Positions 1-64,000 of a stretch of 64,000 bases of DNA are shown here, piece by piece. Below the pieces are notes generated by a model. That model worked only from the letters and a program-made list of their open reading frames with translations. It searched no databases and was not told where the DNA came from. The number at the start of each line of letters is the position of its first letter. Within the stretch, counting starts at the first letter, position 1. Position numbers and translations under genes: made by a program. This DNA is from an uncultured delta proteobacterium. GTDB lineage: Bacteria; Desulfobacterota; Binatia; UBA9968. Where the stretch lies: NCBI GenBank assembly GCA_963737905.1, contig CAVTUQ010000002.1:128001-192000 (forward strand). The letters are read 5' to 3'.

Positions 1-173
1 TTAACGTATTCTCTGGAACATCTGGGACAAAGCGGTCGTGGCACCGAATTTTTCCCTTCTTTGCCTGTAAACGCCATCGATTGGGAACAATTTTAGGTCG
101 CAATCGACGGTCTGGCAAACCCTATCGTGAAGGGTTGGACGATGTGAAGGCCCGGCCCGATTTGGTCTGACGA

Positions 174-539
174 TCACTCTCCCAGGAGCTTTTTCATCCT
201 ATCAACGACCTCCCGGGGTTGGTTGACCGCCTCCTTGGCAATTGCTTCCAGTTGTTCGCCAAAATCGGGATCGGCCTCGAGCTTTCTTGTTTTCACATCC
301 GCCAAGAAAGCGGGATCCGTCATCGTCTTTTGGAATCCGTCGCGCAGAGTTTTGAGCCGGTCCGCGGCAAGACCGGGTGGGGTAATAAAGGGCCGTCCCA
401 AGTCGCCTGAGGCCAGGACGGCTGTCACCAAGGAGCGCAACGCAGGCGGTGTCTTGTACTCGTTCATCAGTTCGTGAATCGTCGGCACATCGGCCATTCT
501 CGGATCCCGCTTGCGGCCGGTCTTCATCAGGCGCCCCAC
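174..539 (-). pseudogene. C-terminal fragment of a TctC/Bug-type tripartite tricarboxylate transporter substrate-binding protein
   Basis: TGRKRDPRMADVPTIHEL...GDLGRPFITPPG...LRDGFQKTMTDPAFLAD is the typical TctC C-terminal part; the N-terminal ~200 aa are missing and there is no room for them before nth. Confidence 0.7.
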
Positions 540-644
540 TCACTTCCTTGGCTGGAGTCCAAGTTGGCGCGCACACTACCCGATGACCTTAATCCGTGTC
601 AATGGTACGTGATGTTTGGCGCATGGCATCGGCGCTGACGGTGT

Positions 645-1334
645 TTAGACTTCATTCGACGGGCACAAGTCGTTGAGCACGCATTTATCGCAGGCTGGTT
701 TACGCGCGTGGCACACACGGCGGCCATGAATAATCAAGCGATGAGACAAGCCGGTCCATTCTTTAGGTGGCAAGAGACGGCTTAGAGCCCGTTCGATCTT
801 TGTCGGATCTTGTTCCGCCGTGAGACCAAGCCGTCGGGAGAGCCGTTTGCAGTGAGTGTCAACGATGATCCCAGGTATATCGAAGGCATGGCCCAGGATC
901 ACATTAGCGGTTTTTCTTCCTACGCCCGCAAGCCGGGTTAATTCCTCCATCGTTGCCGGCACCTCGCCGCCGAATTCTTCCGCTAACTGCCGCGCGCATT
1001 CTATTAACGATTTGGCCTTGGCGCGGAAGAGACCCAGACTCCGAATGACCTGCTCGATGTCCGCCCTGGAAGCCTGTGCAAGGGCGTCGGGATCGGGATA
1101 GCGATGGAAAAGTTCCGGAGTGACTCGGTTGACCGCCTCATCCGTGCACTGGGCCGAGAGGATGACTGCGATGAGCAACTCAAAGGTATTTCGATTATGG
1201 AGCGGAACTCTAAGTTCTGGATAGGTTCGGGCCAGACGGGAGGCGATGGCAGTGGCCCTGGCGCTCTTTTGTGCAAGCGTTTCTCTGTTCCAGCGCCGGC
1301 TTCTGGTTTCTTTGCCGGAACGGGACTGAACCAA
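645..1334 (-). CDS. nth: Endonuclease III (HhH-GPD, 4Fe-4S)
   Basis: LIAVILSAQCTD, LAGVGRKTANV, VDTH and CHARKPACDKCVLNDLC motifs; start taken as the TTG just after the eno stop. Confidence 0.95.
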   Translation of the reverse strand: MVQSRSGKETRSRRWNRETLAQKSARATAIASRLARTYPELRVPLHNRNTFELLIAVILSAQCTDEAVNRVTPELFHRYPDPDALAQASRADIEQVIRSLGLFRAKAKSLIECARQLAEEFGGEVPATMEELTRLAGVGRKTANVILGHAFDIPGIIVDTHCKRLSRRLGLTAEQDPTKIERALSRLLPPKEWTGLSHRLIIHGRRVCHARKPACDKCVLNDLCPSNEV

Positions 1335-1335
1335 G

Positions 1336-2679
<1,344 letters not shown>

Positions 2680-2697
2680 CTATCGGTTTTAAGCCAG

Positions 2698-3075
2698 ATG
2701 AAGTTGCCATTTCAATTGCCGCGACGCTGGACGCTCTACGTCTTGGGATTTTTCATCTTGTCGCTTTGCCTCCTTACCGCCGTCGGAGATCGAGGTGTGC
2801 TCCATCTCTGGCGGCTAAGGGGAGAAAAAACCAGGCTGGACGAAGAAAACTATCGTCTGCAAAAGGAAAACGAAGGCCTGCGCGACCGCATCTCGAAGCT
2901 TCGCAATGACAATTTCTATTTGGAAAAAATGGCCCGGGAAGAATTGAATTTGGTGCGCCCCGGGGAAATTATCTACCGCTTCCCCCCTTCGGAGGCCAAA
3001 AAAAATAGCGGAGGCGCCGTCAGCGTCGATCCTGCCGAATCGCGCCCGTCAACGGGACAAAAACAACCCCGGTAA
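2698..3075 (+). CDS. ftsB: Septum formation initiator FtsB/DivIC
   Basis: TM segment, GDRG, coiled coil, YLEKMAREELNLVRPGE motif. Confidence 0.85.
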   Translation: MKLPFQLPRRWTLYVLGFFILSLCLLTAVGDRGVLHLWRLRGEKTRLDEENYRLQKENEGLRDRISKLRNDNFYLEKMAREELNLVRPGEIIYRFPPSEAKKNSGGAVSVDPAESRPSTGQKQPR

Positions 3076-3772
3076 GTTCCTCGACGACTTGTTGACCGTC
3101 GGATTTTGTCACCCGAATCAACTTTTGCGCCCGTTTCTCCGCCCCCAGCGGCATAATCAACCGCCCGCCTTCGCGCAGCTGACGCCACAGGGGTTCTGGA
3201 ATCTTTGGCGCTGAGGCGGTAACTAAGATGCCGTCGAAGGGGCCCTGTTCCTCCCAACCGAAAAAACCATCGCCCGCTTTGAGGTGAACGTTATCGAAGC
3301 CAAGCCGATCTAGAACGGCTTTCGCCCGCTCCCCAAGTTTGGGAATGATCTCGATGGAATAGACTTCTGCAGCAAGTTTCCCTAGCACCGCGGTTTGATA
3401 GCCCGATCCCGTGCCAATTTCCAGCACCCGTTCCGTGCCTTTCAGGCTCAATAGCTCCGTCATGAATGCAACCATATAAGGCTGTGAGATGGTTTGCCCT
3501 TCGCCGATCGACAAAGGCCGATCCTCGTAAGCCAAAGAGCGTAGTTTCTCAGGAACGAATAGTTCACGCTCGATGGAGCCCATGACCTCGAGGACACGCC
3601 TATCCCGAATTCCACGGGCTAACAGATCCCGCTCGATCATCGCGCGGCGTGCGCGGAGCAATGGGTCCTTGTTGCGCTCTACTTGAGCGGCATCGACCTG
3701 AATGAAGGTGGGAAGAAAAAAAGAAAGGAGAGCGGCCAGAACCGATGACTTACGATTTGGGTTCAAAGACAA
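3020..3772 (-). CDS. pcm: Protein-L-isoaspartate O-methyltransferase (start uncertain)
   Basis: AYEDRPLSIGEGQTISQPYMVA, VLEIGTGSGYQ, VFVPL motifs. Confidence 0.92.
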   Translation of the reverse strand: MSLNPNRKSSVLAALLSFFLPTFIQVDAAQVERNKDPLLRARRAMIERDLLARGIRDRRVLEVMGSIERELFVPEKLRSLAYEDRPLSIGEGQTISQPYMVAFMTELLSLKGTERVLEIGTGSGYQTAVLGKLAAEVYSIEIIPKLGERAKAVLDRLGFDNVHLKAGDGFFGWEEQGPFDGILVTASAPKIPEPLWRQLREGGRLIMPLGAEKRAQKLIRVTKSDGQQVVEELTGVVFVPLTGAIRQDRR

Positions 3773-4139
3773 AATGGTAGTACTCATCCATGTCCATGAG
3801 GGCGTCGATTTCCGCTTCATTATTCAACCGAACTTCGACGAGCCAGCCTTCATTGTAAGGATCTTCGTTGATCATCGAGGGATGTTCTTCCAAATTCGAA
3901 TTCACCGACAACACCCTGCCCGATACCGGTGCGATCAATTCGTGAACGGTCGACACCGATTCGACTTCGGCAAACGTTTCGCCTTTTTCGATGTTATCGC
4001 CCACTTCCGGGAGCTCCACCGAGATAACTCTGTCCAGCTCGCCCTGGATGTAGTTGGTAAGACCCAAGTGAACCTGCTGGTCATCGACCCCAACCCAGAC
4101 ATGCTGCTCACTTACTTTGACGACCCTCTCCATGATCAT
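3750..4139 (-). CDS. Glycine cleavage H-like protein lacking the lipoyl-lysine
   Basis: GcvH motifs (LGLTNY, APVSG, INEDPYNEGWL) present, but ESVS replaces ESVK. Confidence 0.85.
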   Translation of the reverse strand: MIMERVVKVSEQHVWVGVDDQQVHLGLTNYIQGELDRVISVELPEVGDNIEKGETFAEVESVSTVHELIAPVSGRVLSVNSNLEEHPSMINEDPYNEGWLVEVRLNNEAEIDALMDMDEYYHFVFEPKS

Positions 4140-4304
4140 CTCGAACCTGGTTCAATATAAAACTTGCCGGTTTTCTGTCAAGAGGAACAGTTATCCGCTA
4201 GATGGCTCTAATCTTCCTTGACAACACCAATGGATTCGCAGTATCGCTCGCGGAGAAACTTCGCGTGTGCAAATGAAAAATCGCTTCATGAGTGGACCCA
4301 AAAT

Positions 4305-4808
4305 ATGGACGCCAAACAACAGGCCGTAAGGATCGTCGCGGGACTCAAGAAGGCAGGAATCGATTTTGTCGCCACTTTGCCGGACGAAAAGATGGTGGAA
4401 GTCATTCGCACCATCGCAATTGACCCTGGACTCAAACATATCTCGCTCTGCCGCGAAGAGGAAGGCATCGGGATTTGCGCCGGCGCCTATCTCGCGGGGA
4501 AAAAAACGGCTCTGGTCATGCAGAATGCGGGTTTTTTGAACAGCTGCAATGCCCTGACGACCACGTCTCTCCAATTTCAGATCCCGACCTTGCTTCTGAT
4601 CTATTATGCCGGAGACATCGGCGACCGCGGTTTCACGACTCTAGGCTCAGTAACAGAACCGGCGCTGCAAGCCCTGGGGATTCGTTACACGATCTTGCGT
4701 AAGGTCGAAGAAATCGACGAAACTCTTTGGGGCGCGCAGATTTTGGCGGAGGACTCCAAAAAGCCTGTGGCCGTACTGCTAACCAAAAACGTTCTCGGGG
4801 TGAAATGA
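4305..4808 (+). CDS. ThDP-dependent decarboxylase alpha subunit (sulfopyruvate decarboxylase ComD-like)
   Basis: CREEEGIGICAGAYLAG, MQNAGFLNSCNAL. Confidence 0.8.
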   Translation: MDAKQQAVRIVAGLKKAGIDFVATLPDEKMVEVIRTIAIDPGLKHISLCREEEGIGICAGAYLAGKKTALVMQNAGFLNSCNALTTTSLQFQIPTLLLIYYAGDIGDRGFTTLGSVTEPALQALGIRYTILRKVEEIDETLWGAQILAEDSKKPVAVLLTKNVLGVK

Positions 4809-5407
4809 TGCAGCGTTATGATTTTCTGAAAGCCATTGCCGGGGACGCAGGGGATGCTTTGGCGGTTTGCACGGGATGGGGCGCTCGGGAATGGTGGGCG
4901 CTTAGACCCGGCGACGGCAACCTGAAAACAAGGACGCTGGGTCTGGTCTCCTCCATTGCCGCCGGGCTAGCCCTCGCTTTACCTCGCCGCAAAGTCATCG
5001 CCATTGACGGTGACGGCGCTTTTCTTATGAACCTGTGCGGCCTCCCGACCATCGCGCTGCAAAGCCCGCCGAATCTTATCCATCTGCTCTTCGATAACGA
5101 ATGCTACGAAGCCTCGGGAGGCACCCCGACGGCTTCCCATATTGCCGACGCCGTGACTCTTGCCAGAGGAGCCGGCTACAAGCATGCGGCCTGGGTGAAA
5201 ACACCGGCGGAATTCCGCAGCGAGTTTGCCCAAGCCTGGCAGCGCAATGAGCTAACCCTGCTCGCGGCCAAGGTGGATCCGGGGCAACCTGGGAATCTTC
5301 CTCCCCTGCGGCTCGACGAGATCGAAAACAAGTATCGCTTCATGCGCTATTTGGAAGAAACGGAGAAACGAGGCATTCTGAGTCCGGGCTTCGATTCGAA
5401 GCTATAG
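4805..5407 (+). CDS. ThDP-dependent decarboxylase beta subunit (ComE-like)
   Basis: DGDGAFLMNL...DNECY ThDP-binding motif; ATGA overlap with the alpha subunit. Confidence 0.8.
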   Translation: MMQRYDFLKAIAGDAGDALAVCTGWGAREWWALRPGDGNLKTRTLGLVSSIAAGLALALPRRKVIAIDGDGAFLMNLCGLPTIALQSPPNLIHLLFDNECYEASGGTPTASHIADAVTLARGAGYKHAAWVKTPAEFRSEFAQAWQRNELTLLAAKVDPGQPGNLPPLRLDEIENKYRFMRYLEETEKRGILSPGFDSKL

Positions 5408-5454
5408 CCAGCAAGGGTCTCCAATCTCAGCCGGGTAAATCTTTGTTCATTAAA

Positions 5455-6462
5455 TCAGCGATCCGCAATTCGCTCGGGCGCCAGCTCGGTATCGGATGTC
5501 CGTAACGTTCCCTTTTGGTCTTCTGATCGAGGGATTCGGTCGCCGCGCGGGAAGCCCAACCAGTTCCACTGTTCCGGATAACGCCGGATCGCACTCTCCA
5601 AATGACGCGTGAACAGCGCCGTCGTCGCCGCTACGCTTTTCTCGAGATCGCCGAGCCGTATGGGCGAAATCTCCGGTTCGATCAAAAGACCCAATGATCC
5701 ATCGGGCCGCCAGGTCGAAAAAATGGGTAACGTCACCGCGCCAGTACGTAGCGCCAGGGTCGCCGGACCCCGTGGCGCGGGAGCGGTTTGCCCCATGAAA
5801 TCCACCGTCACATCGCCGGATTTGAATTCGTCGGCAACGATCACGACGACTCGGTTTTCCCGCAGGGACTTCAAAATCCCCCGAACGGCATCCTTACGCG
5901 GCTTCGCTGAAATGGTTCGGATTCCAAGGCGCGCACGATAATCGTCAAGGCATCGCGCAAAATGCTCGTCCTTGGGTTGTTTAACCACGACGCTAAAGGG
6001 ATAGCCCGCCGCCCCCATCCGAGCGCCAATCATCGTAAAGGCGCCGAGATGAGCACTCAAGGCAAGAACCCCTTTACCCCTGGCGAGCGCCTGTTTGAGG
6101 TGTTCCTCGCCTTCAATGGCTATGGTCGATACGATCGTCTCCTTGGACAAATGCATGACCGCGCAGGTCTCCAGTACCCCCCGGGCGAAGTTTTTCCATG
6201 CCTTCCAGACCAAGGCTTTTCTGTCAGCGGGATTAACGATTTCATCACCCAAAGCCGTGGCAACATTCTCTTCCATCCGTTTGCGATATTTCCACAGCAG
6301 CCAGAAGGTAATCCCGGCGCCGAACGAGGTGAAACGCACAAGCCATCGATAGGGAACCCAGGGCAGGATTCCGATCAAACCGCGCAAGGCATACTCGCCA
6401 ATCCGGTACCGCACCCGGTGAAAGAAACTCCCTATCGCTGTTCCTGTTCCGCGCCGAGCCAT
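5455..6462 (-). CDS. Lipid A biosynthesis lauroyl acyltransferase family (LpxL/HtrB)
   Basis: GKGVLALSAHLG, VDFMGQTAP, IRRYPEQWNW. Confidence 0.85.
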   Translation of the reverse strand: MARRGTGTAIGSFFHRVRYRIGEYALRGLIGILPWVPYRWLVRFTSFGAGITFWLLWKYRKRMEENVATALGDEIVNPADRKALVWKAWKNFARGVLETCAVMHLSKETIVSTIAIEGEEHLKQALARGKGVLALSAHLGAFTMIGARMGAAGYPFSVVVKQPKDEHFARCLDDYRARLGIRTISAKPRKDAVRGILKSLRENRVVVIVADEFKSGDVTVDFMGQTAPAPRGPATLALRTGAVTLPIFSTWRPDGSLGLLIEPEISPIRLGDLEKSVAATTALFTRHLESAIRRYPEQWNWLGFPRGDRIPRSEDQKGTLRTSDTELAPERIADR

Positions 6463-6514
6463 AGTAAATTTATGAATATGTTTTGTCAGCTTTGCAAGTA
6501 AAAAGCCGGCAAAT

Positions 6515-6544
6515 AAAAAAGGCGGTGGGGAAACGCCCACCGCC
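6515..6544 (-). terminator. Rho-independent terminator closing the Fe-S operon
   Basis: GGCGGTGGG-CGTTTC-CCCACCGCC followed by TTTTTT on the minus strand. Confidence 0.85.
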
Positions 6545-6573
6545 CCTATACCAATTGCGATTACAGTTGGAGA

Positions 6574-7032
6574 TTACCGACTCGCAGCTCTGCGAAAGCG
6601 ATGCCGGGCCCTTCTGGCTACAGCAACGCCTCTCTTTCTTTTATCATTCCTTGGCGTCAGCTGATAAACCTTCGCCCTTGCCCGGCTCTCTAGCCGCTCG
6701 GCTTTCCACTGCGTGAGACCTTGCCGCAGATAGTCGGGGTTGAATCCTAACGTTTCGCAGACATTGGCAAATGAAAACAGCCAATCACTGTTCGTATCCT
6801 GAACCCAATCCTCGGCCTCTTGAAAAAGAATCTTGCCCTTACCCTCGCGCGCAAAGACGTACTTCTGAAAGCACGCAATGGCATCCTCCAACACCGCCAG
6901 CATGAGCTTCTTTTCCGGCTCCAAATGCAACTTTCTCCGGAAAGTGTCTAGATATTGCTCCGGCAGAAGGGTGTCAGGTTGAAACAACGAGGTGACTCTT
7001 TCCTCCATGCTCAATCCGGTTTCGTAACTCAT
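6574..7032 (-). CDS. Conserved-looking hypothetical protein, last gene of the Fe-S operon
   Basis: Clean ORF with GGAAGG RBS; EPEKKLMLAVLEDA...WLFSFANVCETLG; basic tail. Confidence 0.7.
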   Translation of the reverse strand: MSYETGLSMEERVTSLFQPDTLLPEQYLDTFRRKLHLEPEKKLMLAVLEDAIACFQKYVFAREGKGKILFQEAEDWVQDTNSDWLFSFANVCETLGFNPDYLRQGLTQWKAERLESRARAKVYQLTPRNDKRKRGVAVARRARHRFRRAASR

Positions 7033-7096
7033 AAAAACCACCTTCCTATTAGGTGCAGCCTCCTTCAAACTGCGATAAAAGCGTCCTCGAACCTTG

Positions 7097-7553
7097 TCAC
7101 GCGGCGCTTGAGAGCGAAGCCGAACCAAGCAAATCCCGGCAAGGCTTCTTCTTCAAGTCCGCTATCGTCGTACTTGGTAAATACTTCGGTGACTTTTCGT
7201 TGAACCTCACTCCAGACATTTACCATCGAACAACGCGGCAGTTGCTCACAACTCATGTGTTGGTCCATGCAGGCATTGACGGCAATGGGTCCCTCGAGCG
7301 CCTCGATGACCTCGTAGAACGAAATCTCTTCGGGAGAACGAGCGAGAGTATATCCGCCGCACGCACCCCGCTTGGATTTGATCAGGCCGCCGCGTATCAG
7401 ATCTTGAATAATTTTCTCCAAAAACTTCTTCGGAACCCCCTGCTGTTTGGCAATCTCGGTTATCGAGCAGCACCGCTCCGGGTCTTGCACCGAAAGATAA
7501 ATAACGGCGCGTAAACCATAGTCCACCCGGCGAGGAATCTGCATAAGGCCCAT
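7097..7553 (-). CDS. Rrf2/IscR-family regulator (apparent extra base at ~7174)
   Basis: DYGLRAVIYL, FLEKIIQDL, SKRGACGGYTLAR, three C-terminal Cys; removing one A restores ...TTIADL and a stop at 7097. Confidence 0.9.
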
Positions 7554-7557
7554 AGCT

Positions 7558-8799
7558 TTACCCCCTGACCCCGATGCCGTTACCCGCCCTTGGCTTCGCC
7601 TGCTGAGACGGTCGCTGACCCGCCAGCTTTCCCAATGCAGAAAGCCCCTGTAAACGTTGGACGATCAAAGGCACCTTTTCGTTCACATAACGAACTTCTT
7701 CCGCCGTATTAAAACGGCTCAGGCTAAACCGAACCGCCCCCTGCAACCAGTCAGGAGCCACTCCCATGGCCCTGAGCACATGGGAGGGTTCCGAAGAACC
7801 CGCCGTGCAAGCAGACCCTGTCGAGGCGCAAATCCCAAATTGATCCAAAAGAACCAGGATCGATTCCCCTTCCAAATATCTAAAACTGATGTTTGAAGTA
7901 TTCGGTAATCGTTCGCTTGCTCGACCATTCACCAGGCAATCGGGACAAGAGCGAAGCAATTCCTCCTCCAGTTGATCACGCAGAACGCGAATCCGCTCAG
8001 ACTGCTTTACCAGGTTCCGCTGCGCCGATTCCGCCGCCTCCCCCATGCCCACGATGCCCGCGACATTTTCGGTTCCGGCGCGCCGGTTCTTCTCCTGGTG
8101 CCCACCGATAATGAAGGGCGGAAACGTAACCCCGCGACGAACGTACAGAGCTCCAACGCCCTTGGGCCCGTGAAACTTGTGACCCGAAATCGTCAGCAAA
8201 TCCACCGGACTGTCTTTGACTCTGAGAGGAATCTTCCCCGCCGCCTGGACGGCGTCCACATGAAACGGAATCCCTTTCGCCTTGACAATTTCGCCGATCT
8301 TGTCGATGGGGAAAAGCACCCCCGTTTCATTATTCGCAACCATAACCGACACCAACGCGGTGTCGTCGGTCAGCGCATCCTGCAGCCCCTGCAGGTCGAG
8401 CATGCCGTCATGATTTACGTGGAGGTACGTGACGCGGTATCCTCGCTTCTCGAGATGCTGGCATAGCCCCAAAACCGCAGGATGTTCCACCTGGGTGGTC
8501 ACGATGTGACGCTTATCGGGCCGAGCTTCCAGCATTCCGCGGATGGCCGCGTTATCCCCTTCGGTGCCGCAACTCGTGAAAATAATCTCGATCGGATCGG
8601 CCGCTCCGACCAACGACGCAGTTCGCGCTCGCGCTTCGCTGATTTTCTCCGCCACCTGACTACCGAAGCGATGAATGCTCGACGGATTGCCGTAAAGCTC
8701 CGTGAGAAACGGCGACATCGCCGCGACGACCTCAGGCAACGGCCGCGTGGTCGCGTTGTTATCGAAATAAACTTCAGTTCCCATAGTCCGTGATTCCAA
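7558..8799 (-). CDS. nifS: Cysteine desulfurase, NifS type
   Basis: YFDNNATT, SGHKFHGPKG, STGSACT catalytic loop. Confidence 0.9.
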   Translation of the reverse strand: MESRTMGTEVYFDNNATTRPLPEVVAAMSPFLTELYGNPSSIHRFGSQVAEKISEARARTASLVGAADPIEIIFTSCGTEGDNAAIRGMLEARPDKRHIVTTQVEHPAVLGLCQHLEKRGYRVTYLHVNHDGMLDLQGLQDALTDDTALVSVMVANNETGVLFPIDKIGEIVKAKGIPFHVDAVQAAGKIPLRVKDSPVDLLTISGHKFHGPKGVGALYVRRGVTFPPFIIGGHQEKNRRAGTENVAGIVGMGEAAESAQRNLVKQSERIRVLRDQLEEELLRSCPDCLVNGRASERLPNTSNISFRYLEGESILVLLDQFGICASTGSACTAGSSEPSHVLRAMGVAPDWLQGAVRFSLSRFNTAEEVRYVNEKVPLIVQRLQGLSALGKLAGQRPSQQAKPRAGNGIGVRG

Positions 8800-8815
8800 A
8801 ATCGCTCCTCAACGC

Positions 8816-10276
<1,461 letters not shown>

Positions 10277-10300
10277 ATCCAGATTCCCTCTTTTTGCCGC

Positions 10301-10630
10301 CTAAACCGTAAAGGAAGCGCCGCAGCCGCAGGCTTTCTTCACATTCGGATTCTGGAAGACAAATCCCGACTGCATCAGCTCTTCTTTATAATCCAGTTCA
10401 GTGCCGCTGAGATAGAGCAAGCTTTTCATGTCGACCAAGACTTTCGCCCCGTCTTTCTCGAAGACCTTGTCGCTGGCCTTGGGCAAATCGAAATCAAGCT
10501 TGTATTGTAACCCCGAGCAACCGCCACCAACGACTTTCAGGCGCAGTCCTTGGCCTTCTCTACTCTCTGCCGCAATCATCTCTTTGATTTTAGCTGCGGC
10601 CTGTTCGGTCACGCTCACCCCACCGGCCAT
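10301..10630 (-). CDS. iscA: A-type Fe-S carrier (IscA/ErpA/HesB)
   Basis: GGGCSGLQY, NPNVKKACGCGASF. Confidence 0.93.
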   Translation of the reverse strand: MAGGVSVTEQAAAKIKEMIAAESREGQGLRLKVVGGGCSGLQYKLDFDLPKASDKVFEKDGAKVLVDMKSLLYLSGTELDYKEELMQSGFVFQNPNVKKACGCGASFTV

Positions 10631-10646
10631 ACGTTCATACCTCCGA

Positions 10647-11879
10647 CTAAGAAACTCTCTCCTGTAATTTGCTTCCCGTCTGTTGTCGCCCGTGCAGTTT
10701 AGTTCTCCTGGTCTTGTAGAGCGGCGATAACTCTCGCAATCGCCTGACCTCTTCAACCACCCGGCGGACCGTATAATCGACCTCTTCCTCGGTGTTGAAG
10801 CGACCCAAACCAAAACGAATAGAGGTGTGAGCCAACTCCTCCTCGACGCCGATGGCCCGCAACACATGAGAAGGCTCCAGGCTTGCAGAGGTGCAAGCCG
10901 AACCAGTTGAAACCGCGATCTCTTTGAGGGCCATCAAAAGCGACTCGCCCTCGACATCAGCGAAGCTCATATTCATATTCCCCGGAAGCCGCTCCGTTGG
11001 ATGACCGTTGATGTAGACTGCCTCGAGTTGGTCGAGAATTTTTTTCCTCAATCGCTCTCTGAGACTTGTGAGTCTTTCCGCCTCCCCTGCCATTTCTTTT
11101 TGGGCGATCTCACAAGCTTTGCCTAAACCCACGATTCCTGGCACATTCAAGGTCCCCGATCTCATACCTCGCTCGTGACCGCCACCATCGATCATCGCCT
11201 TGAGCTTGACTCGCGGTTTCGCCGCGCGAACGTAAAGCGCGCCGATCCCTTTGGGGCCGTACATCTTGTGGGCCGTTAGCGACAATAGGTCAATGCCCAT
11301 CGCTTCGACATTCACGGGGATTTTGCCCACGGCTTGTGTCGCATCGCTATGAAATAGAATCCCTTTTTCATGAGCCAATTGCCCAATCTCTTTGATGGGT
11401 TCGATCGTACCGATCTCATTATTGGCAGCCATGATGGAGATGAGAATCGTCCGCTCCGTAATCGCGTCGCGAAGCCGGTTCATGCTTACCAAACCATCCC
11501 GGTCCACCGGAAGATAAGTCACTCCACAACCTTGTTTCTCCAAAGCCTTGCAAGTGTCTAAGACCGCTTTGTGTTCAGTCACGCAAGTTATAATGTGGTT
11601 GCCCTTGTCGCGGTAGGACTCAGCGACTCCTTTGATAGCCAAGTTATCAGACTCCGTCGCGCCGCTGGTGAAAACAATCTCCCGAGGCGATGACGCGTGG
11701 ATCAATCTTGCGATTTGTTCTCGCGCCAGGTCGACAGCTGCTTCGCTCTCCCACCCGAAGACATGGTTGCGGCTAGCCGCATTACCGAATTTTTCCGTAA
11801 AGTAGGGAAGCATCGCTTCCAATACTCGCGGGTCCGCCCGAGTCGTCGCATGGTTATCCATATAAATTGGAATCTGCAC
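10647..11879 (-). CDS. iscS: Cysteine desulfurase IscS
   Basis: [45 protein letters not shown]. Confidence 0.95.
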
Positions 11880-11885
11880 GTTTCT

Positions 11886-11939
11886 TATCCTACCGAATTA
11901 GTCTGAATTAACATTATCCCATAGAAGCCCATGAGTCAA
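11886..11939 (-). promoter_or_regulatory. Sigma70 promoter plus IscR/Rrf2-like operator for the Fe-S operon
   Basis: TTGACT(11939-34)-17nt-TAATGT(11916-11), followed by AATTCAGACTAATTCGGTAGGATA, which resembles the IscR type-1 site. Confidence 0.6.
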
Positions 11940-12010
11940 TACCAATTTACCATTTATAAGGACCTGAAATGTATAGTGATTTCAACGCTTGGGCTCAGCC
12001 AACGCCACGC

Positions 12011-14551
12011 TTACGCGGCAGGGCCACTCGGGAGCAGTTTAGCTAAATACTGACCGGTAAAAGAGCCTGAAATTGAGGCAATATCTTCAGGCGTCCCGCT
12101 GGCCACTATTTTTCCACCCTTTTCGCCACCTTCCGGTCCGAGATCGATAACGTAATCGGCGCTCTTTATGAAGTCGAGGTTGTGTTCGATAATTACTACG
12201 GTATTGCCGGCATCCGTTAGACGCTGGAGAAGCTCCAAAAGTTGTTTGACATCATCGAAATGGAGGCCTGTGGTCGGCTCGTCCAAGATATACAGCGTTC
12301 GACCCGTGGCCTTGCGCGCGAGCTCCCGCGCAAGCTTAACCCGTTGTGCTTCGCCCCCGGAAAGTGTTTGTGCAGCTTGACCTAGCCTAAGATAACCAAG
12401 TCCGACCTCGCGGAGAACACGCAACCGCTCGGACAGCGCGGGAATGGGGCTGAGTACCTCTGAGGCCTGCAGCACAGTGAGATCCAATATGTCCGCAATG
12501 CTCAGCCCCTTGTATTTGATCTCGAGGGTCTCCCGATTGTACCGCCTGCCGTGACAATTTTCACAGACCACGTACACCGGCGGGAGAAAATACATATCCA
12601 CTCGCACGGCCCCTTCCCCGGCACAGGCCTCACAGCGCCCGCCCGGCGCATTAAAAGAAAACCGCTCGGGTTTGTAACCCCGGACACGCGCTTCCGGCAA
12701 TTGCGCGAAAAGATTGCGCATGTGATCGAAAAGACCGGTGTAGGTCGCCGGATTAGATCGCGGAGTGCGGCCGATGGGCGCTTGGTCGATACCGACGACG
12801 CGATCAAAAAGATCAGCGCCAATCAGCTCGTCAAATTCTCCCGTCTTTTTTTTTGATTTGTGCAAGCGTCGGGCAACGACGTTGTAGAGAATATCCATGA
12901 TCAGACTCGTCTTGCCTGACCCGGATACCCCGGTGACACAGGTCATTGAGCCCGCAGGTATCTTCACCGTGATGTCCTTCAGATTGTTCTCTTTCGCTCC
13001 TTTAATGACCAGAAACTCACCCGTGCCCCTGCGACGTCGCGCGGGAATTGGCATTTTTACCCTGCCTAAGAGGTACTGGCCGGTTAGCGATCCGGGACTG
13101 TTCATGATTTCCGCCAGTGTGCCCTGCACAACGATTTCTCCACCCTTCACACCGGCTCCGGGCCCGATATCGATGATGTGATCCGCCGCCACTATCGTTT
13201 CCTGATCATGCTCGACGACGACGACGGAGTTGCCAGCGTCCCGCAGCTGTTTGAGCAGCTTAAGCAGCTCTGCGTTGTCCTTCTGGTGCAGTCCGATACT
13301 GGGCTCATCGAGAATGAAAAGTACCCCGGCCAAGCTCGATCCAAGCTGCGTCGCGAGCCGCACCCGCTGCGCTTCGCCCCCCGAGAGAGTCACTGCGGAT
13401 CGATCAAGGGTTAGATATTCCAGCCCAAGCTGAATGAGGAACTGAAGTCGGCCAGTGATCTCCCGGAGCACCTTCTGACCTATGACGGCTTGCTTCTTGC
13501 TCAAATCAAGCTCGTGCAAAAAATCGCGGGCGGCCGTCAACGAGACAGCCGTCAGATCCGCGATACTCCTGCCGCCTAGCTTCACCGCCAAACTTTCCTT
13601 CTTGAGTCGCCTCCCCTGGCATTCCCTACAGGGGAGGGTATCCGGTTCGCTCTCTTCGTTCTTACCGGACCGGCGCGGCCGGGATTCGATCCCCAAGCCC
13701 TTGCAAGCGGGGCAGGCCCCCTGCGGAGTGTTGAAAGAAAACAGCCGCGGCGTAATTTCAGGCAGAAAAATCCCGCATTGTATGCACATGAACTTCTGAA
13801 TGAAAATCAATTCTTCGGAAGGCGCAGCGTGTCCCGGCACAAGTTCCGCTTTGATGACCTGACGACCAATCCGGGACGCTACTTCGAGAGAATCGGCCAG
13901 TCGCCGTTCGATTCCCGGCCGCAGCACCAGCCGATCGACGATCAGGTCGATTTCGTGGGGAGGGTCTGTTTTGATATCGATCTCTTCCGACAGTTCATAG
14001 ACCTCGCCATTGATCTTGGCACGGGCAAATCCGGCGCGCGCCAGCTCTTGCAACACCGGCCGAGGGTCGCCTGCGCCGCCCGCCGCGACGGGCGCCAGCA
14101 CAACCAGGCGCGTCTCCTCCGGCAGCGACAACAATTGATCACTGATTTGCTCGATGGTCTGCGCCGTTATTTCGCGGCCGCATTGAATGCAGGTCGCTTG
14201 GCCTATCCGGGCGAAAAGCAGCCGCAAATAATCGTAGATCTCGGTAAGGGTTCCTACCGTGGAACGAGGATGGGACGGGCCGGCCTTTTGCTGGATGGCG
14301 ATGGCCGGAGAAAGCCCTTCGATGGAATCCACGTCCGGTTTTTCCATCTGTTGCAGAAACTGACGCGCATCCGCGGCGAGCGACTCCAAATACCGTCGCT
14401 GCCCTTCGGCGTAAAGCGTATCAAAGGCAAGCGAAGACTTGCCGGATCCGGAAACTCCGGTGATGACAACCAGCTGATCGCGCGGGATTGCGACATCGAT
14501 GTTTTTTAAGTTGTGGACGCGCGCGCCTTTGACGACGATCTTACCGGCCAT
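12011..14551 (-). CDS. uvrA: Excinuclease ABC subunit A (short form)
   Basis: Two Walker A (GVSGSGKS/T), two LSGGEAQR signatures, Zn-finger Cys pairs. Confidence 0.95.
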   Translation of the reverse strand: MAGKIVVKGARVHNLKNIDVAIPRDQLVVITGVSGSGKSSLAFDTLYAEGQRRYLESLAADARQFLQQMEKPDVDSIEGLSPAIAIQQKAGPSHPRSTVGTLTEIYDYLRLLFARIGQATCIQCGREITAQTIEQISDQLLSLPEETRLVVLAPVAAGGAGDPRPVLQELARAGFARAKINGEVYELSEEIDIKTDPPHEIDLIVDRLVLRPGIERRLADSLEVASRIGRQVIKAELVPGHAAPSEELIFIQKFMCIQCGIFLPEITPRLFSFNTPQGACPACKGLGIESRPRRSGKNEESEPDTLPCRECQGRRLKKESLAVKLGGRSIADLTAVSLTAARDFLHELDLSKKQAVIGQKVLREITGRLQFLIQLGLEYLTLDRSAVTLSGGEAQRVRLATQLGSSLAGVLFILDEPSIGLHQKDNAELLKLLKQLRDAGNSVVVVEHDQETIVAADHIIDIGPGAGVKGGEIVVQGTLAEIMNSPGSLTGQYLLGRVKMPIPARRRRGTGEFLVIKGAKENNLKDITVKIPAGSMTCVTGVSGSGKTSLIMDILYNVVARRLHKSKKKTGEFDELIGADLFDRVVGIDQAPIGRTPRSNPATYTGLFDHMRNLFAQLPEARVRGYKPERFSFNAPGGRCEACAGEGAVRVDMYFLPPVYVVCENCHGRRYNRETLEIKYKGLSIADILDLTVLQASEVLSPIPALSERLRVLREVGLGYLRLGQAAQTLSGGEAQRVKLARELARKATGRTLYILDEPTTGLHFDDVKQLLELLQRLTDAGNTVVIIEHNLDFIKSADYVIDLGPEGGEKGGKIVASGTPEDIASISGSFTGQYLAKLLPSGPAA

Positions 14552-14557
14552 CCGTCC

Positions 14558-15913
14558 TTACTGACGCTCCAGGCCCTTAAGCTTTTCGTCGACGATGGCG
14601 CGATACTCTTTGAGCTTTTCAGCGGATTGCGCCTCGAATCGAAGCACGAGAGCGGGCTGGGTATTGGACGCCCGAATCAGCCCCCAACCTTCGGGGAATT
14701 GGATGCGGACGCCGTCCACGTCGATGATATCGTAATGTTGGCGGAAATATTCTTTGGCTTTCTCTGCGATGACAAATTTCTTGTCATCCGGGCAATCGAC
14801 TCTGATTTCCGGCGTCGATACACTCCTCGGCAAATCCGACAGCAAAGCGGACAACGGCCGGTCGGAGTTAGCCAGTATTTCCAGCAGTCGGAGAGAAGCA
14901 TAGATGGCATCGTCATAGCCAAAGTAGCGCTCTTTGAAAAACATGTGACCGCTCATTTCTCCAGCCAAAAGAGCGTGCGTTTCCTTCATTTTCGCCTTCA
15001 ACAGGGAATGGCCCGCCTTCCACATAACGGGTGTTCCGCCGTGGCTGGCGATGTCATCATAGAGCCGCTGCGAGCATTTGACTTCGGAGATGATGATGGC
15101 CTTTGGGTTGCGCTGCAAAACGTCCCGCGAGAACAACACCAAAAGCTCGTCGCCCCAGAGAATGTTCCCCTTCTCGTCCACCGCGCCGATCCGATCCGCG
15201 TCGCCGTCATAGGCGATGCCCACATCCGCCTTCTCATGCTTTACCTTGTCGATCAGCAGCTCCAGATTCTCCGGGACCGTGGGATCGGGATGGTGAATCG
15301 GAAATCTGCCGTCGGGTGTGCAAGCGATCTCCCATACCGTGCAACCGAGCTGACGAAAGAGCGGCGGCGCCACCGGTCCCCCTACTCCACTCCCCGCATC
15401 GACTACAACTTTCAATGGGCGTTTTAATTTTGGCACATCCCGCAACAAATGCTTGTGATAGGGGGAACGGATTTCGTAGTGCTCAATTTTGCCGCCGGCC
15501 TTTTCCTGAAACTGGCTTTGTTCCATTTTGATTCGGACATCCTGAATTTGTTGGCCATACAAAGTGTCCTTGGCAATGCAGAGTTTGAAGCCGTTGTACT
15601 CCGACGGATTGTGGCTTGCTGTCACTTGTATCCCGCCATCGACGTCGAGATGAAACAAAGAAAAATAAAGCAGCGGCGTGGGACAAGTACCGATATCGTA
15701 AACGTGCAAGCCCGTCGATGCCAGGCCGGCGATGACCCCCTCCGCATACGAATCGGAGGTCGCGCGGCAATCGCGCCCCACCGCCACCCGCTGGCCGCCT
15801 TTTTCGGCAATGATGGTGCCATGCACCTTCCCTAAGAGCATCGCGAATTCTTTGTCGAAATCCTGTTCCGCCAGACCCCGGATGTCGTATTCACGAAAAA
15901 TCGACTGATTCAC
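14558..15913 (-). CDS. Phosphomannomutase/phosphoglucomutase (AlgC-like)
   Basis: IFREYDIRG, TASHNP, DGDADR, GEMSGH, RASNTQP. Confidence 0.95.
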   Translation of the reverse strand: MNQSIFREYDIRGLAEQDFDKEFAMLLGKVHGTIIAEKGGQRVAVGRDCRATSDSYAEGVIAGLASTGLHVYDIGTCPTPLLYFSLFHLDVDGGIQVTASHNPSEYNGFKLCIAKDTLYGQQIQDVRIKMEQSQFQEKAGGKIEHYEIRSPYHKHLLRDVPKLKRPLKVVVDAGSGVGGPVAPPLFRQLGCTVWEIACTPDGRFPIHHPDPTVPENLELLIDKVKHEKADVGIAYDGDADRIGAVDEKGNILWGDELLVLFSRDVLQRNPKAIIISEVKCSQRLYDDIASHGGTPVMWKAGHSLLKAKMKETHALLAGEMSGHMFFKERYFGYDDAIYASLRLLEILANSDRPLSALLSDLPRSVSTPEIRVDCPDDKKFVIAEKAKEYFRQHYDIIDVDGVRIQFPEGWGLIRASNTQPALVLRFEAQSAEKLKEYRAIVDEKLKGLERQ

Positions 15914-16935
15914 TTCTTCCTCCGCTTCATAGCTTGCTGTGCCAATCTCGCGGCCAACACGATCGCCTCTTTCATGCTCAACGCATCCGCCTTCCCTTTG
16001 CCGGCGATGTCGTAAGCGGTGCCATGGTCTACCGACGTTCGAATAAAAGGCGGGCCCAAGGTCAGAGCCACTCCGCCGAAGAAATGATGTAGTTTAAGAG
16101 GGATCAAACCTTGATCGTGATACATGCAAACGACGGCGTCGTAATCGCCGCGGGCCGCTTGATAAAAGAGGCTGTCCGCGGGAAACGGACCGAAGGCTTG
16201 GATCCCTTTACGCTTCGCCGCTCGGACCGCCGGGACAATGGTCTTTTCCTCCTCGTCGCCAAAGATCCCTTCTTCGCCGCCATGGGGATTCAACGCGGCC
16301 ACCGCAATCCGAGGATGCTGGATTCCGAAGAAGTCCCGCAGGCTCCGGTGCGCCAGGTCTAACGTCGTGCCAATTCCAGCACAGCTGAGACCCCGCGTGA
16401 CTTTGGTAAAGGCTATGTGGCCGGTAACCAGAACGACGCGAAGCTTTTTTCCAATCAGCATCATGCGGCACTCGGGCGTTTGGCTCAGTTCAGCCAGCAG
16501 TTCCGTATGACCGGGGTAGTTATACCCGGCGTCTTGGAGAATGCTTTTGCTGATGGGGGCTGTCGCCATGGCATCGACGACGCCAGAGAGGGCAAGCTTG
16601 GCGGCTACGACGATATAACGATAGGCCGCATGCCCACCCGCCCGGGTCGGACAACCAGGGCGTGATGCGCTCGCAGACAGAGAAGAAAGCGAACAAACGA
16701 CGCCCGCGGTGCGGCTTTCCAGCAGCGGCAGCAGCGCTTGTCCCGGTTGCCAACAGACGAGTTTGGAAGAATCGGCTTTGCCTTTCAAAGCCCTCGCCAG
16801 AACCTCCCAGTCACCCAGAACAAGGGGACTGCAAACTCTCCTGACGCGCGGATCGGCCAACGCCTTGCGCACCACTTCAGGCCCAATGCCCGCCGGATCG
16901 CCCATAGTCACAGCGACAATAGGTTTGCGCGCCAT
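15910..16935 (-). CDS. pdxA: 4-hydroxythreonine-4-phosphate dehydrogenase
   Basis: GDPAGIGPE, GHTE, LNPHGGE, MYHDQG, RTSVDHGTA. Confidence 0.95.
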   Translation of the reverse strand: MARKPIVAVTMGDPAGIGPEVVRKALADPRVRRVCSPLVLGDWEVLARALKGKADSSKLVCWQPGQALLPLLESRTAGVVCSLSSLSASASRPGCPTRAGGHAAYRYIVVAAKLALSGVVDAMATAPISKSILQDAGYNYPGHTELLAELSQTPECRMMLIGKKLRVVLVTGHIAFTKVTRGLSCAGIGTTLDLAHRSLRDFFGIQHPRIAVAALNPHGGEEGIFGDEEEKTIVPAVRAAKRKGIQAFGPFPADSLFYQAARGDYDAVVCMYHDQGLIPLKLHHFFGGVALTLGPPFIRTSVDHGTAYDIAGKGKADALSMKEAIVLAARLAQQAMKRRKK

Positions 16936-16998
16936 GGATTGCCGAGAAATCAAAAAAACAGATCGGGTAATTGTCCCCGGTGAGACAGCATCGGGGAT

Positions 16999-18315
16999 TC
17001 AACGTTTGAAGGGATTCAATGCATCAAAAAATCCCCCGGCTTGACCCGACGAAGATTCCCCTCCGCTCGATTTTTCGGGAGGAGTCGAAAGGACATCGGG
17101 GACGTCCTCCACAGTATCCGTGGCAAAAAGAGGTACGCCAAATACATTGACGATACTCTTACCGGCCATTGGACTCTTCGGATCATCGTCTTCTATGGGA
17201 GTTGTCTTGACAATGTAGGACAAAGGATTCAGATAACTTAAAAAAGTCCGGTCTTCCTGCTTCTTGGACCGTGTGGATTTGGCCATCAGGGAATCGACCA
17301 TGCCCTCTTTGGAATCCTCGGGCTTGAACACCACACCGGCAATTTTTACATCGACCCGATGTTTTCTTCTGAGATCGGTTTTGAGCCACTTCACGAATCT
17401 TTCCTCAAGAGCCTTAGACTGGAGTTCTTGTTTGATTCTGGGCGCCACCGTTGCCAGCGGCAAGGGAGCGCCGACCTCCCGCGCCTCCAGCTTAACGATG
17501 TGAACTCCCATGGTCGTTCGAAAAGGAGTGCTGACCTGGCCCACGGACAGCTTTTCGAAAGCGACCTGCTCGATTCCGCCGATGAGAGTTCCGCGGTTGA
17601 CCCAACCGATGTCGCCGCCCTCGGCCTGTCCCGCTCCCTCGGAGTATTCCCGAGCCAACTCCGCAAAATCCGCGCCGGCCACGATCCGTTTGTATAATTC
17701 CATGGCCTTCTCGGTGACGGCTTGCACCTCATCGGGGGGCGCCGTCTTGGAGAGCGCGAGCAGAATATGACGCAAGCGCACCCGGTCCTCAGAGCGAAAC
17801 TTGCTCGGATTGAGCTTGTAATAACGCTCGACGTCGTCGTTGGTAATGTTGACCTTGCTCCTTACCTGGCGATTGATGATCTCACTTTTTTCCAGCTCAC
17901 TCTTAACGGCCACCCGATAGCTTTCGATCGTCTGCCCCTCGCGGCCGAGCGCGGTCTTGAGGTCGTCATCGGTCAACCGATTTCGTTTCTTGATTTCATC
18001 GATGTATTGAGTGACGTCCTGGTCTGTGATTTTGATACCTGACTCCCGCGCTTCCGTTTCCAAGAGTTTCTCTGTGATGAATTGTTCCAAGACCTCCCGA
18101 TCGCCGTCATTGATTTTCTTCAAATCCCCTGATGGAAATTCCCGGTCCATCTTTGCTTTCGCATAGGCACCCAGGTTCGAGAGCGTATACGGCTCCCCGT
18201 CGATCACCACGATGAGTTGTTCAATAACCTTGGCCGTGGCCGTTTGCGGCAGGAGAATTAACAAGGACAATAACAGGAAACCTTTTTGGAATATTCGGCT
18301 CAGCATAAACTGCAT
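16999..18315 (-). CDS. surA: SurA-like periplasmic chaperone/parvulin PPIase
   Basis: Signal peptide, SurA N domain, RHILL...FAELAREYSE...GGDIGW; located between mfd and pdxA. Confidence 0.8.
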   Translation of the reverse strand: MQFMLSRIFQKGFLLLSLLILLPQTATAKVIEQLIVVIDGEPYTLSNLGAYAKAKMDREFPSGDLKKINDGDREVLEQFITEKLLETEARESGIKITDQDVTQYIDEIKKRNRLTDDDLKTALGREGQTIESYRVAVKSELEKSEIINRQVRSKVNITNDDVERYYKLNPSKFRSEDRVRLRHILLALSKTAPPDEVQAVTEKAMELYKRIVAGADFAELAREYSEGAGQAEGGDIGWVNRGTLIGGIEQVAFEKLSVGQVSTPFRTTMGVHIVKLEAREVGAPLPLATVAPRIKQELQSKALEERFVKWLKTDLRRKHRVDVKIAGVVFKPEDSKEGMVDSLMAKSTRSKKQEDRTFLSYLNPLSYIVKTTPIEDDDPKSPMAGKSIVNVFGVPLFATDTVEDVPDVLSTPPEKSSGGESSSGQAGGFFDALNPFKR

Positions 18316-18440
18316 TCTCGCCGTATAGCAAGAATATTGTAACAGCTACCATAGTTGATTTGCAAAACCAAACGACGACCCCCTATGGGTAAAGTTCTAA
18401 AATCGTCGTGGCGGTGGTGGAGTGTCCTGGCAACGGTCTT

Positions 18441-21400
18441 TCATCCATGCACCGACTCGAGAGGCAAACTCTGCTGAGGCGGGCTTTCACAAATCCTGTG
18501 CAGCAACTCCACGACTTCCCCCACCAGCGCTTCCCACTCCTGATGTTGCGGCGTGAAGGAGAGGCGACCATCCGGCGCTAAGCGGAATTTATGCTTTTGT
18601 TTTTTGATGAGCTCGAGCAGTTTCTCAACTTGCACCGGCGACTCCGGATGGAATAACAGGAAGACTTGACCCTGGGATACGCTGATCTGTTGCACCAGAA
18701 ACTCTTTAAGCACACGCCTGAGATCCATGACTCTAAATAGATTTTCAACCACCGGCGTGGTGGGCCCGAAACGATCGCGAATCTCCTCCTTGAGTTCCGC
18801 GAGGTCTAGTGTACTGCCCACGCTAGCGAGCCGTTTGTAAAAGAGCAAACGTTGATTGGCGTCCGGAATATAGGTTTCCGGAAAATAAGCCGGAATTTCC
18901 AGACGGATCTCGGGCTCCACTTCCGGCGCGACGACTTCGCCTTTCAGCTCGTTTACGGCTTTCTGCATCATTTCCGTATAGAGCTCGAACCCCACGGCGG
19001 TAATTTGACCCGACTGCTGTTCGCCTAAAAGGTTTCCCGCGCCACGAATCTCGAGATCGTGCAGCGCAAGTTTGAAGCCGCCCCCGAGCCCATCAAGTTC
19101 CTGCAACGCCCGCAGCCTCCGTTCGGCATCCGGCGTGATCGCGTGTTCGCCGGGGATCAATAGATAGGCATAGGCATGGCGATGAGAGCGGCCGACGCGT
19201 CCCCGGAGCTGGTAAAGCTGCGCGAGACCGAAGTGGTCCGCTCGGTTGATGATGATCGTATTGGCGTTGGGAAAATCCAGCCCGGATTCAATGATCGCCG
19301 AGCAAACCAACACCTGGGTTTTGTTTTCCAAAAAATCGAGCATGACTTTTTCTAACTCCTTGGGCCGCATCTGGCCGTGCGCCACCGCCATCTTTGCCTC
19401 GGGCAGCAAATCCGCCAGTTTGAGCGCCAACCGATCGATGGTCTCGACCCGGTTATGGAGAAAAAATACCTGGCCCCCGCGCTGGAGCTCGCGAAGCATC
19501 GCATCGCGGATGACCTGTTCGTCATATCGCGTCACGTAGGTTTGGACCGCCAGCCGATCCGCCGGCGGCGTTTCGATGATACTCAAGTCACGAATGCCAA
19601 CCAGCGACATATGCAAGGTGCGCGGGATCGGCGTCGCTGTCAGACTGACCACATCAACGAGCTGGCGCATCTTTTTCAGCCGCTCCTTGTGGACGACACC
19701 GAAACGATGCTCTTCGTCTATGATCACCAGGCCCAGATCTTTAAACTCGACATCCTTCTGGAGCAACCGGTGGGTGCCGATCAAGACGTCGACCTTGCCC
19801 CTGGCGGTCTGTTGGAGAACTTGCGCGATCTCCTTCGCGGTCAGGAAGCGGCTGACCATTTCAATGCTTACCGGGTGATTGCGAAACCGATGGCGAAAAG
19901 TCTGCAGATGTTGTTGGGCCAGAATCGTTGTTGGCGCCAACACGGCGACTTGCTTGCCGCCTTCGACAGCGAGAAAAGCGGCTCGCATCGCCACTTCGGT
20001 CTTGCCGTAACCCACATCGCCGCAGATCAGCCGATCCATCGATTTCCGGCTTTGCATGCCGGCCAGAGTCTCATCGATGGCCCGTTGCTGATCGGGAGTT
20101 TCTTCGTATTCGAAAGCCGCTTCGAATTCTCGGTACAAGGTATCGGGCGGAGCGAAGGCATTTCCCTGGCGGGCTTCCCGAATCGCATAGAGCTGCACCA
20201 GCTCTTCGGCCATGGCAAAAACCGATTTCCTCGCCTTGGCCTTGACTTTTTCCCAAGCGGTACCGCCTAAACGATCCAGAGAAGGCTGCGCTCCGTCGCC
20301 ACCGATGTACTTCTGCACCATGTTGATGCGATCCACCGGCAAATAGAGGCGATCGCCCGCTTCATATTCCAGATGGAGAAACTCCCCCTCAACACCGGCA
20401 ACCTTGAGAAATTTAAGGCCGCGATAGATGCCGATGCCATGATCCAAGTGCACTACGTAATCGTCCTGTTTGAGCTCACTCAGACTGGTCAAAAAGTGGC
20501 TCGGATGGCTCTTCGTGCTGGCGGACGGTTGTCGCTTTCGGGTGCCGAAGATCTCATCGAAAGTCACCACCACCAGATGAGCTTCTGGCAGGCGAAAGCC
20601 CTGGTTCAGGTGGCCGCCCACGATCGCGCGCGCGAATTCCCCCCGGGCGAGTAAGGCGGGCGCAGGCTACCTCGACCAGAGGCAATTGTAGATCGTAACT
20701 GGCTAACAAGCTCCCGCAACCGCACGGCGTCGCCCTTCGTCGGTGCGACGAAGAACACCCTTTCGCTCCGCCAACCCTTGAGCCGTTCGACCAGCGGCGC
20801 CAACGAAGCGTCTGTGCCGCGGGGCGCGGTCTCATGGCGGATGTCGCTGGTTAGAAACGACTCCATCGTAAGCGTGGATTCGTGGGCTTTCTCTGACGTC
20901 GCCATAATCGTGAGCGACTCGCCCCGCACCTGAGCCCACGGCTGCAATGCGGCCAGCCATTCATGTTCATTGAGATAAAGGGTCTCCACCGGCGGCACCA
21001 GGTGGTGTTCCTCCGCAGCCTTCTCATAGCGCTCCCATGCCAGTTGGCCAAATTTTTCCGCTTCGGCTTCCACGCGATCTCCACCGTCGAGCCAAATCAA
21101 TGTCTCCGGAGAAAGATACGAGAAAATCGAGACGAGCTCAGGATAGAAATAAGGAACCAGAGACTCGATCCCGGGAAAGGGTATTCCTTCCCGCAAAGAA
21201 TCAACCAGCTTGTGTTTCTCCCGCCGATCGATCTCTAACTCCCCAGCCCGTTGGTCGAGCTTGCGTACAATATTTTCTAAATCGGATCGCTTGAGCGAGA
21301 ACTCTTTCATCGGCAACAGAAACATTTCTTCCTGGAGCCGTTCGGAACGCTGATTGGCCGGGCTGAATTCCCGGATCGATTCCAACCGGTCGCCGTCGAA

Positions 21401-21991
21401 CTCCAGCCGGAGCGGTCGCGCGTATCCGGGAGAGAAGATATCGACAATACCGCCGCGAACGCTAAAGTCGCCTCGCTCCTCTACTAACGGGACATTTTGG
21501 AAACCCCATTGCACCAAATGTTGCAGCAGACTTTCGCGCGCCAGCTCTTGCCCGGCGACGAGGTAGAGATAGGACTGCTTGAACTTTTCCTTTGGAATGA
21601 CTTTCTGCAGCAACGCGGGGGGAGTCGCTATGAGGATGGGTGCGTGTTCCTCCACAAGCTTGTAAAGTCCTTCGAGACGGGCCGCCACATTGTCCGGATG
21701 CGGCGACAGTTTCTCGAAAGGAAGGACTTCCCAGGATGGAAAAAGATGGAGTCGCTTGCGAAACGGCGGCAGGGAGCGTTCCTCGCCCAGGAAAAATCCC
21801 AGATCGTCGTAGAGATTCTCCGCATCGCTGGCTGTGGGCGCGACGATGAGAATCGGCCGGCGGCTTTTCTCGGCGACCAGCGAGAGAACATACGCCTTCG
21901 CGCCCCCTTGGATTCCCTGGATACGTTTCACTCCCGTCCAAGTACCCTGGACAAAGGATTCGAGTTTGGCGCGAGGGTCAAAATCGTTCAT
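18441..21991 (-). CDS. mfd: Transcription-repair coupling factor, split by indels at ~20620-20720
   Basis: UvrB-like N part (FSVRGGIVDIF), CarD/RID (VVHLDHGIG), GDVGYGKT, DEEH, TATPIPRT, TRCF tail, spread over ORFs 20606..22018 and 18441..20621. Confidence 0.93.
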
Positions 21992-22350
21992 GCAAAAATA
22001 CCAAACCCTCGCAGCCAAATCTTGGGGATGGACGAGAGCGGCTTACCGGCTGCGTCCGCCTCCTTGGCCCATGTCTCCATGGATTCGCTGAGATCTTTTA
22101 CCCGGATGTCGAGATGAGGCGATTGATAGTTTTCGAAGCGGATCAGCGCCTGGTAGATCATGCGCACCGGCCCCTTGATCTCTCCGAAATCGGTGAGGAG
22201 TCGGAAAGCGACCGCTAGCTCGATCAATCCCTCGATAAAGGGCTTATTGGCATCTTCGGTCTCCTGATAGAATTGTTCAAGTACCTCATGGGAGTCAAAA
22301 AATCGCCCCTCATTAAACAAACGTATGCCGTCTCGCAAACGAGCATCCAT
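21988..22350 (-). CDS. DUF309 family protein
   Basis: GIRLFNEGRFFDSHEVLE...GLIELAVA. Confidence 0.8.
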   Translation of the reverse strand: MDARLRDGIRLFNEGRFFDSHEVLEQFYQETEDANKPFIEGLIELAVAFRLLTDFGEIKGPVRMIYQALIRFENYQSPHLDIRVKDLSESMETWAKEADAAGKPLSSIPKIWLRGFGIFA

Positions 22351-22420
22351 AACACAAATTCTGAAATTCAACGTAGCAACTTCTCTTCAGCGCCTCAAGT
22401 TAAACCACGGAAATCGCAGT

Positions 22421-22485
22421 TGGCTGATCGCTTATGGCATATAGTTGGAACATGCGAAACGCTACCAGCCATACACCATAAGCTA
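22421..22485. repeat. Heptamer-based imperfect palindromic intergenic element (copy 1)
   Basis: GCTTATGGCATATAG...CCATAAGC arms; 22430-22449 is the exact reverse complement of 33388-33407. Confidence 0.65.
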
Positions 22486-23721
22486 GGCACGCGACCCAAA
22501 GAGTCGCTCGTCGCGATGGGCAACCGACGGCATGGAAGCCAGCCATATGCAGATATCAGAGCAGGCCAAAACTAGCGCCGAGAGTGCAAACGAGACCAGA
22601 TAGCTGCCGGTCCAATCATACAAGGCGCCCCCCAACCAGGAGCCTAGGGCTCCGCCTAAGCCAACCGCGACCGTTGAGTAGCCGAGAATTGAACCAAACC
22701 CTTTACCGGAAAAGATGTCGGCAGTGAGCGCAGAGAAAATCACTGCGCGAGAGCCGAAGCCAATGCCAAAAAAAATGACGTAAACGTAGAGCAACCAGGT
22801 TTGGCTCGGATCACTGAGGATCATCAAGGCACCCACTCCCACCAGGGTCATCAAGACGTTTAACGTATAGGCCGCCTGCTTGGTCAAGAGGTCGGCGATG
22901 AAACCGAATACGACGCGACCAAAGCTGCTGGTGATCCCGGCGAGGCCAAAGATCGTTGCGGCTAATAGTTTACTGTAACCCACATCGACCACATGGGCGA
23001 CTTGGTGGGTCACAATCACCGTCGTGCCGGAGGCCGCGCAGATACGCGCAAAGAACAGGAGCCAGAACTGCAGACTCCGGAGCGCTAGCTTGGCCGTCCA
23101 GCGATGGTCCTCGGGCTTCGACTCTTTTCTCGATCGAAGTCTTTCGCCGAAAGGCCCATGCTGGTAAAAGAGCCATGCCAACGGCAACAGCAATATCAGC
23201 ACGATCCCGGAAAACGTTTGAAAGGCCCGCGGCCATCCCCAGCTCGAGAGCAACCATTCACTGAGCGGCGCAAGAAGTAAGATGCCCACGCCCGTCCCCG
23301 CGTAGACGAAACCGATGGCTGATGCACGATTGGAGACAAACCACTCCGAAACCAAAAACACATGGGGCACCATGCCGGTGAAAGTGATACCAACGGCGGA
23401 AATCAAACCGAAGAAGATGTAGAGTTGCCACAGACTGTCAATCATGCTGCTCAGCAGCAGTCCCAAAGCCAAGACGAGACAGCCACTACAGACGATTGTT
23501 TTAGTGCCGAAGCGATCCAGGAGATAGCCGACAGCGGGCGAGAGGATCGCATCCACGGTCAGTACCATGGAAAAAACTCCGGCGGTTGCGCCGCGGCTCC
23601 AGCCGAAAGTGTCAAGCAGGGCCACATAGAAAACCCCAAACGAAGAATGGAGACCGCGGGTAAAACCAAGAACAACGAAGGCAAGCGCAGCGACCAGCCA
23701 AGGAGTCGGAGAAAAACGCAT
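22483..23721 (-). CDS. MFS transporter (OFA/MCT-like)
   Basis: About 12 TM segments; GYLLDRFG and GFIADL motif A-like sequences. Confidence 0.9.
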   Translation of the reverse strand: MRFSPTPWLVAALAFVVLGFTRGLHSSFGVFYVALLDTFGWSRGATAGVFSMVLTVDAILSPAVGYLLDRFGTKTIVCSGCLVLALGLLLSSMIDSLWQLYIFFGLISAVGITFTGMVPHVFLVSEWFVSNRASAIGFVYAGTGVGILLLAPLSEWLLSSWGWPRAFQTFSGIVLILLLPLAWLFYQHGPFGERLRSRKESKPEDHRWTAKLALRSLQFWLLFFARICAASGTTVIVTHQVAHVVDVGYSKLLAATIFGLAGITSSFGRVVFGFIADLLTKQAAYTLNVLMTLVGVGALMILSDPSQTWLLYVYVIFFGIGFGSRAVIFSALTADIFSGKGFGSILGYSTVAVGLGGALGSWLGGALYDWTGSYLVSFALSALVLACSDICIWLASMPSVAHRDERLFGSRA

Positions 23722-23816
23722 GATGATCGATAATCATTTTCTTAACAGAGTGAGCAGCCCCCGACAAGCTAATGCAGGTTGAGTTTTCATCGAGTCTATT
23801 CTAATTAAAAGCTTCC

Positions 23817-24665
23817 ATGATCAAGACATGGTTGATTCGCGGGCTAGGGTTTCTATTCATCGTCGCCGGTTGCGCAACTCTAGAATCGGGTGGAGAGTTC
23901 TTGTCCGGCCGGCGGGCCCTCATGAGCGGAGACTCCGCCGTTGCGCTCGGTTATTTCGAGCAAATTGCCAAACGCGATCCCAATTACGTTGCGCCTTTTA
24001 CTTCGTTTAGAGAAAGCATTTGGACCTATCTGGGGCGCGCTCAATATCAGTCCGGTAAGCTCGTCGAGGCCAAGGGGTCATTGGAAAGAGCGCTGTCCCA
24101 AATTCCCGGCGATTCAGTGGCCAAGCTTTACCTCGCATTGACGAACCTGCGCCTGCAAACAACGGAGAAAGCCACCAATCCGTTTACCTTACAGGACATT
24201 TCCTTTGCGCTCCGCGAACGGGTCGAGCCCAAGCGGGTCGCCGCTCTTGTCCGGGAACGCGGCGTTGCTTTTGATCTCACCACCGAGTCCGAGAGCCAAC
24301 TTAGAAAGGCCGGCGCCGATGACTTTCTGCTCGACGAGATCAAGAAAATTCGCGCTGAAGCCTTGAAACGAGGAAAGACCAATGAGAGCCAGCTCGGCGA
24401 ACGGGCTAAAGCACTCGCCGCCGCTCTTGCCGGAATTCGCGATCAGCTGGATTACTTAAACAGCACCCGGCAAGGGATCTTCTGGGATCCTAACAAGGAG
24501 ATTCGCTCGCAAATTCAGACCGGGCTTTCGCTCCTCTCGGCGCCCCAGCCCGACTGGGAGAAAATCTTGAGCACGGGCGAGTGGGTGGGACAGAGACTCG
24601 AAGAAGAGATTGACCTGGTCCGGCGGGACGAGGCCGAAGAGTTACGCCAGCAACAGCGGCGTTAG
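23817..24665 (+). CDS. TPR-containing lipoprotein
   Basis: Lipobox VAGC; TPR helices (WTYLGRAQYQSGKLVEAKGSLERAL). Confidence 0.7.
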   Translation: MIKTWLIRGLGFLFIVAGCATLESGGEFLSGRRALMSGDSAVALGYFEQIAKRDPNYVAPFTSFRESIWTYLGRAQYQSGKLVEAKGSLERALSQIPGDSVAKLYLALTNLRLQTTEKATNPFTLQDISFALRERVEPKRVAALVRERGVAFDLTTESESQLRKAGADDFLLDEIKKIRAEALKRGKTNESQLGERAKALAAALAGIRDQLDYLNSTRQGIFWDPNKEIRSQIQTGLSLLSAPQPDWEKILSTGEWVGQRLEEEIDLVRRDEAEELRQQQRR

Positions 24666-24690
24666 CCGGCAGAGCGCGATGCGGAGAGCC

Positions 24691-26269
24691 TTAGCAAGTT
24701 AGATCCACACGACCTAATCGTTTTTCGGCGCTACAGGCTCTTCGCGTCGCTTCGATCTCGTCCAGCACCTCTTGGCTGCCGGGGCTGATGGTGCGCGCCT
24801 TCTCCAGCTCTGCCAGTGCAGCCGCATAGTTTCCCTGTACCCGGTGGCTCTTGGCCCGGTTGATGTAGGACGCGATGCTAATAGTTTGCACGGGGGGTTT
24901 GACCGGCGTTACCTGGGGAGGCTCAACGGCGGGTCTGTAGGGTGGAGGTTCCGGTGGCGGTTTCACGACCGCTTCTCGGACTACGATGTCTAACGCCACG
25001 CTTTCGATTCCACCCCAGTCGGGCAACCACTGCGATCTTGCCCGGTCGTAAAGCCATCAATTCGCCGCGAGAGTTAACCGCGGCGATCGATGTATCGCTG
25101 CTACGCCATTCAACGCCGCTGGCAAGTCCCTTCTCGTTGCCATCGGAGTATCTTGCCTTCACCCGAAGGGGAAGCCGCTCCTGGGTTTTGACCTCGCGCC
25201 TAGCCGCGGAAACCGTGAGAGCAACCAATTGGGCTGCCACTGGAGTTTTTACAGCTGGCTTCTCTTCCGGCACAGTGACAGGCAAAACGGGCTTCTCCTC
25301 TCGCACGGCAAGAGTCCAAGCCGGGCTTGCGAGATCGCCGTATCGCGCGGTGATTTTCGTCTCTCCGGCCTGCCGGGCCGTGACTCGACCTTGATCATCG
25401 ATCGTTGCCACACGCGGTTCGCTGGTGAGCCATCTGACGTCCTCATGGATGTTCTTCTGCGTTCCATCGCTGTAGTGTCCCGTGAGGGCGATATTTAACG
25501 TTTCGTTGGGGCCGATCTCTTGCCGATCGCCGCTCAAGCCGAGACTAACGAGGCTTGGGGCGGAAACGGGTGGCGGTTTTACCGTTGCAACTTCCGGCCC
25601 CGAAGGTTGCCTATCTCCTTCTCCAAACCAAAGGAGGGAGCCGAGCACTGCTACGATGATGAAAGCTCCGGCGACTGCCATTTTCCACCATCCTGGCAGC
25701 TTGCGATCAGACTCTATGGATGTCGGACCGATTCGGAGCGGCGGCGGTGTGGAAAGCCTGGAGCTTTCATCGCTCATTGCCGATCGATCGACGGCGCGGG
25801 CTTCCTCTATACTGGACTCTGAAATCCGCTGCTTTTCTCGAGGGACTTCCTCGACGTCAGAAAGCTTTTGCTGCGCCGGCTTACTCATGAGTGACTGCAG
25901 GTCCGCAATCAATTGCCGGGCTCCGAGCGAATCCGTCGAACCGTCCCAATCCGTCAAGTCCGCCGCCTGAATACTGCGAAATCCAACCGGAGGTTTGACG
26001 GGTTCGATCAGTACCGGAATCAGCTTTCCTATAGCCCGCGCCTCTTCCGCTTCTTCCTTGACCCAATCGCTGTCCACCGAGTGAGTCGACCACAAGACCA
26101 CCATGCAACGCATGTCGCGAAGCGCTTCTTCGATCATCGAGCGCCAGGTACGACCGGCAGGAATGCGCCGGTCCCACCAGACGGTACAGCCGGCGGATTC
26201 GAGAAGACCCGCCACGGCGCGCGCCGTTTCCCGGTCTTCGTTGGCATAGCTGAGAAAGATATCCGCCAT
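24691..26269 (-). CDS. TIR domain-TM-2x bacterial Ig-like (Big_2)-TPR protein; one indel at ~25019
   Basis: DIFLSYANED...WWDRRIPAG...SDWVKEEA (TIR_2); TM segment; two repeats of W.SS(D/E)..VA.(I/V)...G...A...G...I.AR; C-terminal TPR in ORF 24691..25026. Confidence 0.8.
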
Positions 26270-26502
26270 GGGGCTCGCAACCAATGGGCTGAAACAGCCA
26301 ATCCTGGAATTGCTCGATGCTGGATGTTAGCAAATCTTACTGCAATTGTAATTGCAAATTCCACGGCCGCAGCACGGCATGTCCAGCGAGAAGTTCCGGA
26401 TCCAAGAAAAGGATGTTTGCCGTTGACACTCACCCGCTCGGCTTGATAGACGCACAAACAGAATACCGGCACATTAAGCGCACACGTTGTAAGGAGGTCA
26501 CT

Positions 26503-27324
26503 ATGGTTATACGAGAACTAAAAGACGGCTCATCGTTCGTCAGCACCCAGGAAGATCACGCCGAGCTTTCGGCACAATTTGCCGCGCACTGGGGCAACAA
26601 GGATTTCGCCAGGCTCCGCCCTTACGAGACCATGGTGTTCGCCACAACTTATCACGACAGCGGTTACCGGGAATGGGAAGGGAATCCGCCGATGAACGTG
26701 GCAAAGGGGCGTCCCTACGCGTTCCGGGAAGAGATCCCATCTTTCGAACCAGCCGAACTGCAGGCCTATGCGCGTAACGTCGATTGGGTAAGCTCACAAG
26801 ACCGCTACGCCGGCCTTTTGGTTTCTATGCACCGCACCGGCCTGTGGCAAAACCGTTACGACTCTTTGTCGAGCCCCAAGGGTAGACTCCGCGAAAGAAG
26901 CCCGGAGGTCAAAGCCGTGAAGCAACAATTGGAAACCAAGCAGCAAGAAGAGAGACAATCTCTTGGCCTAGAGAACCCGGCCTTCGAAAACGAGTTGTGG
27001 TTCAATTATCGGGTGCTGCAGATCTACGATCTTCTGTCGCTCTATTTTTGCTGTGACGGTTATTCAGACGATGATCATTTTAAGGAAGATGTGCTGGCGC
27101 CCATTCGCTTATCCTATGGTAGCCAAGCCGAAGTGGAGCTGCGGATCATTCCCACCGGTCTCCGCTCGGTGAGAATGGAACCGTATCCATTCGATATCGC
27201 GCCGCTGACGGTGTCGGCGCGGGCAAGGGTCATTCCGCCCGGAAGCTATCCGTCGGAAGCCGCATGCCTGGAGGCCTATCACAAAGCGCCGCGCAAACTG
27301 TTGAGCTTCGAGATTTTCCAGTGA
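26503..27324 (+). CDS. DUF3891 family protein
   Basis: TQEDHAELSAQFAAHWGN, HDSGYREWE, YAGLLVSMH, DLLSLYFC; AAGGAGG RBS. Confidence 0.75.
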   Translation: MVIRELKDGSSFVSTQEDHAELSAQFAAHWGNKDFARLRPYETMVFATTYHDSGYREWEGNPPMNVAKGRPYAFREEIPSFEPAELQAYARNVDWVSSQDRYAGLLVSMHRTGLWQNRYDSLSSPKGRLRERSPEVKAVKQQLETKQQEERQSLGLENPAFENELWFNYRVLQIYDLLSLYFCCDGYSDDDHFKEDVLAPIRLSYGSQAEVELRIIPTGLRSVRMEPYPFDIAPLTVSARARVIPPGSYPSEAACLEAYHKAPRKLLSFEIFQ

Positions 27325-27441
27325 TCTTACCAAGAAGAAAAAGTCAATGGTTTGCGGATTAGCTCGATCCCAATTGGTTGACCAGGCTTCGACATTGGTG
27401 CTAAACCGTCGGTCATTGACATTCTTTCAAGGAGCACGTTC

Positions 27442-28923
27442 ATGGCTAATTCTACTCTAGAGGTCGATGTCGCGATTATCGGAGGCGGGGGCGCGGGAAT
27501 CCCGGCAGCGATCGAGGTCGCCCGGGCCGGGGGGAAAGCGGTGGTCTTAGAGCAAGCTGATTCTTGCGGCGGAACGGCCGCTATTTCGGGCGGAGGCTGC
27601 TGCATTGTCGGAACGCCGCTGCAAAAAGCACAAGGCATCGAAGATACCCCTGATCTCGCTTTCGAAGATTGGGTCAAGTGGGGCCAAGGCGCTGCCGATG
27701 AAGTGTGGGCGCGATTCTATCTCGAACATACTCTCCATGACCTTTATCACTGGGCCGAAAACTGTGGCGCGAAGTGGGTCGATATGAAATTTCAGGAGGG
27801 CAACAGAGTGTTCCGCTGGCACCGGCCGGACAATAACGGACTCGGCTTGATGACCGCGTTTATCAAGACCACCGAGTCGTTGCCCAATATCAAGATCATG
27901 ACGTCCACCTCGGCGGGCAACCTCCTCACACAAAACGGCCGGGTTTGTGGTGTAACCGCAACAAATCATAGGAACGAGACCATCGATATTCACAGCAAGG
28001 CTGTGGTGGTCGCTACGGGAGGATTTAACTCGAACCTCGACATGGTCTTGGAGCACCGGCCTGAGTTCAAGAAGTTTAAAGTGATGGAAGGTTCCGGGTT
28101 CGGCGCCAAAGGCACCGGACACAAGATGGTCCGCGAATTGGGCGGTTATTTTACGCACATGGATAACATCTGGTTCTATGTCTATGCCACACCGGATTAC
28201 CGCGATCCCCAAGGCAGACGCGGTCTGGTTTTTCGCCTCACACCCGGCTATATCTGGTTCAATCAGCAAGGGAAACGTTTCCATAACGAATCCCTCACCG
28301 GCGGCGCCTCAGCCACACCCGCGCTGCTCCGGCAAAATCCGCCCCACGCCTGGGCGATCCTCGACACGCCGATGACGGCGAAGATGGAAGTGGCCGATCC
28401 CTACTATCGCGACGGCGATAAAACCAGCAGAGATAAAGTACAGGAGCTGCTCGACACTTCGCCGTACATCAAGAAAGCCAACACCCTGGCCGAGCTTGCC
28501 AGGAAAGTCGAAGTGGATGTGGAGTCGTTTGTTTCTACGATAGAGCGCTACAATAAAGCCTTCGATGACGCCCTGGACCGGGAGCCGGAATTCGGCAAAT
28601 CTTTGAAGCTATCCAAAAAATTTGACGCCCCGCCCTACTATGCGATTCAATTATTTCCCCTGGCGCGGAAAAACTTTGGCGGTGTCAAAACCGATCTCCG
28701 CTGTCGCGTGTTGAACAAATATTTCGAGCCGATTCCTGGGCTTTACGCCGCTGGGGAAGTCGCGGGCATGGCGGGAGGTCATATCAACGGCAAGGCGGGG
28801 CTCGAAGGCACCATGCTCGGTCCGTCCATCTTCAGCGGGCGCGTGGCCGGAGCGTGGGCCGCGCACGAAGCGGGCTTCGGTCCCGGTTTCGTCGGCAAAC
28901 CGAATCGGCCGGAGTTAGACTGA
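27442..28923 (+). CDS. FAD-dependent oxidoreductase (flavocytochrome c/KstD/TcuA family)
   Basis: GGGGAG, GGTAAISGG, VVATGGF, IPGLYAAGE. Confidence 0.85.
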   Translation: MANSTLEVDVAIIGGGGAGIPAAIEVARAGGKAVVLEQADSCGGTAAISGGGCCIVGTPLQKAQGIEDTPDLAFEDWVKWGQGAADEVWARFYLEHTLHDLYHWAENCGAKWVDMKFQEGNRVFRWHRPDNNGLGLMTAFIKTTESLPNIKIMTSTSAGNLLTQNGRVCGVTATNHRNETIDIHSKAVVVATGGFNSNLDMVLEHRPEFKKFKVMEGSGFGAKGTGHKMVRELGGYFTHMDNIWFYVYATPDYRDPQGRRGLVFRLTPGYIWFNQQGKRFHNESLTGGASATPALLRQNPPHAWAILDTPMTAKMEVADPYYRDGDKTSRDKVQELLDTSPYIKKANTLAELARKVEVDVESFVSTIERYNKAFDDALDREPEFGKSLKLSKKFDAPPYYAIQLFPLARKNFGGVKTDLRCRVLNKYFEPIPGLYAAGEVAGMAGGHINGKAGLEGTMLGPSIFSGRVAGAWAAHEAGFGPGFVGKPNRPELD

Positions 28924-29002
28924 ACAAAAAAGGTCTAGTAACCTAACAGCGCAAATTCAAAGTCTTTGCGCGAACTGCTGGAACCGGATCCAGTCTGACT
29001 TC

Positions 29003-29038
29003 TTGAACGATTTGAACGGCTTGAACATTTGGAACGAA
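29003..29038 (+). repeat. 9-bp tandem repeat T(T/G)GAACnnn x4
   Basis: TTGAACGAT TTGAACGGC TTGAACATT TGGAACGAA. Confidence 0.7.
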
Positions 29039-29075
29039 AAGCAGCGCTGAGGCTGCCCGTAACAAAATACTGACC

Positions 29076-31481
29076 ATGCTGGATACCAACGAATCAACAC
29101 CGGCCAAGAAATTGGTTCGCGGCTATTGCGCGCTCTGCACGGCTCACTGTGCGACCATCGCGACAGTGGAAGATGGCCGAGTGATCCGACTCGATCCTGA
29201 CCATGATCACCCCAACGGAGGCGTTATATGCATTAAAGGCAAGGCCGCCCCCGAGCTAGTCTACAATACAGACCGTCTCAATTATCCGCTCAAGCGCACG
29301 CGGCCCAAAGGAGATCCGGATCCCGGTTGGCAGAGAGTGAGTTGGGACGAAGCGCTCAATGACATTTCCCAGCGCTTGAGCTCGATCCGCGACCGTTACG
29401 GCGCCAAGGCGGTCGCTCTAGGTAAAGGCACCAAGAGCGGCACGTCAGTGGATGACGTCGAACGATGGCTCGGCCGTTTTCTCTACCTTTTCGGCAGTCC
29501 CAACTGGGTTTCAACGACTCACGTTTGTAACTGGCATAGGGACACCGGTTTCAGCTTCACCTTCGGCACGAATCTCCCGACACCGGACCTCGCGCACAGT
29601 AAAACGTTCCTACTCTGGGGTCACAATCCAAGCTCCACTTCTCTCGTCTTGGCCCACGACATCGTCGCCGCTCGGGCGCGGGGCATGAAAACCGTCGTCG
29701 TGGATCCGCGGCGTATCGGCATCGGCAGCCAGGCGGACATGCTTCTCCAAGTCCGGCCGGGCACCGACGGCGCCCTCGCCTTGGCGATGATTCATTGTTT
29801 GATGGAAGAGAGCTGGTACGACGCCTCCTTCGCGCGGCAGTGGACCAATGGGCCTTTTCTGTTGAATGGCGCGACAGGACAGGTTGTCACGGAAGCGGAT
29901 CTGACGGGGGACGAAGCGTCCAACCGTTACGTCGTGTGGGATGAATTGAAGGATCAACCGGCGATCTACGATCCTGACACCGGCGTCTACGAACATGACC
30001 AAGTGCTGCCGGCGCTTTTCGGCGCGCGCACGCTCCAGGGAAAGAATGGTAAAGAGATAACATGCAAACCTGTCTTCGAGCGTCTCGGCGAAATCGCCTC
30101 CGCCTTCGCTCCCGAGCGCTCGGAAAAGATCACCTGGGTGCCGGCCGACAAAGTTTGGCAAACCGCTCTGATGCTGGCGCACAACCGTCCCTTGAGCATG
30201 TACATGTGGAACGGCATCGGCCAACACACCAATGCCACGCAAACCAGTCGAGCCATCGCATCGCTTTATGCGCTGCTGGGCGACATCGATCGGCCGGGCG
30301 GCAATGTGATGTTTCCCAAAGTTCCGGTCAACGACGTCAGTGGAAAAGAATTCTTACCAAAGGAAATGGCGGCGGTGCGTGTCGGCCGTGAGAGAAAACC
30401 TCTTGGGCCACCGGCACAACCAGGCAATTGCGCGGCCTACGATATCTTCACTGCAATCTTGGAAGAGCGCCCTTATCCGATAAAAGCGCTGTTAAACTTC
30501 GGCTCCAATACCGTGATGTCCACTGCCGACTCACGGCGAGCACGCGCCGCGCTCGGCGCTTTGGAGCTCGGCGTGGCCGTTGATCTTTTCATGACGCCCA
30601 CGGCGGAACTGTGCGACTACGTCTTGCCGGCGACGAGTTTTCTTGAGATGGCCAATCTCACAACCGCCTTTGAACACAGACCGGCCGGCAAGACTCACTC
30701 ACAGTATCGACCAGCAGTTGTGGAACCTATCGCGGAGCGCCACTCCGACACCTGGATCATTTTTGAATTGGCCAAAAGGCTCGGCTTCGGCGAGCAGTTC
30801 TGGAACGGCGACATTGAAGCGGGCTATGCTTACGAATTGGTGCCTTCGGGACTTACCCTGGAACAAGTTAAGAACTCACCCGGTGGAATATCTTTGCCCG
30901 CAGCCACGACCTACGAGAAGCACGCCACGAAAAGCAAAAATGGCGTCCTGCGTGGATTCACGACGCCGTCGAAGAAGGTCGAGCTCTATTGCCACAAGTT
31001 CGCGGCCCACGGATATCCGACGATGCCCGAATACGTGGAACCCGCTTTGAGCCCAGTCAGCCGCCCGGAGGTGGCGGCGGACTATCCGCTCGTGCTCACC
31101 AACGCGAAGTTCACGACTTTCGTGCATAGCCAGCAGCGCGCACTGCCAAGCCTGCGGAAATCAACCCCGGAACCGACGGCGGATATTCACCCCGATAGCG
31201 CCACCCGTTTCGGCATCGCGAACAAGCAATGGATGATCGTTGAGAGTCCCCGCGGCGCCATCAAAGTCCGCGCTCGCGTCACTCCCAATATCGTCCCCGG
31301 CGTAGTTTGCTGCCAGCATGGTTGGTGGCAGGACTGCAAAGAACTTGAACTACCGGGTTACAATCCGTACGGGAGCGACGGCGCCAATCCTGCCACCCTT
31401 ATCGGCACCGATCTCAGCGATCCCGTCAGCGGCTCTCTGCCCCACCGCTCCTACCTCTGCCGCGTCAGACCGGCGGAATGA
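29076..31481 (+). CDS. Molybdopterin (bis-MGD) oxidoreductase, DMSO reductase superfamily
   Basis: CALCTAHC...CIKG 4Fe-4S motif, RPGTDGALAL, DLFMTPTAELCDYVLPA, C-terminal MGD-binding domain; no Tat signal. Confidence 0.9.
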   Translation: MLDTNESTPAKKLVRGYCALCTAHCATIATVEDGRVIRLDPDHDHPNGGVICIKGKAAPELVYNTDRLNYPLKRTRPKGDPDPGWQRVSWDEALNDISQRLSSIRDRYGAKAVALGKGTKSGTSVDDVERWLGRFLYLFGSPNWVSTTHVCNWHRDTGFSFTFGTNLPTPDLAHSKTFLLWGHNPSSTSLVLAHDIVAARARGMKTVVVDPRRIGIGSQADMLLQVRPGTDGALALAMIHCLMEESWYDASFARQWTNGPFLLNGATGQVVTEADLTGDEASNRYVVWDELKDQPAIYDPDTGVYEHDQVLPALFGARTLQGKNGKEITCKPVFERLGEIASAFAPERSEKITWVPADKVWQTALMLAHNRPLSMYMWNGIGQHTNATQTSRAIASLYALLGDIDRPGGNVMFPKVPVNDVSGKEFLPKEMAAVRVGRERKPLGPPAQPGNCAAYDIFTAILEERPYPIKALLNFGSNTVMSTADSRRARAALGALELGVAVDLFMTPTAELCDYVLPATSFLEMANLTTAFEHRPAGKTHSQYRPAVVEPIAERHSDTWIIFELAKRLGFGEQFWNGDIEAGYAYELVPSGLTLEQVKNSPGGISLPAATTYEKHATKSKNGVLRGFTTPSKKVELYCHKFAAHGYPTMPEYVEPALSPVSRPEVAADYPLVLTNAKFTTFVHSQQRALPSLRKSTPEPTADIHPDSATRFGIANKQWMIVESPRGAIKVRARVTPNIVPGVVCCQHGWWQDCKELELPGYNPYGSDGANPATLIGTDLSDPVSGSLPHRSYLCRVRPAE

Positions 31482-31537
31482 CGTCTAGGTAAGCAACCCC
31501 CCTGAGGCAAAGCTGCGGGGGTTCAAACCCGAAGTGA

Positions 31538-31561
31538 TTGAACAGTTTGAACGTCTGGAAC
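31538..31561 (+). repeat. 9-bp tandem repeat T(T/G)GAACnnn x3
   Basis: TTGAACAGT TTGAACGTC TGGAAC. Confidence 0.6.
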
Positions 31562-31599
31562 TCTAAGCTGAAAGGCCAAGCACGCCAATCTGAAACCTG

Positions 31600-32226
31600 C
31601 TATCTGGAACCTTTTACCGTAGCGGCTTTCAGATCCGCCGTAAGGGAAGTCAGGATCTCCTCGAGAGCTTGGTTCCAGCCTTTGACTAGGGCTTCCGGCG
31701 TTCGACCGGTCAAGGGGACAGACTTCGCGTACCTTTTCTGCAAGAGGATGCCGGCCTTCGTGGGAATTTCGCTGGTCAAGAAAAACTCCATCTCCAAAAC
31801 AGCTCGCGGTGAGTCGGTATTGCGAAAATCGCCATAGAGCGTATTCACCGTGCCTTCCAAAACATAAGTCGGCTGCGATTGGTTCGACGGGCTGATGACA
31901 TAGTTGAACAGCTGCGACCCGATCAAATCTTTCCGGACTTCCTCGGTGATCAGCGAGGAAGGAGACACTAAAAACTGGTTATAGAAATCAGATTCGTAGC
32001 CGGCCTCCGACGTGCGGTAAACGAAACTCCTATCCGCGTACCTCGGCGAGACGCGGATATTGGAGACCTGCAAAGTTTCGTTGGCCGAGGGATTGGATGG
32101 AGTTAGGTTCCCGCCCGCTTCAAGCACAAAATAGCGCTTGTCCGGATAGCTTTTTTCAATACTGACGCAAGCGACGACGCACAAAGCCAGCAGCGCCGGC
32201 GCACAGAAGATAGACCAGTTTTTCAC
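31600..32226 (-). CDS. ABC-type transport auxiliary lipoprotein (PqiC-like)
   Basis: Lipobox VVAC; YESDFYNQF; last gene of the mlaEFD-like operon. Confidence 0.8.
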   Translation of the reverse strand: MKNWSIFCAPALLALCVVACVSIEKSYPDKRYFVLEAGGNLTPSNPSANETLQVSNIRVSPRYADRSFVYRTSEAGYESDFYNQFLVSPSSLITEEVRKDLIGSQLFNYVISPSNQSQPTYVLEGTVNTLYGDFRNTDSPRAVLEMEFFLTSEIPTKAGILLQKRYAKSVPLTGRTPEALVKGWNQALEEILTSLTADLKAATVKGSR

Positions 32227-33281
32227 CGTTGGATGACTTTCGAGGCTGGCGGCGGTGCGCCAAACAGCAATTGGGACGGATACTTCTTGGAATCGTCCGT
32301 AAGCTCTTTCAAATTCTCCGATATCGAGCGCAGGTTGTCCACCGTCTTTTCGATGTCCTGTTGCTGGCCGGAGATCAAGCGATTCAACCGTTGAACGGTC
32401 TGCCGCAGTTGAGCGCTGGTATCCGGCAGATCCGCCGAAACCGAATCGAGCCGTTTGCTCAAACGCTCCAGACTCTCCGAAACTTGCGGGAGATCGGCCA
32501 GCATTTGATTCAAGGGCTTTTCCGCGCGCTCGATGATCTCCCGCGCGCCTCCCGCCGCTGCCGCCGCGTCAGCGACGACGGACTTGAGCTCCGGACTGGT
32601 GACAAGATCTTTCAGCTGGCGATTTGTCTCCCTGACTTCAGTCAGCAGCGCATAGGCTTGGGCGCCGACTTTTTCCACATTGGTTCCTTCCGCCATCTTG
32701 GTGATAGCCGCGAGGGATCTGTCAACGCTGCTCATAAGCTGAGGAATATCGAGCTGTTCGAAGTTTTGCAGAATACTTTCTACGGAGTCGCTCAGTTGGA
32801 CAATCCTGCTTCGCGCGGAAGGTATGTACGGGTATTTGGGTTGCCAGTCGATTTCCAGGGGCGGATTACGTTCCGGATCGAGATAGTCCGCTTCAAGATA
32901 AGCGACACCCGTCAATCCCTGAGCTGCCAAGCGTACCCGAAATCCTCGTTCAAGCTCATTTCTAAAAATTGGATCGTTGGGGTCCGCCAACGGAAACTGA
33001 AACAGGTTCGAGGTTATGCCGACGCGCACGAGAACGTAGCGCCGCCGTGTATCGTATACGGCGCTCGCGAGTGTAATCTCCTCCACCTTCCCCACTAGCA
33101 CGCCGCGGAATTTCATCGGAGAACCGACATCCAACCCCTGCACGGACTCTTGGATGTAAGTCTCCACGAGGGCGGTTCTTTGAAACAGACTGCCGACTCC
33201 CAGAACGACGATTCCGATGACCGCGAGCACCGTGGCGCTGATCACGAATAAACCGATTTTGAAGTAGCTCAGTTTGTTCAT
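32223..33281 (-). CDS. MlaD/MCE family protein
   Basis: ESVQGLDVGSPMKFRGVLVGKV, QGLTG, helical tail. Confidence 0.9.
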   Translation of the reverse strand: MNKLSYFKIGLFVISATVLAVIGIVVLGVGSLFQRTALVETYIQESVQGLDVGSPMKFRGVLVGKVEEITLASAVYDTRRRYVLVRVGITSNLFQFPLADPNDPIFRNELERGFRVRLAAQGLTGVAYLEADYLDPERNPPLEIDWQPKYPYIPSARSRIVQLSDSVESILQNFEQLDIPQLMSSVDRSLAAITKMAEGTNVEKVGAQAYALLTEVRETNRQLKDLVTSPELKSVVADAAAAAGGAREIIERAEKPLNQMLADLPQVSESLERLSKRLDSVSADLPDTSAQLRQTVQRLNRLISGQQQDIEKTVDNLRSISENLKELTDDSKKYPSQLLFGAPPPASKVIQR

Positions 33282-33298
33282 CGCAACAGAAGCTTAGC

Positions 33299-33468
33299 TG
33301 GCTGCTGAAAATGACTCATATGCTACGCTCAATCGCTTCGCTTCAGTTGGCTTATGGCGTAGGGCTAATAGCATATGGTTCGGAAGCTCCAACTATATGC
33401 CATAAGCATATCAGCCATATGCGAACTACGCGCGCTTGTCTGCCTAGAGATCTTTTTTGAGCAACCTG
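33299..33468. repeat. REP/MITE-like element containing heptamer palindrome copy 2
   Basis: Imperfect terminal IR GGCTGCTGAAAA / TTTTTGAGCAACC; internal GCTTATG-GCGTAGG-GCTAATA-GCATATG and its inverted arm. Confidence 0.55.
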
Positions 33469-33525
33469 CAAACAAGTTTTCGGCAACCTGATAGAAACAA
33501 TCTAACATCGAGCTGTAAAGCTACG

Positions 33526-34293
33526 TCAAGTATCCGGCGCGGGCTTGCGGGAGAAGAACTGGCGCACCCGCGGATTCTCACTGTGATCGCGCAGTTCCTC
33601 AGGATCGCCAATAGCCACGATGCCCTTTACCTGTTTATCTAACATAATGATCCGATCCGCAATTGCAAAGATACTCGGCAGCTCATGGGTCACAACGACA
33701 AACGTAATCTTCAAGCTGCGCGAGAGACGCAAAACCAGTTCATCCAGTTCGGCGGAAGTCACGGGATCCAATCCCGCCGACAATTCGTCGAGAAAAAGCA
33801 CCCGCGGATCGAGAGCCATGGCCCGCGCGATGGCGCCGCGCTTTTGCATGCCTCCGCTGAGCTCCGACGGCATGAGATCGCCGTACCTTTCCAGTCCGAC
33901 CTGTTTGAGCTTAATCAGGGCGATCAAACGGATCGCGTCGGGCGGCAGATCCGTGAATTCCTCCAACGGCAGAGATATGTTTTCGAGCAGAGTCATGGAA
34001 CCAAACAGGGCGCCGCTTTGATACATGACGCCGAAGGTCCTGAGAATCTCGCGACGCTCTTCGCCCTGCGCCGCGGCGATGTCGTGACCTTCGATAATGA
34101 TCCTGCCCGCAGCGGGTTGGTACAGGCCGATCATATGCTTCAACAATGTGCTCTTGCCCGAACCGGAGCTACCCAGGATAAAAAAAATCTCGCCGGTGAA
34201 GACTTCGAAGTTCACCTCTTCGAGCACCACTTGACCATTGTAGGCCGCGGTGAAATTTTCCACCCGAATGATCGCCTGCCGTTCCGCGCTCAT
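33526..34293 (-). CDS. MlaF-like ABC ATPase
   Basis: GSSGSGKS, LSGGMQKR, LDELSAGLDP. Confidence 0.92.
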   Translation of the reverse strand: MSAERQAIIRVENFTAAYNGQVVLEEVNFEVFTGEIFFILGSSGSGKSTLLKHMIGLYQPAAGRIIIEGHDIAAAQGEERREILRTFGVMYQSGALFGSMTLLENISLPLEEFTDLPPDAIRLIALIKLKQVGLERYGDLMPSELSGGMQKRGAIARAMALDPRVLFLDELSAGLDPVTSAELDELVLRLSRSLKITFVVVTHELPSIFAIADRIIMLDKQVKGIVAIGDPEELRDHSENPRVRQFFSRKPAPDT

Positions 34294-34299
34294 GGTCGT

Positions 34300-35442
34300 T
34301 TAGACGTTGAGATAATAAAAAACCACTGAAAAAATTCCGTCGGTGATAACGATGAGGACAATACCGCTCACCACGGCCCGGGTCGTCGATTCACCCACGG
34401 CGCTCGCCCCGGTGGTGGTTTGTAGCCCGCGAAGGCAGCCGATGGCGGCCACCAGGATGCCGAAAACAAAGGCCTTCACCAACCCGCCGACAAACGAGCC
34501 GTAGGTGACCTGATACTGGACCTGGTGATAGAAAGTGATTAAAGGAATCCCGAAGGAGCGCATCACCACGGCACCGCCGATGAGACCCAGCAAGTCGGCA
34601 AATACCGTCAGCAGCGGTGTCATCACAACAGCGGCGATGACCCGTGTCACCACCAAAAAACGGACCGGATCCAGCCCCATGGTTTTCAGCGCGTCGATCT
34701 CTTCGCGTACTTTCATCGTTCCAAGCTCGGCGGCAAAGGCCGATCCCGAGCGGCCCGCCAGAATGATCGCCGTCATCAGCGGACCCAGCTCGCGCAGCAT
34801 CGCCAGGCCAACGAGGTTTGCTACAAAGACGTCAGCTCCGAATCGACGCAACGAAATCGCTCCCTGAAATGCCATAATCACACCCATGAGAAAACTGACG
34901 AGCACGATGATCGGAAGGGCGTTCACCCCGGCGGTTTCGGCGACCCGCACCGCGTCGCGCCAGCGGACACTCTTAGGATGCATCGCTGCTGTGCCGAGGG
35001 CCGAAACCAGTTCGCCGACAAAACTGATCAGAGATCGGGTATCCTCCCAAAACCCGACAACCGCCCGGCCGACATCCTCGGCGAGATTTGTTTTCGGCCG
35101 CCGTTGACTTTCCAACTGTTCGAGATCGCCCAGGTCCGATTCCTGCAAAAGTCCCTCGAATTCCGGACGCAGCCCGTGAATCTCCAGTTGGCCGCCGGCC
35201 TTGTGCTGCAAGTTACGTAGGTGAACGAACAACGCGATCCCTGACCCGTCGCAGTAGTCAACTTCGGCGGCGTCGACGGTCACGCTTCGGGCTTTCGCGG
35301 TGGCTACCGCCTCCGTTGCCCGCTGCCAAATCCTTCCCGTGGTGTCCGAGTCAAGCCGGCCCTCGATCGTGATGGAGACCACGCCGTCACGAACAGCACC
35401 GGCGCGCAAGCGAACGGCGGACGAGGAGAGATTCTCTTTCAT
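34300..35442 (-). CDS. MlaE permease with N-terminal STAS domain
   Basis: STAS (VDYCDGSG) plus RELGPLMTAIILAGRSGSAFAAELGTM. Confidence 0.92.
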   Translation of the reverse strand: MKENLSSSAVRLRAGAVRDGVVSITIEGRLDSDTTGRIWQRATEAVATAKARSVTVDAAEVDYCDGSGIALFVHLRNLQHKAGGQLEIHGLRPEFEGLLQESDLGDLEQLESQRRPKTNLAEDVGRAVVGFWEDTRSLISFVGELVSALGTAAMHPKSVRWRDAVRVAETAGVNALPIIVLVSFLMGVIMAFQGAISLRRFGADVFVANLVGLAMLRELGPLMTAIILAGRSGSAFAAELGTMKVREEIDALKTMGLDPVRFLVVTRVIAAVVMTPLLTVFADLLGLIGGAVVMRSFGIPLITFYHQVQYQVTYGSFVGGLVKAFVFGILVAAIGCLRGLQTTTGASAVGESTTRAVVSGIVLIVITDGIFSVVFYYLNV

Positions 35443-35602
35443 GGCATTCCGAATGATCACTTATAGTGCATGTTTTGCCCCCGCCGGTCGAGAGGTCACG
35501 GTTATTAATCCGGAGCAACCCAGTCGGTTGCCTCTGGCACTCCCGACAAGATATAGGAGAAAGAGCTTAGATGTTTTTCACGGAGTTGCAGGAGGATCTA
35601 CC

Positions 35603-35953
35603 ATGGCGAATCACGGCCTTTTACATATCGCGCTGCTGACCCGCGATCTCAAAAAAACCGAACGCTTCTACACGGAGGTTCTCGGTCTGAAGGTTGCCTT
35701 TCGCGTGCCGCCCAACATGGTTTTTCTGCGCTCCCCAGGGAGTCAGGACCTGATTAATTTCGTCGGGACCAAGAAACGCATCTCTCCCGATGATACGCTT
35801 CAACATTTCGGCTTCAAGACAACGAAGGCCCGACTCACAAGCCTAGAGAAAAAACTCAAGGAAAACGAAATCAAGGTCGAAGGCAGACGCGGCAAACACG
35901 CAATCTATTTCTCCGACCCCAACGGCTACACCATCGAGTATTACTCCGACTAG
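35603..35953 (+). CDS. VOC/glyoxalase family protein
   Basis: HIALLTRDL...FYTEVLG...HFGF...YFSDPNGYTIE; GGAGG RBS. Confidence 0.85.
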   Translation: MANHGLLHIALLTRDLKKTERFYTEVLGLKVAFRVPPNMVFLRSPGSQDLINFVGTKKRISPDDTLQHFGFKTTKARLTSLEKKLKENEIKVEGRRGKHAIYFSDPNGYTIEYYSD

Positions 35954-36000
35954 CCCGCTAGGCGATCGGCAAAAAATAGGGTGCCACGCCTGGGTGGGAA

Positions 36001-36028
36001 GGAACAAAAATCGCCGCGGAGCGTCTAA
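36001..36028 (+). promoter_or_regulatory. Candidate ECF sigma promoter
   Basis: GGAAC-16nt-CGTCTAA. Confidence 0.4.
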
Positions 36029-36067
36029 TCAATTCGAGTAAACTGAGACAATTGCCCATAAGAATGG

Positions 36068-37432
36068 ATGAGCCACACTCTGAGCAGAATTCTCGCAGCA
36101 ATTGAGCTGGCAGCGTTATTGGTACCAGCGACGGGCCGAGCTGTCGTTCGTTACAGCGCTAATTTGGGTGGACCCGTTCGGTAAGTCGGTTTTCCCCGTC
36201 GGGCTGTTTGCGCTCTTACTGATTGCGATAGCCGCCATTGCCGGGCTGTGGCGCATTCTGGCTGCTTTCATCTTTAAAGGTGCCGATTGCTTCCAAGACA
36301 TTCATCGTGTCTGGTGGTGGCTGACAATTGCCGGAGCAGTGATGGTCGTTGCCTCCCTTCCGTTGAGGCTATCGTATCGGTTGCAGTTTGCGCTCCCTGA
36401 TTCACCCTTGACGGACTTTATCTTCTATGTGTCCGCCGTGGGTTATGGGGGGACTTATCTATTGATACCGTTGGCGCCTCCAATCGTGCCGACTGGTTCG
36501 CAGTCCTGGGCGTGCTCGGGTTCAGCCTTATCGGTGTTGCGCTCCATGTCAATCGAACCAACAGCAACCTCATTCCCGGAGTGGCCTGGAGCGATCACTT
36601 TAATGTAAGGGCATGGATCGACCAGACCGTAAACCAATGGGCCTTCCGGACGGTGCTATGGAGCTTCATCGGCCGGTTGGGAGTTTGGATCCTATCACGC
36701 GCGGCGTCTGTCAAACCGGTTACACGCCTGATGCTCGCCGCCCTTGCGACGGGCATCATCCTCGAGGTCCTCCATGCCTTGGGGATGCTTCTGTACCCGT
36801 CACTAGCCATGCAGTATTTTAACACGTCGCGGGCCAACGCCTTATTCCACCCCGTGTTCATAACTCTATCGTGGTGTGTAGGAATCTGGCTAGCCACGCC
36901 CCGCAATCTGGAACAGACCCAAGCGCCCATCGCAGACATAGTTCCAACTGCGCGTCCGCCTCTAGGGCACGGGATGCGGCTGGCTATCCTGGGTATCGCA
37001 GTGATCGTTGTCGCACTCTCGGCGCGCGTCTTTTTCTCCCCAATTTCCTACACCGACCCGCGTATCGAGTTTTTCGCGAGCAATGATCCGTCGCCTAATC
37101 CCTACGGCACCTATAATCTTCTGACGCCGTCGTTTCCGGGTAATGCATCAGCCAAGCTATACGTGCACGCGCTCGTTACACTATTCCATGCACCGGGCCA
37201 ACGCTTAAGGACGATTCCTACCATGTGCCGTCTGGTTGATTCGATGGGGAAGCTTCTCATGGAGCCAAAAGAACTGCTGGTCGGAATCCCGGACGCGGTT
37301 TCCGGCCCCAGATTATATCCGAAGACGTCGTGGATCGCCTTGAGTGCGCGCGGTCCCTGGAAGCCGGGATCATATAGGGTCGACTGTAAACTTCCACGAG
37401 GCGGGGTAGCCGACAGCTTCGCAATGCGCTAA
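36068..37432 (+). CDS. Hypothetical polytopic membrane protein with soluble C-terminal domain, probably broken by 2 indels
   Basis: Hydrophobic ORFs 36102..36608 and 36512..37432 overlap and read as one protein. Confidence 0.5.
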
Positions 37433-37520
37433 TAAGAGTGATTTCCTTTTGAGGCAATGAACAACAACGGAAACAACTGCTTGTGCAAGGACCGGAACAT
37501 TCAACTCACGGGAGGTGTGT

Positions 37521-37778
37521 ATGGCTAACGAACCATTCGATCCAAAAACCGTCAGCGTCGAGGAGCTTGCCGCTTATTCGCGCAAGGTGCGGCTCGCGCG
37601 CTGGAGTGGAATCGTGGCTGGAGCGCTCCTCATCTGGCCTGCCTTCTGGGCGGCTACACAACTGCTGCCGGACTCGTTGGACTGGGCGGCAATAATTATT
37701 GTCGTTCTCGTTCCTATCGGGGCCTTTCGGCTGATATTTGAGCTACTCAAGCCGCCTGGCGCGAGTATTAAGGACTAA
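37521..37778 (+). CDS. Small 2-TM hypothetical protein
   Basis: GGAGG RBS, two hydrophobic helices. Confidence 0.6.
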   Translation: MANEPFDPKTVSVEELAAYSRKVRLARWSGIVAGALLIWPAFWAATQLLPDSLDWAAIIIVVLVPIGAFRLIFELLKPPGASIKD

Positions 37779-37842
37779 GCCATTCGCTTTGGCAAGGAAC
37801 CTGTCCTGATGCGATAGTCGCCATAGTGGGCATCAGTGTTTC

Positions 37843-38304
37843 TCACGGCCGCACTCGCTGAAATACTCTGATCCGGTCCCCCGAAGTCACAAACTCATCC
37901 GCACCCTTCCATTTAATGGTAACCATTTGCTCCTCGTTGAGGCGCACATGATCAGTCGGTGGAAGAACGTCGCCTCCCCGGCGATCCGTCGTCAGCTTCT
38001 GCGCGATCCACCGAAGGCGTTGCCCCTCCAATCGGTAGATCCCGGTGGCGGTGGCGCGAGCTCCCAGGAAAGTAACCAGCTCAACGTAAGTACCGTCGGT
38101 CCTGAAAGTTTTAAGGCTGACTACGGACCGATCACTTGATTTCCATGAACCAATCAGGGACCGTGCCGACTTCCCAGCGCGCTCACTGTCAGTCTGGCTG
38201 AGGCCGGACGGTGAGGCCAACACGAGGACAAGCTGAAACAAAAAAAGCCAGCGATACATAGATCTGGGCCGCGGCAAGATGGTCAGCGGGAAGGAATTGT
38301 CCAT
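37843..38304 (-). CDS. Secreted hypothetical protein (lipocalin-like beta-barrel motif)
   Basis: Signal-like segment, LIGSWK, FRTDGTY, GIYRLEG. Confidence 0.5.
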   Translation of the reverse strand: MDNSFPLTILPRPRSMYRWLFLFQLVLVLASPSGLSQTDSERAGKSARSLIGSWKSSDRSVVSLKTFRTDGTYVELVTFLGARATATGIYRLEGQRLRWIAQKLTTDRRGGDVLPPTDHVRLNEEQMVTIKWKGADEFVTSGDRIRVFQRVRP

Positions 38305-38435
38305 TGATGCCTGCCTGCCCATTGCAAGTTTGACACAGTACCCGTGATCAGAATATCTTGCTCCGGCTAAAACATGTCCACCCACCCCGTAATCCCCGCA
38401 ACGAACACCAACTCATTCACTACGCCGATATTCCG

Positions 38436-39626
38436 ATGAGAATTCAGTTTTCTCTGTTCGATGGCGATTGGGTCAACCGTTTCTTCTCGTCCATAGGGGT
38501 GGGAGGCCGGCGAGCCCGCGATTTAGCAGCGCGTTGTCTCATACTCGTCGGGCTCACGTGGGTGCCGCTTGCCCTGCTCGCCTATCTAGGCGGCGTAGGC
38601 AAAGGACCTGGAGGTGAGAATTTTTTCAAAGACATTGCGGCCTACATGCAACTTCTGCTGGGGCTGCCGCTCTTCGTCATAGCGGAACGCATTGTCTCGG
38701 TGCATACACGGGAAGCGGCGAGCCAATTCGTGTCAACGGGAGCAATCAGGCATCGCGACGCCCCTCGGTTGGCTAGATTTCACAGCACCATCGAACGGTT
38801 CAGAAAATCGATCACCGCCGATCTCGTGTGCATAGCGATAGCTTACTTTTTGAGCGTCATGACAATTTTGCCCTTGATCGATGATGAAAAACGGACATGG
38901 CATGCATATATACCAGAGGGAGGGATACATGAAGTGCTCAGCGCCGCCGGCTGGTGGGAGCTTCTTGTCGCCCTTCCACTGCTGAACTACTGGTGGCTGA
39001 GGTGGATTTGGAAAATCATTCTGTGGTCCTGGTACCTGTTCCGATTATCCCGATTCCACCTGAGGCTGGTTGCTTCCCACCCGGATCGCACAGGCGGCAT
39101 TGCGTTTTTGAGCGATGTGCAAACACGATTCGGCTTGGTGATTCTCGCTTACGGGGTTACCAATGTGGCATCGACCATCGCGTACAAGATGGCATTCGAG
39201 GGCGCTACGCTCACAGATTATTCAGTCTGGGGTCCCCTGGTGGGATTCATAATTGGCGCCCCGCTTTTGTTCACGATACCGCTCTTCATGTTCACGAAAC
39301 AGCTTCATCGCGCCAAGAAGCGCGCGGTTGAACGGTATCATAGAAGGGCAATTGAGCGCGCTGTCGCCTTTGAACAAAAATGGTTAAATCCACGTTCACA
39401 TGGAAAGCATGATGCGGCTGCAGAAGCCGAGCTGACCGGGTTGAGCAACCTCAACGCCGTGTACGAAAATATTAGAAGGATGCGGGTTGTCCCGTTTGAC
39501 GCCCGGTCGTTCTTGGAGTTGACGATGCAGACAGTCGGTTCACTGCTTCCCATTTTGCCCTATCTTGGCATCCCAGAACCAAACCTAAAAATGCTGGAGA
39601 GTCTGTATAAAGCGCTACCGCGCTAG
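38436..39626 (+). CDS. Uncharacterised multi-TM membrane protein
   Basis: Long ORF; LRLVASHPDRTGGIAFL, MRVVPFD motifs. Confidence 0.7.
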   Translation: MRIQFSLFDGDWVNRFFSSIGVGGRRARDLAARCLILVGLTWVPLALLAYLGGVGKGPGGENFFKDIAAYMQLLLGLPLFVIAERIVSVHTREAASQFVSTGAIRHRDAPRLARFHSTIERFRKSITADLVCIAIAYFLSVMTILPLIDDEKRTWHAYIPEGGIHEVLSAAGWWELLVALPLLNYWWLRWIWKIILWSWYLFRLSRFHLRLVASHPDRTGGIAFLSDVQTRFGLVILAYGVTNVASTIAYKMAFEGATLTDYSVWGPLVGFIIGAPLLFTIPLFMFTKQLHRAKKRAVERYHRRAIERAVAFEQKWLNPRSHGKHDAAAEAELTGLSNLNAVYENIRRMRVVPFDARSFLELTMQTVGSLLPILPYLGIPEPNLKMLESLYKALPR

Positions 39627-39713
39627 ATTGCGCATGACCCTCTGTGACCGCATAAGCCGGTGGCCCTCTGCACCGAACGAAACACGTAAAACACTATTCC
39701 GAGCCAAGCGGCT

Positions 39714-40346
39714 TTGTGCGCGTGGTCCTGTGTAGCCTCAAGATCGATTCGACATATCTCCTTCTTTTCGCCTTCAACGGGCAATGGAATGTTGGTGAGG
39801 GTAACCTCAGATGGGCCGCGCACGTCTGAATTCAACCAGATTGTGAACTGGGGCAGGTTGCCCTTGCCGCCGGTGTTCGTGGACCTTCCCGCGGCCCTGC
39901 GCATTGCGCGCAACAACGGCATGAAAGGTCCGGCAGATCGCGCTCGCCTCGACATCTGGAACCCCTCCGGCGCACCACCGATCCTTGCCTGGATGATCGG
40001 CGACAAAACAGTCAATGGCGCAACTGGAGAGATGATTGATTATGACGTAACGGGTTACATCGCGCGCTACAATACGCAGTGGCAACACGCTGCAAAGGGA
40101 TTGCTCGCGCTGATGCGCGCGGCGCAAGGGGGAAGATCGAGCGGCGGTTCTCCCAGTATCGGAGGTGATAGTAGCTACCGGGGTTCAGGACCTGACAAGC
40201 CCTATGACGACGGCAGCGCCGCGCGGCAGGAATATGAACGAAGAGCTGCGGAGAGCCGAGCCTACTGGGGCGGCACTGCAGATGATTACAATCGCGTCAA
40301 GAACGGCCAGTGCACCTGGAGCGATTCATCGAGATTCGGCTGTTGA
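39714..40346 (+). CDS. Hypothetical protein (start uncertain)
   Basis: Open frame with a Gly/Ser linker and a C-terminal Cys pair. Confidence 0.45.
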   Translation: MCAWSCVASRSIRHISFFSPSTGNGMLVRVTSDGPRTSEFNQIVNWGRLPLPPVFVDLPAALRIARNNGMKGPADRARLDIWNPSGAPPILAWMIGDKTVNGATGEMIDYDVTGYIARYNTQWQHAAKGLLALMRAAQGGRSSGGSPSIGGDSSYRGSGPDKPYDDGSAARQEYERRAAESRAYWGGTADDYNRVKNGQCTWSDSSRFGC

Positions 40347-40539
40347 ACCACTATTCATGTGTCGAACACCACAGGTTTGATTCAGAGGAACAACACTTGC
40401 GACATACCCTCGCAGATCACCTGGCGTGGCGCCGGCCGGCCCGGTGGTTCTCATTCTTTCAACGCTTCCGTCGGCAGGCACCGCTCCGCACTATTGGCGG
40501 CTGTCGCCAAGGCGGCGATCGCTTGAATGTCGGGCATTC

Positions 40540-41601
40540 TCAGGGGCCAAAGAGATCGAGCTGCGATCCTGCAGAGCGTAAAAAATGTTTCGTCGCGAGC
40601 TCCGGCCAGCGCTTATTGATTCCCGCTTTTTTGCAAGCTAGTTGAAACAACTCTCCCATTTGTTGCGCGAATATTCCCTCGCCTCGCATCCGGCTCTTAA
40701 AGTTAGGGTCGTTGAGCTTGCCACCTCGCATCGAGCGAATCCGGTTGAGCACTTTTTCCTTACGTTCGGGAAAATGTTGCTCCAACCAGTTTTCAAACAA
40801 TGTCTTCACGGCAAACGGTAAGCGCAAAGCGACATAACCGGCAAACGTCGCTCCGGCTTCCGCAGCGGCTCGAGCGATGGCCGGCGCTTCGGCGTCGGTA
40901 AGCCCGGGAATCATCGGCGCTTGCAAGTAGCCCACTGGAATTCCGGCTTCCGCGAGCGCTCTGATCGCTGCCAATCGGCGTGCCGGACTTGATGCGCGCG
41001 GCTCCATCAGGGAGCACAAATTGGGATCCAACGTCGTAAGCGAAATCGTAACGCCGACACACTGATAGCGCGCTAGCTTACGCAGGATATCGATGTCTCG
41101 CGTAACCAGATAATTCTTGGTGACGATGACCACCGGATTGCGAAACTCCAGCAACACTTCCAGGCATCGGCGCGTCAACTGGAGCTTTTTTTCCACGGGC
41201 TGATAACAGTCTGTGACCCCACTCATGGCCAGCACCTGCGGTCGCCACTTAGGATTGGATAATTCCCCGCGTAATAACTCCGGCGCGTCATCCTTCACCA
41301 TGATCTTGCTTTCGAAGTCCAAACCGGAAGAGAAGCCGAGATATTCGTGGGTCGGGCGGGCGTAGCAGTAGATGCACCCATGCTCGCACCCGCGATAAGC
41401 ATTGACGCTGGCGTCAAAGCCAACGTCGGGACTATCGTTATAAGCAATGATCGACTTGGCTGTATCGGGAAAAAACTGAGTATGGGGGGCGGAGATCTCG
41501 TCGTTGCCGTCGGGTGGCTCCGGAATCCGCTCGATGGACTCAAAGCGATTCTTCGGATTGCTGGCCGATCCCCGGCCGCGCACCCCACGCGGAGATTTCA
41601 T
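40540..41601 (-). CDS. PA0069/SplB-like radical SAM protein
   Basis: NAYRGCEHGCIYCYARPTH, SGVTDCYQP, QLDLF tail. Confidence 0.9.
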   Translation of the reverse strand: MKSPRGVRGRGSASNPKNRFESIERIPEPPDGNDEISAPHTQFFPDTAKSIIAYNDSPDVGFDASVNAYRGCEHGCIYCYARPTHEYLGFSSGLDFESKIMVKDDAPELLRGELSNPKWRPQVLAMSGVTDCYQPVEKKLQLTRRCLEVLLEFRNPVVIVTKNYLVTRDIDILRKLARYQCVGVTISLTTLDPNLCSLMEPRASSPARRLAAIRALAEAGIPVGYLQAPMIPGLTDAEAPAIARAAAEAGATFAGYVALRLPFAVKTLFENWLEQHFPERKEKVLNRIRSMRGGKLNDPNFKSRMRGEGIFAQQMGELFQLACKKAGINKRWPELATKHFLRSAGSQLDLFGP

Positions 41602-41606
41602 GGAAT

Positions 41607-42005
41607 CTATCCGGCGGCTGCCGGCGCCTCTGGGGCTACCGGCGGTGTCGGTGCAGCAGGTTGAGCAGCCTTCGCCGCCGCGACAGTTTTGGCGTCATGC
41701 GCCAGGTGGCGAGTCAATCGTTTGAGCAGTTTCACCTTTCGCTTAATCCGCTTGAGCTTCTTGCGATCGCCGTTCGACGTCAAAAGTTCCGCCTTCTGTT
41801 TCTGCAAAGCGCGAATATCCTGTTTGACCGCGTGAATCGCATTCACATCCTTGACCGACTCGTCATAGGCAATTCCCTGGGATTTGGCGATGGCCTTGAT
41901 GAGATCGTCTTTGTGCATGCCTAACACGCCCTGGAGCTCGGTCAATTCCTTGGCCAAGTCTCTCAATTTCGGCGTCGTCATTCTTTGCAATTCACTTAGA
42001 TCCAT
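41607..42005 (-). CDS. Rho N-terminal-domain-like basic protein
   Basis: MDLSELQRMTTPKLRDLAK...GMHKDDLIKAI, then a Lys/Arg coiled coil; GGAGG RBS. Confidence 0.6.
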   Translation of the reverse strand: MDLSELQRMTTPKLRDLAKELTELQGVLGMHKDDLIKAIAKSQGIAYDESVKDVNAIHAVKQDIRALQKQKAELLTSNGDRKKLKRIKRKVKLLKRLTRHLAHDAKTVAAAKAAQPAAPTPPVAPEAPAAAG

Positions 42006-42064
42006 TTCAAAATTCCTCCCTTTACACCTGATCTTCTGCTAACATATTTTCCGACAAAACCAAA

Positions 42065-42736
42065 ATGGCAATCGAGACGAAAACAAAATCAAACGCGAGT
42101 CAGAAAAAAGGCCGGGTCAAGAAGATTATCGCGCGGCTGGAAAAGGCCCATCCCGACGCCAAGCTTGACTTGGATTTTACCAATCCCCTGGAACTGCTCA
42201 TCGCTTTGATACTGGCAGCGCAGGCCCGGGACGATCTCGTCAATCGAATGACGGCCGATCTTTTCAAGAAATACCGAACGGCAAAAGATTATGCCCGCGA
42301 GACCCTACCGAAGCTGGAAAGCCAGATCAACAAAATTAACTTTTATCGCAATAAAGCAAAATCGATTCATAACTGCTGCAGCGAAATCGTCAAACGCTTC
42401 AATGGCAAAGTCCCCGACAAGCTGGACGACCTGCTTACTCTTCCCGGCGTAGGAAGAAAAACAGCCAATATCTTGCTTGGCAACGCTTTCGGGCGACAAA
42501 CCATCGGCGTCGACACCCACGTTATGCGCCTCTCGCAGCGACTCGGATTCACAAAGAACACCAACCCAGACAAGATCGAATTCGATGTCACACCGCTTGT
42601 GCCGGAAAAGCAGCGCGTGCCCTTTTGCCATCTTCTGCAATACCACGGACGGCGCGTTTGCCTTGCCAAAAACCCTCGCTGTCCAAGCTGTGCGATCATG
42701 TCGCTTTGCCCCTATCCGAACAAGACGAGATTCTGA
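42065..42736 (+). CDS. nth: Endonuclease III paralog
   Basis: LPGVGRKTAN, VDTH, CLAKNPRCPSCAIMSLC. Confidence 0.92.
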   Translation: MAIETKTKSNASQKKGRVKKIIARLEKAHPDAKLDLDFTNPLELLIALILAAQARDDLVNRMTADLFKKYRTAKDYARETLPKLESQINKINFYRNKAKSIHNCCSEIVKRFNGKVPDKLDDLLTLPGVGRKTANILLGNAFGRQTIGVDTHVMRLSQRLGFTKNTNPDKIEFDVTPLVPEKQRVPFCHLLQYHGRRVCLAKNPRCPSCAIMSLCPYPNKTRF

Positions 42737-42792
42737 TTGTTTCGCTTCCTGCAAAGCAGTACACTCCAACAGCGTGCGATCAGCGTCAGATC

Positions 42793-43545
42793 ATGATCAA
42801 AATCCTTGAGCCACCGCCCCTGTCGGGTTTGATTCGCGAGACGCGGGGTCTCCTCGAGCTGCCCCGGCTCATGTTGAGCTTTCGGGACCTTGCTCGGCAA
42901 CCTCGGGGGCAGGGTCAACCTGTTCTGCTGCTTCCTGGATACGGTGCGGGAGATGGCTCAACCGCGATCCTCAAGAGCTATTTGCGTCTGCTGGGTTATC
43001 GGGTCCGAGGCTGGGGCCTGGGACGAAATTCTGGCGATGTGCCGGATCTGCTGCCTCGCGTTCTAAAACACATCACTTCATTTGCTCGTAGAACGGAGCA
43101 GGAAGTGCGACTCATCGGCTGGAGCTTGGGAGGATACCTGGCCAGAGAGGCGGCCCGCGAACGGCCCGATCTGGTCCATCGCGTGATTACTCTCGGTACA
43201 CCCGTCGTCGGCGGCCCCAAGTACACTGTTGTCGCTCGTCGGTTTCACCGCCGTGGTATCGACATTGAGGCGATCGAGGCCGAAATCGAATTGCGCAATC
43301 AGATCTCGCTCCGTACACCCGTGACGGCGATATACTCGCGCGCGGATGCCGTCGTCGCATGGGAAGCTTGTATCGATCAAAACGGTACTGACGTGGAGCA
43401 CATCGAAGTCCGCACGACTCATATCGGTTTCGGGTTCTCTGCGGAAGTTTACAAGATCATCGCCCAGCGGCTCGCCGACGATGACAAGCCTTCTTGTCGA
43501 TCGCCGGCAGATGAAACGGCGCCGCAATTTGGCCGCCAACGCTAG
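42793..43545 (+). CDS. Alpha/beta hydrolase (lipase/PGAP1-like)
   Basis: PVLLLPG, GWSLGG nucleophile elbow, SRADAVV, H-IG. Confidence 0.85.
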   Translation: MIKILEPPPLSGLIRETRGLLELPRLMLSFRDLARQPRGQGQPVLLLPGYGAGDGSTAILKSYLRLLGYRVRGWGLGRNSGDVPDLLPRVLKHITSFARRTEQEVRLIGWSLGGYLAREAARERPDLVHRVITLGTPVVGGPKYTVVARRFHRRGIDIEAIEAEIELRNQISLRTPVTAIYSRADAVVAWEACIDQNGTDVEHIEVRTTHIGFGFSAEVYKIIAQRLADDDKPSCRSPADETAPQFGRQR

Positions 43546-43582
43546 TAAATTCAACCGTCAGTCCCTATCCACAAACGACTAG

Positions 43583-44068
43583 ATGGAACGGGACCTTCTA
43601 TACTGGCTTCTGGCCATACTCCTTGTCGCCATCGGCTTAGCGGGCGTCATTCTTCCGGCGATACCGGGTGCACCTCTGCTCTTTGCCGGCCTTTTTGTAG
43701 CGGCGTGGATGGAAGATTTTGTCTATGTGGGCAAGTGGACGCTCACGATCCTCGGTTTCCTTGCCCTCCTGACGTATGGCGTAGATTTCTGGGCAACTAT
43801 GTTTGGAGCAAAGCGCTTCGGCGCCTCCAAGCGCGCAATTGTCGGCGCTCTTGCCGGCACCATCGTGGGACTCTTCCTTGGCTTCCCGGGAGTTTTGTTT
43901 GGCCCGTTTATCGGCGCCGTAATCGGTGAGCTGTCAGCGCGGCGCAATCTCGAAGATGCGGCACGTGCAGGGTTCGGCGCGACCATCGGCTTAGTGCTGG
44001 GCGTCGCGCTCAAACTTGCGCTTGCTTTGTCAATGATTGGCATATTCGCGGTGGCCCGTTTTTTCTGA
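43583..44068 (+). CDS. DUF456 membrane protein
   Basis: LPAIPG, GAKRFGASK, GPFIGAVIGE. Confidence 0.85.
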   Translation: MERDLLYWLLAILLVAIGLAGVILPAIPGAPLLFAGLFVAAWMEDFVYVGKWTLTILGFLALLTYGVDFWATMFGAKRFGASKRAIVGALAGTIVGLFLGFPGVLFGPFIGAVIGELSARRNLEDAARAGFGATIGLVLGVALKLALALSMIGIFAVARFF

Positions 44069-44096
44069 TAACCAGACGAAGTACTTCTTGTCCCGA

Positions 44097-44462
44097 TTAC
44101 TTCGCGTCTCGGTGCACGGTCGCCGGCGAGAAAGCAGGCAAACACACGGCGATGTACTCCGCACCCTCCGGCCCAGGCGTACTGTAACGCACCCACTCGC
44201 CCCCGCTCACGATGATGCCCTGCCCCGCGCGAACCGGATAAACACCCTCGCGGGTCTCTACCTGCAATTCACCGCGCAGGACGATCGTATACTCATCAAA
44301 CTCCGGCGTCTGCCCCGGCTCATTCCAACCACAAGGGCTCGTCATCTTCGCAATGCTGATCGCGGCCGTCTCTGAATTCACCCGTCCGATAAATTCTTCG
44401 ATAATCTTCGGCGGCTCCCCCGCTGCAGGAATGATCGTCGGTGCTGAAATGATTCGCGCCAT
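44097..44462 (-). CDS. Cupin (EutQ-like)
   Basis: PKIIEEFIGRVNS, EPGQTPEFDEY, VCLPAFSP. Confidence 0.8.
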   Translation of the reverse strand: MARIISAPTIIPAAGEPPKIIEEFIGRVNSETAAISIAKMTSPCGWNEPGQTPEFDEYTIVLRGELQVETREGVYPVRAGQGIIVSGGEWVRYSTPGPEGAEYIAVCLPAFSPATVHRDAK

Positions 44463-44586
44463 TTCCAAAAACTACATGGAAAAACGGCTCAGGGCAATTG
44501 ATTTCTTCCAATTCGCCGGGAAAAAACCGCCGCCGGCCGCCCGTAGCTGTGATAAGCTCTTTTTAATCCGACCCAATGCTTACACT

Positions 44587-46072
44587 ATGATCGAGTCTCT
44601 AACCAGTCTTGCTTACGGCTTTCACATCGCGCTGCAGCCGCAAAACCTTCTCTACTGCTTTATCGGTGTCACCATGGGGACCTTGGTCGGTGTGCTACCC
44701 GGGATCGGTCCGACCGCAACCATCGCGCTGCTCTTGCCGGCGACCTTCAAGCTCAATCCGATCTCCGCCATCATCATGCTTTCCGGAATTTGCATGGCGC
44801 TATGTACGGATGTCGACGAATTGGATTTTGCTAACATCCCCGGCGAAGCGTCTTCCTGTCCTGCTGACACGGCTATCAGATGGCTCGTCAGGGTCGGGCG
44901 GGCCTCGCTCTCGGTATCTCCGCCTTCGGCTCTTTTATCGCCGGCACGTCAGCATCGTCGGCCTCCTCACTTTCCGCCCACGCTCGCCGACTTCGCTGTC
45001 GAATCGGGGCGGCCGAGACTTCGCTCTCATGGTCATGGGGTTAAGGGTGGTCGCCTATCTTGCCAGAAAAGGGATGGCCAAAGCTTTGATGATGGCGGTT
45101 GCCGGCATCGTTCTGAGGTTCGTCGGTCTCGATCCGATCACGGGCACCCCGATTCACTTTCGGCATGTGGATCTCGCGAACGGAATCGGCATCGCGCCCG
45201 TAGTCATGGGGTTATTCGGCATCGCCGAAGTTTTGGAAAACCTCGGAGTGCTGACCAAGGTAAAGTCTTCGCCGGGAAAATCAAGGGGCTTTTCCCCGAC
45301 CGTGAAGATTGGAGACGATCCATGGGCCGATAGCGCGCGGCTCGCTGTTGGGATTTTTTCTCGGACTGTTGCCGGGAGTCGGGGCGATCGTGCCGCAATT
45401 TTTGAGCTACGCCCTCGAAAAGAAGCTCTCCCGCCATCCGGAACGATTCGGCAACGGGGAGATCGAAGGGGTCGCTGCGCCGGAGGCCTGTAACAACGCT
45501 GCGGTTGGCGGGACCTTTATCCCGCTGCTAAGCCTCGGCATTCCCTCGAACGCCATGACCGCGATTCTTCTGGAGCCCTCATGATCTACGGCTTGACTCC
45601 GGGGCCCTTGCTGATCAAAAACTCTCCGGATCTTTTCTGGGGCGTGATCGCGAGCATGTACATCGGCAACATCATGCTCTTGATCCTCAACCTGCCGCTG
45701 ATTCCCATGTGGGTGAGTGTCTTGAAAATCCCTTACTCTTATCTTGCCTCCTTCATTATCCTTTTTTGCTTGATCGGCGCCTATAGCCTCAATAACAGCA
45801 CCACGGATATTTATGTCGCGGTCATTTTCAGCTTCGTTGGTCTGCTCATGAAAAAATTCGAGTTCGAAGGTGCGCCACTGGTGCTGGCCTTCGTTTTGGG
45901 TCCGCTGCTTGAGACGGCTTTGAGGCGCTCGCTTATTCTATCCGATGGAAGCTTCTTGATTTTCCTCCAGCGGCCTATATCCGCCGCCTTCATTCTGTTT
46001 TCTATCGTTGTACTCGTAGCTCCCCTATTCAGCAAATTAAGATTGGGGCGTGGACTCAATGAAGAGGACTAA
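44587..46072 (+). CDS. tctA: TctA permease, multiply frameshifted
   Basis: GTLVGVLPGIG, NIPGE, GLFGIAEVL, VAAPEACNNA, LSLGIP, PGPLL occur in shifting frames. Confidence 0.8.
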
Positions 46073-46520
46073 AATCACCATCATCAGCGCCGGCGCCCTT
46101 TTCTGGGTTGCTCTGGGAATCCTGGTATGTTATGGAGCGACCCGACTCGGATTGGGAAGCGTCACGGAGCCCGGCTCCGGTTTCATCTTCTTCTGGTCCG
46201 GGTTGATTCTAGTGATCTTGTCCTGCATCGTTGTTGCCGAGTCTCTGCGCAACACCGAGGAGATGGTCCAGGAGACAAGGGAGATGAACTGGGTGAAGAT
46301 TGCTCTGGTTCTCTTGTCGCTAGTATTATATGCGTTTTTTTTGGAGAGGCTTGGTTTTGTTTTGACGACATTTGTCCTACTGAGCTTTTTGTTGGGCTGG
46401 ATCGAACGAACCAACTGGGCCCGATCGCTCGGCGTCGCGAGCGCGGCCGCACTGGGGACCTTTATAATTTTTGAGCTCTGGTTAAAGATTCGGCTTCCGA
46501 AAGGAATCTTCGGTTTCTGA
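46059..46520 (+). CDS. tctB: TctB family protein
   Basis: 4 TM, PGSGFIF, LERLGF, LPKG tail. Confidence 0.8.
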   Translation: MKRTKITIISAGALFWVALGILVCYGATRLGLGSVTEPGSGFIFFWSGLILVILSCIVVAESLRNTEEMVQETREMNWVKIALVLLSLVLYAFFLERLGFVLTTFVLLSFLLGWIERTNWARSLGVASAAALGTFIIFELWLKIRLPKGIFGF

Positions 46521-46540
46521 TTCGAAAGGAGGAGAAAAAA

Positions 46541-47533
46541 GTGATGCGATCGAGCAATTTGCCAGGACTCGCTTTGCTGGCGGGTATTTTTCTTTCTTCG
46601 GCGGCAACTCTATCTTGGTCACAGGAAAAGTATCCTTCGCGGCCCATCGAAATGGTCGTCGCTTTTCCTGCCGGAGGTTTTGCCGACGTGACCGGCCGGA
46701 TATTCGCTGAAGAGATGTCGAAAGTGTTAAATACCCCGATTGCGCCCATCAACAAGGGTGGCGCCACCGGCAGCCTTGCCGCCACCACTATGCTCAATTC
46801 GCCAAAAGACGGATACAGTATTCTAGTGAATACCCTCGGCGGAATGGTTTTGGCGCCCGTCACTCTCAGGGACGTGAAATACGACACCAACAAAGATTTC
46901 TATCCCATCGCGTTCATCACATCCGCGCCGGATGGACTCACGGTTCGCGCAGAATCCCCTTACAAGAATCTCAATGACTTGATTGACGCGGCAAAAAAGA
47001 ATCCGAACAAATTGTCCTATGGTACGGCGGGCACGGGGGTCGGCGGTCACTTCAATTCCCTGATCCTCTCCCAGGTCACCGGCATCAAAATCAAACACGT
47101 TCCCTACAAAGGAGGCGGAGAGTACATTCCAGCGCTATTGGGTGGCCACCTAGACTTTGTCATCGGCACCGCAATCGCGACTCTCCCTCAGGAAAGCGCG
47201 GGCAAGCTCAGAACTTTGGTGCTCTTGGGCAACAACAAAATGAAGGGACTCCCCTCGGTTCCGACGACCGCGGCGCTGGGAATCAAAGGAGACTATCTCG
47301 ATAGCTGGGCCGGGACCTTCGTCACCGCCGGCACCCCCAAGCCGATCATCGACACGCTCACCACCGCGGCCGAGAAGGTGATCAAGTCCAAGGAATTCGG
47401 CGCCAGGATCGAAAAAACCGGCGGTGTCGTGCAGTATGTATCTCCGTCTGATTTTCGTACCATGATGGACCGCGACAAAAACACCGCCCTGGAGATCGCA
47501 AAAAAGGAAGGACTGCTACAGGCACAGAAGTGA
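46541..47533 (+). CDS. tctC: TctC/Bug substrate-binding protein
   Basis: YPSRPIEMVVAFPAGG, DGY, HVPYKGGG. Confidence 0.9.
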   Translation: MMRSSNLPGLALLAGIFLSSAATLSWSQEKYPSRPIEMVVAFPAGGFADVTGRIFAEEMSKVLNTPIAPINKGGATGSLAATTMLNSPKDGYSILVNTLGGMVLAPVTLRDVKYDTNKDFYPIAFITSAPDGLTVRAESPYKNLNDLIDAAKKNPNKLSYGTAGTGVGGHFNSLILSQVTGIKIKHVPYKGGGEYIPALLGGHLDFVIGTAIATLPQESAGKLRTLVLLGNNKMKGLPSVPTTAALGIKGDYLDSWAGTFVTAGTPKPIIDTLTTAAEKVIKSKEFGARIEKTGGVVQYVSPSDFRTMMDRDKNTALEIAKKEGLLQAQK

Positions 47534-47656
47534 GCCACTAACCCACATCGTCGGCACTTTCTTGAGTGTCTTTAGATGTTTTCGGCGGCTGCGCCGCCGC
47601 AGTAATGATTGTCGTTGTCGAAATGAGTCATGGTATATTTCGAAGAAACACGTTGG

Positions 47657-47685
47657 TTGACACGGGTACGCCAGAGGCGTAGTAT
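47657..47685 (+). promoter_or_regulatory. higBA promoter with palindromic operator
   Basis: TTGACA-17nt-TAGTAT; TACGCC-AGA-GGCGTA inside the spacer; GTG start 5 nt downstream. Confidence 0.7.
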
Positions 47686-47690
47686 AGCTC

Positions 47691-48005
47691 GTGTTCACCT
47701 TCATCGAATCAACAATCTTCGAGCGTGTGCGCGACGCATATCTCGATGACGATGATTACGCTGAATTGCAGCAGTTTATGATGGAGCGACCCGAAGCGGG
47801 GAATGTAATCCCAGGCTCGGGTGGAGTAAGAAAACTGCGCTGGAAACGAAAAGGTATGGGTAAGCGCGGCGGTTTGCGGGTGATTTATATGGTGCGCTAC
47901 CAACCTAATGAGTTTTGGCTGCTAACTATCTACGCTAAAGCGAAACAGGAAAATGTGCCGGCGCATATTCTTAAGCAACTAAAGGAGACATTTGAACATG
48001 GGTAA
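47691..48005 (+). CDS. RelE/HigB-2 family toxin
   Basis: PEAGNVIPGSGGVRKLRW...GKRGGLRVIY...LLTIYAK. Confidence 0.88.
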   Translation: MFTFIESTIFERVRDAYLDDDDYAELQQFMMERPEAGNVIPGSGGVRKLRWKRKGMGKRGGLRVIYMVRYQPNEFWLLTIYAKAKQENVPAHILKQLKETFEHG

Positions 48006-48312
48006 GAAACTGAAGGGACGAGCGCTTTCTAAATTTGAGGCCGGGCGCGATGTTTGGCAAGAAGTACTGGACGGGGTCCGCGAAATAAAGTCGGGTGGCG
48101 GCAAACGATCTGTGGTGGAGCCCCGCTCGCCCATTGTACGCGCTCGCTTGAAAGCAGGTCTCACCCAAGAGCAATTCGCCGCATTGCTCGGGGTCTCAAA
48201 ACGCACCCTGGAACAATGGGAGCAAGGACGCCGCAAACCCAGTCAAGCGGCGAAGACGCTTATCAAGGTAGCGGAGTTGCATCCCGAAGTACTGCGCAAG
48301 ATCGCTGCCTAA
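47998..48312 (+). CDS. HigA-like Xre HTH antitoxin
   Basis: LTQEQFAALLGVSKRTLEQWEQGRRKP; follows the toxin. Confidence 0.88.
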   Translation: MGKKLKGRALSKFEAGRDVWQEVLDGVREIKSGGGKRSVVEPRSPIVRARLKAGLTQEQFAALLGVSKRTLEQWEQGRRKPSQAAKTLIKVAELHPEVLRKIAA

Positions 48313-48343
48313 CTGTTCTCTCAATTCCGGCCCAAAGAAGCTT

Positions 48344-48754
48344 TTGGTGGATACCGGGAGCGAATTCACCTGGGCACCGGAACGGATGCTAGAAAGGATT
48401 GGTATCCGTCGCGAAAAAAAGGATGTAACATTCGTCCTCGCCAACGGTCAAGAGGTTACGCGGAGCGTCGGCTTTGCGATTATTCGCCTCGACAAGTATT
48501 TCACGATCGACGAGGTTGTTTTCGCCGAACCCGGCGATCTCGCACTCTTAGGAGCCCGCACGCTTGAAGGACTAAGCTTGACCGTCGAGCCTGTCAGGCG
48601 AAGACTTGTGGCCTCCGAACCTCTACCCGCAGCGTCGCCAATACCCAAAGCCAACTTCGCGTTTGAGAAGGTTCAATCGCCGCGCCAAGGACGACTAGCG
48701 CCAGCGTCAGTTATCGCTATGACTGAGGCGTTCGCAGTAACACTGCTATTGTAA
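48344..48754 (+). pseudogene. Clan AA retropepsin-like aspartyl protease, apparently 5'-truncated
   Basis: LVDTGSEFTW and LLGARTLEG motifs; no N-terminal strand or RBS. Confidence 0.55.
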
Positions 48755-48767
48755 CTGTTGCTCCGTC

Positions 48768-49160
48768 CTATTTCGCACGGGTCGTCAATTCAATCTTGTA
48801 TCCATTGGGATCTTCGAGGAAGGCGATGGCGTTGCTACCGCTTCCATGCTTCATCGGGCCGGGCTCGCGCACGATTTTAATCCCTTTGCCGCGAAATTCG
48901 TCGCAGGCTTTATAAACGTCCGGCACGCCAAGAGCGATGTGTCCAAAACCGTTACCAATGTCATATGCGTGCGTGTCCCAGTTGTAGGTCAGTTCAATGA
49001 CCGCGTCAGTTTCCTCCGACCCATACCCGACAAAGACGTTGGTAAAACGGCCGGACTCATAGTCTCTTTTCTTTAGGAGCTTCATCCCGAGTCCGTCACA
49101 GTAGAATTTTAAGCTCTCATCAAGGTTATTGACGCGGATCATCGTATGGACGATTTTCAT
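48768..49160 (-). CDS. gloA: Lactoylglutathione lyase
   Basis: HTMIRV, IELTYNW, GFGHIA, EDPNGYKIEL. Confidence 0.92.
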   Translation of the reverse strand: MKIVHTMIRVNNLDESLKFYCDGLGMKLLKKRDYESGRFTNVFVGYGSEETDAVIELTYNWDTHAYDIGNGFGHIALGVPDVYKACDEFRGKGIKIVREPGPMKHGSGSNAIAFLEDPNGYKIELTTRAK

Positions 49161-49218
49161 ACCTTCCCCCTTCGCTGAATGATTCATGTTATCGAAAGTC
49201 TAACCGCTGAGTTGGACT

Positions 49219-50199
49219 TCAACTCATCGCGTTGGCAAACCCTCGGATCGTTTCTTCTCTGCTCCCGCCCGGAGCACTATAAGGAATAATCGCGATCTGC
49301 TGGATGCCAGTTTTTTTGATACGCTCGATCTGTGCGCGGCATTGATCGACCGTACCGGCGATGGCGAATTTATCTACGAGCCAGTCGGGAATGACCTCCG
49401 CGTGATTCGCCTGTTGATCCATGTGGTGATAGTAGTCGTAGGTTTTTCGGATCTCTTCCAAAACTTTCTGCTCTTTCGGATCAAGCACGTACGGCAGTGG
49501 ATGCGCCACGACGCGGGCAACATGCGCCTTCACGGCATCTTTAGCCGGAGATTTGTCTGAAACGGCGCAGGGAACCCATAGAACAAGATTGATATCCTCA
49601 AGTTTGCGTCCCGCTGCTTTGGCTCCTGCGGCGATCTTGTCTTTTGCGTGACCGACGTATTCGTCGGCGACGCCGACGAGCACGATAATTCCGTCGGCGA
49701 TGCGTCCGGAAAGTTCGAGCATCTTCGGCCCGCTAGCGGCGATGTAAATGGGAACTTTTCCTTTGCATGGATGCAGCAGGTGAATCTTACCCGTCTCAAG
49801 CTGGACTTCTTTGCCGGCGAAAAGATCGCGCATCTCCTGCATGGTCTTTTCGAAATAGGAAAGCTTCGCCGGTTTCATTCCCATGGTCTCGACGGAGCTG
49901 TCGCCCAGGCCGATGCCGACGATCATGCGGCCGGGAGAATATTCTTCCAACGTTGCATAGGCGCTGGCCAGAACCGACGGATGGCGCGTGAGCGGATTGG
50001 TGACACCGGTGCCGATCTTGACCTTGGAAGTATTCAAGGCAACGGCGGCCATATTGACGTAGGCCTCGCGCCAGATGAGGTGAGAGTCACCAATCCACAC
50101 GTGGCTAAAGCCGAGTTCCTCAGAAAGCCTGGCGAGATGAATTATCTTTTGTAGCGGTTCGGTCGGAAAAAGGCCGACGCCGAACTGGAAAGTGCTCAC
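49219..50199 (-). CDS. LLM-class (Mer-like) flavin/F420 oxidoreductase
   Basis: VWIGDSH, GTGVTNPLTRHP, PIYIAASGPKML. Confidence 0.85.
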   Translation of the reverse strand: MSTFQFGVGLFPTEPLQKIIHLARLSEELGFSHVWIGDSHLIWREAYVNMAAVALNTSKVKIGTGVTNPLTRHPSVLASAYATLEEYSPGRMIVGIGLGDSSVETMGMKPAKLSYFEKTMQEMRDLFAGKEVQLETGKIHLLHPCKGKVPIYIAASGPKMLELSGRIADGIIVLVGVADEYVGHAKDKIAAGAKAAGRKLEDINLVLWVPCAVSDKSPAKDAVKAHVARVVAHPLPYVLDPKEQKVLEEIRKTYDYYHHMDQQANHAEVIPDWLVDKFAIAGTVDQCRAQIERIKKTGIQQIAIIPYSAPGGSREETIRGFANAMS

Positions 50200-50212
50200 T
50201 AGACTTCCTCCT

Positions 50213-51386
50213 TCAACAGCAGGTTTCGCCGGCGACTCGTTCAGGCGGCGGCGTTTGTTGGCTCCGGCCGGCGACGCGAATTTCTCCGTCGATAATGACA
50301 TAAGAAATACCCGGCAGATCGCCCTTGGAGAACGAGTCCAGCGCGTCATGGGCAACGGACCCCGTGATCTTATGCATCAATACGATGTCCGCGGGCCGTC
50401 CTTCTTCGAGTATGCCGATGTCGAGCCCGTGCGCGCGTCCGACGTTTCCCGTAGCCATGCAAATGGTTTTTTCCGGCGACAACTCACCGACTGATGAAAT
50501 GAACGCGATCTCACGCAGGATCCCGCGTGGGATGACACCGGTTCCGCCCGGGGTGTCTGTGCCTATGAGAACGCGGTGATAGACCCCCTTTGCCTTGACC
50601 GCATGGATCAGACTCAAAGCCAAGCGGTAGTTGCCCGAGCTACAGATCTCGACAAAATATTCTGTCTCGTTGGCGATGCGAATCATCTCTGCTTCCGGCA
50701 TCGGGATCGGACCGCCCGTAATGTGGCCGATGATGTCCGGTTTGATTTTGTTTACAATTTCCCAGCCGGCGACTTGGCTAACGCCCGATCGTGAGACGCC
50801 CCCGGAGTGAATCTTCACTTTGATGCCGCGCGCATGCGCCCAGCTTACGTAGCGCTCCGCTTCGCCGTTCGGCAACAGACTGTAGTCGTAGAAGATAAAC
50901 TTTACCAATTTGATACCAAGAGACGCGATCTCATCGAAATCTTTTTCGGTCGAGTCCGGGAACTAAAAGCAGCGTACCGGCATGAACCTTCACCCCCGAC
51001 GGCCGCTGGTTGTCGTAGCAGCGTTTCGTAACGATCGCCACCGAAAGAGCCGTTCGCGCATCCGGCGGCAACGGCAGGCCGGGCAAATGCAGCTCGCCGG
51101 CGGAAATCAGAGCGGTCACCCCGCCATGCATGTAGTTGGTGATCCACGAGAGCGAGTTTTGTGCCGGTGTATATTCGCCGATGGATGGATGTGAATGGGA
51201 ATCGATCAATCCAGGAATCGCTGTGATGCCGTTGGCATCAATGACATGATCGGCTTTGCGGCTGATACCGTTGCCGATTTCTTTGACGACGGCGCCTTCA
51301 ATAAAAATGGAGTCCGCGCTGCGCAGCGGGCTCTCTAACTTTCCCGTAACCAAAGTACCGATGTTTTTGATCAGGATCGAAGGCAT
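50213..51386 (-). CDS. Amidohydrolase, enamidase-like; indel at ~50950
   Basis: IPGLIDSHSHP, GGVTALISAGE, HSGG, GHITGGP, GTDTPGG across two ORFs. Confidence 0.8.
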
Positions 51387-51512
51387 GCACGGACTATAGC
51401 AAAGCTTTTGCGGCAAAAAAACAAAGACGCTAGATCGTGACCAGACCCGGATCGATTCTTCAACGATCGTCAAAAATGATATCGTGAGTTTTAAGATGCA
51501 TCATCCAGCCTA

Positions 51513-54202
51513 TCACTTCAGTGCCGGACCCAAGACGACCTCTGCAAAATCATCCACTTTGATCCAGCGCGCAAATGCGGCTTGTACTTCGGCAGCCGTC
51601 AGTTCTTTATAGCGCTTCGCTGCCTGGATCGGTTCATCGAGCGGCAGATCCCTCAACGAACGATCGAGCAATCCGCCCGCAATGCCGCGCGTGCTTGATT
51701 CGGAGAGCGGTATGCCGCGCACCAGTAACGTCTTGGCTTGCACCAGCTCCTCAGAGGTGACCGGTTTCGTTTGCATCTCACGCAGGTTACGCTCCACAAG
51801 CACCCTGCGCCTTGGAGGTGTTAGGCGGATCGCAGGCATAAGACACAGTGAGGACGGAACGGTTCTTTCCAGATTGAAGTGCCGCGCCGACCGAATACAC
51901 CAAACCGGTGTTTTCCCTCAGGTCACGATACAGCCGAGTCGCATAGAACGCTCCGGAAAGAACGTTCATGCCAAGCTGAAGCGAATAATAATCCGCATCC
52001 TGGCGCGTCAGCTCGAAGGTCTGGCCAAGCGTCACGTCATCCTGCACCCGGCTACGATCAGGGACTAAAGTCGTCTTGGGCTGATTACGCGGCACCGGAG
52101 GAAGATCCGTCTCGGGCTTCGGCCCAGTTGCCTTCCATTCTCCAAAATATTTTTCCACGACGATCTTTGCCTGCTCGGGTGTCACCTTGCCGATAACGAC
52201 AATGGTTGTGAGATCCGGGCGTAAGACCTTTGCGTAATAAGCACGGACGTCTTCAAGCTCCAGGGACGACACGGTCTCCGGCGTTGCTTGGCGCAACGTC
52301 GGATCGTGCTCGGGAAAAATCGCTTGAAGCAGCGCGCGCTGGGAAAGGTAAATAGGACTTTGCAGACGGCCGGCCACCGCCTGACGGGTTCGCTGCTTTA
52401 CAGCCTTGAACGCCGCTTCGGGCAATGCGGGATGCAAGAGATTGTCCGCGAGCAGTTCGGTTCCCCGGTCGAAGCGATCCGCCAGCACCTGAAGCGAGAA
52501 GCGTGTTCCTGCCGTGACCTCGGCCGCGATCTCATCCAGCGCTTCCTGAAAGGCCACACGGTCCAGCTTCGTCGATCCGTAGGAGAAGAGGTCGTCGAGG
52601 ATTTGGTCGACTCCTTCTTTTCCTTCTGGCACCTCCAGCTCGGGACGGTTCTTAATTGCGCCGTAAATGCTGACCGTGTCACTGATGGTTTCCGGTTGGA
52701 CGATCAGGCGCACCCCGTTGGGTAGCACGGTCACCGTAGGGTTGACCTTCGACATCGGCACATCGAGAGGGTTTAATCTCCTCTTGGCCCAGGCCGGCAA
52801 CGGAACCGACTTCGTTTCCTTCGGTGCGAAAGACTCATTACCTGGACGGGAATTCTCTGATGCAACCGGATTACCGGATTCTTCTGGCGTCAATACCGCC
52901 ACGACCGCCGTGTCATTGGTGATATATTTCTTCGCGACCCGGTTCACGTCCGCAACCGTAACTTTCTTGATCGCCTCGATGTCATCGTCCGGCGAGCTGC
53001 GTCCCTCAATCGCCAGCGCCTGCGACCATTCTCGCGCGAGGCCTGAAATGGAATTTCTGCGAAATTCTGCATCGGCTATCTCGTGACGCTTGGCTGCTTC
53101 GATGAGATCGACGGGAATACCCCTCTTAAGGTATTCGTCAATTATTTGCTTCATCTCAGCGATCAATGCTGAGCTGTCTTGTCCCCGCGGGAACACCGCG
53201 TTGGCATAACCCAAGCCGGCTTTAGGAAGCGCGACGGCGTCGAAACCGGCGGAGAGAGCCTTTCCCTCGGCAGCCAAGGCGTACAAGTTTCCTCTCTGGC
53301 TGTCCAGCGCGTCGGCCAGAATTACGCCGGCGGCAAAATCCGGGTCGTCGTATCCCGGTAACCGATAAATCAACGCAGCCATTCCGTACGGGAGATCCGA
53401 GTCGATTTGAATGGTTGTGCTCTTCAGAGGCCGCAGTTGGATCTTGGGACGTGGGGGCACGACGCGGCGTGGAATCGGTTCGAACAACCGCTTGATCGTT
53501 GCCAAAGCGGCCGTGGGATCCACATCACCGACTATGACCAGGATCGCATTGTTGGGCGCGTACCATTTCTGGTGAAAGTTTTTTAGCATTTTCCCCGTTG
53601 TCTTTTGGAATGAGGGACGCGTGCCAAGGGCATCGTGCGCGTAGGGCGTTCCGGCAAAGATAACGCCGAGGAGCCGGGAGTAAAACATGTATTGCGGATT
53701 GGACAGATCCCGCGCGACCTCCTGCTCGATAGCGCCTCGTTCCTGTTTCCAGAGGTCTTCGGTGTTCAGCACGTCACGCATGCGGATGGCCTCGATATTA
53801 AGCGCGATTTCAAGATCGCTTGCCGGGACCGTGAAGTAGTATTGCGTGACCGCCTGCTGAGTGTTGGCGTTAAACCTGCCGCCCATCGCGGCGATGAGGT
53901 TGGAAAGCTGAGCCGACGAAAGACCCGGGCTGCCGCGAAACATCATATGCTCCAGGGCATGCGCCATTCCTGGAAAACCCTCCGGCGCTTCGTTCGAACC
54001 CACCAAATAGTTAATCTCCGTCGTGACCACGGGCGCCAGTGTGTTGCGGACGATCACCACGCGGAGGCCGTTTTTCAGTGTCGCGCGTGTGACATTCGAT
54101 GCCGTTGCGGGCTGAGCCGGCGCGGTAGTATGGCTTAGCACAACGGCCAGTATCAGCCCACATCCTATGAAGTCGCAAGATTTTTTTCTGATGATCGCGC
54201 AT
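51513..54202 (-). CDS. M16 family zinc peptidase (two-lobed, secreted); indels near both ends
   Basis: GMAHALEHMMFRGS (HxxEH), YAPNNA, RLYRDLRENTGLVY. Confidence 0.88.
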
Positions 54203-54214
54203 CGTTACATTCCT

Positions 54215-54990
54215 TTATCCGGACTCCAGCATGGCTACTAACAGCATCAACCCAACACCCACCGCTATCGCAATGAGTTGTATGATAGATTTTAACAGAT
54301 CCGATTCCTTGTTAAGTTCGGGCACCAGATCAGAGCCCGCGATATAGATAAAGCCGCCGGCTGCTAAAGGGAGCATCAACGAAGAAAAATGCTCTACTCT
54401 GGAACTCACCAGGAGAGCGACAATGGTCCCCAAGATCGCAAACAGAGCTGATATGAAATTAAAAAAGATGGCTCTTGCTTTTGAGAAACCGGCGTACAGT
54501 AAGACGAAGAAGTTACCCAGTTCGTGTGGGATTTCATGAAAGATAACAGCAGTGGTAGTCGCGATGCCAACGGGAAGACTTACCAAATACGACGCTCCAA
54601 TAATCATCCCGTCGATAAAATTGTGGACGCCATCAGCGAGCAAATTCATATAGCCGACCGGACGAATGGGATTGTTGGCCTCCAATGTGTGCTGATGTCT
54701 CCAGAGCAGAAATTTCTCTAAAATAAAGAATGCGAATATGCCGGCCAAAAGATAAAGCGAGGCTTCGATATTTGCGTCAAATTTTGCAAACGCCTGTGGT
54801 AGTAAATGGATGAATGCATCGCCGAATAAACTGCCGACGGCGAGGCTGACCATAACAAAAATTATCCTTTTCAGCGTCTGTTCTCTGATTGAGATGAAGG
54901 CGATACCCACCAGTGAAAGAAGGCTCACCAAGACGACGCTGACCAGGCTATAAAACCATGCGACCGGCGTAGCTTCCGCCTTTTCATCCA
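54215..54990 (-). CDS. ZIP family metal transporter (start uncertain)
   Basis: GDAFIHLLP, DGVHNFIDG, HEIPHELG, FIYIAGSDL. Confidence 0.9.
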
Positions 54991-56432
54991 GTGAACAGAT
55001 CGCGCACGACTTCTTTAACCGAATCGGTATAGGCCAGTCCGAGATTGGTCGCGGCGGGCGTGGGAACGGCGCGTTGAATCCGTCTCTCCCACAGCACAGT
55101 CCCATCATCAATCCGTATGAGCTTGAAATCAACGAAGACTCGCATGAACTTTTGCGACTCACCTTCCCAACGCCAGATCTCGCTGACGAAGACCAAGCCT
55201 GAAAGTTTTCCCTCACGAGCCATCCGAACAGCCCCATTCATGTCGGCGGGGAAAGCCGGAAAGCGCGGATCCATTTCTTCGGGAAGGGTAACTAGGTAAC
55301 CGTTTTGCTCCAACCCCTTGCGCAAGTCCTCACGCAACAAATCCATCACGCTCTGTCGGTAGTCGGAGGAAATCTTTCCTGCCATCTCTGCAAGGGAGCG
55401 TAGCGGATTTGTCGCCGGTAAAAGTAAAGGCAAGGCGGTGCTGTTCTTCACTTTTGCCAACCAAACTTGCTCTTTCTTAATGTCTTTCACTTGCGGCACC
55501 GGCGCAGAAGGCGTTCTCGTGGCGCAACTGGTAACCGCTCCGCCAACAAAAATCAGCATCAACAGCGCCGCACCTATTTTGGTTGGGACGCGGCTTAATC
55601 CGTAGGCTAGAAAGATCAGACAGCAGCCTAGGGTCACATCGGTGGGCCCCAAAGGAAGGTCCAAACGCACGGAGCTGTAGAAACCCAAAAAGGCCATAAT
55701 CACTCCCAGTATGGACGATAGTATCAAAAAAGAGCTCATCCGGCTCACCAAGGGCCGCGCCGCGAGCGCCGGCAGCACCAAGAACCCAAAAATCAACTGA
55801 GGCCCCGCCATGATCACTCCAAAAGCGATGATCAATCCGGCGAGAAGATAGAGCAACACATCCCAGATCACTTGACGCCCTTTCAAAAGAAACGCCAAAT
55901 CACGATCGAAAGAGGTCAAGAGAAATTCCCGGCGAAATATCAGCATCGCTACAAATACGACCCCAAAGACACCGATCAGTAGCCTCAGTTCGCCTTTGGA
56001 CAGCGCGATGACCTCACCCTTCAAGAGACTGAGAACTTCGATCTGGCCGGCTGGATTGAAGACTAAAAAGAGGATGGTCAATGCTCCGGCGAAAGCATAG
56101 GCAGCGGCCAGGCGACCTTCCGGGAAGCCTTTCCCGCGCTGTTCCAGATAGCCGAGTAACCCCATTCCTAAAAAAGTAAACACAAGCGAGCCGACCATAG
56201 CAATGCCGCGTTCACTCTCTCTAAGCTGTGGCAAGAGACCAGCCTGCTGCAACCAGAAAGTAAAAGAGACTCCGGCAGCGGCGATTTCCGGGAGCGTCAG
56301 TCCAAGGAATATCGTGCGCCGAAGGACCAGGTAAGAACCGATCAGCGGACACACTAACCCCATGATCATGGTACCTACGAGCGCAGGAAAAAGCAGATAA
56401 GAAGGATTCACAATTTCAAACAAAGTGCTCAT
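54984..56432 (-). CDS. ZnuB-like metal ABC permease fused to a C-terminal lipoprotein-like domain
   Basis: IGSYLVLRR, SFDRDLA, FGFLVLPA, LDLPLGP; then GAVTSC and a ~175-aa soluble domain in the same frame. Confidence 0.8.
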   Translation of the reverse strand: MSTLFEIVNPSYLLFPALVGTMIMGLVCPLIGSYLVLRRTIFLGLTLPEIAAAGVSFTFWLQQAGLLPQLRESERGIAMVGSLVFTFLGMGLLGYLEQRGKGFPEGRLAAAYAFAGALTILFLVFNPAGQIEVLSLLKGEVIALSKGELRLLIGVFGVVFVAMLIFRREFLLTSFDRDLAFLLKGRQVIWDVLLYLLAGLIIAFGVIMAGPQLIFGFLVLPALAARPLVSRMSSFLILSSILGVIMAFLGFYSSVRLDLPLGPTDVTLGCCLIFLAYGLSRVPTKIGAALLMLIFVGGAVTSCATRTPSAPVPQVKDIKKEQVWLAKVKNSTALPLLLPATNPLRSLAEMAGKISSDYRQSVMDLLREDLRKGLEQNGYLVTLPEEMDPRFPAFPADMNGAVRMAREGKLSGLVFVSEIWRWEGESQKFMRVFVDFKLIRIDDGTVLWERRIQRAVPTPAATNLGLAYTDSVKEVVRDLFTG

Positions 56433-57160
56433 GGCTGGTCACTCACTTTCTTCTCTTGCAACCAGATTTTTCCCTTGTCCACGCGAACGATTTTGTCGGC
56501 AACTCGCTGCACCATTTCAAGGTCGTGACTGGAAAAGAATAACGCCAACCCATTAACTCGGGTCAGGTGAATTAAAAGTTCCGCGATGGTCTTACGAGAT
56601 TCCTCATCCACACCGGACAGCGGCTCGTCTAGAATCATGATCTTCGGCTTGACCATCAAGGCGCGAGCAATAAGAATCCGCTGCTTTTGCCCGCCGGAGC
56701 ACGCAAAAAAAGATTTCGTCACAAGGTGGCGCATGCCGACTTGCTCTAAAACCTGGCTGGTTCTTTCCTTTTCTTCAGAGGGAAGGAATTGATACGAGCG
56801 CACGCGGCCGTAGGCTCCCATCTCCACGATCTCTCTCACGCTCAAGGGAAAGTGAGGATCGAGCGCGGCGCTTTGAGGCACATAGCCAAATTCCGATAAT
56901 GCGCAGTGTCGAGAAATAGAGCCGCCGAGAATCGGCAGAAGTCCGAGGATAGCGCGGAAAAGCGTCGTCTTGCCCGAACCGTTCGGACCGGCCACGCCAA
57001 TAAGGTCGCCTGGAGAAATCGTCACGTTTACGCCGTGAAGAACCGGCGTCGAATCGTAACCCAAGCTGACATCCTGAAGCGAAACCAGAGGGAGAGGCTC
57101 ATCTTTCGATACTCTCCCTCCGGCACTTTGTATTCCGTCGATATCTTGTCCCAACTTCAT
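56429..57160 (-). CDS. ZnuC-like metal ABC ATPase
   Basis: GPNGSGKT, GYVPQ, SGGQKQR, LDEP, SHDL. Confidence 0.9.
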   Translation of the reverse strand: MKLGQDIDGIQSAGGRVSKDEPLPLVSLQDVSLGYDSTPVLHGVNVTISPGDLIGVAGPNGSGKTTLFRAILGLLPILGGSISRHCALSEFGYVPQSAALDPHFPLSVREIVEMGAYGRVRSYQFLPSEEKERTSQVLEQVGMRHLVTKSFFACSGGQKQRILIARALMVKPKIMILDEPLSGVDEESRKTIAELLIHLTRVNGLALFFSSHDLEMVQRVADKIVRVDKGKIWLQEKKVSDQP

Positions 57161-57164
57161 GCCT

Positions 57165-58095
57165 CTAACTGACCGACTGAACTAAGGTACGTACAGTATA
57201 ATCAATCCATTTAATATAGGTATCGGTTTCCGGCTGGTTTCCTCCGCCGCTGTAAAGACGCAGAACCTTGATGCCTGTTTCGGCAGAAATTTGCTCGGGG
57301 AACCGCGGATTCTGAGCACCATAAATTAGCAACTGGGCTTTATCTTGCTTGATCTGCTTGTACCAACTGCACTATATGATTTGGCGTCGGCTCAATTCCA
57401 GGCTTTAACTCAATGCTCCCTATCCGCTTCATGCCAAATCGATCAGCAAAATAAATCCATTCCGGATGATACTCGACATATTTGACCCCCCGTAGAGGAA
57501 CCGCCATTTTTTCCCAGCGCGCAATCCAGCTATCCAGCTCCGCCATATAGGCTTTTAGATTTTTATCAAAGGCTTGCTGATGCTGGGGATAATTACGCGA
57601 GAGGCCGTCGGCGATGTTCTTCGCGACGATTTTCGCTCTCACAGGGTCCAAGAGATAGTGAGGATTTCCCTTCGGGTGAAGGTCGCCTTCCGACCGGTCC
57701 ACGAGTGTGGGAGCCTCGAGCACCGGAACTCCCACGGAACAATCTATATAGCCTGGCCGCCCTAGAAGAATTTTAGGATTATTTGCCACCTCCAAAAGCG
57801 CTGGGAGCCAGGAATGTTCGTCATCCAAGCCAATCAAGACCAGCACGTCTGCTCGGTTTAGCCTGGGTACAAAGCTCGGTTTCATGGGAACACCGTGAGG
57901 ATCCTCGACTCCCGTCGCTAGACTATCTGCAGTCACCAACTCTTTACCGATCTGCCGGGTAATATCAGCCAAATCTGGCAACGTCGCCACGACACGGATT
58001 TGCTGCGCGAAGACTAAACCGGTTTGCAGCCAAACCAATGCGAGCGATATGAAAAACACCTTCCAGTTTTTACTTCTCAACAGTTTCATCTTCAT
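57165..58095 (-). CDS. ZnuA/TroA-like metal-binding protein; indel at ~57360
   Basis: EDPH, GDLHPKGNPHYLLDP, YHPEW, KPGIEPTP; C-terminus continues in another frame to TAG at 57165. Confidence 0.85.
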
Positions 58096-58119
58096 AAACG
58101 TACTCCTTCTTATAGAGCT

Positions 58120-59416
58120 CTAACGGGTGAGGAACCCGTGGGTATGAGCGCCGATCACAGTCGTCCATTGGAGAAAAAATTGATTGCCTTTCTCGGCTTT
58201 GTCCGCTTTAAAATTATTGCTCAAATAGCTGTATTGAAAACGCAGTCGGTTAAATTCGCTGACGTTCCAGGTCAAGTACGGCGAATAGCTGAGCGTCCTC
58301 TGGCCTGAGTTATCAACCACCGGAGCGTAATCGAAGAGAAATCCAGTGGCCCAATTCTTGTTCAACTTGAGATCGACGTAACTGTAGCCGCCATAGGATT
58401 GTTGGCGCTTACCCACAGTGCGCGTTTCCAAAATACTCGGGTCATCCTCATTTGGAACCTCGATGTCAAACGGGAAAGCGCTCGCTGTTGGCATAGAATT
58501 CACTCCCCCACGTCAAACCCTGATAAACCGAGCTGCCGAGCGGTTGGTAACGATAAGTCAGATCAACACCGTTGAGCATCCGAGCGCCGCCAGAGGCATC
58601 ACCTGCGAGTCGCACCGAAGGCGTGTAGGCAAGGCTCGTACCTAATTCAATACTATGATTATCCGTGAGATCAAAATAAGTATTGAGCCTTCCGAGATAA
58701 GTAAACTGACTCCCGGACCGCAGCACTGTATTGTCGATTCGATCGTTGCCCTCTCCCATCTTGTTCATTGCGCCGAATGTCGCTCTCATGAAAAAAGGCG
58801 TCGGAAAAAGATAATACAATTCCGCCCCGTCCGCCTGCGTTTCGCCTCCCACCATCCGCTCGATAGAAAGCGGCTCGTTAACAAAAGGCAGCTCATGCTC
58901 ATGGTACTTGGGAAAGCGCCCGAAATCGGCCAAGAAACGACCTCCTTTGGCCGTCAGGTTATACGGGAGAGAAGTGGTGATCGCCGCGGCTTCATCTATC
59001 TCTACGCCATCCTTTGTACCGTTGATAAAACTATACATCCTCGCAAACGGATCTATTGAAGCCGCAATGCCGAACTCAGCACTGCGAAAATCAAAAAGGC
59101 CTCCGGCTGTGCCGCGCTTTTGGACATTGGCATCGAGCACAAGACCCATGGAGGGATTGAGCGCGCTGGGCGCGCTCTGAACCGCCTGGACCGATTTTTC
59201 CACCTGGCCCAGCCTAGCGGAGCTGGAAGATTTTTCCTTTTCCAACTGGTCAATTCGATCCAAAGCGTTCTTCAATTGATTCTGCATTTCCCCCAGTTGT
59301 TTCTTAAGTGCCTGAGTCGCATCTTCCTGTGACAGTCCCACTCTCGGAAACAAGATCACCAAGCATAATACAAATAACGCGGATGTGGTTTGCAATCTAG
59401 TTTGACATAAATCCAT
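58120..59416 (-). CDS. Outer-membrane beta-barrel/porin associated with metal uptake; indel at ~58470
   Basis: Signal peptide, coiled coil, IDPF, YHEHELPF, SEFNRLRFQY, C-terminal IGAHTHGF. Confidence 0.75.
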
Positions 59417-59498
59417 AAATCCACCCCCTACAAAAACAGGTATCTACCCCTCCCAACCAGGGAAGGGAAAATTAATAAATTTACGCGTGAAGGAAGAA

Positions 59499-59801
59499 TT
59501 ACAGAGGGAGTGAAGATGGAGGCGCGCGAACCGCGGGAGACTTTATTGAAAGCGCACCAAAAACTTGAGCTTCATGAGTCGTAATGGAGAAAATCTGAAG
59601 AGAGGGACTGTGCTCAGCTAGCGCTGAAGTTAATCCTGCGTGGATTCGCGTTCCATGATAGCAGCTACATTCATTGCCGACTCGTGCGGTCGAATTGAAA
59701 AAATGGAGGTGTAAAGGCAGAAAGAAAACAAAGAACAGGACTATTGCCGCGACGACACGGCGAGTGGTTGGACCCTTCTCCTTGAAAAATCGAAAGGACA
59801 C
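59499..59801 (-). CDS. RAPP-motif leader/arrest peptide A (100 aa, DUF2946/CutF-like logic)
   Basis: Basic N-terminus, hydrophobic segment, LPLHLH, CSC, C-terminal RAPP (59517-59528); paralog at 62823..63113. Confidence 0.75.
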   Translation of the reverse strand: MSFRFFKEKGPTTRRVVAAIVLFFVFFLPLHLHFFNSTARVGNECSCYHGTRIHAGLTSALAEHSPSLQIFSITTHEAQVFGALSIKSPAVRAPPSSLPL

Positions 59802-59808
59802 GGTCCCA

Positions 59809-59837
59809 AGGCTAGTCAAGCGGTAGCGGGTTGTCAA
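59809..59837 (-). promoter_or_regulatory. Sigma70 promoter of leader A
   Basis: TTGACA-17nt-TAGCCT, 7 nt before the in-frame GTG. Confidence 0.65.
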
Positions 59838-59885
59838 GGAAATAAGAGATTCTGCAGCACCGAGATTCGGCCTAACCCCGGCCGG

Positions 59886-59949
59886 TCGACAATCATTTTC
59901 ACATCACTCATCAGATAGCAGGTTTGTCGGATTGCGAATTGTTTGCAAT
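59886..59949. promoter_or_regulatory. Candidate Fur-family operators
   Basis: TCGACAATCATTTTCAC (59886-59902) and the IR ATTGCGAA-TTG-TTTGCAAT (59931-59949). Confidence 0.35.
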
Positions 59950-59963
59950 TAACCGGCGGCCAT

Positions 59964-60577
59964 TCAGCTTCCGGGTTTTCTCGACTCCAGTTGTGCAAAT
60001 ACCTCTTTCATGACCGTCTCGGCTACGAAGATGTTCGCTTGGCCGGTTAGCACGATGCCGTAAAGCGGAACGGGCCGCGAGGGACGGTTGACCTGCCAGA
60101 GTATCGCGCTCGTTTTGGGATCGACCATGATCACGTCTAAAGCGACGATCACGCCGTCGGCTTTCATTCCCCTCTCACTCGGCGTCGGTTCCCAGCGCCG
60201 CACTTCGATGTACAGGGCAGCCGCGTCAAGCCGCGCCTGTTCCACAATTTGCGCCGCCATCTGCGGGCTAGTCGGCACACGATCTTTGGTTGACAGCTTT
60301 ACAATGCTGGGTTCAACGACGTCGAAACGCTTCGCCGCGAGCTGGGCACGAGCCTGCTGGGCGAGCAGATCTTCGATCGTTCTCGACGGTAGACCCAGGA
60401 GTTCGCTCTCTGTTGCAGTGGGGCGCGTCTCGGCCGCGCCAAGCCGATAGGGCGGCAGAACCACGATCCGGCTAACATTTTGGGGAAGTCGAGTGACGAC
60501 TATTTGCGTGCACCCAACGCTCCGAGCAACAAGCTGAGAAGTCCGATTCGACCGATCAACGTTTTTTGTTTGCTCAT
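59964..60577 (-). CDS. Lipoprotein resembling the domain fused to the ZnuB-like permease; indel at ~60513
   Basis: Adding one G gives MSKQKTLIGRIGLLSLLLGALGC (lipobox) in frame with ORF 59964..60629. Confidence 0.7.
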
Positions 60578-60612
60578 ATTGGTATTCTCTTTGTCCATTT
60601 GCCCGGGAACTT

Positions 60613-61467
60613 CTACCTCCACGCGCCAACTATAGAAGACGCCGATGCGTCATTTGTCCGAGAGTTCCCAAGCTGAAAACGTCTTCAATCGTGCGCAGAA
60701 GGCTGTAGTGGTTGTAGGCGGTTTTGGAGACGCTACCGGAGAGGACCGAATCCCCTATTAGAGCCGTGAAGACGCGGTTGCTCGGATCATTGTCTTCTGC
60801 CTCGTCGAACGTGATGACAAACAACAACCCGTTCATGAAGGCAGAATTCTTCAGCCGAGGGCCAAAGGCCTTCGCTAACCAGCGATCAGCGAAGGCGGGT
60901 CCGGTGTGGTGCCCATCGTTTCTCTGGTCGGGGATATACAAAGAATAATCCGGTAGATTCCCGCTCGCCGCGTCGGAAGTGAGGGCGGATGCGTCAACAA
61001 TCTTGGCGCAGCGAGATGGATCTTTCTGTATGTTCTTGAAGCTCAGAAATGGCACATGTTTGCGTACGTAGTCGCCCGATCGATCTCCGAGAAAACAAAG
61101 TCCGGGATAAGCTTCGGCGTAAACCTTCCATGTCTTACCCTTTGCTTCTAGGAGATCACCGATATGGCGCAAGTTTAGGCTCACCGGTCCGTTAGACGTC
61201 ACACCGGCCGTGGTTCCTGCGGTCAGCGCTATATAGTTCGGCAGCGAGGGATGTGCCTCGGCATAGAATTCACTCAGGAGTGCGCCGCTTTTGGCCAAGT
61301 TGCCAAGGAAAGGCTGGACCAGAGCATCTCTATAATTGGCGTTCTCCAAGATACTGAACATTGCTTGCTCAAACCGCGTCAAAGAGCGGATCCTTCGGCT
61401 CAGCTCCATGCGCCAAAGCGATGGGGAGAAGTAAAACGGCAGCAATCCCAACCAAGTGTCTTTTCAT
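60613..61467 (-). CDS. Secreted phosphoesterase (acid phosphatase/PLC family); indels near both ends
   Basis: ILENANY, HPSLPNYIAL, YVRKHVPF, NDGH, ITFDE, YNHYSLLRTIE. Confidence 0.85.
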
Positions 61468-61487
61468 GATAACGGCTAGCGTTAACT

Positions 61488-62039
61488 CTAATGACTCAGG
61501 CCTCCGCGATACTTTTGCCACGCGGCAATCCCCGCTTGCGCTGCCTTCTCGTCAATGCCGGACGGCAAGCCCGACACGCCGACGGCGCCGACCAGGCGGT
61601 TGTTAACAATGAGAGGCAGTCCGCCGGAAACGATGTAGACTTGGCCCGGCCACATATTCATGATGCCGTAGAATCGGTTGGGGGCGGTCGTCATGAGTTC
61701 CGCTACCGCCGCGCTTGGCTGTCGGGAAATGATCGATGTGAATGCTTTGCCCTTGGCCTGATGCTCCGAGTTGAACGAGGTGCCGTCCATCCGATCCACC
61801 GAGACCACGTGCCCCCCATCATCCAGCACAGCGACCGCCATGCGCATTTTCAAGTTCCGGGCATGAGCAACCGCGCCCTCAATGATGATGCGCGCTTCCG
61901 CCAGCGGAATCGAAGATGACGACACGATGGGATTTGACGGCGGAGCGGTTGGCTCGGCCGCTGAAGCAACGCCACTGTTACCGGCCGATCCGAAAATCAG
62001 TAACAGACCAAGTAACGGCAAAAACCGAAAACTTTTCAT
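61488..62039 (-). CDS. GlcG/HbpS family heme-binding protein, secreted
   Basis: AVAVLDDGG...RMDG...KAFTS...GGLP...GAVGVSG; AGGAGG RBS. Confidence 0.85.
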   Translation of the reverse strand: MKSFRFLPLLGLLLIFGSAGNSGVASAAEPTAPPSNPIVSSSSIPLAEARIIIEGAVAHARNLKMRMAVAVLDDGGHVVSVDRMDGTSFNSEHQAKGKAFTSIISRQPSAAVAELMTTAPNRFYGIMNMWPGQVYIVSGGLPLIVNNRLVGAVGVSGLPSGIDEKAAQAGIAAWQKYRGGLSH

Positions 62040-62117
62040 AGCACGCCTCCTTTTTGAACAAAGTCTTGAATAGGAGAAAACCTTGGGGATCGCCATCGTA
62101 CACCCTATTTTCTTTCT

Positions 62118-62612
62118 TTACGTACTGCCGTTGGCTTTCGCTACATTTACGACACGGCGCGCGCCCAAAAACCTCTTGGCGTACCACGGCTGGTTGAGAT
62201 CAGTGATGATCACCCGCCCGGCCTTTTTCTCGGCATGTAAGAATTGATGATGGCCCATATAGACACCTACATGAGTAGGTGTGTTACCCTCAGATGAAAA
62301 AAACACCAAGTCGCCAGTTTCCAAACTGTCCATCGGAACTTCCTCGCCGGCCTCAATTTGGTCACGCGAAGTCCGTGGCAGCTCGATGTGCAGTTTAGCG
62401 AAAATCATTTTGACTAAACCCGAGCAGTCCGCGCCCCGACGCTCCGACATTCCTCCCCAGCGATACGGTAGCCCCAGAAAGGTACGAGCCGCTTTCGCTA
62501 ATTTGTAACGAACCGCCTGAGACACGGGAGTGGACTCCTCCGGAAAACAAACCGCCTTGGAAAGAAGCAGGCTCAAAACAAGAAATAAAACCATTATGTA
62601 TAGTCGTTCCAT
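62118..62612 (-). CDS. NlpC/P60 (C40) peptidase
   Basis: LGLPYRWGG, DCSGLV, LPRTS, GDLVFF, HVGVY, FLHA. Confidence 0.92.
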   Translation of the reverse strand: MERLYIMVLFLVLSLLLSKAVCFPEESTPVSQAVRYKLAKAARTFLGLPYRWGGMSERRGADCSGLVKMIFAKLHIELPRTSRDQIEAGEEVPMDSLETGDLVFFSSEGNTPTHVGVYMGHHQFLHAEKKAGRVIITDLNQPWYAKRFLGARRVVNVAKANGST

Positions 62613-62822
62613 TAAACCTCCGTATACAATTTTGCCTGCGGCTTATTGATATCCTGCTGATATGAATCAGCGTGACTCGAACAGCCGCGGTGCAAGCATC
62701 AAAAGCTATGTCGAAGTAGATCCCCGGCTGAGCTGACAGGCCAGGGGCTTGGCCGTTGAATTGTAGCCTCTCCCTAAATTGTCTTCGGGAGAACAAGTAA
62801 CGGCCTTGATGTAGTTACGATG

Positions 62823-63113
62823 CTAGAGAATAGGAGGTGCGCGGGCTAATTCAGACTCGATGGTAACTTGAACAGGAGCTTCCGTTATGCGGACGATTAA
62901 GAACGACACCCCAGCGGAAGGACCGAGAATAGCAGCTGCTGGAGCCAAGTCCATCTGAACGCGACCGCCGTAACAGCAGCAAGCGCAGTCCTCGCTCACC
63001 TTTGGGTTAGCGGGAAAATGAATATGAAGAGGCAGGAAGAAGACGAACAACAAGATCGCCGCGCTTAAAAGACGGCTGACCTTGTGCGACTTCTTTAGGC
63101 AGAGAATAAACAC
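62823..63113 (-). CDS. RAPP-motif leader/arrest peptide B (96 aa)
   Basis: Hydrophobic segment, LPLHIH, CACCC, C-terminal RAPP (62832-62843). Confidence 0.75.
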   Translation of the reverse strand: MFILCLKKSHKVSRLLSAAILLFVFFLPLHIHFPANPKVSEDCACCCYGGRVQMDLAPAAAILGPSAGVSFLIVRITEAPVQVTIESELARAPPIL

Positions 63114-63120
63114 GCCCTTG

Positions 63121-63149
63121 AACCTAAACAATGCGTTCTTCGATGTCAA
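63121..63149 (-). promoter_or_regulatory. Sigma70 promoter of leader B
   Basis: TTGACA-17nt-TAGGTT, 7 nt before the in-frame GTG. Confidence 0.65.
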
Positions 63150-63447
63150 TGAAAAAACCAAAACGATCGGCCGACGCATTCACTGGCGGCGTTTATTGCG
63201 AAGGCAGCTCAAAATCACGTTTTGGCGGGGGCTCAATATCGTCCTGGTCCCTCGCCATGAAATCTGAGAAACAGAGATGCTCGGTAGTGAAATGAGCCGC
63301 TTTATCGGCAGATACCTGGACTGGAGCCAAGTCCCATTTTCGGCAACCGAGTGCCATGGGAGGCCGTACCACGGATTACATTCTTTAGGAACGTGCGCCC
63401 TCGCCGTGACGGGATGAAAGGGAAGCAAAGTCGAGGCAGCGGCACAG

Positions 63448-63476
63448 GTAAACTTTCTGCGGGGGGTCACGTCTAA
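63448..63476 (+). promoter_or_regulatory. Candidate ECF sigma promoter
   Basis: GTAAAC-16nt-CGTCTAA. Confidence 0.4.
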
Positions 63477-63522
63477 TCTGGAAAATGGCCAAATGGGCAA
63501 AAAATAGAGGATAGACAAGATT

Positions 63523-63907
63523 ATGGACAGATTGTCAAAGATACTCGGAGCCGGCTTTATGGCATCATCTTTACTGTTTCTCAGTACCTCGGCCTTTGCC
63601 GCGGACCGCGGAAATCAAGGGCGATTTAAAGGAGCTACAGCAGGATCACAAAGAATTGCACCAGGACAATAAAGCGATTCGGGGGGATCGCCGGGAGTCG
63701 CGCGGCGATTTCACAGAGCTTAAAGGAGACTGAAACGAATTCCGCGGGGACTTGAAAAACGGCGCGGGCGACACGAGATCGCCCAGGATCGAACAGGAAT
63801 CCGCGGCGATCGAAAAGAGATCAAAGGCGATAGGCACGCTCAGAAAGATCACCGGGAACGTCCATGGCGACAGACGCGAGCTGCGACGCGATATCAGCGA
63901 CTCGTAA
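63523..63907 (+). CDS. Secreted charged heptad-repeat protein, multiply frameshifted
   Basis: Signal peptide MDRLSKILGAGFMASSLLFLSTSAFA, then EIKGDLK-ELQQDHK-ELHQDNK-AIRGDRR-type repeats in shifting frames. Confidence 0.55.
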
Positions 63908-64000
63908 AGCAAGCAATTAGGCTCTGGCTTCATTGTCTTTAGTGGCCGCCGCCTCCTCATGTCTTGGCAGCCATCTCTCGGCTTTCGCACGTGGTATAAT

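Follow-up and report, generated by a model that had tools for sequence, protein, structure and literature searches.

Results

The question raised by this locus is what a gene of 100 codons does ahead of six co-oriented genes for metal uptake, within a window (the whole stretch of DNA analysed) of 64,000 nucleotides. The initial annotation had put the ORF forward as a candidate metal-sensing ribosome-arrest leader on account of its HLH and CSCYH motifs and its RAPPSSLPL ending, and all these elements are present on the minus strand in 59499–59801 (Table 1). The best explanation is that the gene encodes a regulatory leader and not a structural protein. We consider it fairly probable that this leader senses a metal, probably zinc, through translational arrest, and that the stalled ribosome unmasks the ribosome binding site (RBS) of the porin gene that follows. 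This reading draws on the protein family, its motif conservation and spacing, the gene context, the RNA complementarity and the codon bias, as observed in the window and in its relatives.

Table 1. Coordinates of the features discussed in the text, in positions of the window.
Feature	Coordinates	Strand	Remarks
M16 (insulinase-type) peptidase	51513–54141	−	PF00675 and PF05193; frameshift near 51808
ZIP/ZupT-type transporter	54215–~54907	−	PF02535; ZupT below cut-off
ZnuB/AztB-type permease (ABC-3)	54984–56432	−	PF00950 over residues 13–276 of 482
ZnuC/AztA-type ABC ATPase	56429–57160	−	PF00005; NCBIfam AztA-like
ZnuA-type substrate-binding protein	57165–58095	−	PF01297, E 6e-38; frameshift near 57356
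Outer-membrane porin-like gene	58120–59416	−	Porin fold by Foldseek; one frameshift near 58471
Porin Shine-Dalgarno (SD), GGGGGTGG, and ATG	59414–59428	−	SD 59421–59428; ATG 59414–59416
Intergenic hairpin, CCCTTCCC-TGGTT-GGGAGGGG	59447–59467	−	Between leader 1 and the porin gene
Leader 1 tail, five codons and stop	59499–59516	−	Pyrimidine-rich, putative anti-SD segment
RAPP of leader 1	59517–59528	−	Family variants RAPP/RGPP/RSPP; candidate stall site, geometry as described in PMC10951233
C45-S-C47 (CxC)	59661–59669	−	Preceded by Glu, followed by x-H-G-x-R-T
H31-L-H33 (HxH)	59703–59711	−	Outer end of the hydrophobic helix; family motif P-[LFIVM]-H-x-H
Leader ORF 1	59499–59801	−	100 aa; GTG start at 59801; member of the 142-cluster family
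Promoter-like element	59809–59837	−	TTGACA 59832–59837, 17-nt spacer, TAGCCT 59809–59814
NlpC/P60 peptidoglycan endopeptidase gene	62118–62612	−	Downstream of leader 2
Leader ORF 2	62823–63113	−	96 aa; GTG start at 63113; ends ARAPPIL; stop-to-stop 62823–63179

Two leader ORFs in the window

The leader 1 peptide (VSFRFF...LFFVFFLPLHLHFF...NECSCYHG...VRAPPSSLPL) starts with a basic segment and a single hydrophobic helix, followed by LPLHLH, ECSCYHG, a linker of 44 residues, RAPP and SSLPL, which places RAPP five codons ahead of the stop. Its AF2 model consists of one helix (residues 13–37) and coil in the remainder (pTM 0.31), and the peptide is without predicted fold beyond this helix. The basic residues followed by the modelled hydrophobic helix would fit a cleaved signal or a signal anchor equally. 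An in-frame TTG at 59837 gives an alternative reading of the ORF with 112 aa (59499–59837, minus strand).

The GTG start is found 7 nt past the TAGCCT of a promoter-like element, and this short distance from a putative −10 box suggests that the leader mRNA is leaderless or nearly so. The consensus promoter scan called no promoter at this element. A TTGAC[ATG] sequence is seen at the matching relative position in 39 of 42 upstream regions of leader loci, the strict −35/−10 pattern in 25 of 43 loci, and among the strict-pattern loci with an open frame the start codon lies 5–9 nt past the −10 in 18 of 24.

The second paralogue reported in the initial annotation was readily recovered. Leader ORF 2 is 34% identical to leader 1 (E 4e-15) and is preceded by a similar arrangement, TTGACA (63144–63149), a 17-nt spacer, TAGGTT (63121–63126) and 7 nt before the GTG. 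The gene that follows encodes an NlpC/P60 endopeptidase, and the same order of leader and NlpC/P60 gene recurs at loci L063, L065 and L072. In a six-frame scan of the whole window, R[AG]PP came up eight times at no more than 12 residues from a stop, six of them in frames of 15–25 codons. The leader RAPP endings are more than chance, because the only long ORFs among the eight cases are the two leaders and because 136 of the 149 family proteins retain the motif.

The leader family and its spacing

The homologue search, among 1.84 billion representatives, retrieved a family of 142 clusters (50% identity, E ≤ 1e-3), 112 of them at E ≤ 1e-10, with lengths mostly of 96–101 aa; nine close homologues were found. 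A leader match is present in 67 of the 123 genomes of the order (63 of 119 when four unpublished genomes are set aside). The conservation of RAPP on which the initial annotation made its reading depend is borne out by these homologues: R[A/G/S]PP lies at most 14 residues from the C-terminus in 136 of the 149 stored family proteins, as RAPP in 110, RGPP in 22 and RSPP in 4, and one LGPP and one RDPP ending also occur. No other feature of the family is as well conserved as this motif, which is placed 2–8 residues from the stop, with five residues after the second proline in 80 of the 136 proteins, two in 28, three in 11, four in 11, six in 4 and eight in 2.

The remaining conserved positions form two groups. 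The P-[LFIVM]-H-x-H motif is present in 130 of the 136 proteins, and the HxH and CxC motifs are conserved jointly with 10–12 residues between them. When the sequences are anchored on the arginine of RAPP (n = 130), cysteines are found at −47 (123) and −45 (127), glutamate at −48 (109) and glycine at −42 (117). The distance from CxC to this arginine (n = 133) is 44 residues in 127 proteins, 45 in five and 42 in one, so that the linker has a fixed length and a poorly conserved sequence. Certain arrest peptides require specific residues upstream of the stall motif; in this family the approximately 25 residues N-terminal of RAPP are weakly conserved.

The family was compared with Pfam DUF2946 (PF11162). 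With hmmscan, none of 11 members matched this model at E ≤ 10, and the 136 members gave a single match, not significant (E 0.11). The genome of the window contains no DUF2946 copy above the cut-off, and the two matches among 201 genomes of the phylum both appear spurious. The leaders therefore constitute a distinct HxH/CxC family, as the initial annotation had guessed.

Cargo genes and their conservation

Between the last base of the leader 1 stop codon, at 59499, and the following ATG, at 59416, lies the gap of 82 nt first noted. The six co-oriented downstream genes are porin-like, ZnuA, ZnuC, ZnuB, ZIP and M16, and three of them, porin-like, ZnuA and M16, carry one frameshift each in this assembly; short-read contigs of close relatives do not have the extra base at any of the three sites.

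The porin-like gene gave no match in Pfam or NCBIfam. The AF2 model of its same-genus orthologue (pLDDT 73.4) comprises N-terminal helices and a beta-barrel, and Foldseek relates it to OmpT(Vc), Omp32, OprP, OprO and OmpF (E 7e-11 to 1e-9, TM 0.5–0.69), which in the predicted model corresponds to the barrel fold of the general (16-strand type) outer-membrane porins. The best NCBIfam names for the other cargo genes are ZnuA, AztC, AztA, AztB and ZupT, all below the equivalog cut-offs, with ZnuA and AztC both assigned to the substrate-binding protein. The closest solved relatives of an intact orthologue of this protein are the zinc binders AdcA, Synechocystis ZnuA and YcdH, and three histidines align, at the three ligand positions of AdcA. 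The permease bears a C-terminal extension of about 200 aa that matches no family, and its median length in relatives is 482 aa. Judged by these similarities, the ABC genes would encode a cluster A-I metal importer of the ZnuABC/AztABC type, and the cargo is of a zinc-like and not a copper type.

Tabulation of the downstream genes in 41 regions showed a porin-like gene next to the leader in 40 of 47 copies, with Znu genes within five ORFs in 38 of these 40; among the leaders with a five-residue tail, all 36 are porin-linked. ZIP and M16 are each present in 9 of the 41 regions. Of the unit originally proposed (porin, ZnuACB, ZIP and M16), only the porin and ZnuACB are conserved cargo, and ZIP and M16 are not conserved parts of it.

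This cargo bears on the possibility that the leader senses a signal other than a metal, such as membrane insertion or Sec capacity in the manner of SecM, or the periplasmic thiol-disulfide state through CxC. All force-released arrest peptides need an N-terminal hydrophobic helix, CxC alone is no classic zinc motif, and the CutF model, as described in 10.1101/2025.02.05.636593, includes a pulling force based on a disulfide. Such a signal is nevertheless very unlikely here, given the metal importer as cargo, the joint conservation of HxH and CxC 10–12 residues apart and the lack of Dsb cargo, as well as of Sec or YidC genes, among the classified ORFs downstream of the 47 copies (classified by similarity to window genes and by Pfam on representatives of the larger clusters).

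Codon choice and predicted RNA pairing at the leader end

A closer inspection of the last codons at 43 loci showed that serine at tail position x4 is encoded by TCN in 34 of 34 cases and leucine at x5 by CTN in 28 of 28, while elsewhere in the same ORFs AGY makes up 38% of the serine codons and TTR 26% of the leucine codons. This shows RNA-level selection on the choice of serine and leucine codons at the end of the leader ORF. Such selection on the final codons argues against reading the leader as a conventional small membrane protein, for example a metallochaperone or accessory subunit that serves the porin/Znu system, in which RAPP would be structural or coincidental. The conserved His/Cys residues and putative membrane anchor would suit a protein of this kind, and the stalling of the leader is something that we infer; nonetheless, the peptide has no predicted fold, the linker is fixed in length and free in sequence, the RAPP-type motif is its most conserved feature and always lies 2–8 residues from the stop, and RAPP/RGPP are described as strongly avoided in proteomes (PMC12992588), all of which makes this explanation highly improbable.

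A strong SD is found 73–111 nt past the leader stop at all 43 loci. In the minimum free energy (MFE) structure predicted at leader 1, the segment from the proline codons through the last leucine codon pairs with the SD and the start codon of the porin-like gene, with a z-score for this leader-porin fold of only −1.8. When 37 windows of the ORF are compared for pairing with the SD region, the last 24 nt of the leader rank first at 26 of the 43 loci and another window does better at the other 17; the median duplex energy is −15.2 kcal/mol for the leader end versus −8.8 kcal/mol. For leader 2, whose 3' end was folded together with the 210-nt spacer, the predicted MFE structure has the Ala-Pro-Pro codons (ACCUCC) paired to the SD of the NlpC/P60 gene (GGAGGU), with a z-score of −3.63 and none of 200 shuffles folding as well. 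RNAalifold found no consensus structure in the alignment of the 43 sequences, and the pairing of leader and SD is therefore without proof by covariation.

The leader-SD duplex spans approximately +5 to +19 from the P-site codon, with 75% of the pairs within +15. Opening the region from SD to AUG costs 12.4 kcal/mol, and still a median of 8.0 kcal/mol once a stalled ribosome is modelled; shuffling the leader end at constant composition brings the 12.4 kcal/mol down no further than 11.0 kcal/mol, and the natural leader end surpasses the shuffle at 33 of the 43 loci. In these models the candidate RAPP stall site overlaps the mRNA element predicted to control the downstream gene.

The read-out could instead be transcriptional, as in the mechanism described for CruR (PMC9426467), with a stall that shields an unstructured, C-rich stretch from Rho or blocks a hairpin terminator, and a release that leads to termination before the porin gene. 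Pyrimidines are indeed abundant and G scarce at the end of the leader and over the initial ~45 nt of the spacer, and a GC-rich hairpin followed some bases on by U-rich sequence is common (e.g. at locus L015). The intergenic hairpin takes the form CCCUCCC...GGGAGGG at most of the 43 loci. However, the U-run usually lies 5–10 nt off the stem, the terminator scan of the window found none at the intergenic hairpin, and a Rho mechanism needs no complementarity between the leader end and the SD, which renders a transcriptional read-out quite unlikely. SD masking and transcriptional read-out are not mutually exclusive.

Proposed mechanism

In the reading that we favour, arrest unmasking the porin RBS, the conserved TTGACA promoter would probably have the mRNA begin at the start codon or close to it. 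The nascent leader would insert its single hydrophobic helix into the membrane, with HxH at the outer face and CxC threaded next. We infer that the ribosome would arrest at RAPP, with RAP in the P-site and P in the A-site, when CxC, 44 residues behind the stall site, may be just out of the ribosome. A ribosome stalled there should cover the proline codons and the next ~12–15 nt, bases predicted to pair with the porin SD and AUG in the free mRNA, so that during the stall the porin gene, and the ZnuACB genes with it, would be translatable. The metal sensed is most likely Zn(II), as judged from the neighbouring genes only; bound by the two histidines and two cysteines, it would pull or fold the nascent chain and release the stall. 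After five more codons the mRNA would refold and the uptake genes would be off in the presence of metal, a direction of the switch taken over from the CruR logic. Leader 2 may act likewise on the NlpC/P60 gene.

The opposite polarity is that of CutF, in which stalling is induced by copper as described in 10.1101/2025.02.05.636593. Metal would then prolong the stall, and the stall would either activate the genes at high metal or park the ribosome before the anti-SD, with the SD masked and the operon off. At several loci the strongest pyrimidine stretch (x4–x5) is located at +16 to +21, at or past the leading edge of the stalled ribosome, and the SD is still partly paired in the stalled model. 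Switching on a set of importers (porin, ZnuABC and ZIP) at high metal would be pointless, though, and 75% of the masking pairs fall inside the stalled footprint; in leader 2 the proline codons themselves are predicted to pair with the SD, and in the characterised cases compared (as described in PMC9426467 and 10.1101/2025.02.05.636593) stalling corresponds to an active downstream gene. We regard this polarity as unlikely.

A broader proposal, which we put forward tentatively and hold to be possible but doubtful, is that throughout a bacterial order (Binatia) zinc import is governed by a sensor in the nascent chain, instead of or atop a DNA-binding Zur. A constitutive-looking promoter would yield a leaderless mRNA, HxH and CxC would capture periplasmic Zn(II), and the pull on the 44-residue linker would free the RAPP arrest and let the RBS be masked again; leader 2, acting on a zinc-independent NlpC/P60 hydrolase, would make this a translational zinc-sparing regulon. 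If true, the leader would be the first arrest peptide that responds to zinc, and a ruler of 44–45 residues common with the copper sensor CruR would amount to a general design rule. The computational checks proposed in the initial annotation all came out in favour of the arrest-leader reading, which they support.

Comparison with known systems

The leaders share with SecM, ApdA, ApdP and other Sec/YidC-linked arrest peptides of the RAPP type a small membrane-targeted ORF in which an R-A-P/G-P core precedes the stop by a few codons, and the geometry with RAP in the P-site and P in the A-site is that described for RAPP-type arrest (PMC10951233). Those peptides monitor and regulate the protein-localisation machinery, whereas leader 1 carries a His/Cys site and has metal-uptake cargo. 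SecM carries IRAGP, and isoleucine likewise precedes the arginine in 57 of the 136 leader family members. Unlike SecM, MifM, VemP and ApdA/P, the leaders are not upstream of secA, secDF or yidC among the downstream ORFs classified.

RAPP and RGPP have been described as causing robust arrest, as avoided in proteomes and as overrepresented at the C-terminal ends of small exported proteins that are encoded ahead of metal genes (PMC12992588). The leaders belong to the same class as S. lividans SLIV_16130 and SLIV_18480 of that work, a class of small proteins, secreted or located in the membrane, that combine RAPP/RGPP at the C-terminus with conserved Cys/His and are proposed to be metal sensors. 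The initial annotation did not recognise family or context as described; the family remains distinct by its lack of a DUF2946 match, but the general idea of RAPP/RGPP small exported proteins before metal-homeostasis genes is already in print, and the class is therefore less new than thought. The downstream genes named in the main text of PMC12992588 are TonB receptors, YcnI, PCu(A)C, PepSY and copper-resistance genes; zinc, porins and ABC transporters receive no mention in that main text, and its appendix figures may list further downstream groups.

As described for CutF of Rhodobacter capsulatus (10.1101/2025.02.05.636593), the leader would be exported co-translationally with a periplasmic Cys motif, and a C-terminal proline stall, predicted here, would melt the mRNA structure in which the SD of the following gene is buried. 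CutF differs in its EF-P-dependent PPP (RAPP/RGPP in the leader family), in its CXXXC motif (E-C-x-C here) and in that copper induces the stall and turns on a detoxifying oxidase, whereas the cargo of leader 1 is an importer.

In architecture, spacing and proposed logic the leaders agree with CruR (Bp2923) of Bordetella pertussis, the prototype of DUF2946/PF11162, in which stalling is proposed to keep the operon on and metal to free the stall and turn it off, with Rho termination as read-out (PMC9426467). The spacing from Cys motif to RAPP in CruR/DUF2946 is reported there as 45, within 1–2 residues in more than 2000 proteins, and altering it impairs regulation. In both cases a small upstream ORF, exported in CruR and predicted to insert into the membrane in leader 1, stands at the head of a metal-uptake operon that opens with an outer-membrane transporter gene, and both peptides have a Cys motif, a fixed linker (45 in CruR, 44 in the leader family) and RAPP shortly ahead of the stop. 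Compared with CruR as described, the leader family has no detectable PF11162 match, CxC with a membrane-proximal HxH in place of CXXC, a porin and zinc-type ABC importer in place of a TonB receptor for copper, a read-out that for leader 1 looks like SD masking and not Rho termination, a lineage in Binatia versus mostly Proteobacteria, and a length of 100 aa versus 145 aa. Because leader 1 is predicted to be membrane-anchored, has a putative His/Cys metal site, ends in RAPP and stands before a zinc-type uptake operon, it is probably a zinc-linked relative of the copper-sensing leaders CruR and CutF.

Leaders and neighbouring genes in the window

Leader 1 can be read from two alternative starts, and the product of the GTG has 100 aa, which agrees with the usual length of the family (96–101 aa). 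Inspection of this ORF recovered the features that the initial annotation had listed, namely the HLH and CSCYH motifs, the RAPPSSLPL end and a gap of 82 nt to the next ATG. This ATG (59416) belongs to a porin-like gene that starts a run of co-oriented genes, and the metal-import genes and M16 peptidase announced for this run were found in place with Pfam. A basic N-terminus leads into a single hydrophobic stretch ending in LPLHLH, ECSCYHG follows eleven residues further on, and a 44-residue linker connects it to the C-terminal VRAPPSSLPL. In the ZnuB-type permease (482 aa, also the median length of its orthologues) the Pfam match covers only residues 13–276, and the conserved C-terminal ~200 aa (window 54984–55560) gave no family match.

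Leader 2 ends in ARAPPIL at 62823 and shares 34% identity with leader 1 (E 4e-15). The genes behind it all lie on the same strand and run into leader 1; two of them, the NlpC/P60 and the 221-aa gene, also adjoin leaders in three leader-bearing regions of relatives (L063, L065 and L072). As a speculation, they could be zinc-independent stand-ins for zinc enzymes. The genome carries exactly two leader copies (6.7-Mb assembly in 46 contigs, 87% complete).

Leader 1 is intact in the assembly, unlike several of its neighbours: in each of the porin, ZnuA, M16 and amidohydrolase genes a single frameshift interrupts an otherwise full-length alignment to the same-genus orthologue. A pseudogenised operon was rejected as the likeliest reading of these interruptions, as contigs of relatives with 93–99% similarity, which stem from four runs of a single soil-metagenome study, are one base shorter precisely at the porin, ZnuA and M16 sites. 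Thus, the frameshifts are most simply taken as indel errors of the assembly or as changes private to the strain.

Coordinates of leaders, associated genes and frameshift sites (window numbering)
Feature	Position	Strand	Details
Leader 1 ORF	59837 (TTG) or 59801 (GTG) to stop 59499	minus	ORF reading
Leader 1 promoter-like element		minus	TTGACA-17-TAGCCT-7-GTG
Operon after leader 1, in order		minus	porin-like, ZnuA (PF01297), ABC ATPase, ABC-3 permease, ZIP transporter, M16 peptidase
Amidohydrolase and luciferase-like oxidoreductase	49219-51473	minus	after the operon
Leader 2 ORF	62823-63113	minus	paralogue of leader 1
Leader 2 promoter-like element		minus	TTGACA-17-TAGGTT-7-GTG
Genes between the leaders	60630-62612	minus	NlpC/P60 cysteine endopeptidase, DUF336-like, acid-phosphatase-like phosphoesterase, 221-aa unknown
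Frameshift, porin	58471	minus	base absent in 4/4 runs
Frameshift, ZnuA	57356	minus	base absent in 3 runs
Frameshift, M16	51808	minus	base absent in 4/4 runs
Frameshift, amidohydrolase	about 50940-50959	minus	

Conservation and distribution of the leader family

A word-indexed search retrieved nine homologues, in which LFFVFFLPLHxH, CxC, G and RAPP are invariant, and a profile search of 1.84 billion representatives gave 142 clusters at E≤1e-3, of which 112 also pass a threshold of 1e-10. The 149 stored proteins comprise the two of the window, these nine homologues and the remainder from the profile search. RAPP, on whose conservation in homologues the initial annotation had staked its proposal, was found as R[A/G/S]PP within the last 14 residues of 136 of the 149, and among the sequences collected no other family feature is so well conserved. 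The 136 divide into RAPP (110), RGPP (22) and RSPP (4), with five residues after PP in 80, two in 28, three in 11, four in 11, six in 4 and eight in 2. The 13 proteins without the motif include N-terminal fragments, partial matches, one LGPP and one RDPP, and in two of them RAPP is present 14–16 residues from the end. In one alignment (A2) R-P-P is invariant because its sequences were selected on that motif; the unbiased figure is 136/149.

Counted from the Arg of RAPP, the best kept upstream positions are Glu at -48 (109/130), Cys at -47 (123/130) and -45 (127/130), Gly at -42 (117/130), Arg at -40 (108/130) and Pro at -26 (94/130). HxH lies 10–12 residues N-terminal to CxC. The linker is otherwise free in sequence, yet its length is 44 residues in 127 of 133 proteins, 45 in five and 42 in one. 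AlphaFold2, run on a 136-sequence alignment, returned a single helix (residues 13–37) with the remainder as coil (pTM 0.31) and predicted no globular domain for the leader.

In a survey of the order, 67 of 123 genomes gave a match, distributed over its families as 63/89 (f1), 3/5 (f2) and 0/28 (f3). Four unpublished genomes (G051, G054, G073 and G093) are among the 67; without them the count is 63/119, and they bear on no other claim made here. Against 201 genomes across the rest of the phylum the family profile found, besides the two copies of the window, one weak match (E 3.6e-5) with an internal stop. From the genomes searched, the family would appear to be limited to Binatia. Among named records, the gene is carried by MAGs under the labels Candidatus Binatia, 'Deltaproteobacteria', 'Syntrophobacteraceae' and, in one case, 'Candidatus Acidiferrales'.

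The proposal that these leaders are distinct from DUF2946 (PF11162), the Pfam family of the copper-sensing leader peptides CruR and CutF, is borne out by two observations: PF11162 matched none of 11 family members and one of 136 (E 0.11), and the Cys motif differs, with CxC (plus HxH) here versus CXXC in CruR. The family may work like CruR while standing outside DUF2946. A search with PF11162 gave no copy above the cut-off in the genome of the window and, in 201 genomes of the phylum, two matches, a non-ORF and an anti-sigma-like protein. A protein atlas returned unnamed Verrucomicrobiota clusters and a DUF2607 cluster (score 0.94, with 168–169 shared features, under the guide value of 170); DUF2607 itself matched one of 136 members, weakly (E 0.017).

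Genes downstream of the leaders and the metal of the operon

Some 10 kb of downstream sequence was taken in each of 40 regions, which belong to 38 genomes of the order; the four unpublished genomes, contig-end matches and weak matches were excluded. With the window the survey covers 47 leader copies in 41 regions. The gene order that had been proposed as the target of the leader stood in part: the porin and Znu genes recur, whereas ZIP and M16 (nine regions each) are variable. A porin-like gene, as first or second ORF called by a crude ORF caller, follows 40 of the 47 leaders, and in 38 of these 40 Znu genes lie at most five ORFs away, the remaining two reaching contig ends. Every one of the 36 copies with a five-residue tail is porin-linked. 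The other seven copies are followed by NlpC/P60 or by small genes of unknown kind. Further downstream, an amidohydrolase was found in 22, a luciferase-like (F420-type) oxidoreductase in 18 and a cation-efflux protein in five of the 41 regions. Region L072 (G083:C4:73500-92800) has three leader copies within 10 kb of one genome, one of them followed by unknown ORFs of 162, 176 and 190 aa and by a second ABC ATPase, whose partner has 422 aa.

The porin-like gene product gave no sequence family match. The AlphaFold2 model of a same-genus orthologue (pLDDT 73.4) shows a barrel behind N-terminal helices, and in Foldseek general and phosphate porins rank highest (E 7e-11 to 1e-9, TM 0.5–0.69), so that at the level of the predicted fold the reading of the first cargo gene as a porin holds. 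The best NCBIfam names for the cargo are ZnuA, AztC, AztA, AztB and ZupT, every one of them under its cut-off. Among solved structures, the binding protein is closest to the zinc binders AdcA, Synechocystis ZnuA, YcdH and Lmb, with Mn/Fe proteins ranking lower. Its alignment with AdcA places His at three positions, which we take to be zinc ligands; a third His instead of Glu is a mark of zinc proteins. On account of these names, relatives and aligned His residues, zinc is the likeliest metal of the operon.

Predicted pairing of the leader end with the Shine-Dalgarno sequence

In the MFE fold of the window sequence the Pro-Pro-Ser-Ser-Leu-Pro-Leu codons of leader 1 are paired with the Shine-Dalgarno (SD) sequence and AUG of the porin gene (z-score only -1.8), in a helix that encloses a CCCTTCCC/GGGAGGGG hairpin. 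The intergenic hairpin varies in length between close strains, since relatives' contigs have single-base insertions in its loop and 3' arm (window 59446–59456). For leader 2 (3' end plus the 210-nt spacer), the Ala-Pro-Pro codons (ACCUCC) pair with the SD of the NlpC/P60 gene (GGAGGU), with a z-score of -3.63 and none of 200 shuffles folding as well.

The design of leader 1 was found in most of 43 non-redundant loci with a five-residue tail, which have spacers of 73–111 nt and a strong SD. When 37 windows tiled over each leader ORF were compared, the last 24 nt (first Pro codon to stop) gave the best duplex with the SD region in 26 loci and ranked in the top three in 31, with a median energy of -15.2 versus -8.8 kcal/mol for control windows; the leader end is not uniquely best, another window pairing equally or better in 17 loci. 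Counted from the codon predicted to occupy the P site at the stall, the duplex spans about +5 to +19, and a median of 75% of its pairs fall within +15, inside the footprint of the stalled ribosome. To open the region from SD to AUG costs a median of 12.4 kcal/mol when the RNA is free. Covering the stall site lowers this to 8.0, so that the modelled stall frees the SD only in part, and a terminating ribosome lowers it to 6.4. With shuffled leader ends the cost is 11.0 kcal/mol; in 33 of the 43 loci the natural sequence costs more to open.

Codon choice in the tail differs from that in the rest of the same ORFs: Ser at codon 4 is TCN in 34/34 and Leu at codon 5 is CTN in 28/28, whereas elsewhere 38% of the Ser codons are AGY and 26% of the Leu codons TTR. 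This difference points to selection on the RNA at the leader end, among related genomes that are not independent. RNAalifold on a MAFFT alignment of the 43 leader-end and spacer sequences gave no consensus pairs, the helix register shifting between loci. This result, the remaining cost of opening the SD and the 17 loci in which another window pairs equally or better speak against the proposed pairing.

Putative promoter and start of the leader

TTGACA occurs at a fixed place 5' of the leader in 39 of 42 upstream regions compared, and a strict -35/spacer/-10 pattern was found in 25 of 43 loci. For the 24 pattern loci with an open frame the first in-frame start is GTG in 17 and ATG in 7, placed 5–9 nt past the -10 in 18 and 1–2 nt past it in 6. 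A consensus promoter scan called no promoter at the leader 1 element. The placement of the start codons suggests that the leader mRNA is leaderless, which would leave no room for a 5'-UTR riboswitch. The protein-level similarity upstream of the GTG ('L-T...') is, judged from the nucleotide pattern, the promoter read as protein.

A candidate Zur box was also considered. The 15-mer TGAAAATGATTGTCG (59887–59901, minus strand), ~50 nt upstream of TTGACA, has two mismatches from an actinobacterial Zur-box consensus, a 7-1-7 palindrome. It was rejected as a conserved operator because the best sites in the other 42 loci have 4–7 mismatches.

Significance of the family

Metal-sensing arrest peptides have, to our knowledge, been demonstrated so far only for copper (CruR and CutF). 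RAPP leaders that sense metals are already known, as is the wider class of RAPP/RGPP uORFs ahead of metal genes. What appears to be new is an HxH + CxC family invisible to PF11162, its zinc-type porin-ZnuACB cargo, its restriction to Binatia and a second copy on a cell-wall hydrolase. In a literature search, the 'RAPP motif' papers made no mention of zinc or ZnuA in their main text, and nothing relevant connected Binatia or Binatota with leader peptides or with arrest of translation. Contexts of the zinc type could still be listed in the appendix figures of PMC12992588 and in Table S1 of PMC9426467.

If true, a zinc-linked family in which a different set of ligands (two His and two Cys) is combined with the same ruler from Cys to RAPP would carry the mechanism over to the other major uptake system for transition metals, and the shared ruler would suggest the ~45-residue spacing as a physical constant of the ribosome-translocon path. 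The leader would then be a compact, portable zinc-responsive translational switch and would explain how zinc import may be regulated in an uncultured soil lineage. For annotators it would be a warning that ~100-codon 'hypothetical proteins' of this sort may be regulatory elements.

Proposed mechanism and comparison with known systems

RAPP and RGPP are reported to cause robust arrest in varied contexts and to be avoided by proteomes, and to be enriched at the C-termini of small exported proteins 5' of Sec and metal genes (PMC12992588). CruR, a DUF2946 protein at the head of a copper-uptake operon, is described with CXXC and RAPP 45 residues apart; its stall keeps the operon on, copper sensed by the nascent chain releases the stall, and altered spacing impairs the response (PMC9426467). 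For CutF, copper is reported instead to induce a stall at prolines, which opens the stem-loop covering the SD of the next gene (preprint 10.1101/2025.02.05.636593).

In the leader family, a stall at RAPP would expose the porin SD, presumably with the helix in the membrane and CxC placed 44 residues behind the peptidyl-transferase centre. A metal, most likely zinc, would bind HxH and CxC, pull on the nascent chain and end the stall, and this release would turn the operon off. The polarity of the switch and the identity of the metal are the weakest steps of the model. This stall-on, metal-off scheme is proposed because the family resembles CruR in its architecture and ruler and CutF in its SD-masking read-out, and its cargo is an importer.

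Follow-up and report, generated by a model that had tools for sequence, protein, structure and literature searches.

The locus analysed here raises the question of why two short open reading frames (ORFs), with the same motifs at the same spacing, stand in tandem at the head of genes for apparently exported enzymes and genes for metal uptake. The two ORFs, A and B, are encoded on the minus strand, as are all genes discussed below, of a 64,000-nt stretch of DNA from an uncultured delta proteobacterium of the Binatia (contig CAVTUQ010000002.1, positions 128,001 to 192,000; hereafter, the window). The reading that we favour, with a probability of roughly 0.6, is that A and B act in cis as regulatory leader peptides, in the manner of CruR and CutF. 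A preliminary description of this DNA interpreted them as duplicated sensors tuned to different metals, redox state or secretion capacity, an interpretation that the present analysis supports in part.

Two paralogous leaders in one locus

Leader A (62823-63113) consists of 96 codons from the GTG at 63113 plus the stop codon, and leader B (59499-59801) of 100 codons from the GTG at 59801 plus the stop codon. In A, a hydrophobic anchor (about 63027-63071) is followed by HxH (63018-63026), CACCC (62973-62987) and RAPP (62832-62843), after which only Ile-Leu precede the stop; in B, HxH (59703-59711), CSC (59661-59669) and RAPP (59517-59528) are followed by the tail SSLPL. Thus, the tail is 2 aa long in A and 5 aa in B, PP lies 3-7 residues from the end of the two peptides (96 and 100 aa), and the spacers to the next gene are 210 and 82 nt. 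The longest ORFs in the ORF list are 62823-63179 (118 aa) for A and 59499-59837 (112 aa) for B; in the numbering of these, LHIHF and RAPP of A fall at residues 51 and 113, LHLHF and RAPP of B at 42 and 104, and the Cys cluster reads C65ACCC69 in A vs C57SC59 in B. The preliminary description had noted the shared FVFFLPLHxHF, the Cys cluster and the identical 58-residue distance from HxH to RAPP (counted from its second His to the Arg), and all three are confirmed in both ORFs. The two proteins are indeed paralogous RAPP leaders (38% identity by BLASTP, E = 6e-15), and they are the only two copies of the family in the 6.7-Mb genome. The extra Cys in A (CxCC(C) vs CxC) is the only difference seen between the motifs of the two leaders. 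AlphaFold2 predicts a helix at residues 12-27, the anchor region, followed by coil, with no folded metal site (pLDDT 70.9, pTM 0.29).

A family with an invariant His2Cys2 set

A profile search yielded 139 matches, defining a family of about 139 representative clusters. The recurrence of the motifs and their spacing across these clusters indicates that the pattern common to A and B is more than chance. Of 141 proteins, 139 have an HxH-to-R spacing of 57-59 residues. From the last Cys to the Arg, 135 of 140 proteins and all 84 unique locus copies have a spacing of 44; the 44-residue Cys-to-RAPP distance is therefore a sharper invariant than the 58-residue HxH distance. The selection on length proposed in the preliminary description from A and B is upheld, the spacing among homologs being nearly constant. 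The only invariant residues among 91 aligned sequences are H31, H33, C45, C47, R92, P94 and P95. The tether between the Cys pair and the Arg is fixed in length, poorly conserved in sequence (alignment) and predicted to be coil (AlphaFold2).

The C-terminal motif is RAPP in 119 of 155 proteins, RGPP in 22, RSPP in 3 and RDPP in one, and is missing in 10. Where present, RxPP lies 2-8 residues before the stop in 144 of 145 proteins, the remaining one having a 14-residue tail. The Cys pair has the form CxC in 121 and CxCC in 17 of 140 proteins, alongside the invariant HxH. Ahead of HxH, a hydrophobic 15-mer (Kyte-Doolittle score of at least 2.0) is found in 87 of 91 sequences, with net positive charge upstream of it in 84 of the 91. 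The family is real and under selection at the amino acid level: the Arg and Pro codons differ among homologs, and the encoded residues stay constant. Gene callers place the start of most homologs at the codon equivalent to the GTG of leader A. A role as a precursor of a ribosomally synthesized and modified peptide (RiPP) or of a metallophore was considered and rejected, given that a modification enzyme is absent from all 73 unique contexts.

Genomic context

The leader gene is the first in its unit and co-directional with the next gene, from which it is separated by 48-224 nt, mostly 80-110 nt before a porin-like gene. The dominant arrangement, found in 53 of the 73 unique contexts, is leader, porin-like gene and then ZnuA/C/B and ZIP; NlpC/P60 is found in 6 other contexts, MerC in 5 and a second ZnuA in 5. 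B-type leaders head the porin-like/ZnuA/C/B/ZIP unit and A-type leaders head NlpC/P60. No gene for a Sec component or YidC is found downstream of the leader in the 73 contexts.

In the window, leader A is followed by genes for an NlpC/P60 cysteine peptidase (62118..62612; PF00877, E = 5e-30), an HbpS/GlcG-like protein (61488..62096; PF03928, E = 3e-30) and a phosphoesterase-family protein (60630..61521; PF04185, E = 2e-31, profile positions 107-355 of 356), and by a 221-aa lipoprotein-like ORF (59964..60629). Thus, the identities given in the preliminary description are borne out by Pfam for the first three, and the fourth falls in no Pfam family. The HbpS/GlcG-like gene is part of a cassette that is missing in related strains (joint 60547->62088 in related contigs), and related loci retain the 221-aa ORF in its place between nlpC and leader B. 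The statement that all four products carry export signals holds to the extent that, judged by eye, signal-like N-termini are present, but in the window the reading frame of two of the four is broken. The body of the phosphoesterase is encoded at 60630-61451 and its signal-like N-terminus at 61369-61521 in another frame, and comparison with related contigs shows indels at 61387 and 61394; likewise, the signal-like N-terminus and the body of the 221-aa ORF are in different frames, with indels at 60512, 60518 and 60598.

Leader B precedes a porin-like outer-membrane gene (58120..59416) that is split in the window (58466-59416 and 58120-58503, with a 1-nt difference from related contigs at 58471) and is a single ORF of 416-438 aa in related loci. 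The metal-uptake genes that follow (54215..58095), all assigned by Pfam, encode a ZnuA-type binding protein (57340-58095, with a C-terminal piece at 57165-57332), an ABC ATPase (56429-57160), an ABC-3 permease (54984-56432) and a ZIP transporter (54215-55237). For the orthologues in locus L013, the best-scoring NCBIfam models, AztC/AztA/AztB and ZupT, do not reach their cut-offs; with 91 bits on AztC vs 73 on MntC, the binding protein stays far below both. A similarity search found nothing for the C-terminal domain of the permease or for the 221-aa ORF. Because leader B, like most members of the family, heads a zinc-type uptake operon, metal is far better supported than secretion capacity among the signals that the preliminary description had listed.

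Promoters and apparent leaderless start

The pattern TTGACN, 17 or 18 nt, T[AC]NNNN, 5-7 nt and an in-frame [AG]TG is found in 72 of 80 unique leader copies. Leader A matches it exactly (63121..63149), with TTGACA (63149..63144), 17 nt, TAGGTT (63126..63121) and 7 nt to the GTG, and leader B (59809..59837) has TTGACA (59837..59832), 17 nt, TAGCCT (59814..59809) and 7 nt to the GTG. The short distance of 5-7 nt from the -10 box to the start codon suggests that the leader mRNAs are leaderless. A search for RNA runs that contain the locus yielded none. A conserved 'LTS..FRF' upstream of the start was considered as coding sequence and rejected; it corresponds to the TTGACA/TAGGTT promoter and is non-coding, since its gap to the start is either 6 or 7 nt and several loci have in-frame stop codons upstream. 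Two simple scans, which are not decisive, found no promoter-like site in the A-nlpC spacer. No palindrome of the Zur-box kind was seen when the leader promoters were inspected by eye. The genome encodes one Fur-family protein, 32 kb from the locus.

Pairing of the last leader codons with the next ribosome-binding site

The 210-nt spacer between leader A and nlpC (62613..62822) is structured: its minimum free energy (MFE) is -84.1 kcal/mol (z = -3.27), and none of 200 shuffled sequences folds as well. In the MFE fold, ACCUCC in the Ala-Pro-Pro codons (62838..62833) pairs with the nlpC Shine-Dalgarno (SD) sequence GGAGGU (62621..62616), which precedes the ATG at 62610-62612; this pairing, pointed out in the preliminary description, is thus present, and the pair probability of the SD with the 3' end of leader A is 1.0. 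The closing Pro-codon/SD helix is kept in the consensus of six A-type spacers, among which there is no compensatory change. In the fold of the 82-nt spacer that separates leader B from the porin-like gene (59417..59498), the tail codons of the leader pair with the SD and the AUG of that gene, with an internal CCCUUCCC/GGGAGGGG hairpin between the leader tail and its SD partners. The fold around B is no better than those of shuffled sequences (z = -1.2; 25 of 200 are as good), and RNAalifold yields no consensus structure in 35 B-type spacers.

Across the family, the pair probability of the SD with the leader 3' end exceeds 0.5 in 54 of 67 pairs, and mean SD pairing is 0.75 vs 0.48 in synonymous recodings (Wilcoxon p = 6e-9, 67 pairs); cognate duplexes average -20.0 kcal/mol vs -17.8 for non-cognate ones, and none of 5000 permutations reaches the cognate mean, all these statistics treating the loci as unrelated and ignoring kinship among them. 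Because the recoded controls still pair at 0.48, much of the pairing comes from the C/U-rich Pro, Ser and Leu codons. Pairing fails in 13 of the 67 pairs. These include three of the MerC type (L010, L062 and L085, at 0.0-0.01) and two of the A type (L052 at 0.01 and L081 at 0.0), and some of the others reflect wrongly chosen start codons; a fourth MerC-type pair (L029) does pair, at 0.74. The 45 nt past the leader stop are C-rich and G-poor (C 27%, G 17% and T 36% in 83 leaders).

Comparison with known arrest peptides

Switches of this kind have been published, namely CruR (PMC9426467) and CutF (PMC9973294). CruR (Bordetella pertussis Bp2923, Pfam DUF2946) is a copper-sensing arrest leader which acts via Rho-dependent termination, has a Cys-RAPP spacing of 45 +/- 1-2 that cannot be extended by 5 residues without breaking regulation, and regulates with its signal peptide dispensable (PMC9426467). 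Its arrest has been demonstrated in vitro (PMC12992588), and the geometry of RAP/P arrest has been solved (PMC10951233). Like CruR, the members of the present family are small first genes of metal-uptake operons. Their products share with it an export signal at the N-terminus, a Cys motif, a tether of conserved length (44 residues, vs 45 in CruR), RAPP 2-5 residues before the stop and a predicted lack of structure, and a long spacer follows the gene. In contrast to CruR, they show no PF11162 match, carry HxH with CxC or CxCC in place of CxxC, and have genes for porin, ZnuABC, ZIP and NlpC/P60 as neighbours where CruR has a TonB copper receptor. Furthermore, the candidate anti-SD is formed by the last codons of the leader itself whereas CruR works through Rho, the layout appears leaderless, and the family is found in Binatia-like and 'delta' metagenome-assembled genomes and in Acidiferrales, not in Proteobacteria.

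CutF of Rhodobacter capsulatus (PMC9973294; bioRxiv 10.1101/2025.02.05.636593) is similar in that the nascent exported peptide is the metal sensor and a stall at a Pro motif near the C-terminus opens an RNA helix covering the ribosome-binding site of the gene that follows. The differences are that CutF has CxxxC and PPP and needs EF-P, compared to RxPP in the A/B family, and that it induces a detoxifying oxidase at high copper, the A/B targets being uptake and cell-wall enzyme genes; CutF and CruR respond to metal in opposite senses. CutF-like clusters with Cys, His or mixed motifs, not all copper-specific, are known (PMC9973294), and the main text of that paper uses none of the words 'zinc', 'ZnuA', 'NlpC' and 'leaderless'. 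The literature searched contains no mention of zinc or ZnuA with RAPP leaders; supplements may list such contexts.

The ApdA/ApdP/ApcA and SecM/MifM peptides share with A and B a near-C-terminal RAP/P arrest module, a localisation signal at the N-terminus and an influence in cis, via RNA structure, on the gene downstream (PMC10951233, PMC7897499 and PMC10987492). However, they precede Sec or YidC genes and are released by translocation force, in contrast to the conserved H2C2 site and the gene neighbourhoods of the A/B family.

Proposed mechanism and alternatives

If A and B are regulatory leaders, each would have a conserved sigma-70-type promoter to itself, transcription from which would probably give a leaderless mRNA, and its product would consist of an N-in membrane anchor, the invariant HxH, about 11 residues, CxC, the fixed 44-residue tether and RxPP. 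We infer that the ribosome arrests at this motif, as established for ApdA, ApdP and CruR. The arrested ribosome would cover RAPP and the tail codons that otherwise pair with the SD and start codon of the next gene; as the stalled ribosome would sit on these pairing codons, arrest would expose the ribosome-binding site of the next gene and turn on nlpC (A) or the porin/ZnuABC/ZIP unit (B). Stalling during translation of the leaders would thus probably switch on the zinc-type uptake operon and the cell-wall-enzyme unit. A contribution from protection against Rho, as described for CruR, is conceivable, the region past the stop having the base composition described above. At arrest, 46-61 residues would separate the H2C2 site from the peptidyl-transferase centre, which places the site in the translocon or just beyond the mouth of the exit tunnel, where binding of Zn(II) would alter the pull on the chain and, with it, the length of the arrest. 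For uptake genes, bound metal would lead to release and the OFF state, and scarce metal to long arrest and the ON state; both zinc sensing and this sign we infer, the neighbour genes being what points to zinc.

A more specific version is possible, albeit tentative: A and B would belong to the first zinc-responsive nascent-chain sensors, in which a leaderless, membrane-anchored His2Cys2 peptide with RAPP arrest controls the translation of a whole zinc-sparing locus and the paralogs set different thresholds. Zinc, possibly periplasmic zinc, would be measured during synthesis of the peptide itself; the locus would comprise the porin, ZnuABC, ZIP, a MerC-like permease and a metal-independent NlpC/P60 cell-wall hydrolase; and the paralogous leaders, of which each locus has two or three with unlike tails and Cys content, would replace or supplement Zur. 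A precedent is the Zur regulon of Vibrio cholerae, in which the peptidoglycan hydrolase ShyB is reported to be co-regulated with zinc acquisition (PMC6381278). ShyB is an M23 metallo-endopeptidase under transcriptional control by Zur, in contrast to the cysteine peptidase of the A unit, control of which would be translational. Co-regulation by zinc would explain the presence of the NlpC/P60 unit under a leader of the same family.

Three other explanations have to be weighed, all unlikely in our judgement, and the one that departs least from the regulatory leader keeps the arrest but changes its output. The stalled ribosome would block Rho loading in the spacer, with SD masking secondary, or metal would prolong the arrest so that the genes are induced by excess, as in CutF. 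The Rho-dependent termination of CruR (PMC9426467), the C-rich and G-poor composition past the stop, the opposite sign in CutF and the lack of SD pairing in three of the four scored MerC-type pairs all fit such a variant, but the pre-porin spacers are short, the anti-SD falls inside the ribosome footprint, and induction of uptake genes by metal excess would be illogical. Slightly less likely still is a monitor of secretion or membrane insertion, in which the pulling force of SRP/SecYEG/YidC on the anchor releases the arrest, as in SecM, MifM, VemP, ApdA and ApdP, so that insertion capacity, not metal, is reported and the His and Cys residues serve another purpose. The conserved N-in anchor and the fixed tether length, which suits tunnel-plus-translocon geometry, are compatible with this explanation, as is the reported finding that known RAPP peptides with localisation signals monitor Sec/YidC (PMC7897499 and PMC10987492); the downstream products also all look exported by eye. 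Against it stand the lack of downstream Sec or YidC genes (0 of 73 contexts), the dominance of metal importers among the neighbours, the restriction of the invariant residues besides RxPP to two His and two Cys, and the dispensable signal peptide of CruR (PMC9426467).

The third explanation, which we rate lowest, is a stable periplasm-facing metal-binding membrane protein, for instance a metallochaperone that gives Zn to the porin/ZnuA system, with RxPP as a structural C-terminal motif and SD pairing as a by-product of Pro, Ser and Leu codons. The invariant H2C2 set with its anchor and the residual pairing of the recoded controls are what this predicts. The invariance and near-stop position of RxPP, a tether fixed in length yet weakly conserved and predicted to be coil, a gene that is always first in its unit and followed by a spacer, and SD pairing above that of recodings and non-cognate pairs are not; furthermore, CruR and CutF are hardly detectable as stable proteins (PMC9426467).

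Returning to the regulatory leaders, metal-sensing arrest peptides have so far been shown experimentally for copper only (CruR, CutF); zinc would be added by a separate family that has an invariant His2Cys2 set, a tether of exactly 44 residues and an almost constant association with zinc-type importers. The tandem arrangement of A and B, with a cell-wall cysteine peptidase unit and an uptake operon, suggests a small translation-arrest regulon. The family offers a natural experiment on whether the fixed tether length is caused by the tunnel alone or by the tunnel and translocon together, and the apparent leaderless start combined with an anti-SD in the last codons of the leader would make a compact switch that is easy to test or reuse.

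Similarity to named domain families

Searches of Pfam and NCBIfam with A and B gave nothing meaningful. In particular, PF11162 (DUF2946) matches neither at E <= 1, and when this profile was run over the own genome at E <= 10, A and B were again absent, the only matches being two stop-ridden frames elsewhere. It matches 4 of 115 family members, with a best E of 0.11. Given this and a profile-profile alignment of only 22 columns, homology of the A/B family to CruR/CutF is unproven. The alignment in question (hhalign, probability 79.5%) joins C-terminal columns of the family to three proteins from the same phylum, which resemble real CxxC-45-RAPP peptides, with a Cys-RAPP spacing of 45, and are among 8 weak PF11162 matches in 301 genomes of that phylum; a word search with one of the three found only itself. 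In a protein atlas, leader B is placed in unnamed clusters and, in addition, with DUF2607 (0.93, 161 shared features), the profile of which matches one of 115 family members (E = 0.017).

The leader family

Leaders A and B, two small minus-strand genes (longest ORFs 62823-63179, 118 aa, and 59499-59837, 112 aa, respectively), encode putative arrest peptides that share 38% identity (E 6e-15) and are the only copies of their family in the 6.7 Mb host genome. Both proteins have the motif FVFFLPLH(I/L)HF, a cluster of Cys residues (C65ACCC69 and C57SC59, respectively), RAPP near the stop and exactly 58 residues between the second His of the HxH pair and the Arg; the preliminary description of the pair was right in every detail that could be checked. 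A word search retrieved 18 relatives, and a profile search over 1.84 billion representatives yielded 139 matches at E <= 0.001, nearly all of about 100 aa and aligned through the RAPP end; one 2,495-aa Cys-rich repeat protein among them was set aside. The C-terminal motif in 155 short proteins is RAPP (119), RGPP (22), RSPP (3) or RDPP (1); the 10 proteins that lack RxPP are mostly visibly truncated or frame-shifted, and one has LGPP instead of RGPP.

The proposed selection on length finds its counterpart in the homologs: the distance from HxH to Arg is 57, 58 or 59 residues in 29, 91 and 19 proteins, respectively (139 of 141), and the tether from the last motif Cys to the Arg is 44 residues in 135 of 140. 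The same 44 residues separate these positions in all 84 unique complete copies (106 copies in total, from 89 related loci and the window), which were collected with a pattern permitting 38-50. Only the two His, two Cys, R and PP are invariant in an alignment of 91 sequences, of which 87 have a hydrophobic 15-mer N-terminal of HxH and 84 a positive charge ahead of it. The Arg and Pro codons of RxPP vary freely across the copies, so that what is conserved is the protein sequence. An AlphaFold2 model contains only the anchor helix, followed by coil (pLDDT 70.9, pTM 0.29). The family is present in 4 of 61 genomes sampled from the class of the window, host included; family-bearing genomes are labelled Candidatus Binatia, 'Deltaproteobacteria' metagenome-assembled genomes, Syntrophobacteraceae and Candidatus Acidiferrales.

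Promoters and start codons

Leader A is preceded by TTGACA, 17 nt, TAGGTT, 7 nt and an in-frame GTG, and leader B by the same arrangement with TAGCCT; this layout recurs in 72 of the 80 unique leaders for which the upstream region is long enough. The 'LTS..FRF' stretch upstream of both leaders was considered as coding and rejected in favor of a promoter, given that the gap to the start is 6 or 7 nt and that several loci have in-frame stops upstream. The true product of leader A is thus probably 96 aa long, starting at 63113, and that of leader B 100 aa, starting at 59801; the leader mRNAs appear to be leaderless. The preliminary description made nlpC depend on leader A. No promoter was seen in the A-nlpC spacer, either in a simple generic scan or in a minus-strand scan of 57000-64000, where the only exact matches to the leader promoter pattern are those of leaders A and B. 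No Zur-like palindrome was seen by eye at the leader promoters. The 87%-complete host genome contains only one Fur-family gene at E <= 1e-5 (contig C2:96137-96478, 32 kb before the window), so a separate Zur is not evident. A small ORF that starts like a signal sequence and contains charged repeats (..KGDLKELQQDHKELHQDNKAIRGDRRESRGDFTELKGD) lies just upstream of the leader A promoter region (window 63523-63735 on the plus strand and 63646-63999 on the minus strand).

Gene context and putative metal specificity

The context was surveyed by tblastn with the proteins of the window over related loci, using 82 unique leaders outside the window, 9 of which had less than 400 nt downstream and were left out. 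In 53 of the remaining 73, the leader precedes a porin-like gene (416-438 aa) followed by ZnuA-, ZnuC- and ZnuB-type genes and often a ZIP gene; the next gene is NlpC/P60 in 6, a MerC-like permease in 5, a second ZnuA-type gene in 5 and nothing recognised in 4. The porin-like gene matches no Pfam family, and its resemblance to Porin_O_P, the nearest named protein-atlas clusters, is only a lead. The ZnuA, ABC_tran, ABC-3 and Zip families of the uptake genes are confirmed by Pfam. Among NCBIfam models, the zinc systems AztC/A/B and ZupT score highest, all below their cut-offs and with manganese-type models close, and therefore zinc is a best guess for the metal of the B-type operon rather than a result.

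Ten loci (L036, L040, L042, L046, L068, L072, L075, L078, L079 and L101) have a third leader copy, with the tail VSL or FLLL, that heads a second ZnuA-type gene 118-594 nt away. Except in L101, this copy is encoded opposite to the main leader and about 0.5-1 kb upstream of it; one zinc-type locus is thus served by up to three family leaders. In L010, L029, L062, L073 and L085/L086, a leader with a 2-residue tail precedes a MerC-family permease (PF03203, E 4e-22 in L010), which is followed by NlpC/P60 in some loci.

Predicted pairing between the leader end and the next gene

The pairing of ACCUCC, in the Ala-Pro-Pro codons of leader A, with the nlpC Shine-Dalgarno sequence (SD) GGAGGU, pointed out in the preliminary description, reappears as the closing helix of the predicted fold of the A-nlpC spacer (z -3.27), extended by CCG paired with UGG of the start region. 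Across six A-type spacers, the consensus keeps this helix (C-G 6/6, U-A 4/6, C-G 6/6, C-G 6/6), with no compensatory change. For leader B, the SD and AUG of the porin-like gene have the second Pro codon and the tail codons as predicted partners, in a fold not better than shuffles (z -1.2), and RNAalifold found no consensus structure over 35 B-type spacers.

The predicted probability that the SD pairs with the last leader codons exceeds 0.5 in 54 of 67 unique leader/next-gene pairs; its mean is 0.75 versus 0.48 for 20 synonymous recodings per pair (Wilcoxon p 6e-9). The recoded controls also pair substantially, and the pairing p-values overstate the signal because the loci are related to each other. 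Duplexes between cognate partners average -20.0 kcal/mol in 53 porin-type pairs, versus -17.8 for non-cognate ones, and none of 5000 permutations reaches the cognate mean. Three of the four MerC-type pairs (L010, L062 and L085) lack a predicted pairing of the SD with the leader end; the fourth (L029) pairs at 0.74. The Pro codons of the leader end are not conserved across copies; the first is CCT in 35 of 84, compared with 15% usage in the window's genome. With the first Pro codon in the P site, a stalled ribosome would cover the anti-SD with its footprint, so that a stall should free the SD.

Comparison with known arrest leaders

This kind of switch is already known. The family and the published metal-sensing arrest leaders share an export anchor, a Cys motif, a tether of fixed length and RAPP a few residues from the stop, as well as a place at the head of a metal operon. 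CruR of Bordetella (DUF2946) combines CxxC with 45 intervening residues kept to +/- 1-2 and with RAPP three residues from the end, and loses copper control when five residues are added to the tether (PMC9426467). In vitro, it was shown to arrest with the P and A sites occupied by Pro codons (PMC12992588), and the RAP/P arrest geometry has been solved (PMC10951233). In CutF of Rhodobacter (DUF2946), the nascent exported chain senses periplasmic copper. The present family has a similar tether of 44 residues and differs from CruR in having HxH plus CxC or CxCC instead of CxxC.

Membership of the family in Pfam DUF2946 (PF11162) fails in profile searches: leaders A and B do not match, and only 4 of 115 members do (best E 0.11). 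Profile-profile comparison with three weak DUF2946 peptides of the same phylum, which do carry CxxC-45-RAPP, aligned only the last 22 columns. In our reading, the element would work like CruR and CutF, a likeness of function rather than of demonstrable common descent. What appears to be new is a family outside DUF2946 that combines a site made of HxH and CxC with a 44-residue tether, has zinc-type and NlpC/P60 genes as its targets, carries the anti-SD in the final codons of the leader itself and seems to be translated from leaderless mRNAs. In the full-text library, a search for arrest peptide or RAPP together with zinc or ZnuA found nothing relevant; 'zinc' is absent from the text of PMC12992588, and 'zinc', 'ZnuA', 'NlpC' and 'leaderless' from the main text of PMC9973294.

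Proposed mechanism

The motifs, their spacing, the gene context, the in silico pairing and the promoter layout together suggest, with a probability of roughly 0.6, that the family consists of regulatory arrest leaders; arrest as such, the metal, the compartment and the direction of the response are our inferences, and we have less confidence in zinc as the signal and in that direction. The leader would be constitutively transcribed and leaderlessly translated, its anchor would insert N-in, and the ribosome would arrest at RAP|P, with the Cys pair 46-48 and HxH about 60-62 residues from the peptidyl-transferase center. The stalled ribosome would unmask the SD of the next gene and may block Rho as well; the 45 nt after the leader stop contain 27% C and 17% G. 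Zinc bound at the His2Cys2 site would change the pull on the chain and release the arrest, so that, in this proposal, the uptake genes would be expressed only under zinc scarcity. A wall endopeptidase of Vibrio is reportedly under zinc-starvation control (PMC6381278), and by our own inference the NlpC/P60 unit, which would need no metal itself, could take the place of zinc-dependent wall hydrolases.

Downstream genes and locus variants

The tandem order in the window, all on the minus strand, is leader A, nlpC, HbpS-like gene, phosphoesterase, lipoprotein-like ORF, leader B, porin-like gene, ZnuA/C/B and ZIP. The phosphoesterase (60630-61521), the lipoprotein-like ORF (59964-60629), the porin-like gene (58120-59416) and ZnuA (57165-58095) are split between frames. 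Among the differences listed, related soil-population contigs have 1-2-nt indels at 58471, 60512, 60518, 60598, 60655, 61387 and 61394 and none of this kind in leaders A and B; all of these except 60655 coincide, as single-base indels, exactly with several of the frame splits, which may be assembly errors, strain differences or strain-specific decay.

A cassette of the HbpS-like and phosphoesterase genes appears to be dispensable. Both are missing from the otherwise identical order of L025, L033, L052 and L081, and from L099, where the lipoprotein-like ORF is not detectable either. In variant contigs from two runs, only 65 other letters separate 60547 from 62088; these contigs lack the two genes and thus have the order of loci such as L025. 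Finally, the ABC-3 permease (54984-56432) has an additional C-terminal domain of about 200 residues, without a Pfam match or similarity to the 221-aa lipoprotein-like ORF, that is kept in orthologues (482 aa in L013).
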